Source: Candidatus Poribacteria bacterium (GTDB taxonomy: Bacteria > Poribacteria > WGA-4E > WGA-3G). Taken from it: a stretch of 64,000 nt of DNA. Position numbers and translations under genes: made by a program. The stretch lies in NCBI GenBank assembly GCA_963665235.2, contig CAXXLX010000001.1, forward strand, positions 4,256,001-4,320,000, read 5' to 3'. The notes under the pieces were generated by a model. That model ran no database searches. It saw only the letters and a list, made by a program, of their open reading frames with translations, and had not been told where the DNA came from. Positions 1 to 64,000 of the stretch are shown piece by piece (positions within the stretch are counted from its first letter, which is position 1; each line of letters starts with the position of its first letter).

Positions 1-10
1 GCTCGGCGGG

Positions 11-784
11 ATGATGGAATACATAGACACGATTTTAGCCCCCCACTTAGAAAACCGTAAAGGTTTCGAGTTCATCTCTGTTTCAGCAATAAATGATGCA
101 CTCCAAGATGGCGTTGTTATACTTGAAACGAGTTTTGATATCCGGTTGGCTAAGCTGTATCCAGATGGATTGACCGAAGTTTGCGCATTTATTGAAATGT
201 TAGTTGAGCGATATCAGGCACAGCTTGATTTGCGTCCAGAACTCGGTTTTGCAAGGGAGTGTGCTGCCGACCCAAAGTGGATGACACTGGCACACGAAGC
301 AATAGAATTGGACATATTCCACTCAATCGATCTGTATAGTCATGAGGAAGCATGCACGCCTGAAGCTGTCCAACCCTTATACAAAAAAGCGCGCGCTGCA
401 GGGATGAAACTGAAAGCACACGTCGGGGAATTTGGTGGTGCAGAAGAGGTCCGGCGAACAGTTGAGGTCCTTGATTTGGACGAAGTTCAACACGGTATCG
501 GTGCCGCAGAATCGACAGAAGTGATGCGGTGGCTTTCCGAGAATCAAATTCGGTTGAATGTATGTCCAACCAGCAACGTAATGTTGGATGCTGTATCGGA
601 ACTCACCGCGCATCCCATCCGCATCCTATTTGACAACGGTGTCCCCGTGACAATCAACACCGATGACCTGATAGTATTCGGGCAGAGCGTCTCCGAAGAA
701 TATCGGAACCTCTATCGCGCTGGAGTCTTCAGTGCTAAAGAGTTAGACGATATTCGCCGCGCGTCCCTCATTTCTCTCTGTTAA
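11..784 (+). CDS. Adenosine deaminase family protein (probably 5'-truncated by window edge)
   Basis: HVGE, HGIG, NVCPTSNV and TINTDD motifs of ADA-type amidohydrolases. Confidence 0.85.
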   Translation: MMEYIDTILAPHLENRKGFEFISVSAINDALQDGVVILETSFDIRLAKLYPDGLTEVCAFIEMLVERYQAQLDLRPELGFARECAADPKWMTLAHEAIELDIFHSIDLYSHEEACTPEAVQPLYKKARAAGMKLKAHVGEFGGAEEVRRTVEVLDLDEVQHGIGAAESTEVMRWLSENQIRLNVCPTSNVMLDAVSELTAHPIRILFDNGVPVTINTDDLIVFGQSVSEEYRNLYRAGVFSAKELDDIRRASLISLC

Positions 785-831
785 TGCCAATTTTCTAGTA
801 TTCGGACAAACGGTTCCTCGTTCCTAACATA

Positions 832-1134
832 ACGGGAGTTTGAAAAAAAGTTTTGACCCAGTATGAGGAGCGGACTGTGTGCCCCAATATTGGGCAAAAG
901 GTTCCCTGCATCTTAGTCCCAGTATTCGGGCAAGCAGCCCGCTCTTTAAGGACGATATCTTTATAGAAGCAGCCGTTTCCACCCCGCATCTTAGTCCCAG
1001 TATTCGGGCAAGCAGCCCGCTCTTTAAGGACGATATCTTTATAGAAGCAGCCGTTTCTGATCCACTCATTCCGCTTTTTTCGGAGAACCTCAAAAATGTT
1101 TAGAGAAAACGGATATTTATTATCAAGCTCACGT
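832..1134. mobile_element. MITE with ACG(T/G)GAG(C/T)TTGA termini and an internal 76-bp tandem duplication
   Basis: Inverted ends ACGGGAGTTTGA / TCAAGCTCACGT. 7-bp direct repeat TAACATA at 825-831 and 1135-1141. Related ends at 23839, 25017 and 48628-48782. Confidence 0.75.
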
Positions 1135-1234
1135 TAACATAAGCACTCGTAGTAGGCCAATTCATTGCCCGTTCGCACAAACCCCTTTTTACCCGAGCCA
1201 ATTGTAGCTGCCGGAGAATCAGTCAATTTTAATT

Positions 1235-1263
1235 TTGACAAAGTTCTTGGAATGTGGTATACT
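1235..1263 (+). promoter_or_regulatory. sigma70-type promoter
   Basis: TTGACA-17bp-TATACT with TG upstream of -10. Lies in a ~110-bp block duplicated at 2737-2843. Confidence 0.65.
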
Positions 1264-1458
1264 TTAAAACGTAGTTTCAGAGGTTTTGCCAATACTGCTT
1301 ATTTGTTAGAAAAGAGGCAGTTTCTCCACGTGGGCTTGCCGACAATTTTCTGCTTGGCAAGTAATCGGTTTTAGGAACGCTATGCCTGAAGGCGAATTGT
1401 TCTTAATTTAAATGGGATGTGTTCGTTTCAATATTTCCAGAGATAAACGGAGGAAATC

Positions 1459-2082
1459 ATGGCGATAAGTGCTGTCCAAACATACCTTAGCCCAGAAGAA
1501 TACATCGCTTCAGAACGTAAAGCAAAACCTGACGCGAACACAGTCAGAAATGAATATATTCAAGGTGAAATTATCGCTATGTCCGGGGCAAGTTTTACAC
1601 ATAATCTTATTAAAGGGAATATCTTTGTTCAACTTCACAATCGTTTGATAGAAAGCAGCTGTGTCGTTTTCGCCAATGAAATGCGTGTCGGTATCCCTTC
1701 AGCAAAATCCTACTTTTACCCTGATGTAGGCGTCGTTTGTGATGAACCGCGCTTTGAAGACAATGTTTTTGACACACTCCTGAACCCGATTGTTATTGTA
1801 GAGGTCCTCTCTCCAAGCACCGAGGGCTATGATAGAGGTGAAAAGTTCTCGCGCTACCGACAGGTCGCTTCCTTGAAAGAATATATCCTTGTTTCACAAG
1901 ATAGCGTGAACGTTGAACGTTTTCTGCGAAAACGTGATGATTGGAGTTACACTTTCTTTCAAGGACTTGAACAGCAACTTCCGTTAACGTCTCTTGAGTG
2001 CGAATTCCCCTTGCAGGAAATATACAAGCGCGTCACATTTCCTGAAACGTCTGAGGGCACTATATGTACTACTCAGGGTTGA
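1459..2082 (+). CDS. Uma2/DUF820 family PD-(D/E)xK nuclease-like protein
   Basis: YFYPDV, IVEVLSPST, YDRGEKF and LKEYILVSQ signature. GGAGG RBS. Confidence 0.9.
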   Translation: MAISAVQTYLSPEEYIASERKAKPDANTVRNEYIQGEIIAMSGASFTHNLIKGNIFVQLHNRLIESSCVVFANEMRVGIPSAKSYFYPDVGVVCDEPRFEDNVFDTLLNPIVIVEVLSPSTEGYDRGEKFSRYRQVASLKEYILVSQDSVNVERFLRKRDDWSYTFFQGLEQQLPLTSLECEFPLQEIYKRVTFPETSEGTICTTQG

Positions 2083-2107
2083 GGCTTTTCTAAGACCTAC
2101 AAGCATT

Positions 2108-2440
2108 ATGTCTGAAGTGAATATACAAACAATCCGCAATAGAATTCGCGGAGATAAATATCTTACAAAGCCTCATGCTGTGCAACATGCTTTGAAAGAG
2201 GGTTTTGAACGTAAACATATAGTTGAAGCGATTCTCAGTGGCGATATAATCGAAGAATATCCAGACGCGCAGCGAGTTTTAATTTGTGGGCGCGCGCACT
2301 TAAGCAATATCACAATTTACCTGCATGTTGTTTGTGAATATGCCCACCAGGACTATATCGAATTTGTGACAGCTTATATTCCTGACGAAGTTCAATGGGA
2401 ACCTCCAACCTTCAAGCGTCGGAGACGCAGAAAGAGATAA
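2108..2440 (+). CDS. DUF4258-family putative toxin
   Basis: HAV..., IIEEYPD, LHVVC and VTAYIPD..W motifs. Adjacent to a zinc-finger gene. Start moved to ATG 2108. Confidence 0.75.
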   Translation: MSEVNIQTIRNRIRGDKYLTKPHAVQHALKEGFERKHIVEAILSGDIIEEYPDAQRVLICGRAHLSNITIYLHVVCEYAHQDYIEFVTAYIPDEVQWEPPTFKRRRRRKR

Positions 2441-2443
2441 ATT

Positions 2444-2707
2444 ATGACATCTAAACCGATTCCAATCTGTGCCCAACACAACACAGAAAGAGTATGGAAG
2501 CAAACTGTATTTGAATATAACGAAGATGGCATATCCGTTCGAGTCCAGAACGTTTGGGCGTGGGTTTGTCCTGAAGATGGCGAAGCCACCTTCACGCCAG
2601 AAACGGTTGACGCATTGATCGTAACTGTTAGAGAACTCGTTGACACCGCCAAACGTGCTAAAGAACGGTCTCCCGCGTTAACCGAATATGCTGTTGCCGT
2701 TGGATAA
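2444..2707 (+). CDS. YgiT/MqsA-type zinc-finger putative antitoxin
   Basis: C..H and V.NV.AWVCP.DGE pattern. Directly downstream of the DUF4258 gene. Confidence 0.7.
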   Translation: MTSKPIPICAQHNTERVWKQTVFEYNEDGISVRVQNVWAWVCPEDGEATFTPETVDALIVTVRELVDTAKRAKERSPALTEYAVAVG

Positions 2708-2777
2708 AATTCGTTGTAGTGCCTCCTAAGGGAAACCTGAGCCAATTGTGGCTGCCGGAAGATTTGTGAATTTTAAC

Positions 2778-2806
2778 TTGACAAAGTTTTTGGAATGTGG
2801 CATAAT
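2778..2806 (+). promoter_or_regulatory. sigma70-type promoter (second copy of duplicated block)
   Basis: TTGACA-17bp-CATAAT. Block homologous to 1193-1303. Confidence 0.55.
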
Positions 2807-2950
2807 TTAAGACGTAGTTTCAGAAGCTTTGCCAATACTGCTTAGCTCATGTAAGGAATGAAAACTATTGTGACCATTCTCTTCATTAAAAACAATCGCA
2901 CACACCTTTTACATGGGCGTGAAAACATACCATGAAAAGGAGGTATACAG

Positions 2951-3181
2951 ATGGGAATTGTAGTTAATATCCTTTCTAATGCTCCGGTGTCTTTTGAAAT
3001 TCCTGATCCTACGGCGGATCCATTTGTGGATAACAATCAACAATTATCACATGAGGAATTTAAAGCACTCTTAGATGCGTTAGCGGTCCTAAGTATGAAA
3101 TTTACGGGGCCTGATACCCAACCATTATCCGATTACGCAGTGAGTCGGGAGGGGATATACGAAGGTCATCCAAAATTATGA
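2951..3181 (+). CDS. Small putative antitoxin
   Basis: C-terminal LSDYAVSREGIY motif seen in PIN-toxin partners. AGGAGG RBS. Stop overlaps the next ATG. Confidence 0.55.
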   Translation: MGIVVNILSNAPVSFEIPDPTADPFVDNNQQLSHEEFKALLDALAVLSMKFTGPDTQPLSDYAVSREGIYEGHPKL

Positions 3182-3300
3182 TTTATCTGGTTGATACCAA
3201 TGTTTTGTTGCGAATTACACAGAGTGATGATTCACGTCATCAAATTGCACAAGATGCCGGGCAGAAATTAGAGGTAGAAGGTCATCAATTAACGAGGTGT
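3178..3300 (+). pseudogene. Truncated VapC/PIN toxin
   Basis: MIYLVDTNVLLR is a PIN N-terminus. Similarity ends after ~40 aa where the convergent gene begins. Confidence 0.65.
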
Positions 3301-3305
3301 AAACC

Positions 3306-3491
3306 CTATTTTTGTTTTTCGACGCGAAGCCATTCATTGACCAACGTTTCCACATCTTTGCCTGTCTCGTCAGCGAGTTTTCGCATGAATTCATAAACAT
3401 CTTCCGCCAAATAGATAGGAAAATTAAAAGTGGCTTTCGGATTGTAGAATTTACCACGTTCTCCTTTTGAAAAGTCATATTCTGCTTTCAT
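3306..3491 (-). CDS. BrnA/CopG-like antitoxin (orphan, possibly truncated)
   Basis: MKAEYDFSKGERGKFY N-terminus and ETLVNEWLR helix. Confidence 0.7.
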   Translation of the reverse strand: MKAEYDFSKGERGKFYNPKATFNFPIYLAEDVYEFMRKLADETGKDVETLVNEWLRVEKQK

Positions 3492-4879
3492 TGAACCTCA
3501 CCTTTCTTAATCTCTTTTTTTTCAAAGTATAAATTTCTAACTCGGTCACCTGTCAGTCTAAATCCCGCAACGTGTCCAGCGTCATCCCGCGTGAAATGAA
3601 TCTTTGGAAAAAACCAGGAATCCCCGTGGAAATGACCATCGGTATAAGTTAGCAATATATCATCGTGCCGTATATGTTGCGCCACAAGTTGATTTCCGTG
3701 CACGCGGATGCTGTAGGTTGTATCGAGTTCTTCCGTATAATAGGCCCCCTCAAATTCTGTCAACTGTTCCGGGGTTAACGTTTCAGACTCGGCTTCTTCA
3801 GCAGATTCTATCGCTTTCTCTGGCTCGGACACTTCTACCGGAGCGAGGACATCGGCAAGATAGACATCAGCAACCTTTTCCGCCAGGCGAAGTGGCTTAA
3901 AGGTGTCAAGATTGCACAAGATGACAACGCCAAATTTCTGAGCTGGAAACCGCATCAAGTGGCTCCGAAATCCGCGCCACGACCCGCTATGTCCGACCGT
4001 TTTCAACCCTCTATATTCACCGATAGTCAGTCCAAGTGCATAACTAATCTGTTCCCCGTTGTTTAGCACACCGCGCTGGTGCATCTGTTCAATTACTGTC
4101 TGTTCACCAATCTGTGTGTCGTCAAAATTCAGAATCCATTTTGCTAAATCCTCTACCGTTGAATAGAGAGAACTTGAACCGAGAGCAGTCGTCATATTGA
4201 CCGCATGCTTAAACCCGCCATTTTCGACAGAACGATACGAATACGCTCGGTTTTTCAGAATCACTTGGTGGTCATCGTGAAAGTGGGTGTTTGTCATCGC
4301 GAGCGGCTTGAAGATGTGGGTGTCTGTCCATTCTCTGAAGGTGTTTCCAGTCACCCTTTCGACAATTTCTGCAAGCAGGTTATAACCCGTATTGCTATAT
4401 GAATATGCTGTTCCCGGCTCGAAATTGAGTGCCTTCTGATGCCGCACCATTTTCAAAATGTGTTTGAACGAAATCACATCCTCCATGGCAACTCCCGCGA
4501 TAACAAGGGATTGTACCCAATCCCGTAGTCCGCTAGTGTGATGGAGTAGGTGCCGGATTGTGATTGTGTGTCCAAAATCCGGAACATCGGACAAGTACGT
4601 TCGGATATCGTCATTCAGTGAAAATTTTCCCGCGTGTGCTAAAGTGGCGATGGCAAACGCCGCAAATTGCTTAGACACCGAAGCGATATCGAAGACAGTT
4701 ATCGGTGTGATAAGAATATCGTATTCCAGATTCGCTGTCCCGTAACCCTGTTTATAGATGACCTTACCGTCTCTGGTAACCGCTATGGCGGCACCAGGGG
4801 AGTCAGCTCGATTCCATTCTGCAAACAGCTGATCGATTTTTGCTTCGAGTGTCTCGCGAGGTGTCATAATCAGGGGCAT
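3488..4879 (-). CDS. Serine hydrolase, beta-lactamase class C/AmpC-like family
   Basis: SVSK (SxxK), LLHHTSG, YSN and HSG motifs. Confidence 0.9.
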   Translation of the reverse strand: MPLIMTPRETLEAKIDQLFAEWNRADSPGAAIAVTRDGKVIYKQGYGTANLEYDILITPITVFDIASVSKQFAAFAIATLAHAGKFSLNDDIRTYLSDVPDFGHTITIRHLLHHTSGLRDWVQSLVIAGVAMEDVISFKHILKMVRHQKALNFEPGTAYSYSNTGYNLLAEIVERVTGNTFREWTDTHIFKPLAMTNTHFHDDHQVILKNRAYSYRSVENGGFKHAVNMTTALGSSSLYSTVEDLAKWILNFDDTQIGEQTVIEQMHQRGVLNNGEQISYALGLTIGEYRGLKTVGHSGSWRGFRSHLMRFPAQKFGVVILCNLDTFKPLRLAEKVADVYLADVLAPVEVSEPEKAIESAEEAESETLTPEQLTEFEGAYYTEELDTTYSIRVHGNQLVAQHIRHDDILLTYTDGHFHGDSWFFPKIHFTRDDAGHVAGFRLTGDRVRNLYFEKKEIKKGEVQ

Positions 4880-5086
4880 TTAGTTCTCCATATTCTCGCT
4901 CGTTTTCGTTTTTGATCGTGCTTTCTTCTGTAGGAGCGAGCTGTGCTCGCGATATTATACAAATTATACCATTTAAATGCTTAACCTGTCAACAGTATCG
5001 TTTTGAAGTTGACAACTGCTCAACATTATGATAGACTGTGACATCAAAAGGGAATCAATCCCCAATGTGCAAAAAAGGAGAAAATT

Positions 5087-5407
5087 ATGTACGTTATCAT
5101 TGCACCAATTCAGATTAAAGAGGGGCACAGAGAGGCGTTCGTCGAAGCGATGCTGGACGACGCGAAAGGCTCCATTGAAAACGAACCCGGCTGCCTGAGA
5201 TTCGATGTAATTCAGGACGGCGGCGACCCAAACCGAATTTGGCTTTATGAAGTCTATGTAGACGAGGCAGCGTTCCAAGAACATCTCAAAACCCCACACT
5301 TCATTAAGTGGCGGGACACCGTGAAGGACTGGTTCGCTGAGAGCGACTTTAAAGGCGCAGGCGGCGGGAGTTCCAATATTTACCCGCCAGATGACGATTG
5401 GAAGTAG
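5087..5407 (+). CDS. Antibiotic biosynthesis monooxygenase (ABM/LsrG-like)
   Basis: EPGCLRFDV, LYEVY, AF..H.KTPHF motifs. AGGAG RBS. Confidence 0.9.
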   Translation: MYVIIAPIQIKEGHREAFVEAMLDDAKGSIENEPGCLRFDVIQDGGDPNRIWLYEVYVDEAAFQEHLKTPHFIKWRDTVKDWFAESDFKGAGGGSSNIYPPDDDWK

Positions 5408-5472
5408 AACAATTTTTGGCATCAGATATATCTTCAGGCATTCGCGCACACCGCCTGGGATGGAGGTTCAAA

Positions 5473-6246
5473 ATGAGACAGATCATTCTCTATATTTTGA
5501 GCGCAGCGTTCATTTTCACTTTTCCTTTTGCCACCGAGGCGATTAAGGACGACGCACTGGTCCTTTACCTCTCATTCAATGAGGGAAACGGGCAAGCTGC
5601 CAAAGACCTGAGCGGTAAGGGGAATGATGGCACGCTCGAAGGCGATGTCAAATGGGTGAAAAACGGAAAGTCCGAATCAGCAGTATCTTTTAGTGAGCAG
5701 ATTCAGCAGGGAGTCGTGGCAGTCAAAGCCTCTAATAGCCTAGCGATTACCAAGAATTTAACCATGGCGGTATGGGTACACCCCGAAAGTATCGGCGATT
5801 ATCGCAACCTACGCGGGCAGGCGGACCCTCACACATACTATCTGAGTATCCATCAAGGGAAACCTTCGGTCTGGATTGGTAGTCCCGGCGCAGGCGGACG
5901 CACATGGAACAGCGCAAAGAGCGATATTCCGCTTAATAAATGGTCGCACGTCGCCGCGGTTTACGAATTCGATAAGGAGCTTCGGTTTTATATCAACGGC
6001 AAACTTGATAAAACCCATAAGTTGGAAGGCGAAATTCCCACTTCTCAAGGAGCTCACTGGTTCGGTAACCGCTTAGATGGCGCGTGGCCCTACAAGGGGA
6101 TGCTTGACGAATTTGTTATCTATAATCGTGTCTTAACTGAAGCCGAAATTCAGCAGGATATGACAGAGGTTTTGAGCGTGTCACCGTTGGACAAAGTTGC
6201 AACGACTTGGGGGTTGCTCAAGAGAGAAGATAGGAATGTTCACTAA
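5473..6246 (+). CDS. Secreted LamG-like jellyroll protein
   Basis: Signal peptide, DLSGKGNDG, WSHVAAVY, FYING and G.LDE motifs. C-terminal VSPLDKVATTWGLLK. Start after GGAGG. Confidence 0.85.
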   Translation: MRQIILYILSAAFIFTFPFATEAIKDDALVLYLSFNEGNGQAAKDLSGKGNDGTLEGDVKWVKNGKSESAVSFSEQIQQGVVAVKASNSLAITKNLTMAVWVHPESIGDYRNLRGQADPHTYYLSIHQGKPSVWIGSPGAGGRTWNSAKSDIPLNKWSHVAAVYEFDKELRFYINGKLDKTHKLEGEIPTSQGAHWFGNRLDGAWPYKGMLDEFVIYNRVLTEAEIQQDMTEVLSVSPLDKVATTWGLLKREDRNVH

Positions 6247-6478
6247 ACTGACCCCCCATCTGTTTACTTGGGCGGAAATTCACGGGGCATCGCGGAATCA
6301 GGCGTATAACTGGAATAGTTTTCTCGTGCAAGACGAAATCAACAGTGCCCGAGTCCTGATCGATCCATTGCCACTCTCGGAAAGTGAAATTCAATGGCTT
6401 GATAAACTTGGCGGACCAACGCATTTAATGTTAACTTGTACCTATCATGAAAAACCTTTCCGGGAGGTGTCCGAATGA
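6236..6478 (+). pseudogene. N-terminal fragment of an MBL-fold hydrolase-like protein
   Basis: NSFLV, VLIDP and THLMLTCTYHE resemble an MBL N-terminus. The ORF ends immediately afterwards. Confidence 0.45.
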
Positions 6479-7308
6479 ACGAAGAAATCTGTTTCAGCTC
6501 AGAAGATCAACAGTTCGTTGATCGAGCCAGGGATTTTTGTCAACAAATGGGTGAACGTGCTGTTCTCATGTTGATTGGGAGTCGTGCGACTAATTTTGCC
6601 GATGGATGGTCGGACCTTGACTTGTGTATCATTGGCAATAAATGTCACCTTTCCGATGAAGAGCGGGAGACTTATGAACAAAGTTGGCAACTCTTCGTCG
6701 ATAGAGGTGATTTTGAGGCACACTATTCATTTTATGATGAAAGTGACCTGCGGGCGTGGTTGGAGACGTGGCCAGATGAGATGATGTGGGTCATTGCCAA
6801 TTCGAAAGTTCTCTACGGTTGTTCGAGTACTGCTGAGGAATTGAAGCATCGCTATTGTGTGTATCCCCCAGCAGTCGCGGAGCGGAAGTTGAAGTGGATG
6901 TTCGGCAAGTATTATTTCTCGCAGCGCGGTCCCTTGGCTATGGCAGCTCGAAATAAGGTGGAAACGGCATTTGTTGCCGTTGGAAACGTTATAGAGTATC
7001 TCTGTAAAATGTGCTGTGTCGCTGAGAGACAACCGTTTCCGTACGAAAAATGGGTGGTTGAAGCAGCGAAACGAACACAACTCGGCGCAATGGTATATCC
7101 ATCAATTCGACGAGCGGTAGAGGGCATAGCGGACTTTCGCGAGCCACCAGCCGGCCATAATTGGCGGGACTGGGCACCGGTGAAAGAATTACGTGGGACG
7201 TTACCGATTGTTCAAAGCGGACTGAAAGAACTGGGTTGGGTTGGCGATTGGATTGACAATCCGAATGCAGCTTACTTCAATGAGACAGCCAGGCGACCCA
7301 CGCCCTAA
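6475..7308 (+). CDS. Nucleotidyltransferase-domain protein (DUF4037-like)
   Basis: GSRA...D.WSDLDL Pol-beta motif and a PFPYEKW helical C-terminal part. Confidence 0.75.
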   Translation: MNEEICFSSEDQQFVDRARDFCQQMGERAVLMLIGSRATNFADGWSDLDLCIIGNKCHLSDEERETYEQSWQLFVDRGDFEAHYSFYDESDLRAWLETWPDEMMWVIANSKVLYGCSSTAEELKHRYCVYPPAVAERKLKWMFGKYYFSQRGPLAMAARNKVETAFVAVGNVIEYLCKMCCVAERQPFPYEKWVVEAAKRTQLGAMVYPSIRRAVEGIADFREPPAGHNWRDWAPVKELRGTLPIVQSGLKELGWVGDWIDNPNAAYFNETARRPTP

Positions 7309-7387
7309 ACACCAATCTCTGAATGAACGTTCCCGAGCAGCGGCACTACGGCTCGGTTTTAAATTTGGTGGAACAGAGGAAACAACA

Positions 7388-7663
7388 ATGAGCGACTTAA
7401 AACAGTATGTCGAAAAGCGTAAAGCCAGAGACCCTGAGTTTGCTGAAAATTACGAGACCGGTTATTTGGAGTTCAAAATCGGTGTTCTGCTTCGACAAGC
7501 TCGTGAAGAGGCAGGCTTAACCCAGGAAGAGGTAGCGCAAAAGTTGAATACCAAGAAATCTGCTATCTCAAGGATGGAAAACCACGCAGAAGATGTTAAA
7601 TTGTCAACTTTAGGAAAGTACGCAAAAGTGCTTGGAAAGAAGTTACATCTATCAGTTAGATAA
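7388..7663 (+). CDS. XRE/HigA-like HTH antitoxin (orphan)
   Basis: AREEAGLTQEEVAQKL..KSAISRMEN HTH. GAGGA RBS. No toxin gene upstream. Confidence 0.85.
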   Translation: MSDLKQYVEKRKARDPEFAENYETGYLEFKIGVLLRQAREEAGLTQEEVAQKLNTKKSAISRMENHAEDVKLSTLGKYAKVLGKKLHLSVR

Positions 7664-7674
7664 GGAGAACATTC

Positions 7675-8472
7675 ATGAGCAAATTCAGACTCGCCTGTCA
7701 CCTCATACAGTTTGGCGGGGAACAGCGAGAAAATCCGGAAAAAGTGTTACGCGAAGTCGCCGACGCGGGCTGGGAAGGTGTCGAAGGATTACCAATTGCA
7801 GATGCGACGCAGCTCGTTGAGATGGCAACGGTTGCCCGTAGCCTCGGACTCCATATCGTCAATGCCGGTGGTGCTGGACTTGACAAGATTAGGTTTAACA
7901 TCACCCTCGGCAACGATGCAGCAGAAGTTCCCGCATTAGGCCGTGGCGCATGGGGTGGTGCGAATCCAAGCGATGCCGATTTCGAGAACGCCGCCCGAAC
8001 CTTAGACGACATACTCGCTTTCTGCGATGCACATCACATCAAGGGGTTCCACCATGCACATCTCGGCACATTGATTGAGACGGTCGACGATGCGGAACGG
8101 CTTCTCGCAGTAGCCCCGAGTCTCTGGCTGCTATTCGATACAGGCCACATGCTGGCCGCGGGGAGCGACCCGATGCAGGTCTTTGAGAGCGAAAATTTAC
8201 GGAATCGGATTGGGCATGTCCACTTGAAAGATTGTCACGCGGATGACCCCGAAACTTGGGACTATAGAACACAACGGTTTGGCGAGAAGGCGCGTTTCGC
8301 GGAACTTGGTGCAGGAAACCTAGGGCTTGATGTCAAAGCCGCGCTTGAAGGCCTCGAGGCCGTAGGTTATGATGGATGGGTGTCTGTCGAACTTGACCGG
8401 CCGTACCCTCCACGACCGCCAGCCGAAGCTGCGGTCGTAAATCGCGAATACCTGCGGGGTCTCGGATATTGA
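7675..8472 (+). CDS. Sugar phosphate isomerase/epimerase (IolE-like TIM barrel)
   Basis: HHAH, FDTGH, HVHLKD and GYDGWVSVE motifs. Confidence 0.85.
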   Translation: MSKFRLACHLIQFGGEQRENPEKVLREVADAGWEGVEGLPIADATQLVEMATVARSLGLHIVNAGGAGLDKIRFNITLGNDAAEVPALGRGAWGGANPSDADFENAARTLDDILAFCDAHHIKGFHHAHLGTLIETVDDAERLLAVAPSLWLLFDTGHMLAAGSDPMQVFESENLRNRIGHVHLKDCHADDPETWDYRTQRFGEKARFAELGAGNLGLDVKAALEGLEAVGYDGWVSVELDRPYPPRPPAEAAVVNREYLRGLGY

Positions 8473-8488
8473 ACGGAGACACATCACC

Positions 8489-9802
8489 ATGCTAAAGCGT
8501 GTCAAAATTCAGGGGTATAAATCTCTAGCGGACGTTGAGGTACATCTCGGCCATCTCGCCGTACTTGTCGGACCGAACGCCTCAGGAAAAAGCAACTTCC
8601 TCGATGCGTTGCAACTGCTGTCACGCTTAGCCACCTGTCAGACACTGAAAAAAGCGTTCGCACCCCCGCATCGGGGGTTTCCTTTAGAATCTTTCACCTT
8701 TGGAGAATCAGGCATCGCGGGGCTACGAGAACAAGAGAACGTGTCGTTCTGTATCGAGGCGGATATTCAGTTAACACCCACGGTCATAGAAAATGTCAAC
8801 TCCCAAATACAGAAAATGACACCCACGAGGGGTAACAATACAGGCAAAAATGCATCAAAGCGATTAACGCTTGTGTGTGAGAAAAACCTCCGGTACCGTA
8901 TTACAATTGAAATGCTACCGAAGTTAGGCACCCTGCGGGTAGCAGATGAATATCTCGTCGCCCTCAGCAAAAAAGGAGCAGTGAAACAGAATAGGAAACC
9001 GTTTTTACAACGTGTTGACGATGAACTGCATCTGCGTTTAGAGGGAGAAACACATGCAGCACGCTATAAGCAGCCGCTCGACCAGACCATCTTATCCATG
9101 CCCCATTCTCCGCTACACTACCCACACGTAGTCGCGCTCCAGCACGAATTCGCCAACTACTTCACACACTATTTTGAACCTCGAGAACGTATGCGGATAC
9201 CTACACCTGCCGCTGAAGTTCACCATATCGGATTGATGGGAGAAGACCTCGCGGGGTACCTCAACACATTGAGAACGCACAATCAACGACAGTTCGAATC
9301 CATAGCGAAAGCCCTCCAGCGTATAGTGCCTGCTGTAACCGGAATCGATGTCTGTGTGAATAAAGTAGGAGAGGTCGAACTACACCTCCTCGAAGGTGAA
9401 AAGCGGATTTCTGCACGGTTGCTATCGGATGGAACGCTCCGAATTCTGGGACTTTTAGCACTCGTCGGTTCAGAAAAACCACCGACACTCATAGGATTTG
9501 AAGAACCAGAAAACGGGGCACATCCACGTTACATAGATCTGATAGCCAAATTTTTAGACACCCGCAGGCTCCTTGAACGCACCCAGTACATCGTGACGAC
9601 ACATTCACCGCTTTTAACAGAATTTATTCGCCCCGAATTTTTCTATGTCTGTCACAAGGTTGATAGGAATACAACAATAGAACCCTTTTTGACGCGTGTG
9701 CAATCGTTATGGCCGAAATTAAATCTAAAAGAAGCCATGAAAAAAAACAAAAATGATATGTCCATTCCCAATCGTATCTTACGGGGAGATCTGGATGTAT
9801 AA
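8489..9802 (+). CDS. ABC-type AAA_21 ATPase
   Basis: GPNASGKSN Walker A, LSDGT signature, FEEPENG Walker B, TTHSP. Confidence 0.88.
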   Translation: MLKRVKIQGYKSLADVEVHLGHLAVLVGPNASGKSNFLDALQLLSRLATCQTLKKAFAPPHRGFPLESFTFGESGIAGLREQENVSFCIEADIQLTPTVIENVNSQIQKMTPTRGNNTGKNASKRLTLVCEKNLRYRITIEMLPKLGTLRVADEYLVALSKKGAVKQNRKPFLQRVDDELHLRLEGETHAARYKQPLDQTILSMPHSPLHYPHVVALQHEFANYFTHYFEPRERMRIPTPAAEVHHIGLMGEDLAGYLNTLRTHNQRQFESIAKALQRIVPAVTGIDVCVNKVGEVELHLLEGEKRISARLLSDGTLRILGLLALVGSEKPPTLIGFEEPENGAHPRYIDLIAKFLDTRRLLERTQYIVTTHSPLLTEFIRPEFFYVCHKVDRNTTIEPFLTRVQSLWPKLNLKEAMKKNKNDMSIPNRILRGDLDV

Positions 9803-10821
9803 TATCAGTCTTTTCGTTGAAGATCGAATCCAGGAGCGTTTTATCGTAACTCTGGTGCAACGTTTTGCGGAAACATATCAGGTAAAAATCAGCATCACGC
9901 CGCATAGTGTGCGCGGCGGAAGTGGAACAGTCATTACGCAATTGAGACAATATCAACGAGACTTGCAGCGCAATCAAGAAGAATTTCCTGATCTCATCAT
10001 CGCGGGGACAGATAGCAATTGCAAAGGGTTTTTGGAACGCGAAAGGGAGATTAGTCAGGCCATTTCCGATTTTATCCGTTTAGTCATCATTGCAATACCT
10101 GAGCCCCATATTGAAAGGTGGTTGCTTCTCGATTCAGCAGCATTCAAAGCTGTGTTCGGCAAAGGTTGTCCAGCACCTGATTAGAAATGTGAACAAGACC
10201 GCTACAAGCGTATGCTGCTAAATGCCATAGCTGAAGCAGGCATAATGCCAACCCTAGATGGCATTGAGCAGATAGAAGACCTTGTTAATGCCATGGATTT
10301 GCAACGGTTGGCACAAAACGACCGGTCTGTGATAGACCCCCAGCTAAAGCAAGGGGGCTTCCGCAAAGTTATGCGAAAGCGTTCGTGCGATTAACGACCT
10401 TGTTTAGAAAACCTATAGCGGTTCTCCAGGGACAGAAGCCTACTGCAACAGTCGCTACCCCGACTGCGACACCGAAGTGTCCTTGTGAAATTTGTTTTGA
10501 GTCGTATTGTTCAAACGGGTTTCAGCATTACCTGTCTTTCCCTACTAACGACTGTCATGCTACACTTTCTGACTACGACATTAGAGCTTTACACTATAGG
10601 AAGTCTAATCATGAGGCGCGTAACTGCCCTCTATAGCAACCGTACACTCTAACTATTTAAACGAAAAATAGTCTAAAAGGTTTAGTGTGCAATCAAAGTT
10701 TTTAGCGGTGTCTACATCCCCCAGCTAAAGCTTGGGGGTTTTGACACCGAATATTATGATAAACAGATTCCTAAGCGCGCTACACCGCCAGTTCAGAACT
10801 TGGCAACAGACAGAGAATTGA
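9795..10821 (+). pseudogene. DUF4276/TOPRIM-like ATPase partner with an internal stop and an IS insertion
   Basis: FVED, DSNC and PEPHIERWLL motifs. In-frame TAG at 10182. Deleting 10329-10758 restores ...NDRS-INRFLSALHRQFRTWQQTEN*. Confidence 0.75.
10329..10758 (-). mobile_element. Non-autonomous IS200/IS605-family element
   Basis: Subterminal hairpins CCCCCAGCTAAAGC..GGGGG at both ends. On the minus strand it follows TTTAT and ends TCAC. No TSD. Precise removal restores the host ORF. Confidence 0.8.
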
Positions 10822-10846
10822 GCACAGCAATACGGCATCATTTTTC

Positions 10847-12460
10847 TCAAAGACCCGCTGCATGCCGTCCTGCAGCCGGGTCACCCGCAGCAGCGTAAGT
10901 TCCGCTATCCTTGTCAATATAGAGCATAACAGGCGCCGCAATAGCCCCTGCCTGTGCCCTAACCTGATGCCCCCGATTGATAAGTTCTTGCCGAACGTTC
11001 TCACTGACACTGTCATTGATAGTCAATGAACCGGGCCCTTTAAACGTCTGCCCTCGGTTCGGATTCGGATCGAATGAATCTTCGTGATGGGCGGTAGCAA
11101 AACGTGGTGCTGTGACCGCGTCTTCAGGCCGCATCCCGAACGCAGTAAAATTGAGCAACAAATTCAGCGTTGCCTGATCTTGTAGGTCGCCTCCCGCAAC
11201 GCTAATTGCTAAAATCGGTGCGCCATCCTTAAGAACTAACGTAGGCGTAAGCGTAATCCGCGGACGCTTTCCGGGCTGAATACAGTTCGGATGCCCCGGC
11301 GTTGTGTTAAGACTCCGCAAGCGGTTGCCATAACTGACACCGGTTGGACCGACCATACCGCCTGCATGATACACGTTCGCGCTCGGTGTAGCAGAAACAA
11401 CATTCCCCCATCGGTCAGCAATCACACAAGTCGTCGTTCCGCCTACGCCCGGTCTGAAGAGACCATCCGCTTTTAGCGGTTGCATGTTATCTACATCGCC
11501 CGGCCGGGCTTCGTTTGATGCCGTTTCCATATCAATTAACGGACGGCGGATGTCGTTATAAGCATCGGAAAGCAGGGCAGATAACGGAACATCCACAAAT
11601 TCCGGATCGCCGTAGTATGCATCCCGATCGGCCATCGCCAACTTGAGCGCCTCTGTGACCACATGCACATAATCTGCCGACAGGTGGCCCATCGTTTCGA
11701 GGTCAAAACCTTCCAACAGACGCAACGCTTGACAGAGGTAAGGCCCTTGTGTCCACGGGCCACACTTACACACCGTATATCCCTGGTATTCTACTGTTAC
11801 AGGGTCTTCAATCGGGGTGGTATGTGCAGCGAGGTCTCTCTTACGGAGAAAACCGTCCTTTTCAATATAAAAACCCTCTAATGCATCCGCGATATCGCTA
11901 TTAGCTCCATTCCGTCCGTAAAACCGATCGCTTGCAGCTTGAACTTTTTTCTCACGACTTCCAGCTGTCTTCCGCTCCTCCTCTACCATCCGCCGCAGTG
12001 TAACTGCCAAATCAGCATGCCAATCTGCCCCACCTGCATCAAGCAGTGCCAATGTAGGCGCGACGATGTCCTCGAACGTCATGGTCCCATACTGCTTGAG
12101 TGTAGTCGTGCAGAGGTCTACGACTGATGGGACAGGTGCCATTTTGATGTCCCAATTGGGAATACCGTTTTCCATGTACCAATCAACAGCATCTTGCGAA
12201 AGCGGGGCGCGTCCTTGTCCAGCGAGCGATTTCACCTCCTGCTTCTCCGCGTCAAAGATAAGAAGTGGCACCTCCCCGCCGATAGAGCAAGCCCCGTGGT
12301 CCGTGACATTGAGTGCAAGGATTGTTCCCGCCGCTGCGTCTGCCGCGTTTCCACCAGCTTCCAAAATTTCAATTCCCGCTGCAACTGCCTTTGCCCCCCC
12401 TGCAGCAACAACCCCAGTTTTACTAACCGCTTTCCAACCAATTTCTTGTGTGTTTGGCAT
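10847..12460 (-). CDS. ggt: Gamma-glutamyltransferase family protein
   Basis: GGNAADAA, YYGDPEF, GTTT...DRWGN and PGKRPRITLTP motifs. Confidence 0.88.
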   Translation of the reverse strand: MPNTQEIGWKAVSKTGVVAAGGAKAVAAGIEILEAGGNAADAAAGTILALNVTDHGACSIGGEVPLLIFDAEKQEVKSLAGQGRAPLSQDAVDWYMENGIPNWDIKMAPVPSVVDLCTTTLKQYGTMTFEDIVAPTLALLDAGGADWHADLAVTLRRMVEEERKTAGSREKKVQAASDRFYGRNGANSDIADALEGFYIEKDGFLRKRDLAAHTTPIEDPVTVEYQGYTVCKCGPWTQGPYLCQALRLLEGFDLETMGHLSADYVHVVTEALKLAMADRDAYYGDPEFVDVPLSALLSDAYNDIRRPLIDMETASNEARPGDVDNMQPLKADGLFRPGVGGTTTCVIADRWGNVVSATPSANVYHAGGMVGPTGVSYGNRLRSLNTTPGHPNCIQPGKRPRITLTPTLVLKDGAPILAISVAGGDLQDQATLNLLLNFTAFGMRPEDAVTAPRFATAHHEDSFDPNPNRGQTFKGPGSLTINDSVSENVRQELINRGHQVRAQAGAIAAPVMLYIDKDSGTYAAAGDPAAGRHAAGL

Positions 12461-12713
12461 TGATTTTCCTCTGTTTTAGTGTTATCTTCGTTCAACTTCT
12501 CAAATCCTCTCTTTGCCTTATAGCATAGCACAAAATTTTATCTTGTGCAACGCCTAAATCCAAAATGAAAAAATAAGGTTTCGAAATATTTAACGCGAAA
12601 ACCCCCGGCACCATTTTTCTCAATTTTATTACTTGAATAATAAACGGAATTCGGTTAGAATTCTGTTCAAGCAGCAAACCTTGAAATAGCGCGGCAACTC
12701 CTCTGGTGTTCAC

Positions 12714-13316
12714 ATGGAAATTCCAAATATCTTTATACTCGGTGAAGATTCGCAAGCGGGAACATACATCCTGCGAATCCAGCTTCAAGAAAATAAGAGC
12801 TTACAATTCGGGCGATTTAAGAGAGGCAAACGGATCTCACTTCCCGCAGGGGTTTACACTTATGTCGGCTCCGCACTTTCGGAAAAAGGGTCTACTTCGC
12901 TAGCGCGACGGCTTGTTCGACATGCAACGCGAAGTGGTGAAAAACCGCCACACGCCATCAGAGCAGAAATGTTAAAACAATTCCTTGAAGGTAGTTTGGG
13001 ACCTCCCGACCCGCTTCCCAAAAACGGCAAAAAATTGTTTTGGAATATCGATTTTCTGCTGGATTTAGAAGCAGCCGAAATCACCCATGTCATCCTAATT
13101 CGCTCGCCTGAACGTTTGGAATCGACAATCGCACAGCTCCTCGAACAGACCGCAGGCACAAAGATAATCGAGAAGGGATTAGGCGCAAATGATGCCCCCG
13201 GTAATACCCACATATTGCATGTCACCGCAGCTGAGACGTGGTGGACATCTTTAGCGGAAAATATTTTATTCTGTCAACATTGGCTTAAATCCAGAAAATC
13301 TAACCAACTAGCATAG
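12714..13316 (+). CDS. DUF123/Uri GIY-YIG nuclease-like protein
   Basis: GTYIL, G.YTYVGSA, RL.RH, WNIDFLL and G.GAND motifs. Confidence 0.8.
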   Translation: MEIPNIFILGEDSQAGTYILRIQLQENKSLQFGRFKRGKRISLPAGVYTYVGSALSEKGSTSLARRLVRHATRSGEKPPHAIRAEMLKQFLEGSLGPPDPLPKNGKKLFWNIDFLLDLEAAEITHVILIRSPERLESTIAQLLEQTAGTKIIEKGLGANDAPGNTHILHVTAAETWWTSLAENILFCQHWLKSRKSNQLA

Positions 13317-13328
13317 AAAGGCTCAGCT

Positions 13329-14765
13329 ATGGCACAATCTCCGAATATTCTCTTTCTTCTTACCGACCAACAACGTTTCGATTCGCTCAGTTGCAACGGT
13401 GCCCCTATTTGCAGAACACCCGCTATTGACGAAATCGCTGAAACCGGCATGCGTTTCACAAAGGCCTACACGCCAATAGCACTCTGTTCGCCAGCACGTG
13501 CATCCCTGCTCACGGGGCTCTATCCACACAATCACGGGCAGCTGTCAAACATGGGAAATTTCAACGGTGTATTCGCAAACCAGCTCCTTGACAAACCCGC
13601 GTACCCACAACTTCTGAAAGCAGCAGGTTATAATGTAGCCTGTGTCGGAAAATGGCATCTCGCCAAACAGGGTGACACCGAGTTCTGGGGATACGATAAA
13701 TGGCATCCTTATAACGAGTGGCATCAGTGGCTCCGAGACGATGAAATTGACTTCCGAATTGATAGAGACGCGGTTCAACCCCTTGAATGGGGCGGCGAGG
13801 CACCCTTCTACGGAAAACATCCGCTCTCTGCCGAACGCACAATGGAGGCATGGACAGCAGATAAAACAATTGAACTCATCAATGGATACACAGATTCCGA
13901 GCAGCCCTTTATGATTGCCGCGAATTTCTTCGGACCCCATTTCCCTTATGCTGTCCCCGCACCTTACGATACGATGTACGACTCGGATACCGTTCCCCAG
14001 TGGGGCAACTTTGATGAACAGTTTATCAACAAACCGCTCATCCAGCAGAAGGAGATGCTCCGATGGAACACCAGCCACCTGACATGGCCCGATTGGCAAA
14101 AGGTTATCGCCGCTTACTGGGGATTCTGCACCTTCATCGATGACCAACTCCAGCGAATTTTCAATTGCCTTGAAGAAAAGGGACTTACAGAAAACACCAT
14201 CGTTATCTTTTCAACGGACCACGGCGACATGCTCGGCAGCCACCGACTTTTTAACAAGGGTTTTCACATGTACGAGGAAACACACCACATCCCACTCGTT
14301 ATCCGCTGGCCGGGGATAACATCTCCCGGAACAACCTGTGATGAATTTGTGAACCTCGTCGATCTGATGCCCACATTTTTGGAAATGGCGGGTGCAACAG
14401 TACCGAATAATCTCGATGGTCGGTCTATCCTACCGTTGCTGAAAGGCGAAACCGTAGCAGATTGGCCAGATGACATATTCGCCGAATTTCATGGATACGA
14501 AGCCACGCTCGCCTCTGTGCGGATGGTGCGGACCGATTCCTGGAAATACGTCTACAATCCCTACAGTCAAGACGAACTCTACGACATGCAAAGCGACCCG
14601 CATGAACTCCATAACCTTGCAACACACCTTGGCTACAAACACGTGCTCCGTCGAATGAAAGAACGGATGGTCAATCGGTTGCGTGAAACGCGAGATAACA
14701 TCGTCATGGAAGGCGGATGGCAGAGCAATTCCTATGATCTGCTTGTGTCCGGGAGGGAACAATAG
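13329..14765 (+). CDS. Formylglycine-dependent sulfatase
   Basis: CSPARASLLTG (CxPxR), VGKWH, STDHG and ELYD..DPHEL motifs. Confidence 0.93.
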   Translation: MAQSPNILFLLTDQQRFDSLSCNGAPICRTPAIDEIAETGMRFTKAYTPIALCSPARASLLTGLYPHNHGQLSNMGNFNGVFANQLLDKPAYPQLLKAAGYNVACVGKWHLAKQGDTEFWGYDKWHPYNEWHQWLRDDEIDFRIDRDAVQPLEWGGEAPFYGKHPLSAERTMEAWTADKTIELINGYTDSEQPFMIAANFFGPHFPYAVPAPYDTMYDSDTVPQWGNFDEQFINKPLIQQKEMLRWNTSHLTWPDWQKVIAAYWGFCTFIDDQLQRIFNCLEEKGLTENTIVIFSTDHGDMLGSHRLFNKGFHMYEETHHIPLVIRWPGITSPGTTCDEFVNLVDLMPTFLEMAGATVPNNLDGRSILPLLKGETVADWPDDIFAEFHGYEATLASVRMVRTDSWKYVYNPYSQDELYDMQSDPHELHNLATHLGYKHVLRRMKERMVNRLRETRDNIVMEGGWQSNSYDLLVSGREQ

Positions 14766-14771
14766 CAATAG

Positions 14772-14879
14772 TAGGGGCGAGGTGACCTCGCCCTACGAAC
14801 AGGGCGAGGTCACCTCGCCCTACGAACAGGGCGGGGAAACCTCGCCCTACGAACAGGGCGGGGAAACCCCGCCCCTACG
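14772..14879. repeat. Tandem GTAG-type REP-like hairpins
   Basis: Four units of GGGCG(A/G)GG...CC(T/C)CGCCC(C)TACG. Confidence 0.75.
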
Positions 14880-15023
14880 CACCGCAACTCCTAACGGAAC
14901 AGAAGGACTACAATTAAACCTGCATAATGTCTAATTTCTCTTTGCTATCATACCGTTGAACATGCTATAATAGTAAACGTTACACAATTTAAGAAACCTT
15001 TCCGAGAATAAAGGAGACAAAAT

Positions 15024-15803
15024 ATGCGAAAATTGATTTTAGTTTTGGGATTAACTTGTGCAATCGCTTGGCTGCTCCCGCAGGCGAGCACCGCCAAACT
15101 TGACCCGGAAACCGCTGTCGGTGTCTGGCTATTTGATGAAAACAGGGGCGACACTGCCGCGGATTCTTCAGGAAAAGAGCATACTGGCACGCTCAACGGT
15201 GCCAAATGGACAGACGGAAAATTCGGAGCTGGCCTCGAATTTGATGGCGGACAGTCGGTGTCCATCGAATCAACGCCGGACTTACAACTCGGTAGTGAAT
15301 TCACTATGATGGCTTGGTTTTTTGCCACAGATATCGCGAGTTGGCGACAACTCATCGCTAAAAACGCCGAGTATCTTTTACGAATCGACCCCCCTGGAGA
15401 ACAAAACAGGATGTCTGCATTTGTCCACCTCGGCGGATGGGAACCGAGAGCCTCATCACGGGTACCAGAGACAAAGGAGTGGATCCACTTCGCTGCAACT
15501 TATGATAAAGGCAAAAACGCTGACCAACTTGTCGTGTACGTCAACGGGAAAGAGGCAGGCAAAAGCACACGCGCCGGCAACCCCGTCGGAACCAATAATC
15601 CGGTTACCATCGGACGCTGGAATAACGGTTCATACTTCTTCGGTATCATTGACGAAGTCGCCATATTTAAAGCTGTGCTGAGTGAAGACGATTTGGGAAC
15701 CATTATGGAACACGGGTTGGATAAAGCACTTGGCGGCGTAGCCGCTGTCGATGCGTCTAACAAACTCGCCACGACATGGGGAACTCTCAAAACCGCTAGA
15801 TAG
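15024..15803 (+). CDS. Secreted LamG-like jellyroll protein
   Basis: Signal peptide, WLFDE, GKFGAGLEFDG, WIHFAATYD and GIIDEVAIF motifs. C-terminal VDASNKLATTWGTLK. Confidence 0.88.
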   Translation: MRKLILVLGLTCAIAWLLPQASTAKLDPETAVGVWLFDENRGDTAADSSGKEHTGTLNGAKWTDGKFGAGLEFDGGQSVSIESTPDLQLGSEFTMMAWFFATDIASWRQLIAKNAEYLLRIDPPGEQNRMSAFVHLGGWEPRASSRVPETKEWIHFAATYDKGKNADQLVVYVNGKEAGKSTRAGNPVGTNNPVTIGRWNNGSYFFGIIDEVAIFKAVLSEDDLGTIMEHGLDKALGGVAAVDASNKLATTWGTLKTAR

Positions 15804-15916
15804 CCTGACTATATATCTGATTCTAAAAAGGGCGGAGCTTATTAGCATCCGCCCCATCTCAAAAAAACATATCCGAACGTTCAAAAAAATAAACATTAAG
15901 GAGAAAACTAACCCTT

Positions 15917-18900
15917 ATGTCCATCCCCAAAATGTCCGTAAACAACCCTGTTTTAGCCAACATGCTGATGATTCTTATTATCGTCTTTGGGACATACGCC
16001 TGGATAAACCTACCGCGAGAACTCACACCGGAGATCGCGCTCCAAAACGTTACCGTAACAACGTTGTACCCGGGGGCATCCCCAGAAGAGGTAGAAAAAC
16101 TCGTTACCGCTCCTATTGAAGACTCAATAGAAGAAAACGTTAACAAAATCAATTGGATGCTCTCCACCTCTTCTGAGGGCAGGTCTATTATCTCAGTCGA
16201 TTTTGATGAGATGAGCGACCGGGATTTTGACAAGGAGCTTGAAAACCTACGCACTGCGGTAGAATTAGTAAACGACTTGCCAGCGGACATTTTGGACGAC
16301 CCGCGGGTGGAGGAATTAGATGTTTCCTCCGGTTTTCCGATGTTGACAATTGTCGTCGGCGGCACCATCTCCGAGTCACAGATGCGGGATATCGCCGAGA
16401 ATCTGAAGGACGAAATACTAGAAATTAAAAATATTGCATCCGTACAAATCGCCGGACTTCGCGAACGAGAAATCTGGATTGAAGTCAATCCCCAGCGTTT
16501 AAAAGCCTATAATCTTCCAATTAGTGCCGTTCTCACCGGGTTGCAAGCGAAAAATTTAAACCTCCCCGCAGGAACGATGGACATCGCGAATACGGAGTTT
16601 ATGGTCCGCACAATGGGAGAATTCCGTGACCCGGACAGCATCGGCGATACAATTCTCGCCGTTCACCCCACAGGAACACCGCTCCGGCTCAGCGACGTTG
16701 CTACAATTTCTGATACATATCAGGAAGCGCGAACGCTTTCACGGATTGATGGACAACCCTCAATCAGCCTCAGCGTTCAGAAGAAGAAAGAGGGAAATAC
16801 CATCTCTTTGGTCGCAGAACTTCGCGACTTAGTTAAAAAACGCCAAACGGAACTTCCTGAAGGGGCGGTGCTAACACCGGTCAACGATTATTCCGTAATC
16901 TTGAAAGAACGGTTGGGCATTCTTGAAACGAACGCTGTTTTCGGACTTATACTCGTTATACTGATGCTTTTCATTTTTATCGGATGGCGTAATGCGCTGT
17001 TTGCTGCACTCGGCATTCCGGTAGCCTTCATGGCAACGTTCTGGTTCATGTCAATGGCAGGATACACGCTCAGTGGCGTTGCCCTATTTGGTCTCATCTT
17101 AGTCGTTGGAATTGTTGTTGACGACGCTATCGTTGTCATAGAGAACACATACCGACATATCGAGGCAGGTGAACCTCCGAAAGTTGCCGCCGTTCGTGGC
17201 GCAGAAGAGGTCGGCTGGCCAGTCGTCGCAGCAAGCTTAACAACAATTGGCGCGTTTGGGCCCCTGATGTTTATGTCCGGGGTTTCAGGACAGTTTATGC
17301 GGATAGTGCCAATAATGGCGATTATCGTCTTGATGGCCTCCCTCTTCGAAGTTTTCGTTATCCTACCAGCACACATCTCTGAATGGGGAAAAGCCAGACA
17401 TCAAACAGGACGCAGCAGACTTGAAGGTATACGAACCCGCTCAAGGAATGTCTTTACCTTAAGTATCCTCTTTACCGGCTTCTTCGCATGGTTTGCCCTA
17501 TTTTTCGATTTCATACGGAGCCGATACGTCAGAATCCTAAAAATTACGCTCCGCCGCAGGTATATATTTGTCGGAAGCGTTCTCCTCATCGGTTTAATCT
17601 CATGCATAAGCGCGTTTATCGTGCTTGACAAAGAGCTCTTCCCTGGTGAAGATTTTCCACAATTCTACGTCAAAGCAGAGATGCCACCCTCTTACGGTAT
17701 ACAAGAAACAGCAGCTGTCATGGCACAAATTGAAAATGCTGCGAAAGAACTCCCAGCAGATGAAGTCGCTGCACTTGTTAGCAACATCGGTTTACATACG
17801 CCTACGACGGGCCTCCTTGAAGGAATTACCTACGGCTCCAATTTTGCCGAACTTATCGTCGAACTCGTCCCTAAAGATAAACGCATCCGCAATACCGACC
17901 AAGTTATCGATGAACTGCGGGAAAAAACCAAAAAGATTAGTGGACTCGAAAAAGAAGCCAATTTTGCCAAAATTCAGGGCGGCCCCCCACAAGGACAAGA
18001 CGTTGAGGTGAAAGTCAAAGGGGACCAATTTGAACAGTTATCAGAAATCGCTGCACAGCTTAAAAGCACATTGCGCGGAATAGATGGCGTGGAAGACATT
18101 CGAGACGATTTACGTATCGGTAAATCTGAATTACGCATCTATTTGAAACCTGAAAAAGCAGCACAATTCGGAATGTCAACACTCCAAATCGCACAAACTG
18201 TCCGAACAGCCATAGAAGGCGCGAAAGCCACAACCTACCGCGAGGCTGATGAAGCGATTGATGTCATCGTCAAATACAGTGAAGACCGCTTACAAACCCT
18301 CGAAGAACTTAACGAACTACTTATAGCAACCCCCACCGGGACGATTATTCCGCTAAAAGATGTCGCCGAAATCGTAGAAGAAAAAGGTTACGCGGATATT
18401 AAACGTTTCGAAGGCGAACGGGCAATCACTGTTTATGCAGTTGTCGATAGGACAAAAACAACACCTTTTGAAGTGAACCAAGCCTTAATGAATACGTTTG
18501 CCGATATTGAATCTCTGTATCCAGGCTACCGCCTCGATTTCCGGGGAGTCTTCGACGAAATACGGGAATCTTTTTCAGAGTTATGGAAACTTTTTATCGT
18601 CGGGGTGCTTGTAATTTATATGATATTGGGAGCGCAATTCAAATCCTTTATTCAACCGATTATTATTCTTTTTGCTGTGCCGTTCGGAATGATCGGGGCA
18701 ATGGTCGGTTTGCTCTTTTCTAATGCAACGCTCAGCCTCATTGCCATGTTTGGAATTGTCGCACTCGCCGGTATCGTTGTCAACGACTCAATTGTACTTA
18801 TCGATTTTATCAACAGGTACCGGGAGCGCGGTTATAACAAATGGTATGCGATTCTGAAAGGGGGAAGCCTCCGTTTACGCCCAATTATCTTAACCTCGTT

Positions 18901-19147
18901 GACCACCATCATCGGTCTGATACCGATGGCAGTCGGACTCGGTGGCAAATCGCCTATATGGATGCCGATGGCGAACACCATCATCTTCGGGCTTGCCTTT
19001 GCAACGATTATGACACTGTTTGTAATGCCAGCACTTTACGCCATCATAACCGACCTGCGCGGCTTCTTCTTAAAAGATGCCGAGGCACGATTCCGACTCG
19101 TTTCAGATGATGACTTGCTGGGCGAAGCTGCCCCAGCTGATGATTAA
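15917..19147 (+). CDS. AcrB/AcrD/AcrF-family RND transporter
   Basis: YPGASPEEVE, GIVVDDAIVVIEN, GIVVNDSIVLID and RLRPIILTSLTT motifs. Confidence 0.95.
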   Translation: MSIPKMSVNNPVLANMLMILIIVFGTYAWINLPRELTPEIALQNVTVTTLYPGASPEEVEKLVTAPIEDSIEENVNKINWMLSTSSEGRSIISVDFDEMSDRDFDKELENLRTAVELVNDLPADILDDPRVEELDVSSGFPMLTIVVGGTISESQMRDIAENLKDEILEIKNIASVQIAGLREREIWIEVNPQRLKAYNLPISAVLTGLQAKNLNLPAGTMDIANTEFMVRTMGEFRDPDSIGDTILAVHPTGTPLRLSDVATISDTYQEARTLSRIDGQPSISLSVQKKKEGNTISLVAELRDLVKKRQTELPEGAVLTPVNDYSVILKERLGILETNAVFGLILVILMLFIFIGWRNALFAALGIPVAFMATFWFMSMAGYTLSGVALFGLILVVGIVVDDAIVVIENTYRHIEAGEPPKVAAVRGAEEVGWPVVAASLTTIGAFGPLMFMSGVSGQFMRIVPIMAIIVLMASLFEVFVILPAHISEWGKARHQTGRSRLEGIRTRSRNVFTLSILFTGFFAWFALFFDFIRSRYVRILKITLRRRYIFVGSVLLIGLISCISAFIVLDKELFPGEDFPQFYVKAEMPPSYGIQETAAVMAQIENAAKELPADEVAALVSNIGLHTPTTGLLEGITYGSNFAELIVELVPKDKRIRNTDQVIDELREKTKKISGLEKEANFAKIQGGPPQGQDVEVKVKGDQFEQLSEIAAQLKSTLRGIDGVEDIRDDLRIGKSELRIYLKPEKAAQFGMSTLQIAQTVRTAIEGAKATTYREADEAIDVIVKYSEDRLQTLEELNELLIATPTGTIIPLKDVAEIVEEKGYADIKRFEGERAITVYAVVDRTKTTPFEVNQALMNTFADIESLYPGYRLDFRGVFDEIRESFSELWKLFIVGVLVIYMILGAQFKSFIQPIIILFAVPFGMIGAMVGLLFSNATLSLIAMFGIVALAGIVVNDSIVLIDFINRYRERGYNKWYAILKGGSLRLRPIILTSLTTIIGLIPMAVGLGGKSPIWMPMANTIIFGLAFATIMTLFVMPALYAIITDLRGFFLKDAEARFRLVSDDDLLGEAAPADD

Positions 19148-19155
19148 ATAGAATA

Positions 19156-19307
19156 ACCTAAGTTGCCACATAGTAGCATAATCTTCCAGATTGTGCATAT
19201 TTGTGTGCAAATTGGAAGTGAACGGGACAAATATTAGCCAATTATCAGCATATTTTCATTAAAGACGGTGTTTCCAGCTCTAAAAACTTATAAGTAGCAA
19301 CTTGGGT
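19156..19307. mobile_element. 152-bp MITE (ACC(T/C)AAGTTGC termini)
   Basis: Terminal inverted repeats and 7-bp TSD TAGAATA. Near-identical inverted copy at 53794-53945. Confidence 0.85.
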
Positions 19308-19331
19308 TAGAATAACAAAGCGAGGCGTGGA

Positions 19332-22300
19332 ATGTCCATCCCCAAACTATCTGTAAACAACACCGTTTTAGCGAACATGTTGATGCTGATAATCATCGTT
19401 TTTGGGGTGTACGCCTATATAAACCTACCCCGGGAGCTCAATCCAGAAGTCACAGTACCGGTTGCCCTCGTAACAACATTGTATCCCGGAGCCTCGCCGG
19501 AAGAGGTTGAAAAACTTGTCACCGTCCCTATTGAAGACGCAATTGAGGAGAACGTCAACAAAATCGACCTACTGAATTCTACCTCGTCAGAGGCACTCTC
19601 TATTGTTGCCGTCCAGTTTGATGAAATGAGTGACCGCGACTTCAGTAAAGAACTCGATAACCTTCGGATTGCCATAGAGCAGGTGAATGAATTACCAGAA
19701 GAGATTTTAGATGACCCTAAGGTCGAAGAATTCGAGCTTTCGTCCGGCTTTCCGGTGCTGACGATTGCTGTCAGCGGAAACATTTCGGAAGCACAGAGGC
19801 AGGATATTGCCGAGAATCTTAGAGACGACATATTAGACATCAAAAACATTGCATCTGTCCAAATTGCAGGACTCCGTGAACGGGAAATATGGATTGAAGT
19901 CCATCCCGACCGGTTGAAGGCATATCAGCTCCCTATCTCGGCAGTTACCACGGCACTCGGTACCAGCAACTTGAACCTCCCAGCTGGCACAATGGAACTT
20001 GGAAACACCGAATTCATGGTCCGAACCATGGGTGAATTCACAACGCCAGACGCGATTGGGGAAACCATCATCGCCGTTCAACCGACAGGGACACCGCTTC
20101 GCCTAAACGATGTCGCAACCGTTTCCGACACTTACGAGGAAACGAGAACCCTCTCTCGGATTGATGGGAAACCTTCTATCAGTTTAAGCCCGCAAAAAAA
20201 GACTGATGGGAACATAATAGCACTCGCTGCTAAACTCCGGGAATTGGTTGAAAGATGGAGAACCGAGCTCCCTGAAGGTGCCGAATTGACAGTCATTAAC
20301 GACTCTTCGGTTGGGCTCAAAGAGAGATTGGGTATTCTCGAAACGAATCTGTTTTTCGGTTTGGTGCTGGTTGTCCTAATGCTTCTCCTCTTTATCGGAT
20401 GGCGAAACGCGTTGTTCGCAGCACTCGGTATACCGGTGGCGTTCATGGCAACATTTTGGGTTATGTCCATTGCAGGTTGGACGCTAAATGGCGTGGCACT
20501 GTTTGGGCTTATTTTAGTTGTTGGCATCGTTGTTGATGACGCTATTGTTGTTGTAGAAAACATTTATCAACACATCGAAGCAGGTGAATCACCAAAAGTT
20601 GCCGCCATTCGCGGAGCAGAAGAGGTTAGCTGGCCAGTCATCGCCGCAAGTTTGACGACAATCTGTGGATTTGGTCCGCTGATCTTTATGTCCGGTGTTT
20701 CAGGACAGTTTATGCGAATCGTGCCAATAATGGTAATTCTCGTCCTGTTGGCCTCTCTCTTTGAGGTCTTTGTAATTTTACCCGCACACGTCGCTGAATG
20801 GGGAAAAGCGGAAAACCGAAAAGCACACACCAACAGATGGTTTGAACGCATCCGAAACCGATACGTGAGAACCCTCAAAGGAACAATCCGATGGCGATAT
20901 GCGTTTGTCGGAGGCACTCTCTTTATTGGCTCGATTGCATGTGTGAGTGCCTTCTTAACTCTCGACAGGGAACTTTTCGTAGGAGAAGAGCTCCCGCAAT
21001 TTTATCTCAAAGCAGAGATGCCAACCTCCTACAGTATCAAACAAACAGCAGAAATAACCGCCCAACTTGAACAGGTTGTCAAAGAACTTCCACCAAGCGA
21101 AGTTGCCGCGCTCGTCACCAACATCGGTTTACATACATTTGCTTCAGGGGTAGTTAGAAGTGTTAGCTTCGGCTCAAATTTGGGTGAGGTACTTGTTGAA
21201 CTTACACCCAAACAGGAACGGACACGAGGGGTGGAGGAAATCATCGCAGCCTTGCGGGCGAAAACAGCGACAATTACCGGTATTAAGCACCTGAGCTTTG
21301 TCAAACAGGAAGATGGACCCCCACAAGGTGCTGACGTGGCAGTCAAGGTAAAAGGACCGAGATTTGAAAAACTGACTGAACTCGCTGGCATGCTTAAGAC
21401 AACACTCACTCAGATGGACGGTGTTTACGACATTCGTGATAATTTTCGAACCGGCAAATCCGAACTCCGCATCTACTTAAAGCCAGAGAAAGCACATCAA
21501 CATGGATTAACGACGTTTCAGATCGCACAAACACTTCGAACGGCTATTGAAGGCACTAAAGCGACCACCTATCGAGAAGCTGATGAAGCAATTGATGTCA
21601 TCGTCAAATATAAGGAGGATACCCTTAAGAATCTCGCGGAACTTGAGAACCTCTTGATTGCGACACCCACCGGCACCACTGTTCCTCTTAAGGATGTCGC
21701 AGATATAAGAGAAGAAAAGGGCTACGCAGATATTCACCACTCCGATGGGAAACGGGCACTCTCAGTTTATGCATCCGTAGATAGGCAAAAAGCGAAACCT
21801 GTTGAAGTCAACCAAATGCTCATGAGGACATTCGCCGATATTGAATCCTTGTATCCGGGGTATCAACTCGACTTTCAGGGTGCTTTCGATGATGTTGCTG
21901 AATCTTTTTCGGAGTTATGGAAATTGTTTACCGTCGGCCTGCTGCTGATCTATATGATATTAGGCGCGCAATTCAAATCGTTTATACAACCTATTATCAT
22001 TATGTTTGCGGTCCCATTCGGGATGATAGGTGCGATGGTCGGCTTGCTTCTTTTGAATGCAACGCTCAGCACAGGCACGATGTTAGGCATCGGCGCGCTC
22101 TCAGGGATTGTGGTGAACGATTCCATTGTCCTTATTGATTTCATCAACAAGTACCGAGATAAGGGTATAACAAATGGTATGCAATTCTGAAAGGCAGTAG
22201 CCTCCGATTGCGTCCAATTGTGCTCACCACGCTGACGACAATCATCGGTTTCATTCCGATGGCACTCGGACTTGGCGGTAAATCGCCAATGTGGATGCCG

Positions 22301-22480
22301 ATAGCGTACACAATTATTTTCGGACTCGCGCTCGCAACCACGTTGACACTGTTCATAATGCCGGCACTTTACGCCATCGTAGCGGACCTGCGCGGTTTCC
22401 TCCTGAAAGATGCCGAGGCACGATTCCGACTCGTTTCAGATGAACAATTGCTGGGCGAAGCAGCCCCAGCTGATGATTAA
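19332..22480 (+). pseudogene. Second RND transporter paralog with a frameshift near 22165
   Basis: Collinear paralog of the upstream gene. GGGTATAACAAATGG here versus CGCGGTTATAACAAATGG upstream. The tail continues in ORF 22208-22480. Confidence 0.85.
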
Positions 22481-22545
22481 CGAATCGCGAGCACAGCTCG
22501 CTCCTACAGAAGAGTGGACTGCAAAACTTGATTGAGGCTTTTAAA

Positions 22546-23829
22546 ATGGCTATATTAGAAGGTTTCAGGATAAGAAATTTCGGTGTGCTCAAGGATATCA
22601 CATTGGGCCGCCTGTGGTACCAATGGGATAGAACGGAAGCGGAGGCACTCACGCCAATTACGGCCGTAATTGGCAAAAATGGCGTAGGAAAGAGTGCTTT
22701 ATTTGACAGTTTCGGTTTCCTATCAGATGCCCTAAAATCCGATGTTGAGACTGCCTGCGATGCACGCGGACGCGGCGGCTTTGACAAAATTCGATCGCAA
22801 GGCGTTACAGCACCCATGGCATTTGATGTGTACTACAGAGAACACGGAAATGCCAGACCTATTACATACCAACTTGTCATTGATAAAGATGAATTTGGAC
22901 GACCCTATGTCCTCCATGAACGTTTCCGCCAAAGACGAAAAGGACAGAAACGGGGACAACCATTCTCCTTTCTGATACTCCGTAACGGGAAGGGTATAGC
23001 TTGGAAAGGGGAACAAGCAGGACATCAGTTCGATGAAGAGCCCGAAGACTCACATACGTTCATAGAAATTATAAAAGCAATGGAATCTCCGGAAACAGAG
23101 AATGTTGAATTGGATGACCCCCGAAAACTCGGCATTGCCACACTCGGTGCCTTGAAGCAGCATCCCAGGATTTCCGCCTTCCGCAGGTTCATTGAGGGAT
23201 GGTATCTCAGCTACTTCACCCCAGACGCAGCACGCAGTCTGCCGCTTGCCGGGCCCCAGGAACATCTCAATATTCATGCGGATAACCTCGGCAACGTCGT
23301 GCAATTCATGGAACGTGAACACCCCCGCCGTTTCCAAACAATTCTCGCGAAGATTGCTGATAAAATTCCGGGAATAGACCGAATCGATACCGAGAAAACC
23401 AGTGACGGTAGACTGCTAATCAGATTTAACGACAAAGCTTTTCAAGACCCCTTTTACGCCCAGCAGATGTCCGATGGAACGCTCAAACTGTTTGCTTACC
23501 TACTGCTGCTCGAAGATCCGGCTCCCCCCCCGTTCCTCTGTATTGAAGAACCGGAAAATGGGCTGTATCATAAACTTTTGGAGACCCTTGCCACCGAATT
23601 TCGTGCCCATGCCACAGGACGTAAGGGAGGGACACAAGTTTTCATTACAACACACCAACCCTACTTTGTCAACGCGCTAGGACCGAAAGAGGTCTGGCTT
23701 CTGGAAAAGGGCGAAGACGGTTTCTCCAAAATCCGCCGGGCGAGCGACGACTCACTCGTCAATAACCTTGTTGAAGAGGGACTGCCCCTGGGCGGACTCT
23801 GGTACAGCGACTATCTTGATCTGAGGTGA
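22546..23829 (+). CDS. ABC-type AAA_21 ATPase
   Basis: GKNGVGKS, MSDGT, IEEPENGL and TTHQP motifs. No partner gene downstream. Confidence 0.88.
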   Translation: MAILEGFRIRNFGVLKDITLGRLWYQWDRTEAEALTPITAVIGKNGVGKSALFDSFGFLSDALKSDVETACDARGRGGFDKIRSQGVTAPMAFDVYYREHGNARPITYQLVIDKDEFGRPYVLHERFRQRRKGQKRGQPFSFLILRNGKGIAWKGEQAGHQFDEEPEDSHTFIEIIKAMESPETENVELDDPRKLGIATLGALKQHPRISAFRRFIEGWYLSYFTPDAARSLPLAGPQEHLNIHADNLGNVVQFMEREHPRRFQTILAKIADKIPGIDRIDTEKTSDGRLLIRFNDKAFQDPFYAQQMSDGTLKLFAYLLLLEDPAPPPFLCIEEPENGLYHKLLETLATEFRAHATGRKGGTQVFITTHQPYFVNALGPKEVWLLEKGEDGFSKIRRASDDSLVNNLVEEGLPLGGLWYSDYLDLR

Positions 23830-23943
23830 ACATAAATAACGTGAGCTTGAAAAAAAGTTTTGATCTCCTAGCCCCGTAGGGGCGATATGTTTATAGAAGC
23901 ACACAACCCCATAACTCTTAGCACTGAAAGGAGAAAAAATAGA

Positions 23944-24918
23944 ATGAATCAACAGAATTTGAAAATCGCCTTTATCGGTGTTGGCGGAATTGCAGGAAAT
24001 TACCGCCGAAGCCTAAAACAGCTACAACACCCCATCGCAGCGGTATGTGATATAAACGCAGACCGCGCAGCATCCATCGCCGCCGACGAAAATGCTACTG
24101 CATACACAGACCATCAGGAAATGCTGCACACAGAAAATCCCGATGTCGTCTTTACCTGCATTCCACCGGGAGCACACACAACACAGGTTGCTGACGCTGC
24201 AAAGTCCGGTGCTGCAGTTTTCGTCGCCAAACCTGTCGCACAAGATTTGGAGACCGCCATAAATGCGCGCGACGCAATTACGCAAGCAGGGGTCATCAAT
24301 CAGGTCGGTTATATGGCACGGTATAGCGACATCACAGACAGAGCGAAGGAATTGGTCGGCACTCGGCAGCTTGCCATGGGGTTCGGACGATTTCTCGCCC
24401 GGATGGGAGCAAACCACCCGTGGTGGGGAAAATACGACATATCGCGCGGACAAATGGTAGAACAAACCACCCACGTCTTTGACCTTATCCGCTACTTCCT
24501 TGGAGATGTTGAAAGTGTTCACGCCTACGGTATCAAGGGAGTCTCCAAAGACATCGCCGATTTTGAGGAGTGTACCGTCTGCAACCTAAAGTTCGAGAAC
24601 GGCGCAGTCGGCAACATTACAAGCACTTGTGTGGCTCGCGCACACGAACATTTCGCCACCGAATTGGTAGGCGATGACATCTATCTCAAACTTACGCACG
24701 ACAATGGGTTGCGCGGGCAGGTCGGTGGTGAGGCTATCGACTATACCGGTGCCGAAGCAGGTTATTTTCGACAGGTAGAGCAGTTCATCAAAGCGGTTGA
24801 GGCAAACGACCAGGGGATAGTGCGTTCCGCTTACGCGGATGCTGTCAAAACGCTTGCTGTCACCCTCGCTGCGAATCGTTCTTTGGAAACAGGACAAGTT
24901 GAACCGGTTGAAGGATAA
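23944..24918 (+). CDS. Gfo/Idh/MocA oxidoreductase
   Basis: IAFIGVGGIA, CDIN, VFVAKP and EQTTHVFD motifs. AAGGAG RBS. Confidence 0.88.
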   Translation: MNQQNLKIAFIGVGGIAGNYRRSLKQLQHPIAAVCDINADRAASIAADENATAYTDHQEMLHTENPDVVFTCIPPGAHTTQVADAAKSGAAVFVAKPVAQDLETAINARDAITQAGVINQVGYMARYSDITDRAKELVGTRQLAMGFGRFLARMGANHPWWGKYDISRGQMVEQTTHVFDLIRYFLGDVESVHAYGIKGVSKDIADFEECTVCNLKFENGAVGNITSTCVARAHEHFATELVGDDIYLKLTHDNGLRGQVGGEAIDYTGAEAGYFRQVEQFIKAVEANDQGIVRSAYADAVKTLAVTLAANRSLETGQVEPVEG

Positions 24919-25027
24919 ACATAACGCCCCTACGGGGCTAAGAGCGGGGTGTTGTGTGTTTCTATAAACATAACGCCCCTACGGGGCTAAGAGATTGAAC
25001 TTTTTTCAAACTCACGTTACAATACGG

Positions 25028-26417
25028 TTAGAAAAACGTCAAATACGGTTTTCCGACAATCTCTCGCCACAACAACACAGCCAACTCGCGGGCATGATAA
25101 TCACCCCACATAGATGCCTCGCCGCACGGAATTTTTCTGTCCGGGGGCACATAATCCCACCCATTCGGGCGGTGATATACTGAATGTAACAGCAACCCCT
25201 GATGTCCATCGGAGTCGGATGATAGATACGGTTCAGCGAAGAGCGTCCTCGCGACTGTCAATCCCGCTTGATATTTCCTGCCGCCGTTTCGCCATGCTGA
25301 AAATAGGTATTTCCTGCCGCCGTTTGAGATAGTTGCCGAGCCGGATTAACCCTTGTGCTGCAATCGCTGCAGCGGAACTATCCACCGGTTCAAAGTCGTT
25401 GAACGGCGCGGCGGGCACTGCCAGATAATCGCCTAATTCTGTCAAGCCGGGGGCACCCGTATCCCAATACGGAATTCCATCCTGTGCACTGTTTTCAATA
25501 TAGAAATCGGCAGTTGCCTCCGCTGCTTTGCGCATGTGTGCCGTCACTGCGGCATGTCCACCGTAGGGTTCAAGTTCATCCTCCGTTAGACTGTCAAAAA
25601 ACTCAAGTTGTTCAGCATACCCCGTTATAACCCATGCCAGTCCACGCGTCCACGTTGTAAACGGTGAATATCCCTGCTGTGTGCTAGGACATCGGTAGTT
25701 CCCATCATTTGTATTGAAAATGGACTCATGCACAACCCGCCCACGGACATCGAAAGCGTCACGTCCTTCGCCATAGTAGACGTTATACGTGGCTGTAGTC
25801 TCAGAATGTTGAAGCAGCCGCTCCAATAGATTCGTAGCAACATCCCCCTCCCCCATCAGCACTGCGCCGAGCGTATGTCCGAGTGCAAGCACACGCAATG
25901 AACGGATAGTGTCAGAAAAGAGCGAATGGGGGCCGTTAAACGAGGCGATATATCCTGTGCCATCCTTAATCGTTGTCCAGCGGCTCGCTTGCACAGCGGC
26001 GGAGGCTTTCAGCGCAAGCTCATAGAAGTGCATTTCGCTATCGTTCCACGGAATCACCCCCTCCCGCATCAGCCGACGCAGGTTACCGTAAGTGGAAACG
26101 TTGTTGAATCCATGGTCATGCACACCGATGTGTGTAACATGCGGTGCCATCTTTTCAATCGTATTCTTTCTGCCGATGTCAAGGAATTGTTCATCACCGG
26201 TAGCATCAAATTGAAGGATAGCAGAACCGAATTGAAACCCTTGTGTCCATTCTGTCCAGCCGCGGGTCGTATAGGTCCCAGCGACGGTGAAGACAGGGGT
26301 ACCCTTTTCAGGGGGCCACGTATCCTCAATCGCCAAAATCTTCTGACCTGAGTATTCAAAAAGTTTTTCGAGCTGCGGTTTCAGGTCAGCGGTACGCAAT
26401 GAATTGTTTATCTGCAT
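25028..26417 (-). pseudogene. GH88-like unsaturated glucuronyl hydrolase, frameshifted near 25270-25325
   Basis: WTEWTQGF, HDHGF, WTRGLAW, DSSAAAIAA and WGDY motifs. Split over two ORFs at a local duplication. Confidence 0.8.
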
Positions 26418-26461
26418 TTGACTGTGTTGCCTTTTAGGTTACGGCATACCGAGAATGCCTA

Positions 26462-27010
26462 CTACTTTGCAAGAGAGGGAGCATCTTTATACCTTTCACA
26501 TATTACTTGGATGAGGTTGGTTGTGGACTTGCCGGGGATGTTTAAACCTACGATAACCTTGCCGCCGTGTGCCTCAACCACCTCCCGCTCGACCAGTTGT
26601 GCTAATTTATAATCGCCGCCTTTAACGTGAATATTCGGCTTCAGTTCAGAGAGCAATTCAACAGGCGTTAATTCGGGAAAAATCACGACATAATCAACAC
26701 ATTCCAATCCAGCGAGCATCTCTGCCCGTTCCGCTTCAGGAACAAGCGGACGATTTTCACCTTTGAGCTGCCGTACTGAACTATCACTGTTGACCCCCAC
26801 CACAAGTAGCGTGCCAAGTTGCCGCGCCGCCTGTAGATATCGGAGATGTCCCAAGTGCAACACATCGAAACAACCGTTCGTCGTCACAACAACAGCCCCA
26901 TCTGCTTTCGCTTGCTGAAGGACAGATGCAAGTTCCTCGCGATGATAGATTTTTGAGTTTAACATTTTTCTATTCCAAAAGCCGAAGTGCTTCTCAGCGT
27001 CAGTTTTCAC
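26462..27010 (-). CDS. rfaE2: D-glycero-beta-D-manno-heptose-1-phosphate adenylyltransferase (RfaE domain II)
   Basis: TNGCFDVLHLGH, VGVNSDSSV, RP and VKGGDY motifs. Start may lie downstream. Confidence 0.88.
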   Translation of the reverse strand: MKTDAEKHFGFWNRKMLNSKIYHREELASVLQQAKADGAVVVTTNGCFDVLHLGHLRYLQAARQLGTLLVVGVNSDSSVRQLKGENRPLVPEAERAEMLAGLECVDYVVIFPELTPVELLSELKPNIHVKGGDYKLAQLVEREVVEAHGGKVIVGLNIPGKSTTNLIQVICERYKDAPSLAK

Positions 27011-27208
27011 TTCCTTAGGATAGGATATAGCGCGTGCCTCCTGCCATCATATTAGCTTCGTAGGGGCGGGGTCCCCCCGCCCGCTAGGTTTCCTTAGAGG
27101 GCCCATTATCATAAGACTTATCAACGCGCTGCGTAAGTCCTACAATTTTGAGGTGCGTAAGTTCTAAGCGTTAATAGTTTAGCAGGTTTCAGACAGTTTG
27201 GCAATGAA

Positions 27209-27422
27209 GACCAGGGTCATAATAAAAAAAAAATCGTAAAAAAACTTGGTATTTGTGCAAATCTATGATATACTTAATAACAGTATTTGGGAAACCTAAC
27301 AGTCTATTCCTTTACTTGAATCGAAAAACGGCATGGTATATACTAACGCGTATTAGAGCAGAAACGTCTAAGAAAGGGGGAGTGTTGCTAATAGGTATCA
27401 TAGAAGCGGACGAAACCTATAT
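27209..27422 (+). mobile_element. IS1595-family remnant (left end plus transposase fragment)
   Basis: KTAWYILTRIR...GIIEADETY matches IS1595 DDE transposases. The first ~90 bp recur at 31294-31377. Confidence 0.65.
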
Positions 27423-27467
27423 CATTATTCTGTTCCTCTTTAGATACTTAAAAACCGCACTTCGTGT

Positions 27468-28306
27468 ATGATTGTAAATGTTATACGGAACGAAAATTGC
27501 ATCGATACAGTGGGCAAATGAGTGACGAATTTGTTACCCTTGTTGTGACCTCACCCCCCTATGATGAAATGCGAGAATATGAAGGCTATATGCTTCACGA
27601 TTTTGAATCAATCGCAGCTCAATTATTCCGCGTTATAAAGTCCGGAGGAGTGGTCGTTTGGATTGTCGGCGATCAAACAAAAAATGGGAACGAGTCAGGA
27701 ACGTCATTCCGACAAGCACTACATTTCAAAGAAATTGGTTTCAACCTATTTGATACCATGATCTACCTGAAACCCCCCAGAGGTGCTGTTGGCAATAACA
27801 AAACTTATTGGCAATCGTTTGAGTATATGTTCGTTCTCAGTAAAGACAAACCGAAAACGATTAATCTTATTAAGGATAGGAAGAATAAGCAAGCGCGAGA
27901 AGGAGACAGCGGAACAAAACGACTCCCTAATGGCAGTTTACTAAAGATGAAACGTAGCGGTTATGAGGAATACGGCAGAAGAACAAATGTTTGGGAGTAT
28001 ATGATTGGGAGTGGACATTCTGCAAGTGATAAGATAGCATACCAGCATCCTGCTATCTTTCCTGAAAAATTAGCACGTGACCATATCCTTTCATGGAGTA
28101 ATAAGGGGGATTTGGTATACGATCCATTTATGGGAAGCGGGACTGTTGCACTCATGGCAAAATTAAGCGACAGGGATTATATCGGTAGCGAAATAAATGA
28201 GAACTACTGTGAAATTGCTAAAGCCAGACTCAATAAATACAACTGTACTGCTATCGGAAATTCGGGCCACCCTCTAAACCAAGATTGTGATATAATAACA
28301 ATCTAA
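27468..28306 (+). pseudogene. Beta-class N4/N6 DNA methyltransferase, probable 5' frameshift, 3' end overlapped by IS3 remnant
   Basis: TSPPY, HPAIFP and DPFMGSGT motifs. The expected N-terminus MIVNVIRNENCIDT is in a different frame from ATG 27468. Confidence 0.7.
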
Positions 28307-28650
28307 GTGAAAGGAGTATCCAATGGCGAAACGAAAACCAAGAAACTTCACCCCCGAGTTTAAAGCGGAGGTCGTTCTTGAGGCACTCCGCGGTGAAAGT
28401 TCACAAGCCGAACTGTGTCAGCGACATAACCTCAGTGAAGAGCAGCTCTCAAAATGGAAACAGCAGCTCCTTGAAAATGCCGCTGCTGTGTTTGCCTCCC
28501 CGGATAAGCAATCCAGTGAGGCAGCGGAGCGTATCGCGCACCTCGAGGAGCGCGTTGAGCGGTTGACCGTGGCAGTAGACATCCACAAAAAAGCCTTGAC
28601 CTTGTTGAATTGACCCTATCTGAACAGTGCCAGATGGTTAAGGCGTTTGC
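28244..28650 (+). mobile_element. IS3-family remnant with orfA (28323-28613)
   Basis: TG-initial end and HTH_Tnp_1-like FTPEFKAEVV...KWKQQ. orfB is absent. The left end is repeated at 59265. Confidence 0.8.
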
Positions 28651-29808
28651 TTGGAATTTTTGATCTATCGAAACTTTTGATGTGCTCCCATGCTTTCCGG
28701 TTTGAATCGAAACGATAGCCGTCACCGTTCAGTTTTCAACGATTTACAAAACTTGTCTTAACTGTTGCTAAAATTTTTGCTCTCGTCTGAATAACCGTTA
28801 CTGCAGTACCGACAGCACATTTTGGAAAATGTAAAGATGAAAATGATATAGCAACTGTTTATCAAAATAGTTGACGGTATTATCAAATCAAAGCTACATG
28901 CCTTGTTGAATTGTCAAATATCGATAAATATGACATTGAGAGCAATGTGCCGTACTCACAGATAATTGATACGCCAGTTATGGATAGAGTTCGAAGCAGT
29001 GATAATGAAGATGCATTACAATAACCCACTTCTGTATACAAATAGACCTGATCGTCAGTTTCGTAAGCATTGTTAAATGGATTGACGCTGAAGTTCGTCC
29101 CACATCAAAAACTTTCAAATGTAAGTTTACGAGATGTTACAACCTAAAAAGCCATTAAATCTTTGAACTGATTGGCTGGCGACGTCGGACTACGAATGAA
29201 AGCGCAACCCCCGCGGAAAATCGAATCACCTTGAATCCGGGCATAACTGCGTTTCGGTAAAAATCGTACTGTTAATGGCCCCTTTACCGTTGGTGCGCTC
29301 ACCCTCACTGTCACGTGGGAGATGGTGGTGCTGCACAACGCTCACTTACTGTCAGCAGATGAAACTGAAAAGTTTTGCAGGGTAAAGGGATAAAGCTGTT
29401 CAATTAGGCTCGGAAGCCGAAACGGCGATGACCTGGGTTGGGAGGTTACTTACGACGGTACGAAGCTCTCAAAGTCAAGAGCTCAATGAAAAAACTTATA
29501 AACTTAGAGTACTGGCAACGAAGCCGACAGTGTCGTGTTTACTACGAAGGCCCTTCCTTAATCACAGATGATAAAGCCGGTAAATGTTACAACAACCCTT
29601 CTCGTGCTAATTGCCAACAACCAATCAATTTGATTGTTACACATCCCAAAATCCGCGATCCGCGATAATCCGCGATTCAGACAATCCCTGTGGTACACAC
29701 CCTTCGAGCTATTTCACTTGAATGAAAACATCTGTTTCGGACGCTATTTAGCGTTTATAACGCATTGACAAACCCAGCATATTAAGTACAGAACGTAGGA
29801 GGTGAGCT

Positions 29809-30985
29809 ATGTTTAAAGGAAAGGGAGTTCGTATCAAAAACTTTTTAAGTTTACGAGATGTTACGCTTCCATTAAAACCGTTGACGGGCTTGTGGGCGCG
29901 AATGCAAGTGGAAAACAAACATCTTATTGCGTTTTCTCAAAGGATGATGGTTGATGATTAGATGGTATTTGAAGCATTGAGCGAAGATTTCAGTTTTGCG
30001 GGTAAAGGACAAGAAATTACTTTCCAATTACAGACGAAAGTAGCAGAACACCAAACCTTATACAACTTAGTAGTAAAGAACCCCCTATTGGTCTCGCCTT
30101 GAAGAAAATTTATCGGTTAATAATGTAGACGTGATTTCAATCCGAGACGGAAAGGGAGTCGTTAGGGATGAAAACGGTGAGGGTAGAACACATATAACTC
30201 TAATGAACTTGCTTTGGGCTCGGCAGAAAATTACGAAAATAAACCGATTACACGCACTTAGCTGAGTTTATTAAGGAATGGGAACTTTATCGTTTTTCGA
30301 CTGACGTAATACGACTTATTCTTTCAGATTTCTCTCCCCCTGAAAAAGAGATGCAAGAGTCCCCAAGGCTTGAAAGGGATGGTGTGGAGGTACCAGAGGT
30401 CCTTTGGTACTGGCATAAATATTTTCCAGAGCGTTTCCGAAACGTCAGTGATTCGCTTGCATCAAGCACGAATATTGAAATAGACCTACGTCCGATTGAT
30501 GGACAAGAACAACTTTGTCTATGGAAGGGTACGAGAAACCTATTCAATTAAGGAGAGCATCTGATGGCACACTGCGGCTGATTGCATATTACATCCTGCT
30601 CAACATGCCCGAATTGCCGCCGCTCATTGCGATTGAAGAACCGGAGCGGAATTTACACCCTGGTGCCCTAACAGACATCGCAAATGTGCTTGAGCGAATC
30701 GCACAATATTCTCAGGTCATTATTACCACACACAGTTCAGAACTGCTTGGTGCCTTTAATCGTGAAAGTTTGGGAGATTCACTCGGGGTTTTACTCTTAA
30801 ACAACCGTCCCGGTTTCGGCACAGAGGTGCTCAACCTTGAGGATTACCGCGGTCAAAGGAAGGCACTTGATGGGTGGATTGCAGATTTCGGAATTGGTAG
30901 TGCTGTCTTTGATAGTGGACTGTTGCAAGATGTTCTGGAGGATAAATCCAGGAAAGATACTGTGAAACGTTATCTCCCGAAGTAG
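29809..30985 (+). pseudogene. Degraded AAA_21 ATPase
   Basis: IKNFLSLRDV, GANASGK, SDGT, IEEPERNLHP and TTHS fragments lie in different frames. GGAGG RBS. Confidence 0.8.
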
Positions 30986-31588
30986 CTGAACACATTGTCA
31001 TAAACAAAGAAGCATTGCGGCGCAATAATTCTCTCAAAAAGCTCTGTGATGTGATTGGGAGTTTGTAGTAGGCGATTCATCGCCCGTCGCAACGTGCTGA
31101 GTGTCCCCCCTTAACCTCCTTACAGTGTGAGGCGGCAATGTTTCGTAGCAACTGACACCTAATAACTGAAAACCCCTAATCACAAAACTTGGCGTGTTAC
31201 GCATCGTCCAATCCGCGTCCTCCGCGCCAATCCGCGATTCTCAGACAACCCTCTAACCAAAAACTTTACATCCCCGCGGATTTTCCGCGCGGAGACCAGG
31301 GGCATAATGAAAAAAACGTAAAAAATTTGACTTATGTGAAAATTTAGGGTATACTTAATAACAGTATTTGGGCAAACGGCCCATTCCCTTACAAACACGC
31401 TCTCGACCTTGCACTGAATCGTTCGTTGAAATAGTCAGTAAACCTAATGTCCTTGTGCTTTCCGGAACGATCTTTGTCGTCACCGTTCTTGAGTTTCACC
31501 TCGAGTTTGACGACCTTTTGATTTACACAAATCTCCGTTTTGGTGGGTGTTCCCTATGCTTTCCGGTTTGAAAGGAAGATAACAAATC

Positions 31589-33199
31589 ATGCGAAATCAA
31601 TTGAAAAATTTATTTTATGTTTTTATCCTATTTTTTATAGGAGTAACCATAAACGCATATTCACAAGAGCATTTTATTGTTCAAACAATTTACTTTAAAC
31701 CTGCGAACGCCGCTCCACTACATGATACGAAAAAGAAAATAGCTGATGTAGTAGATGCTACTCAAAGATTATACGCTGATGAAATGCAACGTAATGGTTT
31801 TGGAAACAAAACCTTTAGAATAGAACGCGATAAAGATAATCAAGTAATAGTTCATCTTGTGAATGGCAAACATGATTCTTGGGACTATGTTGATAATACG
31901 TATAATAAAATCAAAACAGAATTACCTAATCGATTTAATCCAGATACAGCACCGTGGGGAAAACAAGATTCTATTAGATTGATTATAGTTGGAGGGGTTA
32001 ATTACGTTGGAGGTAATAGATGGGGCTTAGGGTGGCCGCACCATTCAAATAGATATGGTGGAGGTGCAGTTGTAGCTGGTAGCAGTCCCCATTTTAATAA
32101 AGAGCTTGTATTTCATGAATTAGGACACTGCTTTGCTTTGTATCATAAAGAACATAGCGATCATTTATTAGATCATTATGAAGCTAGATGGTTAAGTAAA
32201 CATTACCATTTTAATAATAATGCCAATAATTTCACATATCCTGAACCTGTACATAAAAATCCTACGCTCACTGCTATAGGTAATAACATTATTCGATTTG
32301 AACTGCCAGTTATGAGTAATATAGGTTTACATCAAGCAATGATTTTTAATACAGAAAATATAATGGTATTAGGTTACGATTATTTGAACGGAAAAGCACA
32401 AGATGTAGTTTCTTTTGATGTAGCAAGACATAAATGGGGTCATACTGCTACTCTTCAGATTATGGATACTCGAGGTAACCATCACATGGCGATAGGTATT
32501 ACAATTAATTTACCTGAAGAAAAAGAAGTTAATAAAAACCCAGATTTACCTACTACCCCTAATACTATAAAAGAAGATACCAAAGATAATGTAGTATATC
32601 TTACTTTGATTAAAGGCGGAAAAGATGCTCCGAATGAACACGGAATTATACCGATTAATCCTGTAGCTGAATATAAGAATGGTTGGGGATCAGATAACAT
32701 TACAGATAATCAAACTAATAATGGCAATCCTATAATTATTCGGAATACAACTTTCGAAAGAGGTATCTCGTTATCTCCCCCAGGAGCTCATAATAATTCT
32801 ATATTGCAATACGACATTAGTGAAAATCGTTATGTTGACTTTCGAGGATACATCGGCATCACCAACGATCGAACCACTGAAATAGATAATCATCACAATC
32901 AAAGCTGCAATGTAGGCGGTAGTTCAATCTTTACTTTTAAGATAGATAATAAAGAAGTATACAAATCTGAATTGCTAACTGGTAGAGACGCTGCTATACT
33001 AGTTGAATTTGACATTCCAGCTAAATCTAATGTTTTAGAAATTATTATTAATAGCGGCCCTGATGGTGAATGGTGCGATCATCCTGCAATTGGCGATGCT
33101 AAATTGATATCAGATAAAACTATTGTAGACAGTGAACAAATATTCGTAAATCATAGAGATAAATTGGTTACAATATGGGCTAAAATTAAAAAGCAATAA
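31589..33199 (+). CDS. Secreted zinc metallopeptidase-like protein with NPCBM/NEW2-like domain
   Basis: Signal peptide, HELGHCFALYH (HExxHxxxxxH), FERGIS...F.GYIG...CDHPAIGDAKL. C-terminal VNHRDKLVTIWAKIK. Markedly AT-rich. Confidence 0.75.
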   Translation: MRNQLKNLFYVFILFFIGVTINAYSQEHFIVQTIYFKPANAAPLHDTKKKIADVVDATQRLYADEMQRNGFGNKTFRIERDKDNQVIVHLVNGKHDSWDYVDNTYNKIKTELPNRFNPDTAPWGKQDSIRLIIVGGVNYVGGNRWGLGWPHHSNRYGGGAVVAGSSPHFNKELVFHELGHCFALYHKEHSDHLLDHYEARWLSKHYHFNNNANNFTYPEPVHKNPTLTAIGNNIIRFELPVMSNIGLHQAMIFNTENIMVLGYDYLNGKAQDVVSFDVARHKWGHTATLQIMDTRGNHHMAIGITINLPEEKEVNKNPDLPTTPNTIKEDTKDNVVYLTLIKGGKDAPNEHGIIPINPVAEYKNGWGSDNITDNQTNNGNPIIIRNTTFERGISLSPPGAHNNSILQYDISENRYVDFRGYIGITNDRTTEIDNHHNQSCNVGGSSIFTFKIDNKEVYKSELLTGRDAAILVEFDIPAKSNVLEIIINSGPDGEWCDHPAIGDAKLISDKTIVDSEQIFVNHRDKLVTIWAKIKKQ

Positions 33200-33736
33200 A
33201 AAATCGGTTCTATGGGTTTACATCTGCGCTTAAAGTGCCCTTGTGCTTTCCCATTTGAAGGGAATGGCAAATAGCGAATCGGAATCAATGGCAAGTAGGA
33301 GCGTGTTGAAAAAATTCACGATACCTTTGCATCTGATTGCATCTGATGATAAAGCCGGTAAATTGTCACAACAACCCCTCTTGCCAACAGCCAATCGCCA
33401 ATCGCTAATTGCCAAAGAGATTGTTACGCATCTTAAATTCCGCGTTCTCTGCGTCCCCCGCGATAATCCGCGATTTGCGGCGTACTCGCCCAAATGCGAC
33501 GTGCATTCAGACAACACATGCCAAATCCATCCTTCCCCTCTTCCATTCTTCCATTCTTCCATCCTTCCACCCTTCCCCTCTTCCACCCTTCCACCCTTCC
33601 ACCTATCCCTGTGACAAAAACTTCACATCCCCGCAGTTTTCCGCGTAGACCTATTGCACAATCTACAAATTTCTGCTATAATGCAGCTAAAGAGAAATTG
33701 CAGTAAAAAAAGCTACACCCATCAGGAGAGAAAGAG

Positions 33737-34897
33737 ATGCCAGAAAAAACAGTGAAGACACAGCGCGGACTGCCAATTTGTACCCTCGGTGCCACTGGAC
33801 ACGGTAAAACAACCTTGACCGCCGCGATAGCGAAAGTCGTTGCAAGAATCGGAGCTATTCACACAACCGGCACTAACGATTTTGAGGCACAACCCCCAAC
33901 CCATCATCCCATCCGAGAAGGCGTAGGGTTCACCTCCCGCGAAATCGCCTATGAAACCAGCGGTAAATTTTATACGCTGCTAGACTGTGAAACACATCTG
34001 GATATCGTCAAAATGCTTGTCAGCGGGGGGGCTGCAATTCAGGGAGCAATTTGGGTAGTCAATGCTGTTGAGGGCGTTACACCGGAGGCAGAAGCACATC
34101 TTCGTCTTGCAAGCAACCTACACCTCTCCACAGTGATTCCCTTTCTTAATACCGGAAATATCGCAGAAGATGACGAACTGTTGGAGATTTGTCAGATGGA
34201 GATGCAGGAGCTGCTCAACCAACATGAAATGGCAGGAGAAACTGTCCCGATGATTGCTGGCGATGCACAGAAGGCACTAAAGTATAAAGGCAATAAAATC
34301 GCCGCTGCGCAATGGAAACCGATTGTTGACCTTATCTCCGCAATGAACCGGTGTATGCCAGAACCGCTGAAATCGGCACGGTTGCCGCTCATCATGCCCG
34401 TTTATGAAATCGTTGAGGAGACAAAAGTACGTGTAACGGTGCGTGGCGAAATTGTGCAGGGACAACTTGCCATCGGACAGGCGGTCGATGTTGTCGGTAA
34501 AGGCGAGCGGATTAAAACACGATGCCTCGGCATAAAAGAGAACGAAGTCTCTGTAGAGGCTGAACCCGATTGGATTTCTGTGGGACAAGTGCTTTGCACC
34601 CCCAAAACTATCAAGGCACATTCTACCTTCACAGCGATTATCTATCTACTGACGCACGAAGAGAGCGGAACGCATATCCCACTCATTGAAAACGATAAAC
34701 TACAAATCTATTTGTGGGGGGTAGAAATAACGGCTCAAATCAAACTTCCGCCTGAACTAGCGATTGTGACACCGGGGACTTATGCCCCCGCCACCGTTAC
34801 GCTTGAGCTGCCGCTTGCGATGGATACCGGCACCCGGTTTGAGGTTAAAAAGATGGGCACCTCTATCGGTCTTGGCGTTGTGACTGACTTAGTATGA
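33737..34897 (+). CDS. Highly divergent EF-Tu-like protein
   Basis: GATGHGKTTLTAAI, YET, DC..H.D.VK.L..G and the three-domain EF-Tu layout. G3 and G4 motifs are degenerate. Confidence 0.75.
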   Translation: MPEKTVKTQRGLPICTLGATGHGKTTLTAAIAKVVARIGAIHTTGTNDFEAQPPTHHPIREGVGFTSREIAYETSGKFYTLLDCETHLDIVKMLVSGGAAIQGAIWVVNAVEGVTPEAEAHLRLASNLHLSTVIPFLNTGNIAEDDELLEICQMEMQELLNQHEMAGETVPMIAGDAQKALKYKGNKIAAAQWKPIVDLISAMNRCMPEPLKSARLPLIMPVYEIVEETKVRVTVRGEIVQGQLAIGQAVDVVGKGERIKTRCLGIKENEVSVEAEPDWISVGQVLCTPKTIKAHSTFTAIIYLLTHEESGTHIPLIENDKLQIYLWGVEITAQIKLPPELAIVTPGTYAPATVTLELPLAMDTGTRFEVKKMGTSIGLGVVTDLV

Positions 34898-34911
34898 GGC
34901 CCGTAAAACTG

Positions 34912-35532
34912 CTATGTTTGTGGGAGTTTATCCATTGTTTCTATGAAGGTATAAATTCTTTTCACTTCGACTGGGGAAGTGAGAAACCATTCAGTACCTT
35001 TCGCTTCCTCTACATGTCTGCCGCGTGCAGTCAAGACTCCGTGTATTGCCTTCTCCAGCACTTGTGGAATATCTGTTTTAATAATAAGCGCAACTATAGG
35101 ATCTTCGGGAATCCCCGTACTCGGGCGGGTTTGCTGTTCTACTCTTTCGCGAGGATCTTGGTCAGTCCAACCAATTTTGCATTTCCAAAAAGGTTTACCT
35201 TGAGCTTTTGCCTCCTTGCGAAAAGTGGGAAAATAATAAAGGTAAACCGAACTCGCTCCGGAGCCGAGTTCATGAAGCGGATAAATTCGCCAATAACCTA
35301 CGGTAAGATGTTCGGCACTTCCTTCCTTGGACAAACCCCCTAATGCTACAGCGACAACTTTAGCTGGTTTAGCCTCTGCTGGTAACCCTCCACGGTTCTC
35401 GTGGTGTTTAACTACCGCTTCAACAATATCTGTTTTGTTAGCAGCTGGCTGCCCCGAATATACCTCAATGATAATTTCCATAGCAACGCCCCGTGTAAGA
35501 GGGACTCCCTCATACTTATAGCGACTATTCAT
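34912..35532 (-). CDS. GIY-YIG/T5orf172-domain protein
   Basis: SVYLY, CKIGWT...RV, LEKAIH and GTEWF motifs. Confidence 0.8.
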   Translation of the reverse strand: MNSRYKYEGVPLTRGVAMEIIIEVYSGQPAANKTDIVEAVVKHHENRGGLPAEAKPAKVVAVALGGLSKEGSAEHLTVGYWRIYPLHELGSGASSVYLYYFPTFRKEAKAQGKPFWKCKIGWTDQDPRERVEQQTRPSTGIPEDPIVALIIKTDIPQVLEKAIHGVLTARGRHVEEAKGTEWFLTSPVEVKRIYTFIETMDKLPQT

Positions 35533-35595
35533 TTGAGTCGTTCCTCCAATAAAAATTTTAGAACCTATTCAATATACACAGCGAAAGTAATACTT

Positions 35596-36297
35596 TTACC
35601 CAGCAATTGCGTCGCGTAGGGTTAGGGCACCGGTATACAGAGCCCGTCCAATAATCGCACCGCTGGCACCGATATCCTTCAACGCTTCAATATCGGAAAG
35701 CGAGGTAACCCCACCCGAACCGATAACGTCCGCGGACACAGCATTGATTATATCCGCGGTTGCCTCAACATTAGGGCCTTTAAGCATACCATCGCTCTTG
35801 ATGTCCGTATAGATAATCGTTTCAACCCCCTCCATCTCCCGTGCGAACGTTACTGCGGACTTTTGTGAAACCGTTAACCACCCATCTGTCGCGACCATAC
35901 CATCTTTTGCGTCGATGCCGACAGCGATACGCGCGCCATATTTTGCACACGCCGCTTTAACCAAACTCGGCTGTCTAAGTGCCGCTGTACCGAGAATTGC
36001 CCGGTTCACGCCTAATTCCAAAACCGCCTCGACCTGTGCCATGCTGCGAATACCGCCCCCCAGCTGGACAGGGATTTCAATTGCATTGACAATCTCGCGG
36101 ACAATATGTAGATTTGCCGATGCTCGCTGGAATGCCCCATCCAAATCCACAAGGTGCAGGTATTCCGCACCCTCCGCCTGCCACCGTTTTGCCATGTCCA
36201 CAGGCGAATCCGAGAAAACAGTCTCCTGCTCAGCGATTCCCTGAATGAGGTTTACACATTTCCCACCGCGAAGATCTATTGCTGGTAATATTTGCAC
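35596..36297 (-). CDS. hisA: ProFAR isomerase
   Basis: PAIDLRGGKCV, HLVDLDGA, QLGGGIR, YTDI..DGML.GPN and GRALY motifs. Confidence 0.95.
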   Translation of the reverse strand: MQILPAIDLRGGKCVNLIQGIAEQETVFSDSPVDMAKRWQAEGAEYLHLVDLDGAFQRASANLHIVREIVNAIEIPVQLGGGIRSMAQVEAVLELGVNRAILGTAALRQPSLVKAACAKYGARIAVGIDAKDGMVATDGWLTVSQKSAVTFAREMEGVETIIYTDIKSDGMLKGPNVEATADIINAVSADVIGSGGVTSLSDIEALKDIGASGAIIGRALYTGALTLRDAIAG

Positions 36298-36343
36298 AAG
36301 TTTTCCTTTCTGCAGTTAGCAGCACAACAACGTGTGCCTACGC

Positions 36344-37243
36344 CTATTCCTCTCGAAAAATGCCGAGTAATCGCAATTGCACAATTGAGATGATAGCAAT
36401 AATGATAAAAAGCACCCAACCGATTGTCGCCGCATAGCCGAGGCGCATGAACTGAAATCCGTTTTTGTAGAGATACATCACGATAGTTGACCCTGCATCA
36501 GCAGGTTCACCACCGTTTGTCAAAATATAGGGCAGGTCAAAGAGTTGAAACGACCCAATCATTGAGACAACGAGGACGAAGGCAATCACAGGCCGCAACG
36601 AAGGCAGTGTGACATGACAGAACGCCTGCCACCAATTTGCACCATCAACCGCTGCTGCTTCGTATAACTCCTGTCGGATACCCTGTAACCCCGCCAGAAA
36701 ATAGATCATGTTGAACCCTGCCCACTGCCAAACACCTGTTAGGATAACCGCGGGCATGACATACTTTTCCTCCTTTAGCCAGCCGAGCTCGTTTCCAAAC
36801 AGAACAAATTCGTTGTTGATTAAACCAGCACGCTGATCGTATACGAGGTTAAAGATAATCGCCACAAACACCCCTGCAACTAATACCGGCGCAAAAAAGG
36901 CGAGCCGCAGGAAGTTTTTCCCTTTGACAAATTTTGAGTTGAGCAGAATTGCTAATAACAGGGCTATCGGCAACTGAACCGTTAGCGTACCGAGCGCAAA
37001 ATAGGTGGTATTCCAGAGCGACTTCCAAAATATTCGGTCCCCAAAAAGCTCGGTGAAATTTCCGATATCGACAAAGATTCGGCTCTGAAACCCCCGCATT
37101 TCATACAGACTCATAATAAGAGACGAAATAAGGGGGTACCCCATAAAGACCACAAAAAGCAGGTAAAACGGGGCAATAAAAAGATAGGGGGCTATCTTCT
37201 GCTGGTGGTGCCAAAAGCGATATGTAGTTCGTTTCGTCTTCAT
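36344..37243 (-). CDS. Carbohydrate ABC transporter permease
   Basis: EAA motif LYEAAAVDGA...F.HVTLP and multiple TM helices. Confidence 0.92.
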   Translation of the reverse strand: MKTKRTTYRFWHHQQKIAPYLFIAPFYLLFVVFMGYPLISSLIMSLYEMRGFQSRIFVDIGNFTELFGDRIFWKSLWNTTYFALGTLTVQLPIALLLAILLNSKFVKGKNFLRLAFFAPVLVAGVFVAIIFNLVYDQRAGLINNEFVLFGNELGWLKEEKYVMPAVILTGVWQWAGFNMIYFLAGLQGIRQELYEAAAVDGANWWQAFCHVTLPSLRPVIAFVLVVSMIGSFQLFDLPYILTNGGEPADAGSTIVMYLYKNGFQFMRLGYAATIGWVLFIIIAIISIVQLRLLGIFREE

Positions 37244-37595
37244 CACTACAGGACCTATAGTTTGGACAATTTCCGTGAGCCTGATGCCCGATGGACAAAG
37301 CATTTCTCATTTTTCTCTAAGTTGCTCACACAAGGACAGATAGGAGAAAAATAGGATAGGATGTGCGAAAACGCAGCCCCAGCGGGGCGGAATGTTTATA
37401 GAAAACGCAAACACACCACAAACTAGCCCCATCGGGGCGGAATGTTTATGGATTTTAGCCAAACCCCTTCCGTGTTCTCCGCGTCCTCCGCGCCCTCCGT
37501 GATTCAGACAACACACGCGAAATCTTTCCACCCTTCCACCCTTCCATCTATCCTTTTGACAAGAACGTTACGCCCCTCAAACTGTCCAAAGTCTA

Positions 37596-39560
37596 CTATA
37601 ATTTTAACTCAAGTTCTTCTAACGTCTTCGCTTTCTCAAAGTCGGCATGAGCCGCCTCTGTTTGCCCGAGGGCTTCTTTCGCTTGTCCGCGATTAAGATA
37701 GGTAATCGACTGATGTGGGTTTATCCGAATCGCCTTATTATAGTCGTCAATCGCACCGGTGTAATCACCAAGGACAGCCCTTATAACCCCTCGCGTGTGA
37801 TAGCTGGTATTATGTGGATTTAGCCGTACTGCTTCGTTGCTATCGGATAACGCCTCTTTATAGAGCCGCTGCGCTTCTGCTTCATTTCCCTGCTCGGCTT
37901 TAAATTGCCCGATGAGGTATTTCGTCCATCCCAGGTTGTTATATGAGAGGGCATGATTCGGATTCAGTTGAAGTGCCTTCATATAGTCGTCAATTGCTGC
38001 GTGATAATGCCGCTGTGCTTCTGCTTTATGTCCGTGCTCCGCTTCGAGTTCTCCGGTGCGGTACTTCACCCAGCCGCGGTCGCTCCATGTAACGGCATCC
38101 CGGGGGGTTAGTTTTAGCGTTCGTGTATAGTCGCCAATTGCAGTGCGGTAATGCTGCTGTGCTGCTTCAACATCCCCCTGCTTCGCTGCCAATTCACCAA
38201 GGAGATATGTTGAAGCGGCCCGATTGTGGTAGGCAACAGGCCCTCTCGGATTTAGTTGGATAGCTCTATTGCAGTCTTTGATTGCCTCTTCATAGTCGCC
38301 AAACAGCCGTTTTGCCTGTCCGAGGCTCGTATAGGCTAAGTCATCTTTTGGGTTCAATTCTAGGACCTTGTGAAAGTCTGCAACTGCCCCTGCGTAGTCG
38401 TTTAATTGGAGTTTCAGATTTCCACGGCATAAATAGGCTCCCGGTGAATTTGGATTTAATTTTAAGCCTGCCTCATAATCAGCGAATGCTGCTCTGTATT
38501 GGCCTAAGAGAGATTTTGCGATTCCTCTGCAAACATAAGTTCGAACATCCGGAGCAAGTTCGAGGGCAGCATCACAGTCATTGATTACCTCTCTATATCG
38601 CATTTGGGACATATTCGTGAGGGCGCGTTCGTTATAGGCTCTTATAAAATCGGGTTTAAGTCTGAGAGCCGCGTCACAGTCCGCAATAGCCGCTTGCATC
38701 TGGTTCAGGAACGTCCTTCTTAGACCTGCTCGGTCAAGGTATATTTCCGCTAAATCGGGATTAAGTTTGAGTGCAGCATCGAAGCATGCGATTGCTTCTC
38801 TGTTTCTACGTTGTACCCTTTTCACCCGTCCTTTTACAGCTTCGGCATACCCCTGTATGCGTGGCTGTTTTTGCCATTCTGTTAACGGTTTGACCTCTGC
38901 CACGTTCGCGAGCAGGCAAATCAAGAAGTTTGAAGAGATTGCACGGCTGTGAGATGCTGTCGGGTCTGCAATGTCTGCCGGGATTGCGTGGCCAGGCAAT
39001 GTCTGTGCTTCACCGCTAAAAAGGCCTTTCCTAAGGGTACCCCCCGCGGGAATACCGATAACTTCACCTTTGCCGTTTAGGAGAGGACTGCCACTCTGTC
39101 CGGGGTCAAATGTCTCTTTAACTAGCAAACATTTGTCACTTTTCCGAATACTGTGAATAGTGGCCTGTTTGCCTTCCCCTGCTTCTCCGCGAGGGTATCC
39201 TACAGCATAAACGGTATCGTCAACCTGAACGGTATCGCTATCGATAATGGGAAGTGGTACACCTTCTCCGGTAACTTTTAAAAGCACAAGGTCGTTTTTG
39301 TCGTCAAACGCTACGACACCCTCAATTAAAAATTGGGTTTCGGTGCGTGGGAATTCAGCAAAAATGGAGGGTGGTGCCCCCGCAACACAATGAATAGTAG
39401 TTGCAATCAGGTTTGGCTCGACAAAAAAACCGCTTCCATGTAGTTTGTTAATAAGTTTACGGGATTTGCCGGCGGTATATTTCGATGACAAACGGACAAC
39501 AGAATTTTTTAGGGATTCTTCTGTAATTTGCTGTAGTATTTCATCTCTTTTGTCTGTCAT
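37596..39560 (-). CDS. Trypsin-like serine protease with TPR repeats
   Basis: GSGFFV, HCV, DLVLL and PGQSGSP motifs followed by many TPRs. Confidence 0.88.
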   Translation of the reverse strand: MTDKRDEILQQITEESLKNSVVRLSSKYTAGKSRKLINKLHGSGFFVEPNLIATTIHCVAGAPPSIFAEFPRTETQFLIEGVVAFDDKNDLVLLKVTGEGVPLPIIDSDTVQVDDTVYAVGYPRGEAGEGKQATIHSIRKSDKCLLVKETFDPGQSGSPLLNGKGEVIGIPAGGTLRKGLFSGEAQTLPGHAIPADIADPTASHSRAISSNFLICLLANVAEVKPLTEWQKQPRIQGYAEAVKGRVKRVQRRNREAIACFDAALKLNPDLAEIYLDRAGLRRTFLNQMQAAIADCDAALRLKPDFIRAYNERALTNMSQMRYREVINDCDAALELAPDVRTYVCRGIAKSLLGQYRAAFADYEAGLKLNPNSPGAYLCRGNLKLQLNDYAGAVADFHKVLELNPKDDLAYTSLGQAKRLFGDYEEAIKDCNRAIQLNPRGPVAYHNRAASTYLLGELAAKQGDVEAAQQHYRTAIGDYTRTLKLTPRDAVTWSDRGWVKYRTGELEAEHGHKAEAQRHYHAAIDDYMKALQLNPNHALSYNNLGWTKYLIGQFKAEQGNEAEAQRLYKEALSDSNEAVRLNPHNTSYHTRGVIRAVLGDYTGAIDDYNKAIRINPHQSITYLNRGQAKEALGQTEAAHADFEKAKTLEELELKL

Positions 39561-39684
39561 AATAGAATTCCTTTTATTGGTTGAAGCACGTTTGCTTTAT
39601 TTAGTATATATGGCATTTTCAAAAATGTCAACTAAAAAACAGGGATAAATCGGCAATTTTAGTCCATAAATTCATACTTATTCG

Positions 39685-41052
39685 CTACAATTTTTGCCAA
39701 CGTTCCTTATCTTTCGCAATAAGCGCACGTACCTTTTTGGCAAGTGCTGTCAAAGCCTCTCTCGGTGTCTGCTTTTCCGTAACAGCGGCGAAGATAGCAT
39801 CGTTCAAGAGGTCCGCTGCTTCGGACCAGTAAGGGTTCTGATAACGCGGCGGTAAATCGGGAGCCAACTGGATAAACAATTCACCAAGCGGTTGTCCACC
39901 TAAGTAGGCATCAGGCTCTTTAAAGATAGGGGCGTTCCATGCTGCTTTAAGCGGTGGAATAATCCGTGTCGTCTCATATCGGTTTATCAAACCTGCCCTA
40001 TCAAAATAGGTGAATTTCAGGAGCTCCCATGCAAGGTCCAGGTTTTTGCACTGTTTCGTTATCCCAATCATCGTGCCGCCGCGCGTTGTAGTACGTCTCT
40101 CCCCGGGAGCCCACGCTGGCATCCCGATAGCTTTCCATTTACCCGCCATCTGCGGCACTTGACTTTTGAGAATGCCGACGTACCAATCCGGTGCAAGGAC
40201 AGAGAGGATTTTGCCATCTTGCATCGCTGCGAAGGTGCTCGGAGCGCCGTGCCATGCACCGTAAACCGGCGTAGCAATCTTATGTTCATTGAACAGCGAG
40301 GTGAGAAATTCCAATGTCTCAATCGCAATGTCGTTGTCAATAATAACGTTGCCTTTTTCGTCAAAGAAACCCCCGCCTCTTTGGAGGAGTAGGTTAAAAT
40401 AATCGCTTTCAGTTTGGCGGTCTAACACAATTGCATATTGGTCAATATCGCCATCACCATTCAGGTCTCGTGTGGCTTTTTTCCCTGCAGCGATGAAGTC
40501 ATCCCATGTCTCAATATCGGTCATCTCAACACCGGCTGCTTTAAAGAGGTCATCGCGGTAGAGAAGGACGACAGGGTGCAAGTCATGCGGTATGCCGAAA
40601 ATACGGCCGCGGTAGGACCACGGTGTGAACCGACTAGCGACTAACTTTTCCATCCACCCTTCGCTTTCCAAACGGGGTCGGAGGTCAATAAACCCGACTT
40701 CGTCAATTGCCCCCTTAAGAAATCGGCCGATAGCGTTAATTTCAACTTCGACCACATCGGGTGCACCGAAATCGGACAGCATAGCGGTGAGCAGTTTATC
40801 GTGCATTGTGCCGCCTAAATTAATAAGTTGCACGTTCACGCCCGGATGTTGTGCCTCAAAAATCGGGACACGCGCCTGGTATTCTTCATAATGTGTATTG
40901 GCAAAAATCCAAAACTCTAAGTTCTCACCGCTTTCTTTGGAGGGTGCTAAAATGAAAACGGCAGAAATAAGAAAGAGAATTAGCATGACCATCGGCCCTT
41001 TGCCGAGTGGAAAATTGTCAACGTCAAATTGGAACGACATAGCAAACCTCAC
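39685..41052 (-). CDS. Sugar ABC transporter substrate-binding protein
   Basis: APDV, LLYRDDLF..AG, TWDDF and GGT.IGI motifs. Confidence 0.88.
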   Translation of the reverse strand: MRFAMSFQFDVDNFPLGKGPMVMLILFLISAVFILAPSKESGENLEFWIFANTHYEEYQARVPIFEAQHPGVNVQLINLGGTMHDKLLTAMLSDFGAPDVVEVEINAIGRFLKGAIDEVGFIDLRPRLESEGWMEKLVASRFTPWSYRGRIFGIPHDLHPVVLLYRDDLFKAAGVEMTDIETWDDFIAAGKKATRDLNGDGDIDQYAIVLDRQTESDYFNLLLQRGGGFFDEKGNVIIDNDIAIETLEFLTSLFNEHKIATPVYGAWHGAPSTFAAMQDGKILSVLAPDWYVGILKSQVPQMAGKWKAIGMPAWAPGERRTTTRGGTMIGITKQCKNLDLAWELLKFTYFDRAGLINRYETTRIIPPLKAAWNAPIFKEPDAYLGGQPLGELFIQLAPDLPPRYQNPYWSEAADLLNDAIFAAVTEKQTPREALTALAKKVRALIAKDKERWQKL

Positions 41053-41377
41053 GTGAAAATGTCCTTATTTAAGTATATCATACATTACAGAAGGCGGCAA
41101 AGGGTGTGTAAATATTTTGTACTTATGTGTGAATTTAGCGTGTCCTTCTCCACCGTTTGTAAAATGACGAGGCAATCTTTGGGGTTGGAGCTTAGGTGGG
41201 GCCTACAATGCGGGCATACAACCAAAAAACATACTCGTCATTCTGGCTTTCCACGCCTCTAGGCCTCTATCCTTTAGTCCTCCGAAAACTTTACACTTGA
41301 CATTTGAACGGTTACCTATTAAAATTTATCATACATACTTTTTTATCAACTACGAGAAATGAAGGAGAAAATGCTAT

Positions 41378-41692
41378 ATGCCAACGTATGACTATAAATG
41401 TCTTGAATGTGATATTCAATTTGAGCAGTTTCAAGGTATAACAGCGCCGGTACTTGAGGAATGCCCCGAGTGTAGTGGCAAAGTGAAACGGCTCATCGGG
41501 GCTGGTGCAGGACTTATTTTTAAAGGCTCCGGTTTCTATACCACCGACTACCGGAGCGAAGGTTACAAGGAATCCGCAAAGAAGGATAAAAGCTCTTCAT
41601 CGGACAAAAGCAAAACGGATAAAGATAAAAAAGAGACGAAACAGACCGACACGAGTAGCGAACCGACGAAAAGTAAAGCTACGGACGACTAA
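41378..41692 (+). CDS. FmdB-family zinc-ribbon protein
   Basis: MPTYDYKC..C, CPEC and FKGSGFYTTDY motifs. Confidence 0.92.
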   Translation: MPTYDYKCLECDIQFEQFQGITAPVLEECPECSGKVKRLIGAGAGLIFKGSGFYTTDYRSEGYKESAKKDKSSSSDKSKTDKDKKETKQTDTSSEPTKSKATDD

Positions 41693-41704
41693 AACGGAGT
41701 TGTA

Positions 41705-42646
41705 GTGCACAAACATAACCACCAACATCATCACGACGAAACGCACCCACACGGCCATCAAATCCATCTTCAGAAGAAATTTAAGGTAGCTGTCCTTGTG
41801 ACGTTTTGCGTTTTTCTCGGAGAAGTTATCGGAGGAATTTGGTCGGGGAGCCTCGCGTTGCTAAGCGATGCTGTGCACATGATGTCCGATACGCTTTCGC
41901 TTCTCATCAGCTGGTTGGCAATCTATCTCTCGACGCGTCCAGCGACTTCGTCTCGGACGTACGGGTATCACCGTGCTGAGGTTTTCGCCGCATTTTTGAA
42001 CGGGGTGTCGCTTATCGGCATTTCCGGTTGGATTTTTTATGAAGCTTATCAACGGTACACGTCCCCGGAGCCGATTAAAACGGTAGGGATGCTTATTGTG
42101 GCGTGCCTCGGTTTTGTAGCGAACCTTATCATCTTATGGCAACTGCACGGTGAAAGTCATAGCAACCTTAACGTTCGGAGTGCGGTGCTTCACGTGATAG
42201 GGGACACGCTATCTTCAGTGACTGTTGTTGTCGGTGGGCTGGTGATCTATTGGACCGGGTGGTACCAGATTGATGCGGTCCTCAGTTTCCTCATCGGTGG
42301 GATTATCCTCTTCGGGGCACTTCATGTTACAAGAGAGGCGGTGCATATCCTGCTTGAAAATTCCCCCCGGGATATTGACGCGGCCACCGTAGCAAAGCAT
42401 ATCTGCAATTTAGCTCCTGTCAAAGAGGTACACGACATGCACATTTGGTCATTGTGTTCCAACTATCGGGCGTTGAGTGCCCATGTTGTGGTTCATGAAA
42501 ACACCGTTTCAACCCCTGATCAGATTCTACAACAGATTAACGCTGAGTTGCAAACACATTTTGGTATCGGACATACCACGCTTCAATTAGAGCAGATTGA
42601 ATGTGCGCAAGCGGGGAATCTCCTATGTAATGCTCAGCATCAGTGA
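41705..42646 (+). CDS. Cation diffusion facilitator (CzcD/ZitB-like)
   Basis: His-rich N-terminus, SLALLSDAVH, HVIGD and HDMHIW motifs. Confidence 0.92.
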   Translation: MHKHNHQHHHDETHPHGHQIHLQKKFKVAVLVTFCVFLGEVIGGIWSGSLALLSDAVHMMSDTLSLLISWLAIYLSTRPATSSRTYGYHRAEVFAAFLNGVSLIGISGWIFYEAYQRYTSPEPIKTVGMLIVACLGFVANLIILWQLHGESHSNLNVRSAVLHVIGDTLSSVTVVVGGLVIYWTGWYQIDAVLSFLIGGIILFGALHVTREAVHILLENSPRDIDAATVAKHICNLAPVKEVHDMHIWSLCSNYRALSAHVVVHENTVSTPDQILQQINAELQTHFGIGHTTLQLEQIECAQAGNLLCNAQHQ

Positions 42647-43179
42647 TGTGCTTTTAAGCGATGTGCTTCGCGAATCAGTTCATTATTTTTAGAAAACTTT
42701 TGTGTGGCTTTGACGAGGCCATCTACGTGTGAGTCCATATCCTTCTCGACCTGTACAATCCTGTTTATCAAGTAAGGTTGATTGCTCTGCTGGATTGCTT
42801 TTCTCATGATGGAGAGCAGGTACATATAGATGGTATCCGCTTCGCTTCCCTCAATTGCAATGGCAATTGCGAATGCTTCATCCAACGAAATTATGCCGCT
42901 ATTTACTTTCCGCTCATGTGCATCTAGTTTGTCTGTAATTTGCTGAATAGGGATATCCGGCAATTCTGTCACAGGTGCATCCATTCCGAAGGTTTTAGCG
43001 CATAAGGAGCGTCCGAAATCCACGAGAATGTAGTGTTGCCATTCCTCTGTGCTCATTCGTTCCCAAAACCGCGCAATTCGCTCATCGATGTTCCCCAGAA
43101 GTAGTGAGAAAGAGGCATATAATTTGGCCTGTCGCAATTCAATGTCTTGGCAAAGATTAAAGAGTTCACCTAATGTCAA
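42640..43179 (-). CDS. Ferritin/rubrerythrin-like protein
   Basis: IE...Y, EE..H and AIAIE pattern of four-helix diiron folds. Confidence 0.55.
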   Translation of the reverse strand: MTLGELFNLCQDIELRQAKLYASFSLLLGNIDERIARFWERMSTEEWQHYILVDFGRSLCAKTFGMDAPVTELPDIPIQQITDKLDAHERKVNSGIISLDEAFAIAIAIEGSEADTIYMYLLSIMRKAIQQSNQPYLINRIVQVEKDMDSHVDGLVKATQKFSKNNELIREAHRLKAHH

Positions 43180-43211
43180 TTTTTCACCTTTCTAAAATTC
43201 ATAGCGTTCGT

Positions 43212-44249
43212 CTACATTTGAAGAGGCAAAGGAATTGCTGTCCCGGACGACATGCTCCGCGTGACGGCTTCTGTAAATTCCATATATTTTACCCCTGTGT
43301 CAAAATCGGTATGTGTAATAATTTCGGTGCCGCGGATGGCATTGACAAATTCAGTTTCAACTCGCCACGCGCCTTCTTCGGCAGGCGGGATATCAATCTC
43401 GTGCAATTCTGCATCCTCTTTTTGTCCCCCGTAGAGCCGATTGTCGGAGAATCGTAACGTGCCGCGGCTTCCAAAAATAAGGGCTTCCGGGGCACCTGCT
43501 AACCCTGTAACGGCAGAAATCTGTATATGGAGTTGCGCGCCACATGCAAGCTCGCCAACAACGTCAATATGTTCAGGAATTCGTACTGCACGCATGCCCC
43601 CATCGGCATCGGGCCGCATTTTGACGAATGTTTTGCCCATCGCCATAATTCGTGTTGCTTCCCCGACCCATCGCATCAACGCCTCGTACCAGATGCCGAG
43701 GCTCATGATGTTAAATCCGCTCAGGTCGAAGTCTTGTCGCCATTGTAACGGTGCATCGCTATTTAGGAACGCGCCGCCTGCACGCACTTCAACCGCTAGC
43801 ACATCTCCGATGTACCCTTCGGCGATGTGTCGCTTTATCGCCTTATCGACGCGTAACGTCATCGGGGAGGGGACAATCTGTGCGGTGAGATGCGATTTTC
43901 GCCGGGCCATCAGCCGCATTGCATGTGCCTCACGTGCGTTCATCGCCATGCGTGCTTCACACATCACATGCTTGTTTGCCATAAGCGCACTGACTGTCGC
44001 ACGGCAGTGCATGTAGGGCCATGTTCCGATGACTATGGCGTTCGTCTCTTTATCAGCGATGACATCCTGCCAGTTATCGTAGATTTTTGGGATACCAAAC
44101 TCGTCAGCGACGCGTTGGGAAGATTCCCTGCTTCGATTGCAAACGCCGATGATTTCAACATCTTCAATGGCTTGTAGTCCTGGGATATGTCGTGATTTTG
44201 TATTTCTGCCCGCGCCGATGATGCCGACTCGGACTGTTTCTGCTGCCAC
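43212..44249 (-). CDS. Gfo/Idh/MocA oxidoreductase
   Basis: VGIIGAG, VCNR and KHVMCE motifs. Confidence 0.88.
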   Translation of the reverse strand: MAAETVRVGIIGAGRNTKSRHIPGLQAIEDVEIIGVCNRSRESSQRVADEFGIPKIYDNWQDVIADKETNAIVIGTWPYMHCRATVSALMANKHVMCEARMAMNAREAHAMRLMARRKSHLTAQIVPSPMTLRVDKAIKRHIAEGYIGDVLAVEVRAGGAFLNSDAPLQWRQDFDLSGFNIMSLGIWYEALMRWVGEATRIMAMGKTFVKMRPDADGGMRAVRIPEHIDVVGELACGAQLHIQISAVTGLAGAPEALIFGSRGTLRFSDNRLYGGQKEDAELHEIDIPPAEEGAWRVETEFVNAIRGTEIITHTDFDTGVKYMEFTEAVTRSMSSGTAIPLPLQM

Positions 44250-44332
44250 TTTTTTTTGCTCCTTTCGTTATTTGTGTCGTGTTACCTATTTTAGCAGAAA
44301 GAGGGGCAAAATGTCAAGCTGCAATTTAGTCT

Positions 44333-45263
44333 GGGTGTGTAAAGTTTTTGTACGTCTGCGATATTTTTTCTGAAGAAAAATCAAACCATTGGCAACTAAT
44401 ACCATTTCTAATTGGAAATGTCTCTTTATTGGAGCATAAACTTCCAGTTTGTGTTCTTTCTTGTAGCATAAACTTCCAGTTTGTGTTCTTTCTTGTAGCA
44501 TAAACTTCCAGTTTGTGCTCTTTATCGTAGCATAAACTTCCAGTTTGTGTTCTCATGGCGTTTTGACATAAGACAATACCTCCTGGGACAATTCTGTAGC
44601 ATAAACTTCCAGTTTGTTCTTTCTTGTAGCATAAACTTCCAGTTTGTGCTCTTTATCGTAGCATAAACTTCCAGTTTGTGCATAAACTTCCAGTTTGTTC
44701 TTTCTTGTCTCTTTATCGTAGCATAAACTTCCAGTTTGGGTCTTCCGTTCTCCGTTTCATTTCTAACAACCGGTAATGATAGAATAATTAATAAAAATGG
44801 TATAACATAACAGAGAACCAAAACATTTTTCGGAGGAACGCGGCACGGTTTGCAACTCACCTGACCAGACATCGATAGCGAAAGTGTCACATTTCTTTTT
44901 TTTTGAAAATCGTCCAAGGGGGGTGTAAACGGCGGACAAACATAGATGGGGCGGGCGTTTGGGCACATTCAGCACCGAGAACCATAAGTTACACTTTGTG
45001 TCGAAAGTGTAACTTATGCACACAAATAGCACAAAAAAGTAGGGGGCAGAACGATAAGAAAAGTAGGCAGGACAGATACCTGAAATCCGCGCTCGAAATG
45101 ACACATTTTGTTTTTTTTGTGTTGCGAAAAAGATAGGGGTAAACCGCTTACAAACATAGACGTGGCGTGAGTTTGTGCGACTGCAGCACTGAGAAGTAAA
45201 TGTTACACTTTGTGTCAAAAGTGTAACATTTCCACCGGTTTTGTACAAAAACTTTACGCACCC
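44333..45263. mobile_element. 931-bp non-autonomous IS256-like element with nested repeats
   Basis: 21-bp TIRs GGGTGTGTAAAGTTTTTGTAC / GTACAAAAACTTTACGCACCC. 8-bp TSD TTTAGTCT at 44325-44332 and 45264-45271. Confidence 0.8.
44399..44804. repeat. Nested repeat element with tandem GTAGCATAAACTTCCAGTTTG units
   Basis: About 9 units between ATACCATTT / AAATGGTAT ends. Shorter inverted copy at 53261-53444. Confidence 0.75.
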
Positions 45264-45338
45264 TTTAGTCTTGACATTCAAACCGATAAGTGGTAACATA
45301 TTAGGTAAAGCTATATCAAAAAAAAATCAAAGGATAAC

Positions 45339-47363
45339 ATGAGAAAAATAATCACTACCGAACGTTTGTTACAATTTTGTGCACTTACATTAATTTTTTC
45401 GCTTTTTCTGCTAAAAGAGGTTTCCGCCGTAGAATTTATCAAATTAGAACGGGAATTTTCAGGTAAAGGCACAACCCAAGGGAGCTTCGGCAAAGATATT
45501 CACCTCGCTTTTAAGCAGAATATCTACGTCAGTGACACGGAGAATCGGCTTATCCAGAAGCTGTCACCGGCCGGGGAATTTCTTTTTCAAATTCCGGCGA
45601 ACCCGGAATCTTCTGATAACATTTTGCGGAAGCCGGGGCATATTGCCGTGGATAACGATGGAAATATCTATGTCGCCGATGCAACCGCGCATCACATCGC
45701 TAAAACGGTCGAGCCGAAAATCTACATGTTCGCACCATGTGTTCATAAATTTAGTCCAACGGGGGAGTTGCAACATACCTATTTCGTTGACCGGGTGGAT
45801 GAACGTCCGGGTGTAGTTTTACCCGCAAAACTGATTATTGACGAAGAGGGTAAGACCGCCTTCGGCATTCAACCTGCTGGACACGACCGCACGCTTCGCA
45901 TCGCTGTCAATGCCCAAAACCAAATCTATATCTTAGACGCGAAACGGGGACGTATCCATAAGTTCGCTGCGGATGGAGAAAAGATGCACACCTTCGGTAG
46001 ATACGGTGGCGGGGCAGGAGAATTTGATAGAGATGCCGCCGATATTGCTCTCGATGCCCGCGGAAATGTTTTCGTGGCAGATACAGGTAATCACCGTATC
46101 GTTAAATTTGATGCTGATGGACAATTTCTACGGAGCTTCGGGAGAAAAGGACGCGGAAACGGCGAATTTGTAAAACCGATGGCACTCGTTACACTGCCTA
46201 CAGGTGAGATTTTAGTCAAGGATGAAAGTCGATTCCGTAGAAAAGTCGGCGGGTTGCCTGAGGTTATCGCGCTCTCCCCAACATTGACACAGCTGACAGA
46301 GAGCTCCCCAGGACAGGCGAATCTTGCCAATACAATTACGAATGCAACCCAACCACAATACGGCCCGTTTGCACAAAACCCGATGGAAACCGTTGATACG
46401 GCTTCTCTGAATCGCCGGTTACGCTTGCTTGAAGAGGCGGAATACAGCCGGTATTATGATTATGAAACAGACGATGAAGCAGATGAAGAACTGGCTGAAG
46501 AACTCAAACGGAAAGATATCCGATTGACGTTGTTTCATAATGTCATCTCACGTATCCAAAAGTTTGATAACAGTGGCAACTATGTCGGGCGGATTGTTTA
46601 TGAAACCGATCAGCTCAGTGAGAAAAGGCATGACCTCACGTTCCTCGATTTTGACGGTTCCGGTTATCTCTATTTGCGAGACACGAGTGACTTCACTATC
46701 GCGCAATATTCCGTTACAGGGTTCACTGTGAAACCCTCCCACATGAACGGGTTTTACAGCACCCGTATCGCTAATCTTAGCAACAACTATCTAGAGGATT
46801 ATGAAGATATCGATATATCAACCGATGTTCAGGATGAGCTGAACCAGTTAGAACTTAAGAATCTATTCGGATGGACCTATAGTATCTCTGAACGGTGGCA
46901 TTTAACTTTCCTTGACGAGTTGACTTACGCGGAGCAGGACGAGCGGTATGTCACCCCCGCTAAGGTAGAGGATAGCTACGATTTTCAAACCCGGGCGTTG
47001 GAGAATGCATTCGCTGCTAATCTGAAGTTTATCACAAATCCTAATCCGTATCGGTATAAGGAGTTAAATCTGTCCATCGGCCGTGTTGATGGTACGTCTG
47101 ATTTGACACAGGATGCCCTTTTCCCTGAACTGAACAAACAGCATAGAGAAGACACGGGGGATGCTACTTCTACAGTGATAGAGCTGAATTGGGATATTTG
47201 GTCACGGGCAAATCTGTGGTTCCGCTATGCTGACCTGAATCCTGCCGATACAAGCCGCAATTTTGTGCGCCGATTTTACGATGTTTCTGGTGACCTCTAC
47301 GAAGTTTTTGGAAGTCGCAATGAGGCACGTCAATTTCTCGGTGAATTGACGATAAAGTTCTGA
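45339..47363 (+). CDS. Secreted NHL-repeat protein
   Basis: Signal peptide and repeated IAVD..GNIYVAD..N.RI.KF units. TTGACA at 45271 upstream. Confidence 0.85.
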   Translation: MRKIITTERLLQFCALTLIFSLFLLKEVSAVEFIKLEREFSGKGTTQGSFGKDIHLAFKQNIYVSDTENRLIQKLSPAGEFLFQIPANPESSDNILRKPGHIAVDNDGNIYVADATAHHIAKTVEPKIYMFAPCVHKFSPTGELQHTYFVDRVDERPGVVLPAKLIIDEEGKTAFGIQPAGHDRTLRIAVNAQNQIYILDAKRGRIHKFAADGEKMHTFGRYGGGAGEFDRDAADIALDARGNVFVADTGNHRIVKFDADGQFLRSFGRKGRGNGEFVKPMALVTLPTGEILVKDESRFRRKVGGLPEVIALSPTLTQLTESSPGQANLANTITNATQPQYGPFAQNPMETVDTASLNRRLRLLEEAEYSRYYDYETDDEADEELAEELKRKDIRLTLFHNVISRIQKFDNSGNYVGRIVYETDQLSEKRHDLTFLDFDGSGYLYLRDTSDFTIAQYSVTGFTVKPSHMNGFYSTRIANLSNNYLEDYEDIDISTDVQDELNQLELKNLFGWTYSISERWHLTFLDELTYAEQDERYVTPAKVEDSYDFQTRALENAFAANLKFITNPNPYRYKELNLSIGRVDGTSDLTQDALFPELNKQHREDTGDATSTVIELNWDIWSRANLWFRYADLNPADTSRNFVRRFYDVSGDLYEVFGSRNEARQFLGELTIKF

Positions 47364-47378
47364 TGGAGCCGTATAGCT

Positions 47379-48356
47379 ATGGAGTTTCGTGCGCTTTATC
47401 CTGATGAATTTGAGACGTGGTTGGACCATGTTGCACATGTCTTTTCCGCAGGTCGGCAATACTTTTCTAATCATTGGTATAACGACCCGTGGAGAGATGT
47501 AGCAGGTATTCGCGTTGCGGTGGATGATGGCAAAATTGTTAGCACAGTGCGGGTTTTTATACGGAAGATGTTTTTGCACGGTGAACCTATATCTGTCGGA
47601 GGTATTGGGGAGGTGAGTACTCGTCCTGAATATCGTCGACAAGGTATTGCTACGCAGCTTCTCAAAGATTCTATTGCGTTTATGGAAGACCGCGAAATTG
47701 CTATCTCTCTGCTGCACGGAAGTCAACGTATCTATTCAGGTGAAGGCTGGCAAAAGGTGCCACGGTATTATGCGAAGATAACTCTGTCTGCCCAAAAACA
47801 GACCCAATGGCGTATCTGTCCTATCAACTTTGAAAATGAAAATGAGGTCGAGCAGCTCGCTGCCCTCTACGACACTTATTCTCGCAAATTTAATGGACCT
47901 TTCGTTAGGGACAATAGGGCATATTGGACCGATTGGGTAAAGACTGAATCTCCAAGCACATGGGGGGTTGAACGTGATGGTGTTATTGAAGGTTATATCG
48001 CAATTAGAAAACAGAATGGACAGCTGCATGTGAAGGAGTTTGCTGTTTCAGATGCGGTGTTTGAACAAAATAACGCGAAGGTTTTTTTTGAGATGGTGTT
48101 ATCTGATATTATAGCACAGCTGGATGCGGAGCGTTTTTTGGTAGAGTATCCCGCGCCGCTCGCTGATGGGTTCAATGCCCCGACGGTTGAGCCGCGTGGG
48201 AGTACGATGTACCGTGTGATTCTACCCGACGCGTTACCGTCAGCTTTTGCGGAAAAATCGGGCGATGTGTTTCCGAATCTTCTGCATGAGCAGGTGGAAT
48301 CTCTGCGGCAACCTATCCGGTCACATCACGTCTTTTGGTCGACGGATGGGTTTTGA
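47379..48356 (+). CDS. GNAT acetyltransferase (Eis-like)
   Basis: GIGEVSTRPEYRRQGIA acetyl-CoA motif. Confidence 0.85.
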   Translation: MEFRALYPDEFETWLDHVAHVFSAGRQYFSNHWYNDPWRDVAGIRVAVDDGKIVSTVRVFIRKMFLHGEPISVGGIGEVSTRPEYRRQGIATQLLKDSIAFMEDREIAISLLHGSQRIYSGEGWQKVPRYYAKITLSAQKQTQWRICPINFENENEVEQLAALYDTYSRKFNGPFVRDNRAYWTDWVKTESPSTWGVERDGVIEGYIAIRKQNGQLHVKEFAVSDAVFEQNNAKVFFEMVLSDIIAQLDAERFLVEYPAPLADGFNAPTVEPRGSTMYRVILPDALPSAFAEKSGDVFPNLLHEQVESLRQPIRSHHVFWSTDGF

Positions 48357-48627
48357 GGGGTGTGTAAAGTTTTTGTCAAAGGGATAGGTGGAAGGCTGGA
48401 AGGCTGGAAGGCTGGAAGAATGGGTTTCGCGTGTGTGTTGTCTGAATCGCGGATTAGCGCGGAGGACGCGGAGAACGCGGAATTAAGAGAGCCTTTGTTA
48501 CCAACACGTCTCTTGCAAAAGGAAAGGGCCGAGACACAAAAGGATTTTCCGCGTCCTCTGTGTTCTCCGCGCCTTCCGTGATTCAGACAAAAAGAGAATA
48601 GACCTCACACAAGAGAAACATTAAAGA

Positions 48628-48782
48628 ACGCAAGTTTGAAAAAAGTTTTGACCTAGGGCGTTCTCTGGTAGTTTTAGCAAAAACGGAAGACCCAAACTAG
48701 AAAGTTTGTGCTACAATTACACCGCTTTTTTTCGCAATGGAAAGTGTCTACAGCATACGGACATTTATTATCAAGCTCACGT
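48628..48782. mobile_element. MITE related to 832-1134
   Basis: GTTTGAAAAAAGTTTTGACC ... TTATCAAGCTCACGT ends. Confidence 0.6.
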
Positions 48783-48855
48783 TATACTACAAACGGAAGA
48801 ACAGTGAGGACGACGGGCAATGAATTGCCCCTACTACAAATAGGAGAATAGCGGA

Positions 48856-48995
48856 GGTCGCGTGCGAAGCACACTCCTACATAAGAGAAGGTATCGCGTG
48901 CGAAGCACACTCCTACATAAGAGAAGGTATCGCGTGCGAAGCACACTCCTACATAAGAGAAGGTATCGCGTGCACGGCACGCTCCTACAGAGGAG
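48856..48995. repeat. Four tandem ~33-bp REP-like units
   Basis: CGCGTGC..AGCACACTCCTAC units. Same family as 61230-62065. Confidence 0.8.
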
Positions 48996-49005
48996 AGGAG
49001 GATGT

Positions 49006-50823
49006 ATGAGCCCTAATCAATTGACGCAGTGGATTGGTAAAAACCGGTTGAGCTCGAACGAAATAGAGAGCAATCGCTTTTTAAAAGCTGCCGGTCTCTT
49101 TGCAGATACGGCTGTTCAATACGGGAGAGATAGATATAGCGGTAAAGATATGCCGCTCTTTGCTGATTGTCTCCATACCGACTATTTAAAGGCACCCAGG
49201 TCGATGACATCTCACCGCTCTGGCAGCGAGCCGAAGCCTACGGTGTGGTGTTTCTTTCAGAATCAGCAGAATCTGATGCGGTTGCTGGCTTCTTTAAGCC
49301 AATTCACCGGAGATAGCAAATATGTCCAGGCCGCAGGAGAAGCTGCTGAATATATGTTTAACAACTACTGGTATCCAGAAAGTGGGGTTTTGCATTGGGG
49401 CGGACACGGTTATGTGGATTTGGCAACCGGTAATAGATACGGCATGAAGGGTGTTGTTCACGAAATAGAGGACGTATATCCATATTGGGAATTGCTGAGA
49501 GCTGTGAATCCAGAGCGCGGTGAGATGCTGATGAAGGGTATTTGGGAAGCAAATATTAAAGACTGGGATGCCCTGCATTACAATCGACACGGTGATTTCA
49601 AAAAACAGGTTGAGCTTGCTAATACCTGGAATAGACCCTGGCATGGATACAAACCCCCCAAAATCAGCGGCGATCTTTCGTTTATCAGTGTAGCTTTGGA
49701 TATGGCTTATGCTGCTTATAGCTTGGGCTATCAAAGGCAGGAGACAGCACCACGTATTTGGGCGGAACGTTTGCTAAATCTGATTATAGAACAACGTGAC
49801 CCAGAGACCGGTATTTGGCCTAATCTCGTTCATCCGCAAAGTGCTAAACGGGGGATTAATGTGTTCGGTAGAAAATACCCGCAGGCAACGGAACCGAGGG
49901 TCTATGTAGGCAATCTGCTGAATCACACTATTACCCAGATGATGGGTATGCTTACAATCGTAGAAAATGCCCAAAAGTATGAGCACGTTGACGAAATGGC
50001 ACATATCAAAGTGGCAGTTGAACAACATATCATCGGTTTCCTAAACGCCTCATACTCTCCGGAAAGCAATACGTTGAGAAGCATTATTATTGATGGTACC
50101 GATTTAACGGATTTTCGGATAAAGGGCCCGTTCAAGACAGAGAAGCTCTACTTTGGCGCGAAGGAAGGCGGTGCGTTTCTGCCGCAAAATATTACGCCGC
50201 TTTTTACGTCCGTTTGTGCCCGTGGATACCGGGTTTCTGGGGGTAAAGGTGCGTTCAGAGATTACCTACGCACTATGTTTAATGCCTTCGGACTCGGAGA
50301 CATCGGGGTTGATACAAACTGCAACCCCTCGCTGAATTTTGGGACGACTGCCGTGGAACCTGCTTTTATTTTCGCACTGGTAGATTTGTACCGGGTTGAA
50401 CCGAAGCCGGAATTTCTGTCAATGGCGGAGCATATAGGGGATAACCTGCTTCGGGTTAGACAGCATGCCGATAGCGGTCTTTTTACACTGGAAGATGAAT
50501 TTATACTCCATAACCAAATTATGGATATGCCGACCCTACAGGAGGGGCACGAAGGGAAAAGTGTGAGTGACATCTTGCAGGCGGGCCATAAAACCGCTAA
50601 TCTAGATGCAATGGAGCCGTTAGCACTGCTTAGCATCTATGCTGCACAAACGGGACACTATGACATGATGCCAGCTTGGACAGCCGGTGGCCTTTACCTT
50701 AAGGTAAGTAGTGTCGGGCACATTGTGAACAAAGAGATGCAGCTATGGTTTGATAAACCCGCGTTAAAGCAATTTTATCAGGAGCATAATATTAACTGTA
50801 CCTGGTCGATTGACGAGGGGTAA
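49006..50823 (+). CDS. PL2-like (periplasmic pectate lyase family) protein
   Basis: QQNLMRLL..LS..TGD..Y, LHWGGH, HE and NRHG motifs. GAGGAG RBS. Confidence 0.7.
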   Translation: MSPNQLTQWIGKNRLSSNEIESNRFLKAAGLFADTAVQYGRDRYSGKDMPLFADCLHTDYLKAPRSMTSHRSGSEPKPTVWCFFQNQQNLMRLLASLSQFTGDSKYVQAAGEAAEYMFNNYWYPESGVLHWGGHGYVDLATGNRYGMKGVVHEIEDVYPYWELLRAVNPERGEMLMKGIWEANIKDWDALHYNRHGDFKKQVELANTWNRPWHGYKPPKISGDLSFISVALDMAYAAYSLGYQRQETAPRIWAERLLNLIIEQRDPETGIWPNLVHPQSAKRGINVFGRKYPQATEPRVYVGNLLNHTITQMMGMLTIVENAQKYEHVDEMAHIKVAVEQHIIGFLNASYSPESNTLRSIIIDGTDLTDFRIKGPFKTEKLYFGAKEGGAFLPQNITPLFTSVCARGYRVSGGKGAFRDYLRTMFNAFGLGDIGVDTNCNPSLNFGTTAVEPAFIFALVDLYRVEPKPEFLSMAEHIGDNLLRVRQHADSGLFTLEDEFILHNQIMDMPTLQEGHEGKSVSDILQAGHKTANLDAMEPLALLSIYAAQTGHYDMMPAWTAGGLYLKVSSVGHIVNKEMQLWFDKPALKQFYQEHNINCTWSIDEG

Positions 50824-50968
50824 GTGAAAAAGATTGTGATAGTCCGTATATCCGCCCGCGGGAGAGGGGAAAAGAGGGTCGCGTGCACAGCACGCGCCTA
50901 CATAAGAGTCTACGGAAATACTGAAGAAACGGGCAATAAATTGCCCTACTACATAAGAGGTAAAGAAA

Positions 50969-51805
50969 TTGAAACTTGGCGTATCTACTTATTCGTATTG
51001 GCATTTTACACCTGAACGCGTTCCGATTGAAGAGGTAATTGAGGCGGCTGCCCGACTTGAATTGGATGGCGTTGAAATTTTACATCAACAGATGGCTTCG
51101 GAGGCTACCCCGTATCTTCAAAAACTGAAACGGCTCTCCTTTATTCACGGGCTAGATCTGTATGCTCTCTCTATTCACCAAGGTTTTGTTTCGCCGGACT
51201 CGCAGGTGCGGCAAAGAAATATCAATCACACGGTGCATTGCATCCGGCTGGCACATGAACTCGGTATTCCCGCAATCCGCCTTAACTCAGGACGGTGGGG
51301 GACTGTCAAATCTTTTGATGAATTGATGAAGACAGAGGGGCAGGAGCCGACACTCCCTGGGCACACAGTGGATGAGGCGTTTGGATGGGTGATTGACTCT
51401 ATTGAAGAATGTCTCCCGGATGCGGAGAAGTACGGTGTTATCCTGGCACTGGAAAATCACTGGGGATTGACCTGTACCCCGGAGGGTGTTAATCGCATTG
51501 TGTCTGCTATCAATTCAGAATGGCTAAAGGTGACGATGGATTGTGGTAATTTTCTGTCGGAGCCGTACCAGAAATTGGAGCAGATTGCACCTGAGACGGT
51601 GCTTGTTCACGCGAAAACGTATTACGGCGGTGGTGAATGGTATACCCTAGACCTTGATTACGCTAGAATTGGTGAGATTCTGCGGGAGGTCGGGTTTCAA
51701 GGCTACGTCTCGATTGAATTTGAAGGGAAAGCAGACGCGGATGTCGGGGTTCCGAAAAGTGTGACGATGCTGCGTGCGGCTCTTGATAATAAAAGCAATA
51801 CGTAA
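50969..51805 (+). CDS. Sugar phosphate isomerase/epimerase
   Basis: LENHWG, DCGNF, HAK and G.VSIEFEG motifs. TTG start. Confidence 0.88.
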   Translation: MKLGVSTYSYWHFTPERVPIEEVIEAAARLELDGVEILHQQMASEATPYLQKLKRLSFIHGLDLYALSIHQGFVSPDSQVRQRNINHTVHCIRLAHELGIPAIRLNSGRWGTVKSFDELMKTEGQEPTLPGHTVDEAFGWVIDSIEECLPDAEKYGVILALENHWGLTCTPEGVNRIVSAINSEWLKVTMDCGNFLSEPYQKLEQIAPETVLVHAKTYYGGGEWYTLDLDYARIGEILREVGFQGYVSIEFEGKADADVGVPKSVTMLRAALDNKSNT

Positions 51806-51888
51806 TTGGGATATGGTGTGGTTGGCGGGCGTTGTGCCCGCCAATGACTCTTTCTCTAAAGCGAGGTTACAAATCCCTCCTCCCCTCG

Positions 51889-53001
51889 CTAGTTCGCTTC
51901 CCATGGCGGTATGTCCCCAACTGGGGGTGGGGCAGGGAATCGGCTGGAGACATCGACCGGTTTTCGGAGCTCAGACGATTCAATAATCCGTTCGCAAACC
52001 TCTAGGACATGCCGAGCTTGGGCACCGTTGCAACGGGGTGCGCGATTGTTTCTAATTGCGTCTGCGAAATCGGCTACGCCTTTTCCCCAATCAAGTCCCG
52101 TATATGCCTTCGCTGGAGAGGGTTCGTCTGTCCAGCTGGTTTTTGCTGTGAATTTTTTGATGCCGCGGCCATCATCGTGCGCCTGAATTGAGAATCCACC
52201 ATGGGTGCCATGTATCTCATAAGGCGGAATGTGTGAGGTTACGGTGAAGCTGTGATAGATAAATCCATGGGCTGCTTGCGCTTCCGGTTGGTCAAATTCA
52301 AGGACAGCAAACCCGTGGTCCTTTTCAGTCACCTCAAATTCGGTACCTTGACGCGGGCCTTGGTGTAATGTCCGCTTAGGGACAGCAACTCTGGCAAATC
52401 CGTGAACTGTCTTCACAGGTGCAATCATCGTTGTCATTGCGGTTAAGGGATAAGGGGCAACATCTCGAAATGGACCTGCATGTATCAAAAATGCGTCGGC
52501 ATTTGGGTGCCAATATTCTAAGGGGCCCCCGAAGTTGCCAAGTGTTGAAATGACGGTCCCAATTTCGCCATCACGTATCCGTCTCCAGACGTTCTGCTGG
52601 ACGTACCCAAGTATGGCGGAGGGGGCACACGCTAATTTCAATTCCATAGCTTCGGCGGTTTCGACGAGTTCGTTGGCTTCATCGGTGCGGATAGAAATCG
52701 GTTTCTCTGAATAGACATGCTTTCCGGCTTTCAAGGCTGCAAGCGAGATGGGATAATGTGAGATGTGGATGGTCAAATTGACAATTGCTTCTACGTTTGC
52801 ATCCTCTAGAACGGCTTCAAAGGATGGATAGACTTTTCCACCGTTTCTCTCAGCGAGTGCTGATGCCCGTGCTTTGTCCTGGTCATAAAAGCCGACCAAT
52901 TCGATATGGTTTGGATATGCTTGGCAGCGGGGCTGATAACCGCCAGCTGCAATCATGCCGCATCCGACAATAACGGTTCGGAGCGGGGTTGTATTAGCCA
53001 T
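51889..53001 (-). CDS. Gfo/Idh/MocA oxidoreductase
   Basis: IVGCGMIA, AGKHVYSEKP and WHPN motifs. Confidence 0.9.
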   Translation of the reverse strand: MANTTPLRTVIVGCGMIAAGGYQPRCQAYPNHIELVGFYDQDKARASALAERNGGKVYPSFEAVLEDANVEAIVNLTIHISHYPISLAALKAGKHVYSEKPISIRTDEANELVETAEAMELKLACAPSAILGYVQQNVWRRIRDGEIGTVISTLGNFGGPLEYWHPNADAFLIHAGPFRDVAPYPLTAMTTMIAPVKTVHGFARVAVPKRTLHQGPRQGTEFEVTEKDHGFAVLEFDQPEAQAAHGFIYHSFTVTSHIPPYEIHGTHGGFSIQAHDDGRGIKKFTAKTSWTDEPSPAKAYTGLDWGKGVADFADAIRNNRAPRCNGAQARHVLEVCERIIESSELRKPVDVSSRFPAPPPVGDIPPWEAN

Positions 53002-53113
53002 TTTGCTTCTCCTTTTTTTTAGTCCTATACAGCATACCAGTTTTTCAACTAGAGGTCAAGAAGAAAATTAGCTCACTAGCGATTGGCAAGATGTTGTGAT
53101 TCTAATGAGGAAC

Positions 53114-53444
53114 AAGACTTACGCAGCGCGTTGATAAATCCTTCTGATAGTGGGATTTAGAGGGAGTCCTAGCGGGCGGGGGGACCCCGCCCAGAGGAGC
53201 GGGAAACTGTTTGCCCGAATACTGAGGGGCCTGCTAAATTTGCGTAAGTCCTGATTATGTTATACCATTTTTATTAATTATTCTATCATTACCGGTTGTT
53301 GGAAATGAAACGGAGAACGGAAGACACAAACTGGAAGTTTATGCTACGATAAAGAACACAAACTGGAAGTTTATGCTACGATAAAGAACACAAACTGGAA
53401 GTTTATGCTACAAGAAAGAGACATTTTCAATTAGAAATGGTATA
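53114..53444. repeat. Two adjacent MITE/REP elements
   Basis: 53114-53253 has GACTTACGCA termini, with a partial inverted copy at ~27060-27142. 53261-53444 is homologous to 44399-44804. Confidence 0.7.
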
Positions 53445-53514
53445 ACTAGTCATAATGGGATGGAGGCTGCCTGAGGAATATCGGCAGCCTCTTCTGATTT
53501 GTAACCGAACTTAA

Positions 53515-53656
53515 ACTCTGGGTCGAGAGAGTGTGTTATCATAATGATTAGGTCGCAGGTTCGAGCCCTGCCAGCAGTCTGAGCATGTGTCATGTGAAGC
53601 CTACTGTAGCTCAGTGGAAGAGCAAATCAAAATGCATTCCAATCCTTATCCAGAGT
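53515..53656 (+). ncRNA. yrlA: YrlA-like Y RNA, module A1
   Basis: Terminal stem ACTCTGGGTCGAG / CTTATCCAGAGT with bulged C. T-arm GCAGGTTCGAGCCCTGC precedes D-arm TAGCTCAGTGGAAGAGC (permuted tRNA order). rsr is nearby. Confidence 0.88.
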
Positions 53657-53665
53657 CGCATTTGT

Positions 53666-53740
53666 GCGGGCCGAAGTATTGTGTTATCCTCCGTTTACTC
53701 TCGGGGCCGGAATCCCGAGCGCAATACACACCTTGTCCGC
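53666..53740 (+). ncRNA. Short Y RNA-like module B1
   Basis: GCGGGC-C-GA / TTGTCCGC Ro-type stem, upper stem GTATTGTG/CGCAATAC, internal hairpin CTCGGGG/TCCCGAG. Confidence 0.75.
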
Positions 53741-53762
53741 CATGAAGAAATATTTTTTTAAT

Positions 53763-53792
53763 TTGACAACAGACACCTAAATGTGATATAAT
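53763..53792 (+). promoter_or_regulatory. Consensus sigma70 promoter upstream of Y RNA pair 2
   Basis: TTGACA-18bp-TATAAT. Confidence 0.7.
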
Positions 53793-53793
53793 A

Positions 53794-53945
53794 ACCCAAG
53801 TTGCTACTTATAAGTTTTTAGACCTGGAAACACCGTCTTTAATGAAAATATGCTGATAATTAGCTAATATTTGTCCGGTTCACTTCCAATTCGCACACAA
53901 ATATGCACAATCTGGAAGATTATGCTACTATGTGGCAACTTAGGT
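53794..53945. mobile_element. 152-bp MITE (inverted copy of 19156-19307)
   Basis: TIRs and 7-bp TSD TATAATA. Confidence 0.85.
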
Positions 53946-54030
53946 TATAATATATAATTGCTGTATGAAAATGGATGTGCGCTGCCTAAGAAATATTGGC
54001 AGAGCCTCCTGATTCGAAGCCCAACTTAAA

Positions 54031-54157
54031 CTCTGGGTCGCGAGAGTGTGTTACCCCAGCGCAGGTTCGACTCCTGCCAGTAGACCAAGCTTCATGCGAA
54101 GCCTACTGTAGCTCAGTGGTAGAGCAAAACTTCAACGCATTCTGTTCTTATCCAGAG
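54031..54157 (+). ncRNA. yrlA: YrlA-like Y RNA, module A2
   Basis: CTCTGGGTCG / TTATCCAGAG stem, T-arm at 54061-54077, acceptor-like CAGTAG/CTACTG, D-arm TAGCTCAGTGGTAGAGC. Confidence 0.88.
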
Positions 54158-54167
54158 CCATATTTGT

Positions 54168-54225
54168 GCGGGCCGAAGTATTGTGTTATCTTTGAAAGAG
54201 CATTCGCAATACACATCTTGCCCGC
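54168..54225 (+). ncRNA. Short Y RNA-like module B2
   Basis: GCGGGCCGAAG ... CTTGCCCGC with upper stem GTATTGTG/CGCAATAC. Confidence 0.75.
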
Positions 54226-54273
54226 CACCGATTTATAACTGAAGAATTTAAGGTGAAAATATAGGGAGGAACA

Positions 54274-54504
54274 ATGAAAACGTTTTCGATACAAACACTT
54301 ATCGCGCTATTCCTCATCAGCGGCATACATTTTGTTTTCGCAGATTGTCCTGATGAGCAACTAAAGGCTGAAGGTTCGTTTTTCATCAATGAAGCGGATG
54401 AGGCCTATATCTACGGGCAGGCTTCAGTAAGCAATCTCACCTATTGGCCCGCCAAGAACATTGAGCAAGCCCATTGGCCCGCCCTTCTCTTTAAGAGAGC
54501 TTAG
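54274..54504 (+). CDS. Small secreted hypothetical protein or gene fragment
   Basis: GGAGG RBS and signal-peptide-like N-terminus. Probably truncated or frameshifted. Confidence 0.4.
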   Translation: MKTFSIQTLIALFLISGIHFVFADCPDEQLKAEGSFFINEADEAYIYGQASVSNLTYWPAKNIEQAHWPALLFKRA

Positions 54505-54662
54505 ATTAGTAGTGACCACTCCGTCAGTTGCTGGCACTACTATGAAAAAGAAAAAGAGACTTTCACCGTTTATTGGGCATACCGGCTGGTTGTCGATGAG
54601 GATGCACGGTATCAGGCGAATCCGCGATATGGTCCTATGATTCTGCTGTAGGAGAAAAAACA

Positions 54663-55637
54663 ATGCGCACCCTTTTTATTATCAGCATACTCTTCATCAG
54701 TATCGTGCCCGTTGCCTCCGCAAAAATCGTGTGGATGGCGTTCTGGGAAATCTGTGTCATGGACGATGATGGCAGCAACCGCCAAAGATTGACACATAAT
54801 GATCGCTATGACACGAAACCACGCTGGTCACCCAATGGAAAGTGGATCGTTTTTCAGGGCGAACAACCTAAGGAAACCAATGAACAAAATCATGATCTGT
54901 TCCTCATGAATATAGATGGAACACAGATACGGAAACTTACCACCTACACAGGGCTTGATGTAAATCCAGACTGGTCCCCCGATAGTCAACACATAGTCTT
55001 TACAAGTACGCGAGGTGATGTGACGAGTCTTCATATCCTGGATGTTGAGACACAAGATGTCCGCGACCTCACGCGCACCCTAAAGGGGCAGGCCGCGGAT
55101 AGCGCGGCTTGGTCTCATGATGGGAAACAGATTGCCTATGTAGGCAAGACTCTAAACCCCTTCACATCCGCCATCTACATCATAGGGGCAGATGGTAAAA
55201 ACCCACGTGCCCTCTTCCGCCCCGTGGTTGCACAGTACCATTCTCCCGACTGGTCGCCGGATGGGAAACATATTCTGTATGGCGAAAAAAAAGCCGTAGG
55301 CAAAATGCGGATTTCAGATAAAATCGTCATTCGCACCGTTAATGGGAATTTGGTAAAGGAATTAGAAATGCCGGCGCTTGCGAAATGGTCAATACAAGCC
55401 GCTTGTTGGATGGGGACGAAACATGTTCTCATTGATGCCATAGAAGACTTCAAAGCCGCTGATGGGGGGCAGAGTGATATCTATCGGTATACACTATCCA
55501 CCGATGAAATCGTCAATCTCACGAAATCAGATAGAACTAACGACGGTTTTCCGGATTGGATAGATGATGGGGCACTAGCTGTTTCTCCTGTGAGCAAACT
55601 CGCCATCCGATGGGCACAACTCAAGCAAATCCATTAA
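54663..55637 (+). CDS. Secreted TolB-like (PD40) beta-propeller protein
   Basis: Repeated P.WSPDG..I.F units. C-terminal VSPVSKLAIRWAQLK. Confidence 0.88.
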   Translation: MRTLFIISILFISIVPVASAKIVWMAFWEICVMDDDGSNRQRLTHNDRYDTKPRWSPNGKWIVFQGEQPKETNEQNHDLFLMNIDGTQIRKLTTYTGLDVNPDWSPDSQHIVFTSTRGDVTSLHILDVETQDVRDLTRTLKGQAADSAAWSHDGKQIAYVGKTLNPFTSAIYIIGADGKNPRALFRPVVAQYHSPDWSPDGKHILYGEKKAVGKMRISDKIVIRTVNGNLVKELEMPALAKWSIQAACWMGTKHVLIDAIEDFKAADGGQSDIYRYTLSTDEIVNLTKSDRTNDGFPDWIDDGALAVSPVSKLAIRWAQLKQIH

Positions 55638-55659
55638 GACAGTATCACAACTAAGAAGG

Positions 55660-56103
55660 TTGATTAACAGTAGCAAAAAATCTGTGTTTTTCAGAACATA
55701 AGCTTATGTTACTAAACCTTTTAGGCAATTAAACGTCTAAATTAATGTTTTACATCTGAATGTTCCGCGTTGTGAGTTGTGTTACTTAAACACCATGTAC
55801 AGAGTGCTTAGCGGGCATCCGCCCAATGTTTGCCTGGGTGGGCACAACCTCTGACAACGAAAGTAGCGAAAACCAAGCTTTGATGGAAATAGCAGGCGGA
55901 AATTGTGATAAAAACCTGCTTGGTAGTGTGACTTCGAAGCACGTAAAAAACATCGAACCTTCACAGAAGAAGCAATAAGCGTTCGCTGCCTTGTGTAGCG
56001 AACTTTGGGAGATGACCCCTGGCTGTATTCGTACAGCTTGCAAAACGTGTGTGGAAGTGAAATACATAGTATTCCACGGAAATATACAGTTTAATATCAT
56101 CGG
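55660..56103 (+). ncRNA. Large structured ncRNA, copy 1 (ROOL-like candidate)
   Basis: Duplicated at 56487-57422 with compensatory changes in at least two helices. No credible ORF. The ROOL assignment is from recalled motifs only. Confidence 0.75.
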
Positions 56104-56208
56104 TAACTGATGCCAACACTCACCCAACTGCGCGATGATGCGTTTTCAGCGTCCCAAGAGGCACATAACCGCATGAAACGGGAGATGGCTATCTACAAAA
56201 ATGAACTT

Positions 56209-56340
56209 AATTCTGGGTCGCGGGGATGTGTTACCGGGTCGCAGGTTCGACTCCTGCCAGTAGACCGAGCGTCATGCGAAGCCTACTGTAGCTCAGTGGT
56301 AGAGCACAATATTCAACGCATTCTGTTCTTATCCAGAATT
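56209..56340 (+). ncRNA. yrlA: YrlA-like Y RNA, module A3
   Basis: AATTCTGG/CCAGAATT terminal stem, compensatory relative to A1. T-arm then D-arm. Confidence 0.88.
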
Positions 56341-56347
56341 TTATTTG

Positions 56348-56433
56348 GCGGGCCGAAGTCCTACGTTAACTGCCCGTATAGTAATACACAAAGTGTATCT
56401 ATACTTAAATATCGTAGTACACACCTTGCCCGC
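56348..56433 (+). ncRNA. Short Y RNA-like module B3
   Basis: GCGGGCCGAAG ... CTTGCCCGC with a long internal hairpin GTATAG..ATACAC/GTGTAT CTATAC. Confidence 0.75.
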
Positions 56434-56472
56434 TGCCTTAAAAAAACGTTAAAAATATAAACCAAACTTAAA

Positions 56473-57519
56473 CTCTGGGTCGAGGATTGATTAACAGTAG
56501 CAAAAAACCTCTATTTTTCTAGGAACATAAGCTTATGTTCCTAAACCTTTTTGAGAACTTGACATACTCTCCCAGCTAAAGCAAGGGAGATTCTTTTAAA
56601 AAGTTCCGCTACGCGTTAGCTATTGGATTGTGGTTTTCAGACGTGTGAACGTCAACGGAGATGCTTGGGCTGTTCCAAGTCTTACTGCCCCTAACTCAAA
56701 GGAATGCCCTTCGTGCTTCGCACCTTCTTTATGCGTTGTGAATCAGTGCTTTGGTATCCAATGCAGCATGACCCGTCTTTTGGATACCGAAAGCATTGCA
56801 CAAAAATGTGGATATTGACTGGGTATCGCCAGAACATCAGCACACAACCCTACCATAGGTTGAGGTTCGGAACTTCAACATTGGTGGCGTTGAAGGTGGT
56901 AATCCGAACCACTGATGATATATATATTATACCACATTTTAATGCAAAAGTCAAATTAAAATTTTAGCTCATGCGCCGCTACTACATCCCCCAGCTAAAG
57001 CACGGGGGTTTTGTAGCGGAAGACTTGATAAATTTATGTTTTTAATGTTTTACATCTGAATGTTCCGCGTTGTGAGTCGTGTTACTTAAACACCATGTAC
57101 AGAGTGCTTAGCGGGCATCCGCTCAATGTTTGCCTGGGTGGGCATGACCTCTGACAACGAAAGTAGCGAAAACCAAGCTTTGATGGAAATGAGAGGGCAA
57201 AGAAAACGTGAAAAAACCTCTCTGGTAGTGTGACTTCGAAGCACAATAAAAACCTCGAATATTCACAGTATAAGCGTTCGTTGCCTTGTGTAGCGAACTT
57301 TGGGAGATGACCCCTGGCTGTATTTATACAGCTTGCAAAACGTGTATGGAAGTGAAATACCTAGTGTTCCACAGGCTTCAGGCTACAAGCCTGCTCTTCA
57401 ATATACAGTTTAATATCATCGGCGCACATCATCGGAAGCAAGCAGGTTCGACCCCTGCCGGCGCACTTGTGTTTGACGCGCAAGTTTGCCGAGCAATGTC
57501 CGCTGTTTCTTATCCAGAG
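56473..57519 (+). ncRNA. Y RNA module A4 enclosing copy 2 of the large ncRNA and a T-arm
   Basis: 5' strand CTCTGGGTCGAG at 56473 and 3' strand CTTATCCAGAG at 57509-57519. They flank the large RNA (56487-57422) and GCAGGTTCGACCCCTGC (57442-57458). Confidence 0.7.
56559..57027 (-). mobile_element. Non-autonomous IS200/IS605-family element inside large ncRNA copy 2
   Basis: Hairpins CTCCCAGCTAAAGCAAGGGAG and CCCCCAGCTAAAGCACGGGGG. On the minus strand it follows TTTAT and ends TCAA. Removal restores the palindrome AACATAAATTTATGTT. Confidence 0.82.
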
Positions 57520-57528
57520 ACACATTTG

Positions 57529-57593
57529 GCGGGCCGAAGTCCTACGTTAACCTATATTTATCCCATATAACCCGTAGGACACACCTTGCCCGC
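57529..57593 (+). ncRNA. Short Y RNA-like module B4
   Basis: GCGGGCCGAAG ... CTTGCCCGC with upper stem GTCCTACG/CGTAGGAC. Ends 21 nt before the rsr ATG. Confidence 0.78.
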
Positions 57594-57614
57594 TACATTT
57601 CAAAAGGTGACATC

Positions 57615-59261
57615 ATGAGCTATTTAGGGAAATATTCTCCATTGCATCCACATCAGCGGCAGCCGTTGGACGAAAAACAGGTCCAAAATTCTGCCGGCGG
57701 ATACGCCTATCCTGTCTCTATCTGGACAAACTTAGACCGGTTTCTCATTTTAGGGACCGAAGGCGGCTCCTATTACGCCACAGAACAGGATTTGACGAAG
57801 GTCAATGTCGATGCTGTCAAGCAGTGCATTGCCGAGGATGGGGTTCAAGTTGTTGAGCGGATACGTGAGATTTCTGTCTCCGGGCGCGCCCCGAAAAATG
57901 ACCCCGCATTATACGCACTAGCCCTTGCCTTTACCCATGGCGATACGGCAACGAAACGAAAAGTGGAAGAGGTCTTCTGTGATGTCGCACGTATCGGCAC
58001 ACACCTATTCAACTTTGTGGTGTTTGTAGACGGTATGCGTGGCTGGGGCAGGTCGCTACGCCGATTAGTCGGCAACTGGTACCGCACGAAGGACGATAAC
58101 ACCTTGGCGTATCAGGTCCTGAAATATCAATCTCGGAACAGTTGGCGGCATGCGGATGTCCTTGCAAAGTGCCACTACGGTGAAAACCGGGGCATCTACC
58201 GTTGGATAAAAGGGCTTGACACGGATAAGCGTATTGTGCATCGCACCCTACAAAATGAAGAAAAGACAGCTACCGTTTACGAGGCCACCGACGCTTTGCC
58301 TGAATTGCTCGCCGGATATGAGGACCTGAAACGCACAGAGAAACGCGTGGATGTTATCCAGCTCATTGAGAAACATCAATTCACCCACGAAATGGTGCCG
58401 AACGAGTGGAAAAATGAAACGGAAGTATGGGCGGCGTTGCTACAGAACATGCCCGTTATGGCAACGGTGCGAAACCTCGGTAAGATGACGCAAATCGGGT
58501 TGTTGAAACCTTTTGGAGCAGAGGTTCAAACCGTGCTAGAAAGACTCTCCGCTGAGGCGATTCAACGTTCGCGCATCCATCCTATCCAAATCCTTATGGC
58601 GTTGATAACATACAAGGCAGGTAAGGGAGTGAGAGGCAGCTTAACCTGGGAGCCCGTGCCGCAGATTGTTGATGGGTTGGACGCTGCGTTTTATATGGCG
58701 TTCGATAACGTTGAACCGAGCCAAAAGAACACGCTCCTAGCACTTGATGTCTCTGGGTCAATGGCAGGCAGAACTGTGGCAGGATGTGAAGGCTTAACAC
58801 CGCGTAATGCGTCCGCTGCCATGGCACTCGTAACCGCACGCACGGAACCGCATTATCATATCTTCGGGTTTTCAGAAGGTTTTGTGACCCTGCCGATTAC
58901 AGCAAACGATACGTTGGATAGTGCTATTAAAGCTGTCTCTGGATTGCCCTTTGATGGCACCGATTGCGCTCTCCCCATGCTGTATGCATTGGAACATAAA
59001 CTACAGATAGACACCTTCGTCATCTATACAGATAATGAAACGTGGTATGGCGACATTCATCCGAAAACAGCATTGGACAACTATCGGCAAAAGATGGGGC
59101 GACCCGCAAAGTGTGCTGTTGTCGGGATGGTGGCGAACGACTTCTCTATCGCTGACCCAGAGGATGCGGGCATGCTCGATTTTGTCGGGTTTGATACCGC
59201 TACACCTGCATTGCTCAGTGATTTCGCTAAAGATGCAGACATCTCCGATGAAACGGCGTAA
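57615..59261 (+). CDS. rsr: Ro60/TROVE-domain RNA-binding protein with vWA domain
   Basis: NSAGGY, LDRFLILGTEGGSYY, GWGRSLRR, KYQSR..W.H.D, RIHP, DVSGSM (MIDAS), YTDNETW and GFD motifs. Start at ATG after AAGGTGA. Confidence 0.95.
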   Translation: MSYLGKYSPLHPHQRQPLDEKQVQNSAGGYAYPVSIWTNLDRFLILGTEGGSYYATEQDLTKVNVDAVKQCIAEDGVQVVERIREISVSGRAPKNDPALYALALAFTHGDTATKRKVEEVFCDVARIGTHLFNFVVFVDGMRGWGRSLRRLVGNWYRTKDDNTLAYQVLKYQSRNSWRHADVLAKCHYGENRGIYRWIKGLDTDKRIVHRTLQNEEKTATVYEATDALPELLAGYEDLKRTEKRVDVIQLIEKHQFTHEMVPNEWKNETEVWAALLQNMPVMATVRNLGKMTQIGLLKPFGAEVQTVLERLSAEAIQRSRIHPIQILMALITYKAGKGVRGSLTWEPVPQIVDGLDAAFYMAFDNVEPSQKNTLLALDVSGSMAGRTVAGCEGLTPRNASAAMALVTARTEPHYHIFGFSEGFVTLPITANDTLDSAIKAVSGLPFDGTDCALPMLYALEHKLQIDTFVIYTDNETWYGDIHPKTALDNYRQKMGRPAKCAVVGMVANDFSIADPEDAGMLDFVGFDTATPALLSDFAKDADISDETA

Positions 59262-59264
59262 ACC

Positions 59265-59370
59265 TGTACTGCCATCGGATATTCGGGCCACCCTCTAAAC
59301 CAAGATTGTGATGTAATAACAATCTAAGTGAAAGGAGTATCCAATGGCGAAACGAAAACGAAGAACCTTT
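59265..59370 (+). mobile_element. IS3-family left-end remnant
   Basis: About 100 bp nearly identical to 28244-28350, including the start of orfA (MAKRKRRTF). Confidence 0.75.
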
Positions 59371-59494
59371 GGAATTTCAACGACAACACTTGTCTTAACT
59401 TTGCTAATTTTTGGTCTGAATAACCGTTAGCAGGACAAATGTCTTTCACACCTTATCCTCCAAACAACCCGTTCCTGATGGGGCCCTCTTTTTA

Positions 59495-60121
59495 TTAATC
59501 TGAATAGTTGCATGAGACTTCTTTGTTGAAAAAAATCGGGTCATGCCAATAACATCCGACACACGTTCCATTGTATAATCCATTACCACGCACTTGGCTA
59601 ACTTGATAACCTAAGCGTTTCGCGTCAAAACGCTGCCCTGTCTCTCGACACTCAACACAATGTTGTCTCTTGGCATAATTAGCAGCCTTCGATAGTGGTT
59701 GAAAATCATCAAGTGTTACCTGATTTGCGTCACTCAGCCTCGGGTCGTCCAGTCTTCCGTCTTTATGGTCACACTCTGGACCACTTGTTCCCAATACAAC
59801 ACAGCGTTGTGCCCTCACCTCCTCTCTAATGTTATTGGGTATTGGCTTTTCAGTAACCGGGACTTTTCTAAAGCCTTGCAACTCAACGTGAGTTATTTTA
59901 CCTCTGCCTTCAGGGTGGCGGCGAATATTGTAATATCGTGATAAACTACCGTCTTTGCGTATCCAATCACCCCCGTTTCCAAACTGGAGTGATGCATATT
60001 TTCCTACAAATTCTGTAACTGGAACTGGACAGCTGAAACCGAGATCATCTGGTTTAGCAAGCTGAATAAACAGCGCAGGCTTGCTTCCTTTTCTAAACTG
60101 AGAGCCTTGATCGTTACTCAT
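59495..60121 (-). CDS. NlaIII/IceA1-like HNH restriction endonuclease
   Basis: LF..LA.PD..G.S, GNGG.W.R, DHKDGR.DD, DFQPL, KRQ.C..C..TG.RFDA and CVGCY..DP motifs. Confidence 0.8.
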   Translation of the reverse strand: MSNDQGSQFRKGSKPALFIQLAKPDDLGFSCPVPVTEFVGKYASLQFGNGGDWIRKDGSLSRYYNIRRHPEGRGKITHVELQGFRKVPVTEKPIPNNIREEVRAQRCVVLGTSGPECDHKDGRLDDPRLSDANQVTLDDFQPLSKAANYAKRQHCVECRETGQRFDAKRLGYQVSQVRGNGLYNGTCVGCYWHDPIFFNKEVSCNYSD

Positions 60122-60815
60122 TCTCAATCCTCTCTTGTGAAATTTTCGCATAATTGGAATCTATATCACATCCTGCAAACCTTCGGAAATTTCTGACGGC
60201 AGCAACACCTGTAGTTCCTGCTCCAAGGAATGGGTCCACAACAAGATCGCCCTGGTTACTGTGCTTGCGCACTAAATCCTCAAATAACTCTAAGGGTTTT
60301 TGTGTAGGGTGTTGTCTTTTACCCTTATGTCGAGGGATTGGATATTCATAGATACCAGAGTCATACTGGCTATGGAAAGTAGGTGTACCAACTTTGACCC
60401 CTGCAACAGCCATTTCTCGACTGTTAGAAAGATAAGTAGAGCGCATATTTAACGGGACAGGGTTGGTTTTCTGCCAGATAATCTGGCGAATCATTTTAAA
60501 TCCTGCTAACTCCATAGCCTCTTTTACCTTACCTATCTTCCAAAGATCATACCACACGATGGCAGTTCCGCCACGACGCAAGGATTTATAAAACACCCTT
60601 GCCATCGCTTCGAGATTTATCTCAACGTGATCCCATACACCGAAGTCCATACTAACGGCGAATTTCTTTTCACCGTTCACCACTGCCGAAAATCCTGTTT
60701 TTTTACTAATGCAATATGGTGGATCTGTTAAGATAAGGTCTACTGATCCAGCCGGTAACGAATCCATAAATTCATGATAATCAGATACTTTGACGCTAAA
60801 TTCTGTAAAGGGCAT
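60114..60815 (-). CDS. Beta-class N4/N6 DNA methyltransferase
   Basis: TDPPY, HPTQKP and DPFLGAGTT motifs. Stop overlaps the endonuclease start. Confidence 0.9.
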   Translation of the reverse strand: MPFTEFSVKVSDYHEFMDSLPAGSVDLILTDPPYCISKKTGFSAVVNGEKKFAVSMDFGVWDHVEINLEAMARVFYKSLRRGGTAIVWYDLWKIGKVKEAMELAGFKMIRQIIWQKTNPVPLNMRSTYLSNSREMAVAGVKVGTPTFHSQYDSGIYEYPIPRHKGKRQHPTQKPLELFEDLVRKHSNQGDLVVDPFLGAGTTGVAAVRNFRRFAGCDIDSNYAKISQERIENE

Positions 60816-61229
60816 AGTTGTCTTCTCTCTTATTTAACCCAAGTTGCTAGTTAATAGTATGGTTTGGACAGTTTCATCTTTGCCTTTCATTATTTTTCCA
60901 CTTTTTTGCTGCTAGCCCACCTACTACGCAGACGGTCTTTACCGTGCAGTACTGGTATCCGTCGCCAGCAGTCCGCGCTTAATCAACGCGTTAATTTGAT
61001 TTTACACTAAGAGTATAACATATATTTTGCTACTTGTCAAGTGAAAATATAAAAAAATGGGTGTGTAAAGTTTTTGTACTATGATAGAGGGAAGAATGAA
61101 AGATTGGATTTCGCGTGTGTGTTGTCTGAATGCACATCGCATTTGGGCGAGTACACCGCAAATCGCGGATTATCGCGGAGGACACGGAAGACGCGGAGTT
61201 TAAGAGGTGTCCGCCTATCTAAAAAGGTA

Positions 61230-62065
61230 TCGCGTGCACAGCACGCTCCTACAGAGGAAAAGAGGGCGCGTGCACAGCACGCTCCTACAGAGGAGAAGAG
61301 GGCGCGTCACAGCACGCTCCTACAGAGGAAAAGAGGGCGCGTCACAGCACACTCCTACAGAGGAGAAGCGGTCGCGTGCACGCGTACAGAGGAGAAGCGG
61401 TCGCGCACAGCACGCTCCTACAGAGGAGAAGAGGGCGCGTGCACAGCACGCTCCTACAGAGGAAAAGAGGGCGCGTCACAGCACGCTCCTACAGAGGAGA
61501 AGAGGGCGCGTCACAGCACGCTCCTACAGAGGAAAAGAGGGCGCGTCACAGCACACTCCTACAGAGGAGAAGAGGGCGCGTCACAGCACGCTCCTACAGA
61601 GGAAAAGAGGGCGCGTGCACAGCACACTCCTACAGAGGAGAAGAGGGCGCGTGCACAGCACGCTCCTACAGAGGAAAAGAGGGCGCGTGCACAGCACACT
61701 CCTACAGAGGAGAAGAGGGCGCGTGCACAGCACACTCCTACAGAGGAAAAGAGGGCGCGTGCACAGCACACTCCTACAGAGGAAAAGAGGGCGCGTGCAC
61801 AGCACGCTCCTACAGAGGAAAAGAGGGCGCGTGCACAGCACACTCCTACAGAGGAGAAGAGGGCGCGTGCACAGCACACTCCTACAGAGGAAAAGAGGGC
61901 GCGTGCACAGCACACTCCTACAGAGGAAAAGAGGGCGCGTGCACAGCACGCTCCTACAGAGGAGAAGAGGGCGCGTGCACAGCACGCTCCTACAGAGGAA
62001 AAGAGGGCGCGTCACAGCACGCTCCTACAGAGGAAAAGAGGGCGCGTCACAGCACACTCCTACAG
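61230..62065. repeat. Tandem array of ~25 REP-like 32-33-bp units
   Basis: GAGGGCGCGT(G)CACAGCAC(G/A)CTCCTACAGAGGA(A/G)AA repeated head-to-tail with no unique spacers. Confidence 0.92.
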
Positions 62066-62158
62066 AAATGACCCTGAAGATGTTTAAATATTAGATTGCA
62101 CAATTAAGGTGAAATGTGGTATGATAACAGCATCAACGTCTAAAGGAGGGATCTAGCA

Positions 62159-63010
62159 ATGAATCAACACAATTTCAACCTTACCGATTCGGAGATTAAT
62201 TTTTTCAAGACGTTCGGTTACCTCAGTTTTCCACAACTGATGGCGGACCGAATTCAAGCAATTCAGGATGCATTTGAAACCGTCTGGATGGAACGCGGCG
62301 GGGGCCACAACGGTAAACCTCACGAAGGCAAAGCACGCTCCTGCATTGTGCCCTTCATCGATCAGAGTGAAGAGCTATCATCGCTGTTAGATGACCCGCG
62401 AATTCTAGCGATTGCAAAAACACTGCTCGGCGACGATTTTAACTACATGGGAAGTGATGGCAACTTCTACGTCGGCGATACGGGGTGGCATTCAGATGGT
62501 GGGCATAAGTTGGAAGACCCGATGCATATCAAAATCGCTTTCTATCTTGATCCGCTCACGCGTGACACCGGAGCACTTCGCGTTATTCCGGGGAGCCATC
62601 TCTTCGGGGATAACTATGCGGATGGACTCAGTCAGCAGATTGGAAGAAGTCAAGAGACGTGGGAGTTGCACGGTAAAGATGTACCAGCAGTTATCTTTGA
62701 AACAACCCCCGGCGATCTGGTGCTGTTCAACCATAACACGAAACATGCAGCGTTCGGGGGCGGAACACGTAGGCGTATGTTTACGATGAATCTCTGTGAG
62801 CGGTATCCAGAGCACAAGTTGGATGCCTTGCGCGCCTATATTAGCGGTGCCGCACGTTTCTGGATTGACCGCAAATATGGCGAGAAGATGGTGAACACAG
62901 CAACACCAGAAAGACAGATACACCTTGAACAGGGAATGGCGAACGATGGACACCTCGCGGAACTTTCACGGCAAGCCAAGGAACGTATGAGTGAACCGTC
63001 ACGCGGATGA
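62159..63010 (+). CDS. Phytanoyl-CoA dioxygenase (PhyH) family protein
   Basis: F...GYL, WHSD, GALRVIPGSH and PGDLVLF...H motifs. Confidence 0.9.
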   Translation: MNQHNFNLTDSEINFFKTFGYLSFPQLMADRIQAIQDAFETVWMERGGGHNGKPHEGKARSCIVPFIDQSEELSSLLDDPRILAIAKTLLGDDFNYMGSDGNFYVGDTGWHSDGGHKLEDPMHIKIAFYLDPLTRDTGALRVIPGSHLFGDNYADGLSQQIGRSQETWELHGKDVPAVIFETTPGDLVLFNHNTKHAAFGGGTRRRMFTMNLCERYPEHKLDALRAYISGAARFWIDRKYGEKMVNTATPERQIHLEQGMANDGHLAELSRQAKERMSEPSRG

Positions 63011-63830
63011 TGCCTGTTGCCACGTCTGCCGGACAAAAGCGGTGGCTTGTTCAAAACCTTCCTGTCCTAAACGACTGGCTTCCTCAATGCTGAGCCATCC
63101 ATTGTAACCTGCTTGTCGCATGCGGGAAAAGACTTGCGGAATCGGGGCGGCACCTGTGCCGACACGGACCGGCACGAACGTTCCCGCTGCTTCCATATCG
63201 AAAACGTGAAGTACGACAACGCGTTCAATGACTTTCTCCAAAAGTCCGAGCACATCTTCATTGAGGACGAGTGGGTTGGCGGTGTCAAAGCAGACACCGA
63301 GTGGCGTGTCAGCGAGGGCATCTAGGATTTCTAAGAAAATCTCTGTCCGTTGTGAGAAATCCCAATAATCCCACGGCGCGCCTTTGGTATGATTCTCATA
63401 GGCGAGGGTAATGCCGTGTCGTTCCGCTTCGTCAAGGGCATATCGGAATCCATCTGTAACCCAGCGCACCCCCGTTGTGTGTTGGGTACCGGGATGGTTT
63501 TGTCCGGCAGTTCACGCGAACAAACTTCGCGCCTAACGCCTTTGCAAGGACAATGTCCGCCTTCAGTTCGGTTAATTCTTGGGCGCGGTGTGTTGCATCA
63601 GGGTGTGTGAAGTCGGAATAGCAGGCGAGCATGCACGGTTCGATGCTATATTTTTCCAGAGCAGCGCGAGTGGTGTTTACTGTTTCAGCGTCGCGCTGTG
63701 GGAAAAATTTGATGCTAAAATCAACGCCATCCAGTCCTAATTTTGCCCCCAATTGAATCCATTCGACAACGGTGCTTTTTCCGCTGAAAATAGCATCGTA
63801 AAGAGAGACAGGGAGACAACTGAGTTTCAT
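62999..63830 (-). pseudogene. Sugar phosphate isomerase/epimerase with a 1-nt insertion near 63512
   Basis: Two overlapping ORFs. Removing one A restores VRVTAGQNHPG. YENH, FDTAN and GWLSIEE motifs. Confidence 0.8.
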
Positions 63831-63877
63831 GGTCTTGTTATGTGTTGTAGATGGGGTTTGAAACGTCGCTTATACTG

Positions 63878-64000
63878 CTATTCGTCAAGCCAGCTCATCA
63901 TACTGCGTAGATTTTTGCCGACCTCTTCAATCTGCAATTCCGCTTCCTGTCTTCGGAGTGCGCGGAGGACAGGTTGATTCGCTTCGTTTTCCAGCACCCA
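63878..64000 (-). CDS. ilvC: Ketol-acid reductoisomerase, C-terminal end (partial)
   Basis: My translation [40 protein letters not shown] matches the short-chain IlvC C-terminus. Confidence 0.85.

Follow-up and report, generated by a model that had tools for sequence, protein, structure and literature searches.

A Poribacteria rsr locus with tandem Y RNA gene pairs and nested mobile-element insertions

The window analysed here, a 64,000-nucleotide stretch of a sponge-symbiont Poribacteria genome, very probably holds an rsr locus in which Y RNA genes were duplicated in tandem before mobile elements invaded the array, the two large RNAs within it being derivatives of an IS607-family element. 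The rsr gene (57615..59261, + strand) is intact and encodes a 548-amino acid Ro60 orthologue (Pfam vWA_Ro60, 2.1e-61; TROVE, 1.2e-35) with 73–84% identity to the proteins of 17 Poribacteria rsr loci. Four pairs of modules lie 5' of rsr on the + strand, each made up of a YrlA-type Y RNA (A) and a short canonical Y RNA (B). The original prediction had described four co-oriented A+B pairs; three complete A and four B modules are indeed present, all on the + strand, but the fourth A is split. The array had also been said to end 21 nt before an intact Ro60 gene, and the gene is intact, but the distance from B4 to the ATG is 17 nt. A fifth pair with a truncated B was found elsewhere in the genome. 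Its A module (A5) is near-identical to A1, which points to a recent duplication.

The modules are set in a repeated framework. AACTTAA stands 5' of each A (GAACTTAAT in the case of A3) and ATTTG separates A from B, as had been noted earlier, and the 4–5 nt gap between the A and B model matches falls within the ATTTG linker. Direct reading of the sequence also revealed a leader hairpin 5' of A1 (GGAGGCTGCC...GGCAGCCTC; 53462..53493, + strand; repeat family D8), which recurs 5' of A2 (about 53978–54008) and 5' of the fifth pair.

We scored the modules with models built from the A modules (R1) and from the B modules (R2). The complete A modules, all on the + strand, are A1 (53514–53658; R1 127.3 bits), a subtype with an extra AUAAUGAU hairpin, A2 (54029–54160; 156.7 bits) and A3 (56209–56341; 152.7 bits). 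In each, a Ro-binding lower stem closes a tRNA-like part consisting of a T arm, an acceptor-like stem and a D arm. Recognition by the Rfam Y RNA models, suggested with the original prediction, was partial: YrlA matched all three complete A modules (E 2e-5 to 7.5e-3), with T arm, acceptor-like stem and D arm aligned in the expected order and A3 covering the full model (E 2e-5), but the scores of 36.4 (A3), 31 (A2) and 27.5 bits (A1) were below the gathering score of 69, and Y_RNA did not match any B module at E<=10. The minimum free energy (MFE) fold of A2 (z −3.55) recovered all three of these tRNA-like elements. Single-sequence folding gave weak results for A1 (z −1.69; matched by 9 of 200 shuffles) and A3 (z −2.13; 5 of 200), and the D arm was absent from the A3 MFE fold.

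The B modules, also on the + strand, share a GCGGGC/GCCCGC closing stem, a GCCGAAG motif and a covarying second stem, and differ in their apical parts. B1 (53664–53744; R2 79.3 bits) has a GC-rich branched apical part, B2 (54166–54229; 76.8 bits, fold z −3.69) a small apical loop and B3 (56346–56437; 73.6 bits, z −3.20) a long AU-rich apical hairpin, while B4 (57527–57597; 87.6 bits, z −4.17) directly precedes the rsr start codon. We take the B modules to resemble human Y1. Two-sided changes, counted on alignments that were fitted to the models built here and are thereby biased towards the structure, were found in 33 of the 37 pairs of A (93.5% of cells paired; equalled in 0 of 500 shuffles, with slid controls 30–45% paired) and in 11 of the 14 pairs of B (98.2% of cells paired). 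Among the paralogues, A3 differs from A1 and A2 by compensatory changes in both stems, and B1 and B2 differ from B3 and B4 by such changes at four pairs of stem 2.

The view of the locus as a multi-Y-RNA Ro60 locus was borne out when rsr neighbourhoods were compared across Poribacteria: the A+B unit is kept 5' of rsr, with A directly upstream in 17/17 loci (one copy in 10, two in 7) and B in 16/17. R1 also detected A upstream of rsr at E<=0.01 in 22 of 38 other loci, 14 of them mycobacterial (Mycobacterium, Mycolicibacterium, Mycobacteroides); one further locus (L040) had R1 matches downstream of rsr. Copy number sets the present genome apart, with four intact A modules compared with none, one (7 genomes) or two (9 genomes) in the 40 family genomes.

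The arrangement is closest to that of Mycobacterium smegmatis, where, in the account of Chen et al. (2014, PMC4201824), a tRNA-like YrlA and a shorter YrlB lie on the same strand 5' of rsr, are processed from one precursor and are bound by Rsr. Unlike in M. smegmatis, the unit occurs four times here, with a fifth pair elsewhere. The GCCGAAG of B agrees with the GNCGAAN0-1G motif given in that source; B carries the full GNCGAAG motif and has no counterpart of the T arm that M. smegmatis YrlB is reported to have (PMC4201824). Ro-binding stem, T arm, acceptor-like stem and D arm also follow the same order in YrlA (RF02553) of the Salmonella Typhimurium rsr-yrlBA-rtcBA locus, where two Y RNAs likewise adjoin rsr. 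Unlike in Salmonella, A comes before B here and both lie upstream of rsr, the YrlA scores fall below the Rfam threshold, and neither rtcB nor rtcA was found among the 10 ORFs scanned around the locus. B shares with Deinococcus radiodurans Yrn1/Yrn2 and metazoan Y RNAs a stem/internal loop/stem plan of about 60–90 nt, two recognisable strands of the Ro-binding helix and a variable apical loop, but differs from them in going unmatched by Rfam Y_RNA.

The fourth A had been placed at 56473. It is not compact: that position holds just the 5' strand (ACTCTGGGTCGAGG; 56472–56485, + strand), cut at GG by a transposon; the remainder (57423–57525, + strand), comprising the 5' strand of stem 2, the T arm, a long hairpin and the 3' strands of both stems, lies 937 nt downstream, with nested mobile DNA in between. 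When the halves were joined by script, they were collinear, column for column, with the intact A RNAs of relatives. One ~450-nt gene-less IS607-family element broke a Y RNA gene. The element struck A4 at the GG, and a 484-nt TnpB-type non-autonomous repeat later entered the element. It is very unlikely that A4 still functions with its insert, whether through precise excision by the serine recombinase or through closure of the Y RNA stems around the inserted RNA, which would thereby be tethered to Rsr. Both halves are undamaged, stem 2 retaining 7 of its 8 pairs on direct reading, and IS607-family excision, described as scarless (10.1101/2023.11.20.567912), could restore the gene; against this, the joined halves do not adopt a Y-like MFE fold even without the insert. 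Closure of the stems is unlikely because the 937-nt insert holds a second, nested element. The remainder has no D arm, so A4 may have been degenerate already. As to splicing, a group I 5' splice site needs a U, whereas the 5' flank of the insert ends in G, and no group I intron signal was detected.

The two copies of the ~450-nt sequence noted originally are real, being 89–97% alike across shared blocks. Copy 1 spans 55658..56103 and copy 2, which sits within A4 and is interrupted in turn, 56486..57422, both on the + strand and gene-less. Their ends match those of ~1.8-kb elements in the same genome that encode a MerR/Resolvase TnpA, a serine recombinase, and an OrfB_IS605/TNB TnpB; the boundaries are (G)A|GG on the left and ...ATCATCGG on the right, with unrelated flanks. 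Between the ends lie a ~220-nt structured 5' domain, in which 27 of 39 pairs show two-sided changes, and an omega-RNA-like domain of tnpB 3' end and right end, whose structure is common to TnpB-encoding copies (14 of 44 pairs compensatory). The ~440-nt family was found in 5 of 112 genomes at 2–6 copies each; in the four contexts scanned its neighbours were an oxidoreductase, an IS1595 transposase, a heptosyltransferase and an FGGY kinase.

The large RNAs had been proposed to belong to the Ro60 system as ornate RNAs that are processed together with the Y RNAs and load onto Rsr. That proposal now appears extremely improbable. The RNAs do lie within the array in the same orientation, they are truly structured (27 of 92 predicted pairs compensatory over the whole RNA), and the A4 stems would formally close around one copy. 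However, the IS607 left and right ends that bound them are also those of TnpA+TnpB elements, a blastn search of the sequence flanking the 17 related rsr loci gave no match to them, further copies occur at unrelated positions in four genomes, copy 1 is missing between B2 and A3 in a related strain, and searches with Rfam, including the ROOL and GOLLD models put forward with the original prediction, returned no family match. They are copies of a gene-less IS607 derivative and, we infer, unrelated to Ro60 function.

Gene-less IS607-family derivatives such as PATEs are described as carrying omega RNAs (PMC10055086; 10.1101/2023.11.20.567912). In line with the features given in these sources, the present element shares its ends with TnpA(S)+TnpB copies, is multi-copy at unrelated sites, lacks inverted repeats and target duplication, has GG at both junctions, and has a structured RNA overlapping the tnpB 3' end and right end. 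Unlike full IS607 copies, it encodes no protein and has the extra covarying 5' domain, which has no Rfam match. From homology and from its position, in the region that holds the omega (guide) RNA of TnpB in such elements, the 3' domain is predicted to be a TnpB guide RNA, and the genome's full IS607 copies probably act in trans to mobilise and use the gene-less ones. IStrons (group I intron plus IS605/IS607) likewise combine IS607-type ends around a structured RNA with a 3' omega-RNA region and a last base G. In contrast to IStrons, the large RNAs gave no group I intron match even with lax filters, the 5' flanks end in G rather than U, and in sister copies a promoter-like TTGACA lies within the left end.

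The region is dense with high-copy repeats. The 484-nt non-autonomous repeat nested in copy 2 (56552..57035) has eight other near-full copies (89–99% identity) and many end-only matches; its ends are common to ~1.4-kb TnpB-only elements, and a TnpB ORF lies between such ends in L127. A 1.96-kb segment (54240..56201, + strand) holding a 76-aa ORF (54274–54504), a PD40 beta-propeller protein (54663–55637; Pfam) and element copy 1 is missing from a related strain, in which contigs of two RNA libraries join 54239 to 56202. This different arrangement, and the difficulty of assembling such repeats, would fit a mis-assembly in which variants of a locus with one or two pairs, from different strains, were stacked. 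We nevertheless consider a mis-assembly highly unlikely: independent short X1 DNA contigs bridge 54097–54585 (B2 to the ORF), 56000–56301 (right end of copy 1 to A3) and 56277–56586 (A3-B3-A4(5')-left end-nested repeat), X1 and X5 both show depth 0 at the alternative joint, the assembly consists of 4 contigs and places the window within one of 4.36 Mb, and the differences among the paralogues are structured and compensatory, unlike strain-level SNPs. The 57422/57423 junction was not bridged by any contig among the pieces listed.

A sigma-70-like consensus promoter (TTGACA-18-TATAAT, 12/12; 53763..53792, + strand) abuts a high-copy repeat and faces A2/B2. The promoter scan showed no enrichment over shuffles (10 found vs 9.0 ± 3.6), nor was a recognisable promoter present for every pair. 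The consensus for sigma-54 promoters is GG-N10-GC, unlike the GG-N8-GC spacing read directly in a motif 5' of A1 and A2. In two metatranscriptome runs of one study, contigs joining A2(3')-B2 to A3 had depths of 69 and 79.5, compared with about 0–10 over rsr, in a related strain (94–98% identical), with no information on ends or strand and with DNA carry-over possible. These data bear on whether most extra copies are decaying duplicates from repeat-mediated rearrangement, with only the rsr-proximal RNAs functional. Such decay would suit the abundance of repeats, the truncated B of the fifth pair, the broken A4 and the recent A1/A5 duplication, yet it is unlikely given that the paralogues retain pairing through compensatory changes, that the A2-B2-A3 contigs are deeper than rsr and that a perfect consensus promoter points at A2.

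With tandem duplication followed by mobile-element invasion as the preferred reading, processing from shared transcripts may be envisaged after the M. smegmatis precedent (PMC4201824). Each unit, or run of units, would be transcribed as a precursor, the rsr-proximal units together with rsr, and the precursor would be cut into A and B. Each RNA would bind Rsr via its lower stem, and the tRNA-like or apical parts may bring in partners, PNPase for example, as happens in Deinococcus and Salmonella. The locus is an ordinary YrlA/Y-RNA-rsr one, whose copy number is unusual and whose mobile-element insertions are nested.

Directly upstream of rsr, the gene for Ro60, lies a conserved two-RNA unit that is expanded at this locus and carries nested insertions. 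The rsr gene (57615–59261, + strand) is intact and encodes a 548-residue protein that matches Pfam vWA_Ro60 (2.1e-61) and TROVE (1.2e-35). Direct reading of the window bore out the predicted repeated modules 5′ of rsr on the same strand. Three A modules (A1, 53514–53658; A2, 54029–54160; A3, 56209–56341; all + strand) are each followed by a B module (B1, 53664–53744; B2, 54166–54229; B3, 56346–56437; all + strand), and a fourth B module (B4, 57527–57597, + strand) ends 17 nt before the rsr ATG, with an AAGGTG Shine-Dalgarno-like sequence in between. An ATTTG linker is present between each A and B, as had been claimed; the AACTTAA said to precede every A is found before A1, A2 and the stub of a fourth A module (A4), but A3 has GAACTTAAT instead. 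No tRNA genes were detected in the window with ARAGORN.

The A modules have the tRNA-like features of YrlA, a T arm (GGTTCGA loop), an acceptor-like stem and a D arm (AGCTCAGTGGTAGAGC) within the Ro-binding stem, and they lie beside a Ro60 gene. No Rfam family matched the window at gathering level. At relaxed threshold YrlA (RF02553) was the sole meaningful family, with matches to A1–A3: A3 aligned with the entire model (model positions 1–114; 36.4 bits, E 2e-5), followed by A2 (31 bits) and A1 (27.5 bits), all under the curated gathering threshold of 69 bits. In the Rfam alignment the T arm is GCAGG-TTCGACT-CCTGC and the D arm GCTC-AGTGGTA-GAGC; both arms and the acceptor-like stem are enclosed by a closing stem in two parts. 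MFE folding of A2 returns just this arrangement (z −3.55), whereas A1 (z −1.69) and A3 (z −2.13) give weaker folds, and the D arm is absent from the MFE fold of A3.

In the B modules a closing stem of 6 bp (GCGGGC/GCCCGC) leads through an internal loop to a second stem of 8 bp, topped by an apical part that varies; z-scores for B1–B4 are −2.0 to −4.2. The Rfam Y_RNA model gave no match to the B modules at E≤10. PMC4201824 gives GNCGAAN0-1G as the Ro-binding motif of bacterial Y RNAs, located in the long stem on its 5′ strand. All four B modules carry a matching GCCGAAG on their 5′ strand, and the A modules fit the motif partially only, through the variants GTCGAGAG, GTCGCGAG and GTCGCGGG. Between B1/B2 and B3/B4 the second stem differs by compensatory changes at four pairs.

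To place the modules among relatives, we retrieved 54 loci with the Rsr protein, 17 of which belong to Candidatus Poribacteria or other MAGs (73–84% identity), which marks the genome of the window as poribacterial, and searched them with a model built from A1–A3 (R1) and another from B1–B4 (R2). This comparison of rsr neighbourhoods across Poribacteria, suggested by the original prediction, placed an A+B unit directly 5′ of rsr, with R1 matching in 17/17 loci and R2 in 16/17; no R2 match was found in the remaining locus (L032). R1 was present in two copies at seven of these loci and in one at ten, and R2 in two copies at eight and one at eight, all of which are lower bounds because several upstream flanks are short (1.6–3.8 kb). 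By blastn of the flanks, the conserved DNA shared with the 17 loci was limited to the Y RNA modules and rsr, and no flanking-gene synteny was recovered at the DNA level. Beyond Poribacteria, R1 matched upstream of rsr in 22 of 38 loci (E≤0.01), and 14 of these loci are mycobacterial (Mycobacterium, Mycolicibacterium, Mycobacteroides). YrlA has been characterised in M. smegmatis. In a Chloroflexota MAG (L040), two R1 matches were seen at 2222–2552, downstream rather than upstream of rsr.

The structures are supported by covariation, with counts that are to be read in light of alignments fitted to our own R1 and R2 models: standard pairs make up 93.5% of cells in the A alignment, with changes on both sides in 33/37 pairs, and 98.2% in the B alignment, with such changes in 11/14. 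The observed pairing was reached by 0/500 shuffles for A and 0/500 for B, and slid controls paired in 30–45% (A) and 27–49% (B) of cells. Helices 3, 4 and 7 of A are 97–100% paired over 57 distinct sequences.

A-type RNAs were also found in 16 of 40 other family genomes, as one copy in seven and two in nine, never more, compared with four intact A genes in the genome of the window. Their presence tracks rsr by genus: one genus (g3) has Rsr in 9/9 and A in 16/17 genomes, and another (g6) has neither (0/9 and 0/17). A fifth A+B pair resides about 78 kb from rsr (G000:C1:4231443-4231677, − strand; locus L085/L128). It is nearly identical to A1/B1 and is preceded by a TTGACA-N17-TTACAAT promoter and a leader hairpin, as at A1, although its B is without the 3′ strand of the closing stem. 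On one side it is neighboured by an AAA_33/Zeta_toxin-like ATPase and a small ORF and on the other by argininosuccinate synthase.

The fourth A module of the array had been predicted as an ordinary pair member. Its 5′ strand, ACTCTGGGTCGAGG, is indeed present at 56472–56485, but the remainder is far off, at 57423–57525 (+ strand), where the 5′ strand of stem 2, the T arm, a long hairpin and the 3′ strands of both stems are found; the D arm is absent. When the halves were joined by script, every column of the alignment with the intact A RNAs of relatives ran on in register, and 7/8 pairs of stem 2 (GCGCACAT/ATGTCCGC) are kept. For these reasons we read A4 from its sequence as an interrupted gene of YrlA type, divergent and lacking the D arm. 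MFE folding of the joined sequence does not give a Y-like structure, and the argument for collinearity therefore rests on the alignment.

The interrupting DNA is the second of two ~450-nt structured RNAs in the array (copy 1, 55658–56103; copy 2, 56486–57422, split by a 484-nt repeat at 56552–57035; both + strand), which had been put forward as a Ro60-associated ornate RNA class. That assignment fell: both copies are a gene-less IS607-family element. ROOL and GOLLD gave no match at E≤10 in 52900–57700 or 55640–56125 and none at gathering level in the window. The first ~40 nt and the last ~100–125 nt of the large RNAs recur elsewhere in the genome, ~1.75 kb apart, as the left and right ends at loci L010–L016. 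A full element among these, L010, encodes a MerR-HTH/Resolvase serine recombinase and a TnpB with HTH_OrfB_IS605, OrfB_IS605 and Cas12f1-like TNB domains (Pfam), and the full elements sharing these ends are of the IS607 family. Comparison of ten left and ten right ends set the boundaries at ...GA(A)|GGTTGATTAACAG... and ...TTAATATCATCGG|, with GG at both junctions, unrelated flanks, no terminal inverted repeats and no target duplication. IS607 elements are described as having neither of the latter (10.1101/2023.11.20.567912). In tblastn with TnpB and other ORFs, the large RNAs retained only the last 18–33 TnpB codons and the right end, which identifies them as gene-less derivatives and leaves their 5′ domain with no recognisable coding remnant.

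The RNA of the element is genuinely structured. When a copy from a second genus (66% identical) was included, RNAalifold predicted 92 pairs, 27 of them compensatory. A ~220-nt 5′ domain (55735–55960 in copy 1, 57035–57255 in copy 2; L130–L140 elsewhere) is a multi-stem RNA whose model gave 17 matches in 5/112 family genomes, at 2–6 per genome; among nine distinct sequences 98.8% of cells are paired and 27/39 pairs have changes on both sides. This domain has no Rfam match and is absent from TnpB-encoding copies. The 3′ ~130–150 nt are common in sequence and structure to the tnpB-3′/right-end region of the TnpB-encoding copies (14/44 pairs compensatory), the region in which omega RNAs are encoded. 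The structured RNA overlaps both the 3′ end of tnpB and the element's right end, and a guide would begin at the flank; the 3′ flanks of the copies all differ. Copies in other genomes are ~437 nt long with the same ends, and in sister copies the left end is promoter-like, with TTGACA. Gene-less elements with omega RNAs for TnpB in trans are described for IS200/IS605 PATEs (PMC10055086); the element described here is likewise gene-less, and its RNA may have such a guide role. An IStron was considered and rejected, as lax filters gave no Intron_gpI match (486-nt query) and the 5′ flanks end in ...GA(A)GG, i.e. G, whereas a group I intron requires its 5′ exon to finish in U.

The 484-nt repeat nested in copy 2 is itself non-autonomous, with eight other near-full copies at 89–99% identity. 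Elsewhere its ends flank ~1.4-kb TnpB-only elements, and since their 332-aa TnpB lies on the opposite strand, any omega RNA of the repeat would be minus-strand here.

Copy 2 entered A4 exactly at TCGA|GG. Because CGA|GG falls inside the conserved Ro-binding motif, Y RNA genes could be a preferred landing site of the IS607 derivative, whose guide would then target the uninterrupted allele. We regard this bolder reading as the less likely one. The element gave no blastn match in the DNA flanking the 17 related rsr loci, and the neighbours in the four contexts scanned in other genomes are an oxidoreductase, an IS1595 transposase, a heptosyltransferase and an FGGY kinase. We favour the view that the derivatives are present in the array because of a target preference, CGA|GG being contained in the Ro-binding motif, and because the region is rich in repeats, and that Ro60 biology plays no part. 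They are probably mobilised by the serine recombinase TnpA(S), and their RNA used by TnpB, both from full copies.

The DNA around pairs 1 and 2 is intergenic and largely high-copy repeat. The repeat at ~53260–53445 has at least 40 copies (91–99% identical) and contains a 32-nt tandem array of variable copy number, three here and more at other loci; that at ~53787–53950 has at least 43 copies (91–99% identical). A Y-RNA-specific regulatory role for the ACACAAACTGGAAGTTTATGCTAC/CTGGAAGTTTATGCTAC motif was rejected because it is part of a repeat with at least 40 copies, and a sigma-54 promoter in the repeated ACACAAACTGGAAGTTTATGCTAC motif was rejected by eye on the wrong GG-N8-GC spacing. A perfect TTGACA-18-TATAAT at 53763–53792 faces A2; taken as a whole, the scan for sigma-70 promoters and terminators showed no enrichment over shuffles. 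The B2–A3 interval holds a 76-aa ORF and a PD40 beta-propeller protein (Pfam), both with signal-peptide-like N-termini on direct reading. Further upstream, 53112–53256 forms a 145-nt multi-stem fold with an 11-bp closing stem (−60.7 kcal/mol, z −3.9, equalled by 0/200 shuffles); portions of this stretch reappear at a few other genome sites, and it has no Rfam match. Directly downstream of rsr, an ICEA-like restriction endonuclease (PF05315, 1.5e-42) overlaps an N4/N6 DNA methyltransferase (PF01555), the two forming a type II restriction-modification pair (59495–60815, minus strand), and at 61231–62066 a mechanical 337-aa ORF contains 23.7 spacerless tandem copies of a 36-nt unit (93% matches).

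Sequencing evidence was taken from contigs. Contigs from two metatranscriptome runs of a single study connect 54094–54239 straight to 56202–56303. A related strain (94–98% identical) accordingly has a contiguous A-B-A, without the 1.96-kb segment comprising the 76-aa ORF, the PD40 gene and copy 1. These contigs have depths of 69 and 79.5, compared with ~0–10 over rsr, which hints at Y RNA abundance in contigs that carry neither ends nor strand and may include DNA carry-over. Over the large RNAs, the RNA libraries gave little cover or cover that full IS607 copies can account for (loose end 56057), which is therefore uninformative on their transcription. Mis-assembly had been named as a concern; contigs of a DNA run (X1) bridge 54097–54585, 56000–56301 and 56277–56586 and so support the assembled junctions, those between the 5′ part of A4, the left end and the nested repeat included; the 57422/57423 junction is not among the bridged pieces listed.

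The locus resembles a kind of system already known, that of M. smegmatis with YrlA and a second Y RNA beside rsr. There, a single precursor 5′ of rsr is processed to yield YrlA and YrlB, and in Deinococcus and Salmonella a Y RNA tethers Rsr to PNPase (PMC4201824). By analogy, transcription of the units would give precursors, which for the proximal units would include rsr, and these would be cut into A and B as in M. smegmatis; the lower stem of each RNA would bind Rsr and its distal module may select partners. A more far-reaching reading is that Rsr of this sponge symbiont works with at least seven distinct expressed Y RNAs, each tethering a different partner, as an exchangeable adaptor set expanding by tandem duplication. 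Its members would be three YrlA subtypes, told apart by an additional hairpin or by the D arm, together with four short Y RNAs whose apical domains are unrelated. We consider this unlikely. The bacterial Ro60 systems described to date have about two Y RNAs (PMC4201824). A full-text search found no paper on Poribacteria together with Ro60. New here are the occurrence in this lineage, the number of copies and the disruption of a Y RNA gene by a transposon, and the more than 250 species of PMC4201824 may include loci with more than two Y RNAs.

These findings extend Y RNAs to Poribacteria. The four to five YrlA/Y RNA pairs of this genome have diverged apically, and compensatory changes have kept their Ro-binding stems; the genome offers a natural test bed for the question of whether different Y RNAs give Ro60 different partners. 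Of equal weight is the correction concerning the supposed new class of ornate RNA associated with Ro60: it is an IS607-family element without genes, one that is of interest itself as a promoter-bearing, TnpB-less element with a long structured RNA and an undescribed 5′ domain.

Follow-up and report, generated by a model that had tools for sequence, protein, structure and literature searches.

Two related elements in a 64,000-nt stretch of a Candidatus Poribacteria genome (the window) are very probably ORF-less, non-autonomous (MITE-like) derivatives of an IS607-type transposon, each carrying a conserved structured core along with a guide-RNA scaffold. The element is mobile DNA in which a structured RNA domain, real but not described before, is fused to the scaffold. 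In each copy of this mini-element, the first ~65 nt are the transposon left end (LE), the last ~125 nt are the right end (RE), and the ~200 to 250 nt between them form a separate domain (Table 1). The initial annotation had described a duplicated noncoding RNA, a compact ROOL-like candidate, under selection for its structure and next to tRNA-mimic Y RNAs. The duplication was confirmed, with both copies present, and so was the selection on base pairing; the proposed identity and the tie to Y RNAs were not upheld.

Table 1. Positions of the mini-elements, their parts, and neighboring genes in the window
Feature	Position	Strand	Remarks
Mini-element copy 1	55660..56103	+	~444 nt, LE-core-RE, ORF-less; ends homologous to IS607 LE/RE
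LE, copy 1	55660..55722	+	Homologous to LE of full-length IS607 copies
Core domain, copy 1	55747..55942	+	Eight helices; RNAalifold on 12 cmsearch matches
Core H1	55747-55756/55882-55890	+	
Core H2	55761-55765/55863-55868	+	
Core H3	55774-55783/55841-55851	+	Includes GTTGTG/CACAAC
Core H4	55791-55794/55837-55840	+	
Core H5	55797-55800/55804-55807	+	
Core H6	55812-55821/55827-55836	+	
Core H7	55891-55896/55915-55920	+	AGCAGG/CCTGCT
Core H8	55926-55929/55939-55942	+	
Variable linker, core to guide-RNA scaffold	55943..55980	+	7-nt indel between copies
RE, predicted TnpB omega-RNA scaffold, copy 1	55981..56103	+	3' end ...ATCATCGG
Nexus-like hairpin in RE	55981-56003	+	
RE strand pairing near 3' end	56011-56015/56097-56101	+	
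RE hairpin	56021-56038	+	
RE long-range pairs	56043-56053/56083-56092	+	
RE hairpin	56056-56078	+	
Predicted omega-RNA guide of copy 1 (flank)	56104..56123	+	Directly 3' of RE; proposed from reported TnpB biology
Intact Y RNA unit 3	56196..56445	+	tRNA-like module, then Ro-binding-type stem; between the mini-elements, not part of them
Y RNA unit 4, 5' start (AAACTTAAACTCTGGGTCGAGG)	56466..56485	+	Severed by copy 2; remainder at 57423-57605
Mini-element copy 2	56486..57422	+	~937 nt with nested repeat, ~463 nt without; aligned to copy 1
Nested non-autonomous repeat, PATE-like (IS605-type), in copy 2	56559..57032	.	474 bp
Core domain, copy 2	57042..57244	+	Alignments; cmsearch with R1
RE, predicted omega-RNA scaffold, copy 2	57276..57422	+	Extra hairpin at 57362-57385 (CAGGCTT...AAGCCTG)
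rsr (Ro60 homologue)	57615..59261	+	Pfam vWA_Ro60 2.1e-61, TROVE 1.2e-35

The two window copies are ~93% identical. They share in-register blocks of 149 nt (97%), 103 nt (94%), 64 nt (83%), and 23 nt (100%), and BLAST aligned 339 nt at 89%. The boundaries of copy 1 are uncertain by ±2 nt because the flank also has G/GG. Two further features fall inside the span 55660-57422, which runs from the left end of copy 1 to the right end of copy 2: the intact Y RNA unit 3 and a repeat nested in copy 2. This repeat has hairpins TCTCCCAGCTAAAGCAAGGGAGA and TCCCCCAGCTAAAGCACGGGGG close to its two ends, and elsewhere in the genome there are at least nine more copies of it that are near full length, along with dozens of fragments of its ends; the same ends also bound a 1.4-kb element coding for a 400-amino-acid TnpB-like protein. 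No reading frame common to copies 1 and 2 was found. A protein-coding reading of the element was rejected: the ORFs differ between the copies, and blastx against TnpA and TnpB recovered only the last 18 amino acids of TnpB. A 50-amino-acid ORF in the core has an early stop in the L083 copy from another genome (read by eye).

Seven copies of an autonomous IS607-type insertion sequence (IS), encoding a serine-recombinase TnpA together with TnpB, are present in this genome. Its TnpA matched Pfam Resolvase (1.1e-19) and, weakly, MerR HTH. TnpB matched OrfB_IS605, Cas12f1-like_TNB, and HTH_OrfB_IS605, and the nearest solved relatives are TnpB-like proteins. Both ends of the mini-element match the ends of this IS607 family; a match to a mobile-element end was an outcome that the initial annotation had named as refuting, and it argues against a free-standing noncoding RNA. 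The LE is homologous over 36 to 43 nt (81 to 97% identity) to seven other LE sites in the genome. The 3' ~100 nt of the RE are 78 to 82% identical to six other genome sites, all of which lie at the 3' ends of TnpB genes and extend to a common ...ATCGG boundary. In the mini-element LE, the palindrome GAACATAAGCTTATGTTAC stands in place of the tnpA promoter region; in copy 2 it was scored as terminator-like.

Sequence flanking copy 1 diverges from that flanking copy 2 exactly at the element boundaries. Copy 2 is a discrete insertion, with an empty site in contigs from related strains, which join 56484 to 57421/57422 (RNA libraries X7 and X9; DNA run X6). On the left side of copy 1, related-strain RNA-library contigs match the window to 55659 and then continue for ~30 further letters. 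IS607 insertion targets are reported to contain GG, and the RE is reported to end in CGG. Among the 12 copies whose 5' flank was read, 11 have a flank ending in RRGG (AAGG, GAGG, AGGG, or GGGG), the exception being L085 (AAAGC), and ATCGG terminates all 15 rows of the RE alignment. The TnpB TAMs reported for IS607 are purine-rich (AGGAG, GAGGG) or TGGG. Open tnpA frames occur in all four carrier genomes, and in G115, G118, and G095 TnpA is present at ~89% identity.

On the basis of its position, homology, and covariation, the RE is a predicted TnpB omega-RNA scaffold. It is ~80% identical to the 3' end of IS607 tnpB plus the downstream sequence; in the IS copies the homologous segment overlaps ~50 nt at the 3' end of tnpB, from where it continues to the transposon boundary. 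When 16 right ends were compared, the sequence beyond the boundary diverged, with a flank common to one pair. The RE fold gave a z-score of -2.59. The scaffold has six helices. In the 15-row alignment, 19 of 40 pairs were changed on both sides (shuffles, 9.2±2.0; 0 of 500 as high) and 95.3% of cells were paired, while slid controls gave 1 to 4 pairs; helix 95-99/220-224 (GAUGA/UCAUC) covaries in two rows. The extra hairpin of copy 2 is present as the initial annotation described it, but it is not a gain of this copy: the same hairpin occurs in the five IS607 copies, of seven, in which it was read (c, d, e, f, and g). Neither RAGATH-18 nor any other Rfam guide-RNA family matched the element at E<=10. 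The predicted guide of copy 1 occurs once in the genome. For copy 2, one 18/20 match to the guide was considered as a genomic target, but it lies inside an unrelated ORF without a preceding RRGG and was taken as chance.

These features resemble published IS607 omega-RNAs (reRNAs), namely those of CboIStron and of ISFba1, whose RAGATH-18-derived RNA has a 187-nt scaffold. Such RNAs likewise run from the tnpB 3' end through the boundary into the flank, with consecutive stem-loops, an upstream strand paired with the scaffold 3' end, an RE ending in CGG, and a purine-rich flank ending in GG 5' of the LE. The mini-element differs in lacking a RAGATH-18 match and in having an extra domain of ~200 nt, the core, in front of the scaffold; H7 and H8 may belong to the scaffold proper.

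Comparison of the two window copies reproduced the substitutions listed in the initial annotation. GTTGTG/CACAAC (55776-55781/55843-55848) becomes GTCGTG/CATGAC, with one compensated pair and one G-U pair. The H7 stem becomes GAGAGG/CCTCTC, with three compensated pairs on which RNAalifold agrees. The GCTGTA/TACAGC stem is present with its loop changed from TTCG to TTTA, and the change of GTTCGC to GTTCGT retains pairing via G-U. When RNAalifold was run on the two copies together, its consensus placed 8 substitutions in paired columns, all of them compatible with pairing, a count that is weak because that structure was fitted to the same two sequences.

Relatives identified subsequently allowed a stronger test. 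On MAFFT alignments that were not structure-fitted, 26 of 50 core pairs (8 rows) and 41 of 89 pairs of the whole RNA (7 rows) were changed on both sides, versus 11.9±2.2 and 20.2±2.7 in shuffles (in each case none of the 500 reached the observed value), counts that overstate independence because the rows are few, related (3 of the 7 or 8 are near-identical), and mostly used for deriving the structure. In the core, 91.8% of cells were paired; when the partners were slid by 1 to 3 columns, 5 to 7 double-changed pairs and 40 to 49% pairing remained. The covariation spans five to six lineages from four genomes, consistent with selection on base pairing in noncoding sequence. H6, H7, and H8 each show three to five different pair combinations across lineages. 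The L102 lineage, which lay outside the structure derivation, gave a 76.8-bit match with few non-canonical pairs, and its central helices have different sequences with the same pairing. At several core pairs almost every row has G-U, which fits a plus-strand RNA and not duplex DNA.

The core showed no thermodynamic signal, its minimum free energy being no better than that of shuffles (z, +0.37 and -0.82), and whole-element z-scores were not significant. The core is predicted to form a nested rod that ends in a three-way tip, and a P3/P7-type pseudoknot was not found in it. At E<=10, no Rfam family matched the core domain on the element. The 233 bits scored by the copy 2 core with covariance model R1 arise by construction, R1 having been built from both window copies. 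In a variant RNA-library contig, ...GATAAAAAACCT runs straight into AAGCGTTCG, without ~55916-55976; the ~60 nt absent from this contig comprise H8, the 3' arm of H7, and the bulk of the linker.

Searches with model R1 (111 genomes) and model R2 (151 Poribacteria genomes) each identified four carriers, for a total of 15 copies. The LE-core-RE layout was seen in all 11 copies that were aligned or read through; they measure 395 to 450 nt, apart from one of 575 nt. Ten 5' flanks outside the window were read, and eight were distinct; the orthologous pair L083/L089 shares its flanks. Other genomes hold 13 copies; the 3 with annotated flanks lie near FGGY kinase/MoaC genes, a GFO-type oxidoreductase gene, and an unnamed ORF; the L092 copy is between FGGY kinase and MoaC, and the L102 copy is just upstream of the oxidoreductase. 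When the element was removed in silico from 10 copies in other genomes, no real gene-spanning ORF was restored. An ORF that appeared to span the L092 insertion proved to be two separate genes. A shorter mini-element in G013, 290 nt long, has no rod, which indicates that the rod is dispensable for some derivatives.

When 185,579 species were scanned for a core-block pattern, the only matches lay in three Poribacteria MAGs, the same as those found by covariance model. A two-block core pattern and a scaffold 21-mer each had 0 matches in genome contigs and 0 in metagenome contigs. BLAST with the core gave no true match in its own genome, 40 relatives, 176 Poribacteria genomes, 54 Ro loci, plasmids, or phages; since it overlooked relatives later found by covariance model, more relatives may remain missed.

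The window copies lie within a Y RNA array upstream of rsr. The Y units of the window matched Rfam YrlA at 27 to 36 bits, below the gathering score of 69; unit 3 gave 36.4 bits (E, 1e-5). Unit 3 is 74 to 80% identical to its counterparts ahead of rsr in other Poribacteria, and such units are conserved in this place in 17 Poribacteria loci. Alignment with the Y units of the window and of other Poribacteria showed that unit 4 is interrupted by copy 2, which sits in this gene in sense orientation, and the uninterrupted form was seen in contigs. ARAGORN predicted no tRNAs in the window.

This setting is an argument for a host noncoding RNA of the Ro/Y RNA system, ROOL-like and duplicated together with the Y RNA units, and both copies do precede a Y RNA T-arm-like module. 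ROOL RNA is ~580 nt long and recurs beside tRNA genes in Firmicutes and phages. The RNA described here shares with ROOL (RF03087) a large size, many helices, an association with mobile DNA, and, at this locus, nearby tRNA-like genes; it is shorter (~360 to 400 nt versus 574 model positions), belongs to another phylum, and is bounded by transposon ends. The ROOL model had no match at its gathering score (99.1 bits) in the window or at E<=10 on 55400-57800 and 55640-56130, and a whole-genome search at E<=1 found nothing, although 14 control genomes were likewise silent. The GOLLD, OLE, HEARO, and group I/II intron models also gave no match at the gathering score in the window and none at E<=10 on 55400-57800 or on the element; in these searches the Rfam matches were limited to YrlA-like neighbors and the chance hits snoU109, sRNA41, TCL6_2, and sR19. 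The element was absent from all 54 other Ro loci fetched, 17 of them from Poribacteria. In related strains the Y units are adjacent without it, copy 2 breaks a Y RNA gene, and the three annotated copies elsewhere adjoin unrelated genes. A host RNA of this kind is extremely unlikely, and the proximity to Y RNAs is incidental to where the element happened to insert.

An ORF-less IStron would have the same architecture and size, namely transposon ends, an upstream structured RNA, and a 3' omega-RNA in elements reported from 482 nt upward. The covarying multi-helix core and the sense orientation of copy 2 inside a Y RNA gene, where splicing would help, also suit such an element. IStron introns are reported to match Rfam Intron_gpI; at E<=10 this model (RF00028) did not match the element, and in the whole genome it gave one weak hit (19.8 bits) elsewhere, whereas 8 of 14 control genomes were positive. 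The predicted fold shows no P3/P7-type pseudoknot, and the three other annotated copies are intergenic or just upstream of genes. A 5' flank ending in U is a feature of group I introns, but among the 12 copies read the last flank base is G in 11 and C in one, and never U. The splice-like joint in the RNA libraries represents the empty site, because the DNA run has the same joint. We consider an IStron very unlikely. Alternatively, the core could be captured or leftover filler DNA in an inert relic of an IS607 that lost its genes, with its covariation resulting from shared descent, recombination between family members, or hairpin-forming DNA. Here the absence of a thermodynamic signal, the G013 element without the rod, and the variant contig lacking H8 and its surroundings carry weight, as do the small number of lineages (five or six) and the tendency of related rows to exceed shuffles without structure. 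The window copies also lack a recognizable promoter. Such a relic would not be expected to keep more than half of the core pairs double-changed at high pairing, to lose this signal on sliding, to vary H6 to H8 through several pair combinations, to hold strand-specific G-U pairs, or to retain pairing in the divergent L102 helices, and we regard it as improbable.

The MITE-like IS607 derivative favored here suggests how the element might operate. TnpA of the autonomous copies, which co-occur with it, would move the mini-element in trans via the retained LE and RE. The RE would double as a TnpB guide-RNA scaffold (omega-RNA/reRNA), reading into the flank as guide, and core, scaffold, and guide would be made as a single plus-strand RNA from the LE promoter. 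TnpB supplied from elsewhere would then load the scaffold and cut empty donor sites, so that the element is retained. The LE promoter is kept in the G115, G118, and G095 copies. The window copies have lost its -35 and -10 elements, a promoter scan found no plus-strand promoter inside them, and these copies could be silent relics. In the RNA libraries, contig depth across the core is only 5 to 12; such contigs may be DNA and carry no strand information, and they were not counted as evidence of expression because they show neither transcription nor strand.

In this scheme the core would serve a guide RNA that has been separated from the tnpB mRNA, by aiding its stability, folding, processing, or loading. 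We propose this role tentatively, as a possibility that falls somewhat short of probable. Because a MITE is selected for its own propagation, the core would most likely act for the element's RNA and not for the host or Ro. A bolder proposal, which we consider doubtful, is that the core is a new functional RNA class sustaining a protein-less IS607 element as an RNA-only parasite of TnpA/TnpB. It could then act as an accessory domain, capturing or regulating TnpB, or as a ribozyme for guide-RNA processing or for removal of the element from transcripts, and it would parallel the IStron group I intron with an unrelated fold.

Guide-RNA-bearing transposon relics (PATEs and ORF-less IStrons) are already known. 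They resemble the mini-element (400 to 480 nt) in being gene-less, in sharing LE and RE with autonomous elements, in having a guide scaffold in the RE, and in a need for TnpA and TnpB in trans, which is predicted for the mini-element; PATEs "often encode omega-RNAs" and are acted on in trans. PATEs were described for IS200/IS605, whereas the mini-element belongs to the serine-recombinase IS607 branch and was found only in Poribacteria. IStrons also have a structured RNA upstream of the scaffold, and that of the mini-element matches no Rfam family. The distinguishing feature here is the ~200-nt covarying domain before the scaffold, seen only in this mini-element family. For genome annotation, the case also shows that mobile DNA can look convincingly like a duplicated noncoding RNA with compensatory changes. 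In this genome, the Y RNA array has been rearranged, and one Y RNA gene has been broken by insertion. If the core acts on TnpB, guide-RNA maturation, or transposition, it could help in designing guide RNAs that act in trans with compact TnpB editors, and it would be the second independent structured RNA to have joined IS607/TnpB, after the IStron introns.

The 1,978-nt gap between the PD40-repeat gene and rsr is mostly occupied by a duplicated element. The initial annotation described this element as a duplicated RNA with compensatory mutations, and the duplication and its compensatory changes proved to be real, each listed change being found at its position. The copies could be aligned at about 55742-56103 and 57042-57422, in pieces that were 97%, 94%, and 83% identical (89% over 339 nt by BLAST). 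When the two copies were analyzed with RNAalifold, the change from AGCAGG/CCTGCT to GAGAGG/CCTCTC comprised three compensated pairs, and 0 of 8 substitutions in paired columns broke a pair, in what is a weak test of two sequences against a structure fitted to those same two. Relatives of the element were therefore sought. No tRNAs (ARAGORN) and no Rfam matches at the gathering score were found in the window.

Features of the PD40-rsr region (window coordinates)
Feature	Position	Remarks
Y RNA unit 1	53507-53745	
Y RNA unit 2	54024-54232	
PD40-repeat gene	54663-55637	
Mini-element copy 1	55660-56103	LE + about 250 nt + RE
Y RNA unit 3	56196-56445	
Y RNA unit 4	56466-56485 + 57423-57605	split by copy 2; without D-arm-like part
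Mini-element copy 2	56486-57422	LE + about 250 nt + RE, plus nested repeat
Nested repeat	56559-57032	PATE-like, 474 bp, inside copy 2
rsr (Ro60 homologue)	57615-59261	Pfam vWA_Ro60 2.1e-61, TROVE 1.2e-35

The final ~100 nt of the element matched six further sites in its own genome at 78-82%. In all six, the match lies at the 3′ terminus of a TnpB gene and extends ~50 nt beyond the stop codon to a common ...ATCATCGG, and sequences downstream of this shared boundary differ among the right ends. A short block that begins at 55660, upstream of copy 1, and is repeated from 56486, upstream of copy 2, matched the opposite end of the same TnpB elements, ~1.8 kb away. Two overlapping genes are carried by these parent elements, one for a serine recombinase of 195 aa, in which a weak MerR-type helix-turn-helix was detected, and one for a TnpB whose nearest solved relatives are TnpB-like proteins. 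Such a gene pair is that of IS607, and seven IS607-type copies are present in the genome. Since both ends match transposon ends, each "ncRNA copy" consists of a left end (LE), about 250 nt, and a right end (RE). The element is an IS607 derivative without genes that has inserted at several sites and co-occurs with autonomous copies. One IS607 copy (L077; G000:C1:73990-75630, G000 being this genome and C1 its contig) carries a ~160-nt tandem-repeat insertion separating LE from tnpA, and its tnpB is truncated, the match ending at residue 376 of 529.

Copy 2 is longer than copy 1 because of the 474-bp repeat nested within it. This repeat, which has direct hairpin motifs close to each end, occurs at least nine more times in near-full-length form, and its end fragments number in the dozens genome-wide. 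A 1.4-kb element sharing those ends (L080; G000:C1:63521-64934) encodes a 400-aa TnpB-like protein with OrfB_IS605 and Cas12f1-like_TNB domains, and on account of these common ends the repeat looks like an IS605-type PATE, a non-autonomous repeat.

In contigs of related strains, position 56484 is joined straight to 57421/57422 (two RNA libraries and one DNA run). Copy 2 is a discrete insertion, and this joint is its empty site. A Y RNA unit runs across the joint, with its 5′ start (AAACTTAAACTCTGGGTCGAGG) on the left side and its remainder on the right; the rsr-proximal Y RNA gene is therefore interrupted by copy 2. A second joint, 54239-56202 (three RNA libraries and one DNA run), leaves out the PD40 gene and copy 1 and places two Y units side by side. 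In the window, the two are separated by 1,962 nt (54240-56201) comprising, besides the PD40-repeat gene and copy 1, a small ORF and a 98-nt spacer; in strains with adjacent Y units, the PD40 gene lies in a different context. No part of the element was found at 54 other Ro loci, including 17 from Poribacteria, which have one or two Y units immediately upstream of rsr. Given these joints and the 0/54 count, the placement of the element next to tRNA-mimic Y RNAs, noted initially, is incidental.

The window itself has four tandem Y RNA units upstream of rsr, and its closest Ro loci are from Candidatus Poribacteria (84% amino acid identity). In each unit, a tRNA-like module, which is closed by the stem CTCTGG...CCAGAG and includes parts resembling a T-arm and a D-arm, precedes a Ro-binding-type stem of its own, GGCGGGCCGAAGT...ACACACCTTGCCCGC. 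With the Rfam YrlA model they scored 27 to 36 bits, below its gathering score of 69. One more copy lies outside the window (G000:C1:4231513-4231639). Between units 1 and 2 there is a perfect sigma-70 consensus with an upstream TG (53763-53792, + strand; TTGACA-18 nt-TATAAT); several contigs join or break off within 53787-53970, where another repeat or insertion may lie. On the − strand beyond rsr (59495-60815), an IceA-like gene (PF05315) and a DNA methylase gene (N6_N4_Mtase) overlap each other and are probably a type II restriction-modification pair.

A compact ROOL-like identity, as initially suggested, was not sustained: both ends are transposon ends, and searches with models for ROOL, GOLLD, OLE, HEARO, and group II introns gave no match at E<=10. 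Protein coding was likewise rejected, as the two copies share no reading frame and the C-terminal 18 aa of TnpB were all that blastx recognized. An ORF-less IStron, an insertion sequence with a group I intron, was also considered. IStron introns are reported to match the Rfam group I intron model, which gave no match on the element at E<=10 and none here in a genome search that matched in 8 of 14 control genomes; three other annotated copies are intergenic. That the core, the domain between the ends, is a ribozyme or intron is very improbable.

No relatives of 55723-55975 were found by BLAST or pattern scans. A covariance model built from the two window copies (R1) gave full-length matches of 59 to 107 bits in three other genomes of the family (4/111 with the source genome), and a second model built from those matches (R2) found 15 copies in 4/151 Poribacteria genomes (two in G000, six in G115, three in G118, and four in G095). 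A degenerate 25-mer of the core, scanned across 185,579 species, matched only the G115, G118, and G095 MAGs. All 11 copies that were aligned or read through have the LE-core-RE layout (395 to 450 nt, one of 575 nt). Ten copies read outside the window had eight distinct 5′ flanks, with one orthologous pair sharing flanks, and all four carrier genomes have open tnpA frames at about 89% identity.

RNAalifold on 12 covariance-model matches gave helices H1 to H7; a further hairpin, H8, was identified by visual inspection of the alignment. The core folds as a long rod with interruptions (H1 to H4) that bears hairpins H5 and H6 at its tip; hairpins H7 and H8 come after it. GTTGTG/CACAAC, noted initially, belongs to H3 and is overlooked by MFE folds; AGCAGG/CCTGCT is H7, which also occurs as GAGAGG/CCTCTC, GACAGG/CCTGTC, AGAAGG/CCTTCT, and GATAAG/CTTATC. 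Pairs were mapped via copy 1 onto structure-blind MAFFT alignments, whose rows represent five or six lineages, three rows being near-identical and most having helped derive the structure. For the core alone (8 rows, 50 pairs), 91.8% of cells pair and 26 pairs changed on both sides, versus 11.9±2.2 in shuffles (0/500 as high) and 5 to 7 in slid controls. For the whole RNA (7 rows, 89 pairs), the values were 94.7% and 41 pairs, versus 20.2±2.7 (0/500 as high) and 3 to 10. A lineage left out of structure derivation (L102) gave a 76.8-bit match despite different central-helix sequences. Folding energy gave no signal in the core alone versus shuffled sequence (z +0.37 and −0.82). At several pairs, G-U is found in almost all rows, consistent with an RNA transcribed from the + strand, on which the guide scaffold also lies. 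The middle of the element is a conserved structured domain, and that it is inert filler is unlikely.

The last 170 to 195 nt of both window copies were aligned with six IS copies, a solo remnant, and six G013 right ends. RNAalifold gave six helices: a nexus-like hairpin, two more hairpins, long-range pairs, and a GAUGA strand pairing with UCAUC beside the scaffold 3′ end. Of all cells, 95.3% pair; 19/40 pairs changed on both sides, versus 9.2±2.0 in shuffles (0/500 as high) and 1 to 4 with slid partners, and the sequence folded better than shuffled sequence (z −2.59). The 3′ third of the element is thus a predicted TnpB guide-RNA (omega-RNA) scaffold. Its layout matches published descriptions in its consecutive stem-loops and its pseudoknot to the scaffold 3′ end, as well as in the CGG with which the RE ends and in a TAM or target that contains GG. 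Rfam guide-RNA families gave no match on the element. Since the IS607 reRNA scaffold is reported as 187 nt, H7 and H8 may be part of the scaffold itself.

Other right ends were observed alongside. The solo remnant (L078; G000:C1:458742-458839, − strand) is diverged (70% identical, with compensatory changes in hairpins), has no recognized LE, and lies ~120 nt upstream of an HU-like gene. In G013, a shorter ORF-less derivative of ~290 nt (L010, about 1501-1790, − strand) is without the core rod and keeps a promoter-like TTGATA-17-TACAGT in its LE, directly upstream of the scaffold; it looks like a stand-alone omega-RNA gene. Full-length IS right ends are constrained to encode LVDEPW (GGTAGATGAACCC; alignments A3 and A9). 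At this site, both window copies, the solo remnant, L010, and L091 have GGGAGAT(GA/AG/AA)CCCC, in which a small G/C pairing is longer; the G115/G118 major type, L085, and L102, also ORF-less, do not have it. This suggests a tightening of the RNA fold after loss of coding constraint.

The + strand of the element thus bears a covarying fold ending in a TnpB guide scaffold. The mini-element would be moved in trans by TnpA, and the LE promoter, where retained, would drive a single transcript in which core and scaffold are followed by a guide derived from the flank. Loaded with this RNA, TnpB made elsewhere and acting in trans would cut empty donor sites, so that the element is retained, the role proposed in print for omega-RNA-bearing PATEs. 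The G115, G118, and G095 copies retain TTGACA-type promoter boxes in LE, before the core; the window copies have a palindrome in place of this region and no recognizable promoter, and may be silent. An element of this kind is selected for its own persistence, and we therefore tentatively assign the core to the element's own RNA, where it could serve stability, folding, processing, or loading.

Literature searches, supplements aside, found no publication joining Poribacteria with TnpB and nothing relevant combining at least two of IS607, MITE, and structured RNA. ORF-less IStrons and PATEs with omega-RNAs have been described in print. The ORF-less, omega-RNA-bearing type of element is itself known, and the new feature here is the core domain.
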